This document shows, piece by piece, positions 1 through 17,386 of a stretch of 17,386 nt of DNA; positions within the stretch are counted from its first letter, which is position 1, and each line of letters begins with the position of its first letter. A program made the position numbers and the translations under genes. Under the pieces are notes generated by a model that was given only the letters and a program-made list of their open reading frames with translations, searched no databases and was not told where the DNA came from. This stretch comes from Verrucomicrobiota bacterium (lineage in GTDB: Bacteria; Verrucomicrobiota; Verrucomicrobiia; Limisphaerales; CANJXF01): the NCBI GenBank assembly GCA_038214755.1, contig JBBQRQ010000107.1, positions 1 through 17,386 of the forward strand, given 5' to 3'.

Positions 1-15
1 GTGTTCATGCGCGCG

Positions 16-44
16 AAATTAGGTGAACGCGGAATTTGTGGCAA
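16..44 (-). promoter_or_regulatory. sigma70-type promoter for a probably leaderless gene starting at ATG 8..6 and running off the left edge
   Basis: Minus strand: TTGCCA (44-39), 17 nt, TAATTT (21-16), 7 nt, ATG. Confidence 0.6.
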
Positions 45-64
45 GTGTGTAGAACAGCAAGGCC

Positions 65-94
65 GGGTAGCACCAGCCTCCGGCGGGCGCGAAG
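65..94. repeat. 30-bp direct repeat of 1214..1243
   Basis: gggtagcaccagcctccggcgggcgcgaag vs gggtatcatctgcctccggcgggtgcgaag, 26/30 identical. Confidence 0.85.
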
Positions 95-120
95 GGATTT
101 CTTTTTCCCTTAAGAAATTT

Positions 121-1206
121 TCACGAAACCTTCTTATTAAGTGGCTCCACTCCTTCCAGCAGAATTCGCGTCGGCTGATTCAACGCCATCGCCAATGCGT
201 CGGCGACCGAAACCCAGCGAAATTCCTGCGCTTCCTCGTTGAGTTTCACGTCGGGATTTCCGCGAGTCCGACAGGTGTAATTCAACAAAACGAAATGGGC
301 CTCGCGATAAAACTCTTTGGAATGAATGCAATCCTGCGCCAAAACAAATTCGATGTCCGTGATTTCCAAATCGGTTTCTTCTTTGATCTCGCGGCGTAAC
401 GCACCCGGTGACGGTTCGCCAAACTTTATTTTTCCGCCGGGGATTCCCCAAAGGTTCGACCACTTGTGCGTGCGCACCATCAAGACTTGACCGGCTTCAT
501 CAAAAATCGCCGCGCCCACTGTGCAAATCGGATGAGAAATGGGCGCGACTTCCTGCCCATGTCTGCGATGCGCGATCTCAAAATTATTTTGCTCCAGAAT
601 TTCCTGAAGTTCTCCGAGGTGTTCGACGATGACATCCGGCTCGCTCTCGCGCAATTGCTCGAGCCGATTGTAGCCGGTCAAAACCGCGCAGGAAAAAACG
701 CCGCCATGCTTCGCGGTTTCGATGTCGTGCTGCATGTCACCGATGAACATTGTTTCCTTTGCCGCGAGTTGATTCTCGGAGAGGATTTCCAGAATTTTCT
801 CACGCTTATCCAAAATTTCCACGTAAGGCTTCTCGATCAGGTCACCGAATCCAGTCACGCCAATTTGCACCGCGAAATGATCGCGATGCACTGTGCTCAA
901 CAAAAAAGTTCGAACGCCATGCCGTCGGCAGAAAAGTAAGAAATCGCGGGCATGCGGCAGTTCAACCACCGAATCCTGCACCTGTTTGAAATGGCCGTGA
1001 AACCACTTCTCCAATTGTTCCAACGCGACGTTCGGCGTGTAGCGGTCGTAAAACTTTTTGAACGGCAAACAAAATTCCGCACGAAATTGTTCGATGGTCA
1101 GTTCCTTCAAGCCGGCTTGGGCAAAAACAAAATTGGTCGCGCGAAAGACGGCGGGCAAATCATCGACCAATGTTCCCGACCAATCGAAGATGATATTGCG
1201 AATCAC
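121..1206 (-). CDS. HAD-family hydrolase fused to a C-terminal Nudix hydrolase
   Basis: HAD motif I IIFDWSGTLVD, motif IV FIGDMQHDI; Nudix box GGKIKFGEPSPGALRREIKEETDL. Confidence 0.92.
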   Translation of the reverse strand: MIRNIIFDWSGTLVDDLPAVFRATNFVFAQAGLKELTIEQFRAEFCLPFKKFYDRYTPNVALEQLEKWFHGHFKQVQDSVVELPHARDFLLFCRRHGVRTFLLSTVHRDHFAVQIGVTGFGDLIEKPYVEILDKREKILEILSENQLAAKETMFIGDMQHDIETAKHGGVFSCAVLTGYNRLEQLRESEPDVIVEHLGELQEILEQNNFEIAHRRHGQEVAPISHPICTVGAAIFDEAGQVLMVRTHKWSNLWGIPGGKIKFGEPSPGALRREIKEETDLEITDIEFVLAQDCIHSKEFYREAHFVLLNYTCRTRGNPDVKLNEEAQEFRWVSVADALAMALNQPTRILLEGVEPLNKKVS

Positions 1207-1212
1207 GATCGC

Positions 1213-1243
1213 AGGGTATCATCTGCCTCCGGCGGGTGCGAAG
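1213..1243 (-). promoter_or_regulatory. putative leaderless promoter of the HAD-Nudix gene
   Basis: Minus strand: TTCGCA ... TGa-TACCCT, 6 nt, GTG start at 1206; no Shine-Dalgarno. Confidence 0.5.
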
Positions 1244-1358
1244 TGAGAAAGTGAGAAAGTGAGAAAAGGAGAAAAGGGGCAAAGCTTTGAAGTTCCACTT
1301 TCTCGCCTGCTCCTTTTCCCCTTTTCTCCTTTTCTCATCTTCTCCTCTGCTCCTTTTC
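1241..1358. repeat. inverted arrays of octamer repeats (GAGAAA(A/G)(G/T) versus CTCCTTTT)
   Basis: gtgagaaagtgagaaagtgagaaaaggagaaaagggg ... ctccttttccccttttctccttttctcatcttctcctctgctcctttt; begins about 5 nt after the stop at 1363. Confidence 0.85.
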
Positions 1359-1362
1359 GCAG

Positions 1363-2313
1363 TCAGTCCGGCCGCGGACATTTGAAAAGTGTGGGGCGCG
1401 TGTCCAGGAGAAATCGTTTTCGCGGCATACCGTTGTTATCCGTGACGAGCCAAAAATAATTTTTATCCACCGCCAAACCTTCCAAAGTTGGATTGGGCGC
1501 GAGGTAGGCCACGTCAGGTTCCTGCGTCATTTCGCCAAAATTGTATTCCGCCAAAATGCAATGCTCCTTCGGATTAATTTTCACCAAGACACGATTTTCG
1601 CGCAGCAACGCAAAGAGCGCGCCATCGAACCAGCACAAATCCGAATAGTGAACGTCCTTCATTTTTGTTTTGGTCGGATGCACGGTGAAGTCATCGACGA
1701 TTTTCAAACTCTTCAAATCGACCACGATGATGCGACCTTCCTGCCGTTCGTTGGCGACAAAAATTTTTCCGTCGCCAATCGCAATTCCCTCGAAGGACGC
1801 ATTGTGATCTGTCGGATGGAAATATTTTTCTACGGGCGACCAGTCGATTGGAAGTCGCTCAACTTTTTTTGTTTTCGGATCCAGGCGCAAAATCCAACGG
1901 TTGGCTTCCTCGCATAAATAAATTCGCCCTTGTTTGTCTTCGGCAATTCCTTCGCAATCGTAACGATCCACTTTTTCCGCAGCGAAAGGCGTGAACTGTG
2001 TCGCATTGAAATAATCCGAAATGACAATTAAATCGGCGGAGTTTTTCTTTTCTGAAAATTGAATTCGGCAAAGCGTGGGATTGCGATCGTTGACTGTGAG
2101 CAGGTCGCCATTTTTTCGGAGCAACAAACCGGACGCATCGAATCGCTCGCCGTTGGCTGGATTGAGTTGCCAGATTTTTTCGGCGCGTAAAACGTAGCAA
2201 GGCCAGGCGTTGGAAGACGACGGGGAAGAAACTATCTCTTCAGATTTTGTCGCGCAGCCGGTGAGAAAAATCGCCCATCCGACAAAAGAAATCCAGGCGG
2301 TCCGAAGTTGCAC
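1363..2313 (-). CDS. lipoprotein, SdiA-regulated/YjiK-like or phytase-like beta-propeller
   Basis: Lipobox FLTGC; repeated blade motifs DASGL, DCEGIA, SFEGIA, YSDL, LEGLA and terminal VTDN. Confidence 0.8.
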   Translation of the reverse strand: MQLRTAWISFVGWAIFLTGCATKSEEIVSSPSSSNAWPCYVLRAEKIWQLNPANGERFDASGLLLRKNGDLLTVNDRNPTLCRIQFSEKKNSADLIVISDYFNATQFTPFAAEKVDRYDCEGIAEDKQGRIYLCEEANRWILRLDPKTKKVERLPIDWSPVEKYFHPTDHNASFEGIAIGDGKIFVANERQEGRIIVVDLKSLKIVDDFTVHPTKTKMKDVHYSDLCWFDGALFALLRENRVLVKINPKEHCILAEYNFGEMTQEPDVAYLAPNPTLEGLAVDKNYFWLVTDNNGMPRKRFLLDTRPTLFKCPRPD

Positions 2314-2319
2314 GGGCGG

Positions 2320-2328
2320 GTTATAGCA
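2320..2328 (-). promoter_or_regulatory. extended -10 element, leaderless
   Basis: Minus strand TGcTATAAC, 6 nt, GTG at 2313. Confidence 0.6.
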
Positions 2329-2361
2329 AATCCAATTGCTGAAACAAGAAAGGTTAGTGTC

Positions 2362-2533
2362 TAAAACCGAAGTTCGAAAACCGAAGGCCGAAAGAAATCC
2401 GAAAACCCGAAACCCGAATGCCGGTCGGCTCAGACACCATCACGGAGCACCTTTCTGCGTCGGCAACCAAACGTTGTTCGGACTTCGGATTTCGAGCTTC
2501 TTTTCGGCATTCGGATTTCGGAATTCAGGTTAA
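2362..2533. repeat. inverted arrays of heptamer repeats (AA(A/T)CCGA / TCGGA(T/C)T), MITE-like
   Basis: Left arm aaaaccgaagttcgaaaaccgaaggccgaaagaaatccgaaaacccgaaacccgaa pairs imperfectly with ttcggacttcggatttcgagcttcttttcggcattcggatttcggaattcagg; the right end TTAA contains the stop of 2530..3327. Confidence 0.85.
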
Positions 2534-3327
2534 CGGGCGGCCGCGCCAAAAACTTTCTGGAGCAAATCGGTGGTGCGAGCGGCCGGATTTTCGCGAATCA
2601 TTTTCTCCTGTTCCGCCACCATTTTGAACAAGCCATCCATCGCTTTCCCGGTGACGTAGCTATCAATGTCGATGGCGTCCCGGTTCAAATATTTATCCGC
2701 ATTCAAACTTTTCCCAAAACTCCCGAGGCCGCCACTGGTCGAATTCGAGCCGCCGGCTTTTGCCAGAAATTTTTTGTAACTTGAGACAACGCCGGTTCGC
2801 TCGGTCGCAGATTTGACGATGGGCAAAAAGCGGTTGAACAAATTCGTCTCCGTGACGCGGCGGAAATATTGCGTGGCAGAATCTTTCCCGCCCTTGAGCA
2901 AACCGCGCGCGTCGTCAATCGACATTTTTTGAACCGCATCGGCGAAAACAGAACTCGCCACCGGCACCGCTTGCTCGGCGGCGCGGTTCATCGTGGCGAC
3001 AAAATCATCCGCATATTTTTCCTGGCCGATGGCGCGCAGACCTTTTTCAACTTTTTGCAATTTTTCGGGCATGGGAATTCTTACGTTCATGTTCGTGAGA
3101 AAACCATTGGTGCGTCCAAGTTGGGAAACAGCGTGTTGCACGCCTTTGCCGAGCGCCTGTTTCAAGCCGAGAACAATTTGGTCTTGCGAAAGCGCCGAGA
3201 TGGAAACGACAGAATTGGTTTTCTTGCCGAGACCAAATTTCTCAAAGAGATCGGCGCGGGCGAGATTGGTAGAGAAAAGCACTGCTGCGAGAGCGAAAAA
3301 AGGAACCAGTAAACGGGAAGTCTTCAT
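2530..3327 (-). CDS. DUF4197 family exported protein
   Basis: Signal peptide (…ARA/D); GLKQAL, GFLTN..VRIPMP, MNRAAEQA, SATQYF, EKMIRENPAARTTDLLQKVFG. Confidence 0.9.
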   Translation of the reverse strand: MKTSRLLVPFFALAAVLFSTNLARADLFEKFGLGKKTNSVVSISALSQDQIVLGLKQALGKGVQHAVSQLGRTNGFLTNMNVRIPMPEKLQKVEKGLRAIGQEKYADDFVATMNRAAEQAVPVASSVFADAVQKMSIDDARGLLKGGKDSATQYFRRVTETNLFNRFLPIVKSATERTGVVSSYKKFLAKAGGSNSTSGGLGSFGKSLNADKYLNRDAIDIDSYVTGKAMDGLFKMVAEQEKMIRENPAARTTDLLQKVFGAAAR

Positions 3328-3432
3328 AATTTATTCTGCTGAAACTAAATCGTTTCGCCAGAGCGTTGACAACACGAAAAACATTATCCACCGAGGCCAG
3401 TGCGGAAGCCGCGACCTAATGAACACCTGTTT

Positions 3433-3604
3433 TTAACCCGAAAACCGAGGCGGAACCCAACAGAAGAAAACAAAGAGAACAAAGCAAAGGATTTCCGCTG
3501 CTTCTGGCGCGATCGATTTTGTGTAACGCTAGATTACGACAAGTCCTTCTGCCTTCGTTTTCTCCGTTCGCTTCTGGGAAATGAACTTCGGACTTCGGGT
3601 TTAA
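3433..3604. repeat. nested inverted-repeat (MITE-like) element bounded by TTAA
   Basis: ttaacccgaaaaccgagg … cttcggacttcgggtttaa outer arms; cagaagaaaacaaagagaacaaag … cttcgttttctccgttcgcttctg inner 9-mer arms. Confidence 0.75.
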
Positions 3605-3644
3605 CGCAGAGGTCGCAAAGGTTTTCGCAGAGGCGCGCAGAGAA
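3601..3644. repeat. single arm of a CGCAGAG-type repeat element
   Basis: aacgcagaggtcgcaaaggttttcgcagaggcgcgcagagaa; no inverted partner nearby. Confidence 0.65.
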
Positions 3645-3650
3645 ACGACC

Positions 3651-3709
3651 TTTGGAATCTCGCCGAGAAAAACGCGACGTTTGTTGCATGGCGTCACCGC
3701 TGTTGCCGT
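3651..3709 (-). pseudogene. diverged fragment of the uvrD 3' region
   Basis: Aligns to 3889..3946 (49 identities, 9 mismatches, 1 extra base); encodes GNSGDAMQQTSRF/LGEIP versus GGTGDVMQQPSRFLGEIP. Confidence 0.88.
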
Positions 3710-3710
3710 C

Positions 3711-3843
3711 GTAGCGCAGCTTTGCAAGCTGCTGTATCGCAGGTTTTCAACCTGCGGCGGTTCGAGTGTTTCGAGCGCGTCCGATTTTCCAACGTTCTGC
3801 CGGTTGCAAACCGGCGATACGGCAGGATGCAATCCTGCGCTAC
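3711..3843. repeat. GTAG-type REP doublet (inverted pair)
   Basis: gtagcgcagctttgcaagctgctgtatcgcaggttttcaacctgc … gccggttgcaaaccggcgatacggcaggatgcaatcctgcgctac; internal hairpins; the minus-strand GTAG supplies the uvrD TAG stop. Confidence 0.85.
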
Positions 3844-5897
3844 GCGTAAGGATGCATCGGACGCAAATTCCATTCTTCGACAAGGTCTTTTGGAATCTCG
3901 CCGAGAAAACGCGACGGCTGTTGCATCACATCGCCGGTGCCGCCGTGAGTCAGGCGAATTAGCGGATAACTCAAATAAAGTTCATTGCGCGCGCGCGTCA
4001 CCGCGACGTAAAACAACCGGCGCTCTTCTTCGATTCCATCGAGATCTTCCAGCGAGCGCGCCGATGGAAAAAGTCCGTCGCAAAGCATGATGACGAACAC
4101 GACATCGAACTCCAAACCTTTGGCTTGATGAATTGAGGAAAGGCGAAGTTGCTCGGAATCGTTCGTCGGCTGGTTGTCTTCTGCCTCGACGTTGGTGAGC
4201 AAGGCGAGTTGGGTCAAAAGTTCTTCGAGCGTTTTGAATTGCTGCGCGAAGTTGGCGAGTTGTTCCAAGTCTTCGAGGCGTTGTCGGAAGTTGGCGTATT
4301 CCTCCTGCAAATGTTCTTTGTAGCCCGCTTCAATCACGAGCCGGATCATGCGCGAAGCGTTTCCGCGAATTGGCTCTGTTTCCAACTGCGCAATGGTCGC
4401 AACAAATTGCGTCCAAGCCACAGCAGTTTTTTTAGGAACGAAATTCGTGCAACGCTGCAACGCCGTGGCAATCGGGTTTTGAGTTTTGAGTTTTGAGTTT
4501 TGAGTTTCCGATTCTGAATTCAGTCTCCTGTCTCCTGTCTCCTGAAATCTCAGCCACAATTTTTCCGCGCCTTTTCCGCCGATGCCCGGCAGCAAACGAA
4601 CGAGTCGCTTGAACGAAAGCTCATCGCGCGCGTTGGAAATAAATTTCAAAAACGCGGCAACATCCTTCACATGCGCCTGCTCGAAAAACCGAATCCCGCT
4701 CGTAATCGAGAACGGAATATTTCGCCGCGTCAATTCCAGTTGCAGTTCCAACGCGTGAAAATGCGAGCGATACAATACCGCCATTTCGTTGATGTTCCCG
4801 CCTTCTTCGCGCAATTCCAAAACCCGCTGCGCGACGAACTGCGCCTGCTCGCCGCCCGTGTTGCAAGTCACGACGGTGGGTTTGTTCCCCGACTTGCGTG
4901 CGGGCGAAAGATGTTTGACGAATTGATTGATGTTCGCAGCAATCGCGGCATTAGCCACCGCCAGAATTTCCGGCGTGCTGCGATAATTGATTTCAATTTT
5001 GTAAACGTGCGCGCCGGGATAACGATTTGGAAATTCCAAAATATTTTTGAAGTTCGCGCCGCGCCACGAGTAGATGCTCTGCGAATCATCACCGACGACC
5101 ATGACGTTTTTGTGTCGCGCGCCGAGCGTGTCAATCAAGTCGCCCTGAAGTTTGTTCGTGTCCTGATATTCATCGACAAGAATGAATTGAAATCGCCGCT
5201 GATACTGTTCGCGCACCTCTTCATTTTCCTGAAGCAATCTAAGCCAGAGCACGAGGAGATCATCGAAGTCCACGGCGTTGGTGGAGCGTTTGCGCGCGGT
5301 GTAACATTTTTGCAAATCAATAATCTGCGGCGCGAGTTCCAAAAAATAATCGTATTGTTCGGTCAAAATTTCCTGAATGGTTTTTTGCGTGTTGATCGCC
5401 ATCGAAAAAATATCGCCGAGCACGTCCGCCTTTGGAAAGCGCGTGGCTTTGACATCGATTTCCGATTCGCCAATACAGGCGTTCAACAAATCCTTTGCGT
5501 CTTCTCGATCCATGATGGAGAAATCCGATTGATAGCCGAGCAGCCTGGCGTGCCGTCGCAAAACGCGATTGCCAATCGAATGAAACGTTCCGCCCCAAAG
5601 TCCCGCGCCTGCCGGATCGCTGCCAAGTAAATCGCCGACGCGCCGCATCATTTCCTTCGCCGCTTTGTTCGTGAACGTGAGCAGCAGAATTTTGTCGGCG
5701 GGAATGCCTTGTTCGAGCAAATAGGCAACCCGATAAATCAGCGTGCGAGTTTTTCCAGAACCTGCGCCCGCGATGACCAAGGCCGCTCCGGGCGACGCCG
5801 TGACGGCGGCGTGTTGTTGCGGATTCAGTTCCTTTGGATAATCGATTTGCAGTTCGATCGGCGAACTGAACGGCTGCAAAACATAATCACGCGGCAT
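3840..5897 (-). CDS. uvrD: ATP-dependent SF1 DNA helicase, UvrD/PcrA family
   Basis: LNPQQ Q-motif, AGAGSGKT, LLTFTNKAA, VDEYQDTN, VGDDSQSIYSWRGA, NYRS, SIHQAKGLEF, EERRLFYVAVTRA. Confidence 0.96.
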   Translation of the reverse strand: MPRDYVLQPFSSPIELQIDYPKELNPQQHAAVTASPGAALVIAGAGSGKTRTLIYRVAYLLEQGIPADKILLLTFTNKAAKEMMRRVGDLLGSDPAGAGLWGGTFHSIGNRVLRRHARLLGYQSDFSIMDREDAKDLLNACIGESEIDVKATRFPKADVLGDIFSMAINTQKTIQEILTEQYDYFLELAPQIIDLQKCYTARKRSTNAVDFDDLLVLWLRLLQENEEVREQYQRRFQFILVDEYQDTNKLQGDLIDTLGARHKNVMVVGDDSQSIYSWRGANFKNILEFPNRYPGAHVYKIEINYRSTPEILAVANAAIAANINQFVKHLSPARKSGNKPTVVTCNTGGEQAQFVAQRVLELREEGGNINEMAVLYRSHFHALELQLELTRRNIPFSITSGIRFFEQAHVKDVAAFLKFISNARDELSFKRLVRLLPGIGGKGAEKLWLRFQETGDRRLNSESETQNSKLKTQNPIATALQRCTNFVPKKTAVAWTQFVATIAQLETEPIRGNASRMIRLVIEAGYKEHLQEEYANFRQRLEDLEQLANFAQQFKTLEELLTQLALLTNVEAEDNQPTNDSEQLRLSSIHQAKGLEFDVVFVIMLCDGLFPSARSLEDLDGIEEERRLFYVAVTRARNELYLSYPLIRLTHGGTGDVMQQPSRFLGEIPKDLVEEWNLRPMHPYA
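4474..4544. repeat. two heptamer tandem repeats inside uvrD
   Basis: About 5 copies of GAGTTTT (4474-4508) and about 3 of CTGTCTC (4521-4544); encode QETGDRRLNSESETQNSKLKTQNP. Confidence 0.9.
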
Positions 5898-6032
5898 AGA
5901 AAAAATTGAAAAGGGAATTGAGTGGCAGTGAAAGGAAATTCATCTCGAAGAATTCATCAAGTCGGGGAACGACGGTTCGGGCGCGCCCAATCAAAGCTAG
6001 CGAGGATAAACTCCCTTTGCTACGTTTCCGCC

Positions 6033-6248
6033 ATGAAGATCGCCGAAATCGAAAAGGAAGCACTGACCTTAAGCGAGCAAGAGCGCGGACATCTCGCGGC
6101 GGTGTTGCTGGCAACCTTGCCACCGCCGGAAACCGATGTGTCAGACGAAGAAGTCTGGCAACGTGAAGCGGAGATGGAAAGCGGCCGCGTTCAGCCAATT
6201 AGTCATGAAGAATTCGTGCGAGTCGTTGAACGAGACCGCCGCCGATGA
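6033..6248 (+). CDS. putative addiction-module antitoxin (TIGR02574-like)
   Basis: EIEKEALTLSEQERGHLAAVLLATL … WQREAEMESGRVQPISHEEF; preceded by TGcTACGTT, 6 nt, ATG. Confidence 0.85.
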   Translation: MKIAEIEKEALTLSEQERGHLAAVLLATLPPPETDVSDEEVWQREAEMESGRVQPISHEEFVRVVERDRRR

Positions 6249-6301
6249 AGGTGGTTTACAATTCTCGCATTCTGAAAAACGTGTTTAAAAAAAACTTCAC
6301 C

Positions 6302-6628
6302 ATGCAAAACCAATCGGACATTCCTTCCGTCGCAGAGATGCGAGCGCTCCTTCGTCCCTTCTGCGAAAAACACCGCATACGCCGTCTCGACGTGTTTGGT
6401 TCAGCCGCGCGCGGTGACGCAGTGCCCGGCAGCGATGTGGATCTGCTCGTCACGCTGAATGACTCCACGTCGGTGTCCACCGCTCTACTTTTGGAAATGG
6501 CGGGCGAGGCGGAAGAAATTGTCGGATTCCCGGTGGATTTTGTTTTGCGCAGGTCGCTGGAAAAATCTCCCAACCAATTCGCCCGCGACCACATTCTCAG
6601 TTCCGCCGTTTGTCTCTATGGAAACTGA
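6302..6628 (+). CDS. mntA: minimal nucleotidyltransferase (MNT) antitoxin
   Basis: VFGSAARGDAVPGSDVDLLV motif, PVDFV; alternative in-frame start at 6245. Confidence 0.9.
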   Translation: MQNQSDIPSVAEMRALLRPFCEKHRIRRLDVFGSAARGDAVPGSDVDLLVTLNDSTSVSTALLLEMAGEAEEIVGFPVDFVLRRSLEKSPNQFARDHILSSAVCLYGN

Positions 6629-7142
6629 GCAACTCGGTCGCCTGCAAGACATCCTGAACGCCGCCCAGCTTATTTCTTCTTACGTGCAAGGCGTGTCCGA
6701 AGCCGAGTTCATTGACAACTTCGAGAAACAAGATGCTGTGATCCGGCGCATCGAAGTAATTGGCGAAGCGACAGCGCATTTGAATGATGAGACTCGCAGT
6801 GCCATTCCTGATCTCCCGTTCCGCAAGATGCGCGGGATGCGAAACATCGTCGCCCACGACTATGCGAACGTTAACCTAAAAGTGGTGTGGGAAGTGGCAA
6901 CGGTGCATATACCGGATGTCTGCCAACTGCTGGAGAAATTCTTTGCGGAACTGAAATCATCGTGGACTCGATCGGCGCAGGGGGAAACCTCCCACTTCGC
7001 CGCCGCCAACGCGAGAAACGCCAAGTCAGTTTCCAGTCGGCTTCGAACTCCGAGCCGGCAGGAACCGCAAACCGTTTCACGGAATGAGCCTGACGGGTTA
7101 CGACAATCAGAAGGAAAAATACAACACCGTCTGGGTCGATGA
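6618..7142 (+). CDS. hepT: HEPN/DUF86 RNase toxin with an aberrant C-terminal read-through
   Basis: RLQDIL, QDAVIRRIEVIGEA, Rx4H motif RNIVAHDY, VVWEV; family-like sequence ends near 6950 but there is no stop until 7142; start overlaps the MNT end. Confidence 0.88.
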   Translation: METEQLGRLQDILNAAQLISSYVQGVSEAEFIDNFEKQDAVIRRIEVIGEATAHLNDETRSAIPDLPFRKMRGMRNIVAHDYANVNLKVVWEVATVHIPDVCQLLEKFFAELKSSWTRSAQGETSHFAAANARNAKSVSSRLRTPSRQEPQTVSRNEPDGLRQSEGKIQHRLGR

Positions 7143-7362
7143 CATGAGCACCGCCATCCTGACCAGCGAAGGCACCGCCGAGAACGGCGCGAAAGTTCTC
7201 ACCTTCATGGGCAAGATGGATTGCCCGGCGACCGGCGAGAAAGATATGCCGATCAAACAAGTGCTGCGAATCATCAGCCCCAACAAACGCGTCTTCGAAA
7301 TGCACGACGTCAGCAAAGGCGGCGACAACAAGACGATGGAAATCACCTACACGCGGAAGTAA
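7067..7362 (+). pseudogene. 3' fragment of a DUF1579-like gene, copy 1
   Basis: KPFHGMSLTGYDNQKEKYNTVWVDDMST … KTMEITYTRK*; no N-terminal half or signal peptide upstream. Confidence 0.85.
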
Positions 7363-7471
7363 TTGTTGTTTGGGCAAAGCCCAATTTTACGTGAGGTGGC
7401 GTTGCCACGTCGTCCAAATATTTTCTTCCATTGTGTCACCATGCTGTGCGCGTTTTCGACGCAATCGAAGC

Positions 7472-7500
7472 TTGCTGCTCCAACCCGGGCAAACTAACTT
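7472..7500 (+). promoter_or_regulatory. leaderless promoter of the DUF433-PIN operon
   Basis: TTGCTG, 17 nt, TAACTT, 7 nt, ATG 7508. Confidence 0.6.
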
Positions 7501-7507
7501 TTATCCG

Positions 7508-7747
7508 ATGAGTGCCGTAGCTGAAATCACTAGCGCCGTCGGAGGTTTGGTGGTGTCCAATCCCGGTATCCTGGGCGGCACGCCCGTTTTTCGCGGCACA
7601 CGCCTGCCCGTTCAAACTCTTTTCGATTATCTCGCCGACGGCCTGAGTCTGGACTATTTCCTGGAAACCTTTGATGGCGTCACGCGCGAACAGGCCACCG
7701 GTGTCTTGCGTTACGGCTGGAATCGAATTACGGCGGAACTAACTTGA
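7508..7747 (+). CDS. DUF433 family antitoxin
   Basis: NPGILGGTPVFRGTRLPVQTLFDYLADGLSLDYFL..FDGVTREQ. Confidence 0.92.
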   Translation: MSAVAEITSAVGGLVVSNPGILGGTPVFRGTRLPVQTLFDYLADGLSLDYFLETFDGVTREQATGVLRYGWNRITAELT

Positions 7748-8067
7748 TGAAGGTATTGCTGGACGTCTGCACGCCAGTTCAAGTGCGCGACGGACTGCCC
7801 GGCCATGATGTGCATACAGCCGCGCGAATGGGCTGGAGAGAATTGGAAAATGGCGATCTGCTCCGTGCCGCTGAAGAATCCGGATTTTATCTTCTCATCA
7901 TTTGCGACAAGAACATGCGCCATCAGCAGAATCTCAGCGGAAGGAAACTCGCCATTCTCGAACTCTGGACGAACCACCGTCCTACACTGGAAAAGCATTG
8001 GTCCTACATCCGGCAGAATGCCGAATCGATCAAGCCTGGCGAATATCTCCAACTTCAAGCGCCTTGA
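7747..8067 (+). CDS. PIN-like toxin (DUF5615/VapC45-like)
   Basis: MKVLLDVCTP, GW.ELENGDLL.AAE..GF..LII.DKNM; TGATG coupling with DUF433. Confidence 0.88.
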   Translation: MKVLLDVCTPVQVRDGLPGHDVHTAARMGWRELENGDLLRAAEESGFYLLIICDKNMRHQQNLSGRKLAILELWTNHRPTLEKHWSYIRQNAESIKPGEYLQLQAP

Positions 8068-8282
8068 GCACCGCCATTCTGACCAGCGAAGGAACCGCCG
8101 AGAACGGCGTGAAAGTTCTCACCTTCATGGGCAAGATGGATTGCCCGGCGACCGGCGAGAAAGATATGCCGATCAAACAAGTGCTGCGAATCATCAGCCC
8201 CAACAAACGCATCTTCGAAATGCACGACGTGAGCAAAGGCGGCGACAACAAAACGATGGAGATCACCTACACGCGGAAGTAA
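8065..8282 (+). pseudogene. 3' fragment of a DUF1579-like gene, copy 2
   Basis: 211/218 nt identical to 7145..7362. Confidence 0.9.
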
Positions 8283-8334
8283 TTATTGTTCGCGAGTAAA
8301 GTTCAGATGGGCCTTTGGCCGCGTGCCATCGGCG

Positions 8335-8718
8335 TCAGAATTTCAACGGCGCACCCAGCAAATAGGTGCGTGGCAAACGCTGGAATAAACTCAGACGTTC
8401 CTTTTGCAATTTTCCCGCGAGCCAGTGGCGGAAGAAGCGATAGAGACAGTTCCGTCCCGAATTTTCTTTGCGCCGAACGAATTGGCGGAACTGCTGATTG
8501 CGGGCGTAGCAACGCTCCGCGCGTTGGTCTAACCAGTCAGACCATTCGACCGGGAGTTGAACGTCGAGAAAGCAACTGGCTTCGTGAATCACGGAGTCAG
8601 CGATGAGCCACGGCATGAGCAAGGTGTCGCGCTCGATGCCGGGGCGAAGTGAAATACCCCATTCGGCTAATATCTTTGCTTCGCGTTGCGAAACGGAGAG
8701 TTTGCTGGGGAAACGCAT
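8335..8718 (-). CDS. hypothetical protein, about 127 aa
   Basis: Open frame 8335..8862. Its first 48 codons cross a REP, so ATG 8718 (preceded by CATCAT, 6 nt) is preferred. Helical, W/H-rich sequence. Confidence 0.6.
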   Translation of the reverse strand: MRFPSKLSVSQREAKILAEWGISLRPGIERDTLLMPWLIADSVIHEASCFLDVQLPVEWSDWLDQRAERCYARNQQFRQFVRRKENSGRNCLYRFFRHWLAGKLQKERLSLFQRLPRTYLLGAPLKF

Positions 8719-8775
8719 CCGGGAATGATGAAAGACCTTTGGCCGATTCGTCGGCGATTTGATGCGGCATTTTGT

Positions 8776-8832
8776 TGTAGGGCCTTTGTCCTCAAACGCC
8801 ACGCCCCGGCGGCTGGGGACAACCGCCCTGCA
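8776..8832. repeat. second GTAG-type REP doublet
   Basis: tgtagggcctttgtcctcaaacgcc inverted against ggcggctggggacaaccgccctgca. Confidence 0.75.
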
Positions 8833-8858
8833 AGTTTTGGTTTTGCGCGCGTGAGTTT

Positions 8859-11800
8859 TCATTTGTTTCCTTCCACGAGATTTTTTTCTGCTTCGGTCAA
8901 GCCGTAGAGGTCATAGACGAGTTGATCGATCTGCTGGTCGGTGGCGGTGACGGCGTTTTGCAAGGTCTGTTGTTCGGCGGGGCTTTTGGCCGCGCGCAGC
9001 TTGGGCACCAGCACCACCATCTTGTCCACCAACCCAACCAACTTGTCGTGCCGCGCTTGATCGGACTTGGATTTGAGGTCAAGTTTCGGAAATGGTAATT
9101 CGCGAGTCTGTTTGATGATGGTTTTCGGGAAGTCGTCTCTACGAGCAACAAGATTGATTTGGCAAAAATACCAAGAAATCAAATGGCTGTTCAAGATGCT
9201 GAGGACAAAACGAATGTTCGGGAACTCACTCTTTGTAATCAAGCTCTGAACTGACTGGTTCGTTAAGAATTCTTCATCGGTGAACACACCTTGGAGACGA
9301 AACTTTCTGCTGAGTAATTGGCGAAGCAAAATGCGAGGGCCGCGAAAGAACTTTCGCGGCTTTCCGGCTTCGATTTCAGGCGTGTAGTCTTCAAATGCTT
9401 TCGGCCCAAGATCTAAAATATAGCGAAGCAGTTCTCCGTTCCATGCTCTCTTCGGAAACTTGCATTCTTTCGCTGACTTCGGAGCGTAAGTTTCGATGCC
9501 CCGCATTACTTCAACTGCGTCGTCGAGTGTTGCAGGGGCGCTACGAAGTTTTCTCACTAATCCAGCTTCTTCACGAGAGGAAAGAACAAGGAATCCATTG
9601 TCCTTCGATCCAATCCAATCTTCCAAATTGCCGATCTTCTTAAACGGTTCGAATTGTTTTTGGTTCTCTACCTTGTAACGGATTGGGAAGACAACGAGAT
9701 CAACTTCCTTATCTTCCAAATCTCCCCACGATTTTCCATTTTGAAGCCGCTCCGCCGTCACAATAATTGTGTCGATATAAGCACCGTCGAAAACATCATA
9801 CGGCAAAGATACAAACGCAGTTGGTTTGAACTGTTCGGCAAATCGTTCTCGCAACTTTTTCGAAGAAGGCGTCGAAACCCAACCGGATGGAATAATCATT
9901 CCAAATCGTCCTTTAGCACTCAGCAGATTTCCAGACTGCTCGACGAACATGATGAACGAATCAAGGGAGTTGGTGATCGATTTGAATTTAGATCGAATGT
10001 AGCTTTCGTATTCTTTTCCTATGTCCGCACCATAAGGCGGATTGCCAATCACAACGTCGAAGCCGCCGTATTTGAAAATCTTCGGAAACTGAACATCCCA
10101 ATCGAAGGCTTTGATGCGGGTCAGTGCTTCCGCGCTTTCGTTGGAGAACAATTCGTCGCCGCCGAAATCCGACGCGATGAGGGAGTTGCCGTTTTTGATG
10201 TTGTCCTGCAAGGGCGGCAGGCGCGATTTCCTCGGCAAAAAGTTCGCGTTCGCGGGCGAGCGTGGTGCGGTTCGCGTCTTCAAGCATCTTGAGGTAAAGC
10301 GAGAGTTGCGTCACTTCCACCGCTGCCGCGTCGAGGTCCACGCCATAAATATTTTTCGTCAGAATCTCGCGCTTGAGGTTGACGGTGAGATGGACGTCGC
10401 CGGTAGCCTTTTCCACCCAGCAAAGTTCTCTTTTCCGCGCCTTGGGATTGCGCGTGAGGTGACGCTGCCAATGTTCGCAGAGCCGTTCGTAGGCGCGGAT
10501 GAGAAAAGAGCCGGAACCGCAGGCGGGATCAAGCACGGTCAGCTTCAAGGTGTCGGCGGGCTTTCTGTCGTCCACGAGTTTGCCGACGGTTTGCTCGACG
10601 ATGTAATCCACGATGTAGCTGGGCGTGTAATAGACGCCGCCCGCTTTTCGCACTTCGGGTTTCTCCTCGATGATGACGCCGCGTCCGTGTGGGCGGACGA
10701 CTTTGCCGAGGAACCGTTCGTAAATGGTGCCGAGGATTTCGACGGAAATGATGTTGAACAGATAAGGCGATTCTTCCGCGCTGAGTTCACGGATGAAGTC
10801 GGCGAGCCATTCGTCGGAGACAAGCAGTTCTTCGCTGAAATGTTTTTTAAAAAGATTACCGTTGAAGAAAGGAACGTGCGTCGGCGGACGGCGATCAAGC
10901 GCGCGAAAGTGCCGGACGACGGCGTGCCAGAGAGCATCCTTCGGCGCGTTGATGCGACCGAACGCGCCGTAGGCAGGCGGTTCTTCGCGCACAAGAAAGT
11001 CGTGTTGCTTTTCGCGAAGGCCAGCTTCTTTGCCGTAATTTTTGCGCCACGTATCCGCGATGGAATCGAGGCGACCACCCGTATCAATGTCGCGGTCTTC
11101 GCAGATGCGAAGGAAAAGAAGACGATCAAGAATATGTTGCGTCGCTTCATTGAGCCGATTGTCAACGAGAAGATCGTCGCGTTCGTTGCTCTGGATTAAA
11201 TCAGAGGCGAGCGAGCGGCGCGCTTCGTCGAGAGTGTTGAGGAAATCATTGTCAATCGACTTATTCCGGTCGGGCTTGATAAGCCATTGCTGCCGCGCTC
11301 TGCCGGTGCCAGTCGCTTTTTTCGGAAGAGTGTCGATCAATTTGTCGATGCTGCCCGCCGCGATATTTTCATACGCGAGTAAGTCCCAAAGTTCATTGAC
11401 GATGAGCGGATATTGTTTGAAGTGGTAACTTTTCCAGAGGCCAACGTCGGGTAAATCGCGATGCGGCTTTCCGCCGACGATGTAAATTTTGATTTCTTCA
11501 AAGTCGGTGAGTAGCGCGAGGAAAACGCCTTTGTTGTAGGCATAACGCTTGGTTTGAAAAGCGTAGCGGGCATTCAATTCTTCGGCGGGCTTTTTCGCTT
11601 CGCAAACAAAACGGTCATTGGTGTCAGTGCGAAAGAGATAGTCAGCGCGTTTGTGTCCGCCTTCGATGGTGGTGCGGCTCTCGATTTCAACTTCGCGGTG
11701 TTTCGGAATGTGACCAGCGCGATTCTCCAAATCCCAGCCGAGCGCGCGAAAGAATGGATTCAGAAAATCATCGCGGAGCTGCGCTTCGACGTAGCCCTGA

Positions 11801-11889
11801 CTTTTGTGATGATGCAGATTTTTCTCAAAACTTTTAACGAGACGCGCGAGTTCCTCTCTAAAATTTTCGAGGCTGGTTGGTACTGGCAT
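8859..11889 (-). pseudogene. type IIG (Eco57I-like) fused endonuclease/N6-adenine methyltransferase, frameshifted near 10221
   Basis: Nuclease RADYLF…CEAKK; GVYYTP; motif I LDPACGSGSFL; GVDLD; after the shift LPPLQDNIKNGNSL, motif IV GFDVVIGNPPY, TaqI-C-like TRD, DQQIDQLVYDLYGLT. About 1009 aa if repaired. Confidence 0.9.
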
Positions 11890-11931
11890 CTGCCGAATAT
11901 TTTAAAACGTTTGAACAGGCGGAGCGAGTGT

Positions 11932-12195
11932 TTACTTTTTCCCCGCCAATTCCAAAACCGAGGCGCACATCGCGGTGATGGCGGTTTTGATGGTCGGCTC
12001 GACCACCGGCGCGAAGAATGGCGAATGCAGTGACGGCAACGGCTTTCCGGTTTTCTTGCTTTCGGCCACGAGTTCCGGCTTCATCGCGCCAACCCAAAAG
12101 ATGCAGGAGGGAATTTTCTCCGGCGTGCGGCTGTATTCGCTGAAATCTTCGCCACCCATCGTGGGTTTGGATTTGATCACGTTCGTTGCGCCCGT
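11932..12195 (-). pseudogene. 3' fragment of an M20 amidohydrolase gene
   Basis: GATNVIKSKPTMGGEDFSEY…IFWVGA…LPSLHSPFFAP..EPTIKTAITAM; only about 87 C-terminal codons are present. Confidence 0.88.
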
Positions 12196-12225
12196 GCCCC
12201 AGACGATCATTGCGGATGTACGCCT

Positions 12226-13470
12226 TCATAAACAAGCCCAAGGCAGCGCGGTCACTTTGTCGTGCAGACGCAGAGGTCTTACGCAGCGGCAGATGATGTA
12301 ACCGTGTTTCGCTTGCCGGGGATGTTCTTGCAAAAATGTTAGTAGGTGCCGCGCGTCGGTCAGTGATGGATTCTCGGTCCATTTGACTTCGATAGGTGTC
12401 AGCTTGCCAGCTCTGGCGATAATGAAGTCCACCTCGGCGCCGTCTTTGGTGCGCAAGTAATGGAGCGTGCCGCCCCCCAGATATTGCAGGCGTTTCCAAA
12501 GTTCGATGCCCACCCATTGCTCGAAGAGCGGGCCGGGATTCGCACGCACTACGTCGCGTGAGGCCCGCAGGCCAGCAGCGGCGTGGCGCAGTCCGAGGTC
12601 AAACAGGAAAAAGCGCGGCGTCGAAAGAAGATGTTTACGCGGGCTGCCCGACCACGCAGGCACGGTGAAGCCGATAAACATGTCTTCCAGTAACTGATAG
12701 TGGGATTTGATCGTCGGTTGCGAGGGGCCGGATTCTTTTGAGATGCCCGCATAATTGAGAATCTGGCCCGACTCAGTGGCCGCCAGCCGAAGAAAGCGCA
12801 GAAAGGCCGCCCAATCCTTGACCATTGCTTCGCGGCGGATTTCCTCTTCGAGATGAACGACGGCATAGGCTTGGAGCATCTCGTCGCGATCTTCCTCCGG
12901 TGCGGCGCAAACACCCGGCAATTCGCCGAAGGCCAGTCGCGTTTCGAGGTCGGCGGCGGGAAAACGATTCGATGGCGGAGTCTTTTCCTTCCATGAAAAT
13001 TCCAACGGCGACTCCATGCGGCTCGTCGGTTTGGGCTGTGGCGGCCGCTCGGCCAGCGTCAGCGGAAACAAGCGGTGTAAAAAGCTGCGACCCGGCAAAA
13101 GGTTCGCGCCGGTCTGGCGTAATTTCCGCGCGGAACTGCCGCACAGGATAAAACGCCAGCGTTGTTTATCGCGATCGTAAAGATGTTGCACGGCGTCGAA
13201 AATTGCCGGAACGGATTGAGCCTCATCCACGAAAACATAGGCGCCGCCCTTGGTTTCGGGCAACGCGCGACACTCCTGAACCAACCGGTCCGGCTCGCTC
13301 AGATAGCGCGAGCGCGTGGCTGGGTCAGACAGATCAATCTCGAGCACATCAGCGGGAAGCAATTTACGGAGGAGCGTGGACTTGCCGGTCTGCCGCGCGC
13401 CGAACATCAGGTGAACGTAAGGTTTGGCGAGCTTGACCCGTAACGATTCTTCATACCAGCGGGCGAACAT
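12226..13470 (-). CDS. AAA_14 ATPase with DUF4143 and a C-terminal PD-(D/E)xK-like domain
   Basis: Walker A GARQTGKST, Walker B VFVDEAQ, LCGSSA, LPGR, FFLFDLGL, LFEQWV, EVDFII…IEVK. Confidence 0.92.
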   Translation of the reverse strand: MFARWYEESLRVKLAKPYVHLMFGARQTGKSTLLRKLLPADVLEIDLSDPATRSRYLSEPDRLVQECRALPETKGGAYVFVDEAQSVPAIFDAVQHLYDRDKQRWRFILCGSSARKLRQTGANLLPGRSFLHRLFPLTLAERPPQPKPTSRMESPLEFSWKEKTPPSNRFPAADLETRLAFGELPGVCAAPEEDRDEMLQAYAVVHLEEEIRREAMVKDWAAFLRFLRLAATESGQILNYAGISKESGPSQPTIKSHYQLLEDMFIGFTVPAWSGSPRKHLLSTPRFFLFDLGLRHAAAGLRASRDVVRANPGPLFEQWVGIELWKRLQYLGGGTLHYLRTKDGAEVDFIIARAGKLTPIEVKWTENPSLTDARHLLTFLQEHPRQAKHGYIICRCVRPLRLHDKVTALPWACL

Positions 13471-13530
13471 GACTTAAATATGAACCCGCTTTTTTTAAAA
13501 GTCATTTTATATTTCTCGCCTTTTTATAAA
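13471..13530 (-). promoter_or_regulatory. AT-rich leaderless promoter with repeated boxes
   Basis: Minus strand ATGACT, 17 nt, CATATT, 6 nt, ATG; cccgctttttttaaaa and ctcgcctttttataaa recur 30 nt apart. Confidence 0.5.
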
Positions 13531-13609
13531 ACGGGGTTTGGAAAATCCGCCCCTCCGTAACCTGGCAAACTTCATAGCCCCTTAGACATAGCGTTGCAAC
13601 CGGGTTTTA

Positions 13610-13918
13610 GAATCCAGCGGCGAAATGATGGGCAAACCTTTTCAGGGAATGAGCCTGACGGGTTACGATAATCAGAAGGAAAAATACAACACCGTCGGGG
13701 TCGACGACATGAGCACCGCCATTCTGACCACCGAAGGAACTGCCGAGGGCGGCGGGAAAGTTCTCACGTTCACGGGCAAGATGGATTGCCCGGCGACCGG
13801 CGAGAAAGATATGCCGATCAAACAGGTGATTCGAATCATCAGCCCAATGCATCTTCTAAATGCGCGATATGAGCAAAGGCGGCAGAAGACAATAGAGATT
13901 ACCTACCCGCCGAAGCAA
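13610..13918 (+). pseudogene. 3' fragment of a DUF1579-like gene, copy 3 (longest, decayed)
   Basis: ESSGEMMGKPFQGMSLTGYDNQKEK…; indels after IISP and TAA changed to CAA. Confidence 0.88.
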
Positions 13919-14240
13919 TCGACAGCGGAGGAATCAATTAGATCGTTCGGGGTATCGAAAATAGATTCCGTCTTTTCTACAACGAACTGCGTTTGTCCGA
14001 TTCCACCCAGATTTCGTCTTTGGGACTCGACTCAATCTTCGACATCAGCTCAAACTTCGATTCGTTAAAAAACGAGCGCAGAGGTTCGAGCGCGCTAAGT
14101 TTTTAGCGATGTTTTATGGGCGTTGGCCAGCCGGTGATGATAACCATGTGCGCAAGGAAATAATCATGTTCGTCATGCAACTGTACTCTTGCTATTGACA
14201 ATCTTCGGCGTAGCTTCGCGACTTACGCATAGAAAACAGT

Positions 14241-15701
14241 ATGAGCCTGTTCCCATATCTTCTCCTTCCTGACGGTATAGCCGATCAAGCCGCCGCACTC
14301 GGTCATGGGATGCCGCCGAATCTGGACGACGCTCGGTTCATTAATGCAAAGCCCGAAGAGGAAACCGTAGAGGCGACTCTCTCTCAAGTGAATAACGCGG
14401 ATGATGTGGAATTCGTCCGCAATGTGCCGTTGCGCGTGTGTCGCGGCGTTCGGCTACCACTCAAAGCGCCTTCAGGGGCAGAGAATCCAGAGGAGTTCCG
14501 GCTCTACGGCATTGTGGCCGAGCCGAGGGATGAAGTGGATTTTCAGCTCGTCAAGGAATGCGCGTTGGTCGCTGCGGCCTGGCCGCGGTCCCGCCGCTGG
14601 CACGATTACGCTTACTTCAAACCGCCCGCTGACAAAGGCACGGAGCGCAACAATCGTATCTGGCAGGAAGCCCTGCGCTATCGCGGTGGCTGGCGCGAAT
14701 ACCTGCGCGAGGAAGCCACCGTCAATCTTTTCTCCCAGCAGCACGGACTTTGGAAGGCCGCTCTTTTCGATCCAAATCTCGCCGATGAAAACATCGCTCC
14801 AGGACGCGAATATTCCTTGCCGCGCCCGAAGAAAAGAAAAAAACAAAAGGAACAATCGGACATAGTGCCCTCCATTTACTGGGGACTCTGTCATGATCTC
14901 GCGGAATGCACGCGCGTTCTAAAATCCAAGGAGCAGTCGCCACAACTTGACGATCTGAAAGTGGCTACCATTGAAGGCTTCTTGTTCAAGAAATATCTGA
15001 AGGGGCATCCGACGCTCGACCCGCGCTCTAACCCATGGGAGAATCCGAAAACCGGCGAATATCATTTCCACGAAACGGTTCATGAAAGTCTCCGCAACAC
15101 TGAACGCACGGAACAATTCATGAACCACGCTATTCGCGTTGCGTTGGCTGGGCCCGAGGATTTAGATGAGTTTCCAAAGTTCTCAGTTCAGAATGGCCAA
15201 CCCCGTCGACTGGTTGCTACACAAGTTCAATGGATTTACGTGGAACTCATGCTCAACGCACACAAGCGGGCGGTTTATGTGCAATATGGAGTCAAGCCTC
15301 CGCTTGGCACGCGACCACCCACCAATCCAGAACCGAAGGAAGTAGACCAGTCGGCGGCACTCGCCTCGGCAGTGCAGGAGTGGGTGCAATTTTATACTCC
15401 GCAATCGGACAGGGCGCGGAAACTTGCGTTGGCCGAGGCCCTGCAGACACTCGAGTTCCCCGCTCCCGTTGAGTGGGAGGCAACAGGTACCGACTTTATC
15501 GACCCGAACTCGCCCACTAACGAACCAGACGCTCCCGCCGTGATTGATGCCTGCCTTCAAATCGTGACTCTCGCTCGGTTAGGCGTCACCGATCCTCGCA
15601 CTCCGATGTTTCTGAACGAGCTGGCTGGCGATGGTGAACCGCAAGTCCGCCTCGTGGTGGAGTATGCGCTCGCGCAGTTAAGAACGATTCGACAACCGTG
15701 A
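14241..15701 (+). CDS. hypothetical protein, 486 aa, possible HEAT-like C-terminus
   Basis: Long ORF coupled (GTGA) to the next gene; ends FLNELAGDGEPQVRLVVEYALAQL; Pro-rich linker KPPLGTRPPTNPEP. Confidence 0.8.
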   Translation: MSLFPYLLLPDGIADQAAALGHGMPPNLDDARFINAKPEEETVEATLSQVNNADDVEFVRNVPLRVCRGVRLPLKAPSGAENPEEFRLYGIVAEPRDEVDFQLVKECALVAAAWPRSRRWHDYAYFKPPADKGTERNNRIWQEALRYRGGWREYLREEATVNLFSQQHGLWKAALFDPNLADENIAPGREYSLPRPKKRKKQKEQSDIVPSIYWGLCHDLAECTRVLKSKEQSPQLDDLKVATIEGFLFKKYLKGHPTLDPRSNPWENPKTGEYHFHETVHESLRNTERTEQFMNHAIRVALAGPEDLDEFPKFSVQNGQPRRLVATQVQWIYVELMLNAHKRAVYVQYGVKPPLGTRPPTNPEPKEVDQSAALASAVQEWVQFYTPQSDRARKLALAEALQTLEFPAPVEWEATGTDFIDPNSPTNEPDAPAVIDACLQIVTLARLGVTDPRTPMFLNELAGDGEPQVRLVVEYALAQLRTIRQP

Positions 15702-16624
15702 GAGATTCGCCTGTGAACAGTGCTGTAGCTGAGAATCCAAAGAAAAGCGACTCCCCAGGCGATCGACGTTGGAGGTATGGTTTCGCTGGCTTGGTCCGCG
15801 TCAGTTGGATCAGTCCCGATGGAGTCGATGAGATTCAATATGGCTCCGGCGTGTTGGTAACACGCACACTTATTATCACGGCCAAACACGTTGTTCACAA
15901 CGGCGGGAAAAAGGCAACTCCCAGAGATTTCGTAGTTCGTCAAGATTTGTCGAACTCGACGGTGGCGTGTGAGCGCATTGAGCGCCACGCCGACCTCGAT
16001 CTCGCGCTGCTCTGGCTCAGCGAAGAGTTGCCTGCCCCGAATATCGTCTGGCTCAATGGAGGTGTTCCGTTTGACTGTTTGCCCGAAGGCGTTTTCTGGC
16101 GCGCGTTCGGCTATCCCGCCGAAAGCGGCAAAGCTCGCGCTTGTCAGCAAGTGTTATCCGATCCCCACCCGTCACCGGGTTCGGATGCTTCGGGCAGTCT
16201 GGTACGCATCCAAATCGAAAAGGGACTTCCATATGGTTACAGCGGTGGGCCGGTTTTTTTGGAGAGCGGGACGCAGCGGATGTTCGTCGGCATCGGCAGG
16301 CTAGGCGGCGATGGTGCGTCCGTTACGGGAGTTCTGCCCTCGGACGAGATACTGAAATTTCTTGAGGAACACGAGAAAGCAGTGCGGCAACACATGCGAA
16401 CCGAGTCTGCCGCTCATTTTTTTGCCGCCGCTCACCGACGACATCTCACCAAGGTTTCAATCGCAATCGCAGGCGTCGGGTTAATCCTTATTGCCGTTCT
16501 TTTGTCGACGGCGCGTCTTGGCGCTCCGCGACCACAACAGGTCACGAATTCAGTTATTGAGTCCCCGGACATACCTGTAGTAACTAAACCAGAATCCAGA
16601 TGGACCAATGTCTTCGGTCCATAG
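15698..16624 (+). CDS. trypsin-like serine protease with a C-terminal transmembrane helix
   Basis: GSGVLV, ITAKHVV (His), DLALL (Asp), FGYP, GYSGGPV (Ser); TM VSIAIAGVGLILIAVLL. Confidence 0.9.
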   Translation: MRDSPVNSAVAENPKKSDSPGDRRWRYGFAGLVRVSWISPDGVDEIQYGSGVLVTRTLIITAKHVVHNGGKKATPRDFVVRQDLSNSTVACERIERHADLDLALLWLSEELPAPNIVWLNGGVPFDCLPEGVFWRAFGYPAESGKARACQQVLSDPHPSPGSDASGSLVRIQIEKGLPYGYSGGPVFLESGTQRMFVGIGRLGGDGASVTGVLPSDEILKFLEEHEKAVRQHMRTESAAHFFAAAHRRHLTKVSIAIAGVGLILIAVLLSTARLGAPRPQQVTNSVIESPDIPVVTKPESRWTNVFGP

Positions 16625-16723
16625 ACCAGCAACCCCATTGCGTCGACCGGATTCGAGCAAAGATTTATCCGCAGACTCGGCCGATTTCTGTGTACGAGAT
16701 TCACGTTTCACCTGCGCGTGAGG

Positions 16724-17164
16724 TTAGCCAGACGCACGTCCAGCCAATGATTGGGTGGAAGTCATTCGCAGCTTCCAAAACAGCCCCAAGCAAGCAGTCC
16801 CAAGCACCCCAGTCGCGATCACCAACGGCCAAAAACTATCTGCATGGCTTTTTTCATTCATTGGATGGGATACTGTGGCCAGAACCGCCGAAGCTTTTTT
16901 ACAAGTGGCCAGCAATCCATTCACCTTACTCCGAGGGATGTCGTCCAGGGATAGCTTGCCTAGTGTCTCCAAACGCGAGGCGTTTCCTGTGACCAGACTG
17001 CGCGCCGCAAAGACGTTTTCGTGTGAAGCGATCTTGACTTCTTTCTTGCTTAGTTCAACGACACTCCCAGCGTTCAAAATCTTTTCGACGCTTTCAACGT
17101 CGCGCCCGACCAGCCGAAACGCCGTTATCAACTCCATCGTCACCGCCGCCACTTCCTTATCCAC
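16724..17164 (-). CDS. hypothetical protein with a C-terminal hydrophobic helix; start uncertain
   Basis: Helical ORF with FWPLVIATGVLGTACLGLFW; the frame stays open 29 codons upstream (possible CTG start at 17236). Confidence 0.5.
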   Translation of the reverse strand: MDKEVAAVTMELITAFRLVGRDVESVEKILNAGSVVELSKKEVKIASHENVFAARSLVTGNASRLETLGKLSLDDIPRSKVNGLLATCKKASAVLATVSHPMNEKSHADSFWPLVIATGVLGTACLGLFWKLRMTSTQSLAGRASG

Positions 17165-17386
17165 CTGGACATTGAAGGCTTTCTGTAGCCGGGCTTGCAG
17201 GAGGCGTTTGGTGTAATCATCGGTGGTCTCACTCAGAAGTTGTTTCCCTGCTTATCCGGTTGCTTGACAAATTGGAATTTTCAGCGAATTCTCGGTTCCA
17301 TTGGAAACGCCAGACCCACTATCTTTCGCCAAAAGCGTTTTATGGCATTTGGCAGGACTCCGCGCTGACCTGTATGAGACGCAACT

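Follow-up and report, generated by a model that had tools for sequence, protein, structure and literature searches.

Headless gene ends lying between small modules in this Verrucomicrobiota genome (G000) are real scars of module entry. Such gene-end scars are unusually common here, with at least 54 of them at 51 anchors, and dozens of housekeeping genes with no relation to one another serve as anchors. The best explanation, and in our judgment a probable one, is insertion of DNA from relatives through a single anchor gene. It is supported by the polarity of the fragments, by diverged functional alleles, by scar starts that vary and lack a motif, and by empty, filled, and stacked states among congeners. 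The original prediction, made from a 17,386-nucleotide stretch of one contig (the window), had held that kin DNA enters at one anchor, that the old gene end is pushed outward, and that the event can repeat; this much stood, but its choice of homology-facilitated illegitimate recombination (HFIR) as the specific route did not. Comparative sequence evidence points to what would be ordinary recombination with kin DNA and no new cassette system.

In the mechanism that we propose, a piece of kin DNA, presumably acquired by natural transformation, would contain a stretch of some ordinary gene (the anchor) together with the small module lying directly beside it in the donor. Pairing is confined to the anchor, since neither gene order nor the far flank matches. 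The donor gene end would complete the resident gene, with the cargo next to it, and an illegitimate join back into the anchor would strand the resident's old end beyond the cargo. Cargo lying upstream of a gene would give the mirror image, leaving an old 5′ end. Since the live gene survives, even essential genes are usable as anchors. Repetition would stack modules, the newest adjoining the anchor; later trimming may follow, and TA cargo may be kept by addiction or phage defense. The genome contains ComEC, DprA, and Ku genes.

A genome-wide scan, with multi-contig repeats filtered out, returned 188 fragments, 80 of them local and 108 not. Among the local ones, 39 are 3′ ends downstream of, and on the same strand as, their own housekeeping gene and 15 are 5′ ends upstream on the same strand, whereas none is an upstream 3′ end and one is a same-strand downstream 5′ end (polarity p 3e-15). 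An independent alignment scan found same-strand downstream 3′ ends in 54 of 2832 genes and three on the opposite strand, against same-strand upstream 3′ ends in 6 of 2797 and no downstream mid-gene pieces. The pattern is polar; the prediction that only 3′ ends would occur fails on the mirror class of upstream 5′ ends. That this mirror class might be specific to the lineage was considered and dropped (22/2797 vs. 3/631 in outgroups, p 0.6).

The scars differ from the live genes mainly at silent sites. Across the pairs, pS is 0.30 and pN is 0.048 (pN/pS 0.16), third codon positions hold 588 of the 907 differences, and pN is below pS in 50 of 54 pairs. Because the differences are mostly silent, scar and live gene are two alleles of different lineages and not a gene and its decayed local copy. 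The repeat would then represent donor and recipient alleles, not a copy of the recipient's target, a reading that has to allow for later allelic replacement. Of 13 scars tested against other species, only 3 are clearly nearer another species' allele than their own gene, 3 more are so by one point, and 1 is a tie. We also considered whether identity falls with distance from the anchor, but it is not monotonic (98, 89, 96, and 87 at thrS; 83 and 94 at gyrB).

Allelic replacement is central to an alternative in which a true target duplication, induced by a break as proposed for RM genes, was followed by replacement of the live allele through homologous recombination with relatives. This sequence of events would likewise make the differences silent. 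It matches the footprint described by Furuta et al. 2010 (PMC2853133), in whose account many repeats are 90%–100% identical, and it accords with the mosaic anchor alleles seen among congeners (thrS ends 65%–89% identical) and with the remaining 6 of the 13 scars, which are nearest their own gene. We nevertheless think it unlikely. Identity between scar and live gene has a median of 89%, only 1 of 54 pairs reaches ≥99%, and no pair is identical; long ungapped scars of 400–570 bases, in which the differences are almost all silent, would need full-length replacement each time; and most of the cargo is TA, not DNA-cutting.

Among congeners, empty, filled, and stacked states occur at pyc, an aldehyde dehydrogenase gene, and ilvD; G001, like the other relatives compared a species-level one, has the empty site, with one copy, at all three. 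At pyc, G004 has a cassette without a scar, G005 has the cassette with a scar, and G000 has new cargo and a scar ahead of the cassette found in those two. Identity at pyc is 90%–92% among congeners, against 46%–60% for the far-flank MFS genes. One module was found behind two different anchors. The comparison covers congeners only and contains no strain-level donor/recipient pairs.

The joins are tight. The direct repeats measure 50–605 bp and the cargo 129–9012 bp; in 30 of 39 cases homology ends ≤10 bases from the stop codon, which holds even for pairs that are 95%–97% identical. The median distance from the inner join to the stop of co-oriented cargo is 32 bases. Random DNA ends do not account for such joins without trimming or selection. 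At the two joins with both parents known, the join falls inside the 5′ part of a second gene, with overlaps of 9 and 3 bases. Joins tight to cargo gene ends would also be expected if a large merodiploid or tandem duplication with kin DNA had formed and deletions had then left only the addictive module and the outer stub, and deletions are indeed visible: 22 of 54 scars are gapped, and the pyc scar of G000 is in two pieces with an internal deletion. This history is still quite improbable. Among the copies compared, from which those covering >70% of a gene had been filtered out, none showed a nearly complete second gene copy together with long donor DNA, as an intermediate would. In Escherichia coli, circularization and a single crossover gave partial anchor duplications in one step in 56 of 60 clones, with lengths of 109–950 bp in the 14 sequenced, according to the experiments described by Amarir-Bouhram et al. 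2011 (PMC3240628).

The scars begin at variable points, the four thrS pieces each at a different one. The joins share no 5- to 7-mer motif, no repeat recurs at them, and no link to REP elements was seen; repeats are in fact depleted at joins (3/54 vs. 620/3005 gene ends). Integrons and gene-targeting integrative elements are known for polar stacking of TA/defense cassettes and for leaving the target gene intact beside a second copy of its end, whereas here there is no integrase, no fixed attachment site, and dozens of targets. No integrase or transposase family was found in the 150 of 172 cargo ORFs that were scanned. A genome search that covered tyrosine recombinases gave five matches (PF00589), which could be taken to favor an integrase, serine recombinase, or REP-associated transposase acting in trans to move nonautonomous cassettes into gene ends. 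However, all five matches are more than 10 kb away from any fragment, leaving no IntI beside an array, and 51 different anchors, the range of repeat lengths, three start points in the DUF1579 gene alone, and the motif-free, repeat-poor joins make such an agent very unlikely. An integrase with a fixed att site, the explanation that the original prediction had set against its own, was not found among the ORFs and joins scanned.

The window shows these features on a small scale. Its left border is a uvrD-type helicase gene (3840..5897, minus strand; Pfam), whose upstream neighbor varies among six congeners. On the plus strand follow a putative addiction-module component of 71 aa (6033..6248; PF09720 at E 1e-4, just below the cut-off), an MNT nucleotidyltransferase antitoxin (6245..6628; PF01909 and PF18765; PADLOC PDC-S09), and a HEPN/HepT-like toxin (6618..7142; PF01934), whose domain ends at ∼6940 and whose frame continues without a stop into the first DUF1579 3′ end (7067..7362, the last ∼97 codons including the stop). 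A DUF433 gene (PF04255) with a 106-aa partner comes next (7508..8067), and the TGA of the partner forms the first three bases of the second DUF1579 3′ end (8065..8282), which is 96.5% identical to the first, so that the two ends are a direct repeat bracketing this pair. The minus strand then carries a 175-aa ORF without a family (8335..8862), a type IIG RM gene (8859..11889; PADLOC REase_MTase_IIG), an M20 amidohydrolase 3′ end (11932..12193, the last 87 codons including the stop), and an AAA_14-DUF4143 protein (12226..13470; PADLOC candidate PDC-S01). Back on the plus strand are the third DUF1579 3′ end (13610..13918, start approximate; 86% identical to the first and decayed) and a 486-aa protein without a family followed by a trypsin-like protease (14241..16624); the 486-aa protein gave weak HEAT-repeat leads and nothing else. 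The spacers at 6930–7080, 7360–7510, 13470–13640, and 13920–14240 have no match in G000 or the fetched loci.

This order and these strands, with three DUF1579 ends and one M20 end between TA/RM modules, are as predicted, and no integrase or transposase family appears in the 20 window ORFs scanned, nor any tRNA in the window. The addiction-module gene and the 175-aa ORF, which adjoins the RM gene in G005 as well, are additions to the predicted list. Other details needed correction. DUF433 was rightly named, but the proposed PIN gene matches no Pfam, NCBIfam, or PADLOC model, so its PIN-like label comes from its DUF433 partner. The RM gene is of type IIG as stated but is split by a frameshift near 10240–10280, whereas its G005 homolog is one intact 1097-aa frame behind mannonate dehydratase. 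The first DUF1579 end and the M20 end do run to their native stop; the third DUF1579 end has an altered stop and has lost sequence in two small deletions. Several modules had been credited with their own promoters, but a consensus scan gave 3 sites vs. 4.7 expected, and promoters and terminators are at chance level.

Full-length parents were expected for both fragments, and one was recovered. At the DNA level, the M20 end shares 92% identity with a complete amidohydrolase gene at C25:648–1976, which sits 648 bases from a contig end bearing an IS-like repeat; C25 may yet join the right end of the window, although no end sequence is common to the two. Full-length DUF1579 relatives have ∼205 aa. 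Counted on a homolog of 205 aa, the scars begin near codons 101, 109, and 134, so the attachment point is not fixed. A search with six full-length homologs found no matching 5′ half in G000, and the nearest DUF1579 gene there is a 35%–40% paralog on C48. Across 23 public loci and four relatives, DUF1579 has no second piece and, at those mapped, stands beside neither uvrD nor M20; for the DUF1579 and M20 junctions of the window itself, species-level relatives yielded no empty site. A further set of genomes contained no look-alike of this stretch. Contrary to expectation, neither full-length anchor lies within the window, so its history is a reconstruction. DUF1579 may have been the plus-strand anchor, with the third end the oldest and the second recent, and the first end is probably the beheaded former anchor, its head lost later. 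M20 would have anchored AAA-DUF4143 ahead of the RM module, and the two anchors would once have stood face to face.

Logan unitigs of run X1, possibly the sample from which the assembly came, bridge all inner junctions at an even depth of 18–27, as the original prediction required, except that they break inside the identical stretch common to the first two DUF1579 ends, so the order across that stretch is not proven. Despite this break and the possible shared source, a misassembly or strain chimera of the metagenome is extremely improbable, given the bridged junctions, copies that are 78%–99% alike and never identical, and the same thrS cassette junction in the independent genomes G000, G003, and G007.

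As to the chemistry of single-anchor entry, end-joining to a circle followed by a single crossover is a serious though tentative candidate, at somewhat less than even odds, and an HFIR-type join inside the anchor is possible but doubtful. Classical HFIR is no more likely than circle and crossover. The evidence does not support HFIR as the particular route because, as described in PMC3240628, classical HFIR couples insertion with deletion of recipient DNA and leaves no scar, whereas circle and crossover gave partial anchor duplications; the scar sites here are duplications without the insert-sized recipient deletion that the HFIR product requires. The scarless cassette at pyc in G004 would fit such a deletion but is no proof of it. 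The processes described there, with one homologous end and one illegitimate join with overlaps of 0–10 bases, would resemble the one proposed here, but the experiments used a laboratory substrate and E. coli conjugation. Both that paper and Kirchberger et al. 2017 (PMC5361080) describe HFIR as rare.

At 19 of the 51 anchors the cargo includes TA families, and most cargo is TA or without an assigned family. The predicted enrichment was modest: TA loci lie near a scar more often than genes at large (14/85 vs. 227/4240, p 2e-4) but not significantly more often than small genes (159/1367, p 0.22). To call the arrays a defense stack was an overstatement, as cargo is mostly TA, the RM gene of the window is disrupted, and of 85 DUF433/PIN/ParE loci, 77 do not fall within a detected scar interval.

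Parts of this picture have precedents, which the original prediction had not credited. Insertion with long target duplication (ILTD) reportedly goes back to Nobusato et al. in 2000. In the account of Furuta et al. (PMC2853133), ILTD concerns RM genes, its mechanism is unknown, and the repeat is read as a target copy made at insertion, perhaps via a DNA break; neither "synonymous" nor "donor" appears in the main text. The likeness is close: no mobile gene, an insert of <20 kb, long variable direct repeats (24–393 bp among the cases listed) that in many cases run across a start or stop site without disrupting the gene, host species that are for the most part competent, and empty sites in relatives. 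Our repeats, too, are >30 bp, variable, not tRNA, and not high-copy. However, here at least 54 scars lie in one genome, the cargo is mostly TA, sites are stacked, the window's IIG gene lies frameshifted in a larger block and not as R and M genes in an insert, and the repeats are two diverged alleles instead of a target copy. HFIR-built, integron-like arrays have been proposed for T6SS effector–immunity arrays of Vibrio cholerae and Rhs/CDI orphan arrays (PMC5361080), which likewise have a conserved anchor upstream, displaced older 3′ parts behind it, an explicit comparison with integrons, and the lack of an integrase. As presented there, those are toxin-delivery loci only, in which the displaced part is an effector end with its immunity gene, whereas in this genome the anchors are housekeeping genes, their cargo has no relation to them, and there is also a mirror class of 5′ ends. 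Among open (non-subscription) papers, as judged from search listings, none on TA modules with gene-end scars was found. What is new here is the scale, the polarity, the TA cargo, and the evidence that the "duplication" consists of one donor and one recipient copy.

Finally, the results bear on how chromosomal TA/RM modules arrive when they carry no mobility genes, and on ILTD, for which no mechanism has been established since 2000. More than 50 scars in one genome permit statistics that are impossible with single cases, and the silent-site bias, by implying two alleles, turns the matter into a testable question on host recombination (RecA, DprA, and Ku). A broader and more speculative reading, doubtful as a whole, is that housekeeping gene ends are a main integrase-free landing system for TA/defense modules in this lineage. 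A module between gene end and scar could be excised as a circle that takes one gene end with it, and a single crossover would then insert it into a relative, so that cassettes would cycle between species via host recombination and end-joining alone, and ILTD in general would be donor plus recipient, without duplication. The scars date and order insertions, and they provide a genome-wide marker for new TA/defense candidates behind essential genes.

Partial gene copies in G000, the genome assembly containing the window, are polar in their placement. Genes of ≥450 bases, drawn from the 4321 of our own codon-model caller (gene starts are therefore approximate), were aligned to this 5.1-Mb assembly (175 contigs, completeness 97%, contamination 1%). 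Partial copies of ≥50 bases and ≥78% identity were kept, excluding stretches matching ≥3 other contigs, copies within long co-oriented genes, and copies that spanned >70% of a gene or sat at a contig end. The resulting 206 matches merged into 188 fragments, 80 of them within 25 kb of the parent gene. Among these local fragments, 39 were 3′ ends lying downstream of, and co-oriented with, the parent; 15 were co-oriented 5′ ends lying upstream; 18 were internal pieces downstream, mostly from near the 3′ end; and the others were internal pieces upstream (3), a 5′ end downstream (1), or on the opposite strand (4). The 108 nonlocal fragments (32 3′, 20 5′, 56 internal) may include several that are local across gaps, parent and fragment both lying near contig ends. 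In a second method with built-in nulls, 90 bases of gene end, start, or middle were aligned to 4 kb on each side. Co-oriented 3′ ends were found downstream in 54/2832 cases, versus 3 in the opposite orientation and 6/2797 upstream; co-oriented 5′ ends numbered 22 upstream and 6 downstream, and co-oriented middles downstream 0. A few of these entries may be false positives from PEP-CTERM paralogue arrays. The pattern of a partial gene end (scar) left beyond inserted DNA (cargo) that adjoins the full resident gene (anchor) is real and exceeds chance. The original reading described 3′ ends only; a 5′ class exists as well. In sampled DNA, the downstream 3′ class was found for 1/274 genes in G005, 1/410 in G001, and 0/685 in five genomes of other families (p = 1e-5 versus G000); the 5′ class in the same five (3/631) did not differ from G000. 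Thus, G000 is unusually rich in the 3′ class, with the proviso that related genomes are not independent of one another and that only part of their DNA was sampled.

The anchors include gatA, purB, purC, accC, pyc, transketolase, gyrB, pheT, ilvD, acs, nadA, serS, thrS, lysS, gltX, ftsK, mutS, lipA, apt, deoC, galK, and nuoE. Scars have a median length of 108 bases and cargos of about 870 bases. Pfam matches among the 150 of 172 cargo ORFs scanned (the other 22 are short, mostly alternative or scar frames) include HigB, DUF433/DUF5615, HicAB, YafQ/RelB, PemK, ParE, PIN, Phd, MNT/HEPN, TumE, Gp49, ORF6N, a CAP12 TIR protein, and Wadjet. The cargo includes TA families at 19 of 51 strict anchors, or at 24 if DUFs that we take to be TA-associated are counted. 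Anchor–scar intervals make up 2.0% of the genome and hold 8 of 85 DUF433, PIN, and ParE loci (p = 3e-4), the remaining 77 lying outside; against small genes only, TA enrichment near scars was not significant (p = 0.22). Cargo faces both ways: among the 3′ cases, the nearest gene has the same orientation in 22 and the opposite one in 13. One interval (C52, L047) contains the entire Wadjet cluster jetABCD together with an ORF6N gene, and another (C42, L042) a CAP12/Pycsar TIR gene immediately following thrS. ORF6N-domain genes recur as cargo (L017, L028, L047), alone behind purB or in front of another gene. The window also has a miniature scar (3651–3689 and 3710–3844): 39 bases from close to the 3′ end of uvrD recur downstream of this gene, and a long inverted repeat lies between the two, so that the cargo is no more than a hairpin. 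Similarly small cargos of 129–179 bases occur on contigs C23, C85, and C98.

By our estimate, neutral decay of a local duplicate next to a gene under selection would give a pN/pS near 0.5. The 54 polar scars instead gave pS 0.30 and pN 0.048 (ratio 0.16), with 588 of 907 differences from the live gene falling on third positions; pN was below pS in 50 of 54. By these sequence comparisons, scar and live gene appear to be two alleles. Their identity (median 89%, ≥95% in 8 pairs, 99% in 1) is similar to that of gene ends between sampled species (77–92% for pyc and aldehyde dehydrogenase). A direct allele test on 13 scars was mixed: 3 were clearly and 3 marginally closer to another species' gene, 1 was tied, and 6 were closer to their own gene. 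Donors are therefore mostly unsampled kin, or live genes were replaced later.

Congeners show empty, filled, and stacked sites. At pyc, G001 has an MFS gene next; G004 has a two-gene cassette (weak Phd match, no scar) in between; G005 has the cassette of G004, an 83-base pyc scar, and then an MFS gene; and in G000, new cargo of 3.9 kb is followed by the scar and then by the cassette of G004 and G005. Thus, the old end keeps its old neighbor, and the newest cargo adjoins the anchor. Because the MFS genes share only 46–60% identity, versus 90–92% for pyc, the far flank has little homology, and the empty site is of the same family, not the same allele. The aldehyde dehydrogenase site is empty in G001 and two-tiered in G005, one tier with PemK; ilvD is empty in G001 and stacked in G004 and G007; and one thrS cassette with an identical junction occurs in G000, G003, and G007. 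In G005, ilvD apparently consists of three pieces and has large gaps within it (C178, L242). The thrS of G007, G004, and G001 (L095, L099, L098/L216) is apparently two ORFs, the break coinciding with a variable insertion loop in the catalytic domain: an N-part of about 300–313 aa ending in a stop and a C-part (367 aa in G001) with its own start, separated by kilobases of cargo (TA genes, a C5 methylase, a Kelch/NHL protein). In G000 and G005, thrS is a single ORF of 673–695 aa, and the thrS search found no second full copy. The gene upstream of uvrD (L073–L078) varies among congeners where identifiable, downstream neighbors being kept in two, so gene order in the genus appears heavily shuffled.

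An integrase is an unlikely explanation, in line with the original reading: the scanned cargo ORFs contained no integrase or transposase, and no fragment occurs within 10 kb of any of the five tyrosine-recombinase genes of G000. The joins of 54 scars had no 5- to 7-mer in common above chance, and high-copy repeats were rarer there than at gene ends (3/54 versus 620/3005). Misassembly of the window, which is the complete contig C107, is countered by Logan unitigs of run X1, which bridge all inner junctions at depths of 18–27 and break in repeats only; since X1 is possibly the source sample, the bridging rules out a crude join without amounting to independent support. Single-anchor recombination with relatives' DNA is the probable mechanism. 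At two joins, the 5′ part of another gene leads into the scar across 9 and 3 shared bases, as expected if donor DNA ended within its next gene. Two regularities go beyond what this mechanism explains: in 30 of 39 cases homology stops within 10 bases of the stop codon, and the median distance from a co-oriented cargo stop to the inner join that follows it is 32 bases, versus a 95-base median gap genome-wide. The route originally proposed, homology-facilitated illegitimate recombination (HFIR), survives as a single-anchor event, but HFIR itself fits no better than a circle with a single crossover. Classical HFIR couples insertion with deletion; 56 of 60 E. coli one-anchor recombinants instead had partial anchor duplications, attributed to trimming, circle ligation, and single crossover (PMC3240628). 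G000 encodes ComEC, DprA, and Ku. Judged by scar size and by Ku being encoded, circle formation plus crossover is no worse a match than HFIR, and strain-level alleles are needed to separate the two.

The module order originally described for the window is real. Its three DUF1579 3′ ends (7067–7362, 8065–8282, and about 13610–13918), aligned to a 205-aa homologue, begin near codons 109, 134, and 101 and, as originally described, reach the native end; the second and third are 96.5% and 86% identical to the first, and their relatives are mostly Verrucomicrobiota records. Of the full-length parents sought, the amidohydrolase was found on contig C25, 92% identical to the M20 3′ end (12193–11932, minus strand), and a DUF1579 parent is absent from the G000 assembly. 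Behind the full M20 gene, C25 carries (L032:1-645) a decayed ORF, by eye presumably DUF4062-like, and an IS-like end also present on C3 and C121. The RM gene is frameshifted, the HEPN gene has no stop codon where its domain ends, the supposed PIN partner of DUF433 matched no family, and a promoter scan gave the modules' supposed own promoters no signal above chance. The RM gene and its 175-aa neighbor are intact in G005 behind mannonate dehydratase, the DNA match ending at window position 11929, 3 bases from the M20 stop. An AAA-DUF4143 paralogue (71% identical; C2:84623-85867, L070) adjoins a more distant one, and G000 has at least five copies of this family. In our reconstruction, DUF1579 would have served as anchor for the plus-strand tiers before losing its 5′ part. 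AAA-DUF4143 would have entered ahead of the RM module with M20 as its anchor, at a time when the two anchors faced each other.

This footprint is the "insertion with long target duplication" (ILTD), described for RM genes, with variable repeats often across a start or stop site, mostly in competent species, and with the mechanism left open (PMC2853133). For T6SS and Rhs loci, integron-like arrays that HFIR builds and in which old 3′ parts are displaced have been proposed (PMC5361080). HFIR has also been suggested for small variable segments (PMC2884548), and another report cites ILTD only by analogy with RM systems (PMC2654758). Integron-like stacking as originally envisaged has been proposed before. 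The literature searched, with subscription journals outside its coverage, yielded no paper that counts polar fragments across a genome, reports TA cargo, or applies a silent-site test. Whereas ILTD has been described for RM genes, the scars of G000 accompany TA cargo and show a genome-wide polarity and a silent-site bias. They are a known, mechanistically open kind of insertion rather than a new cassette system.
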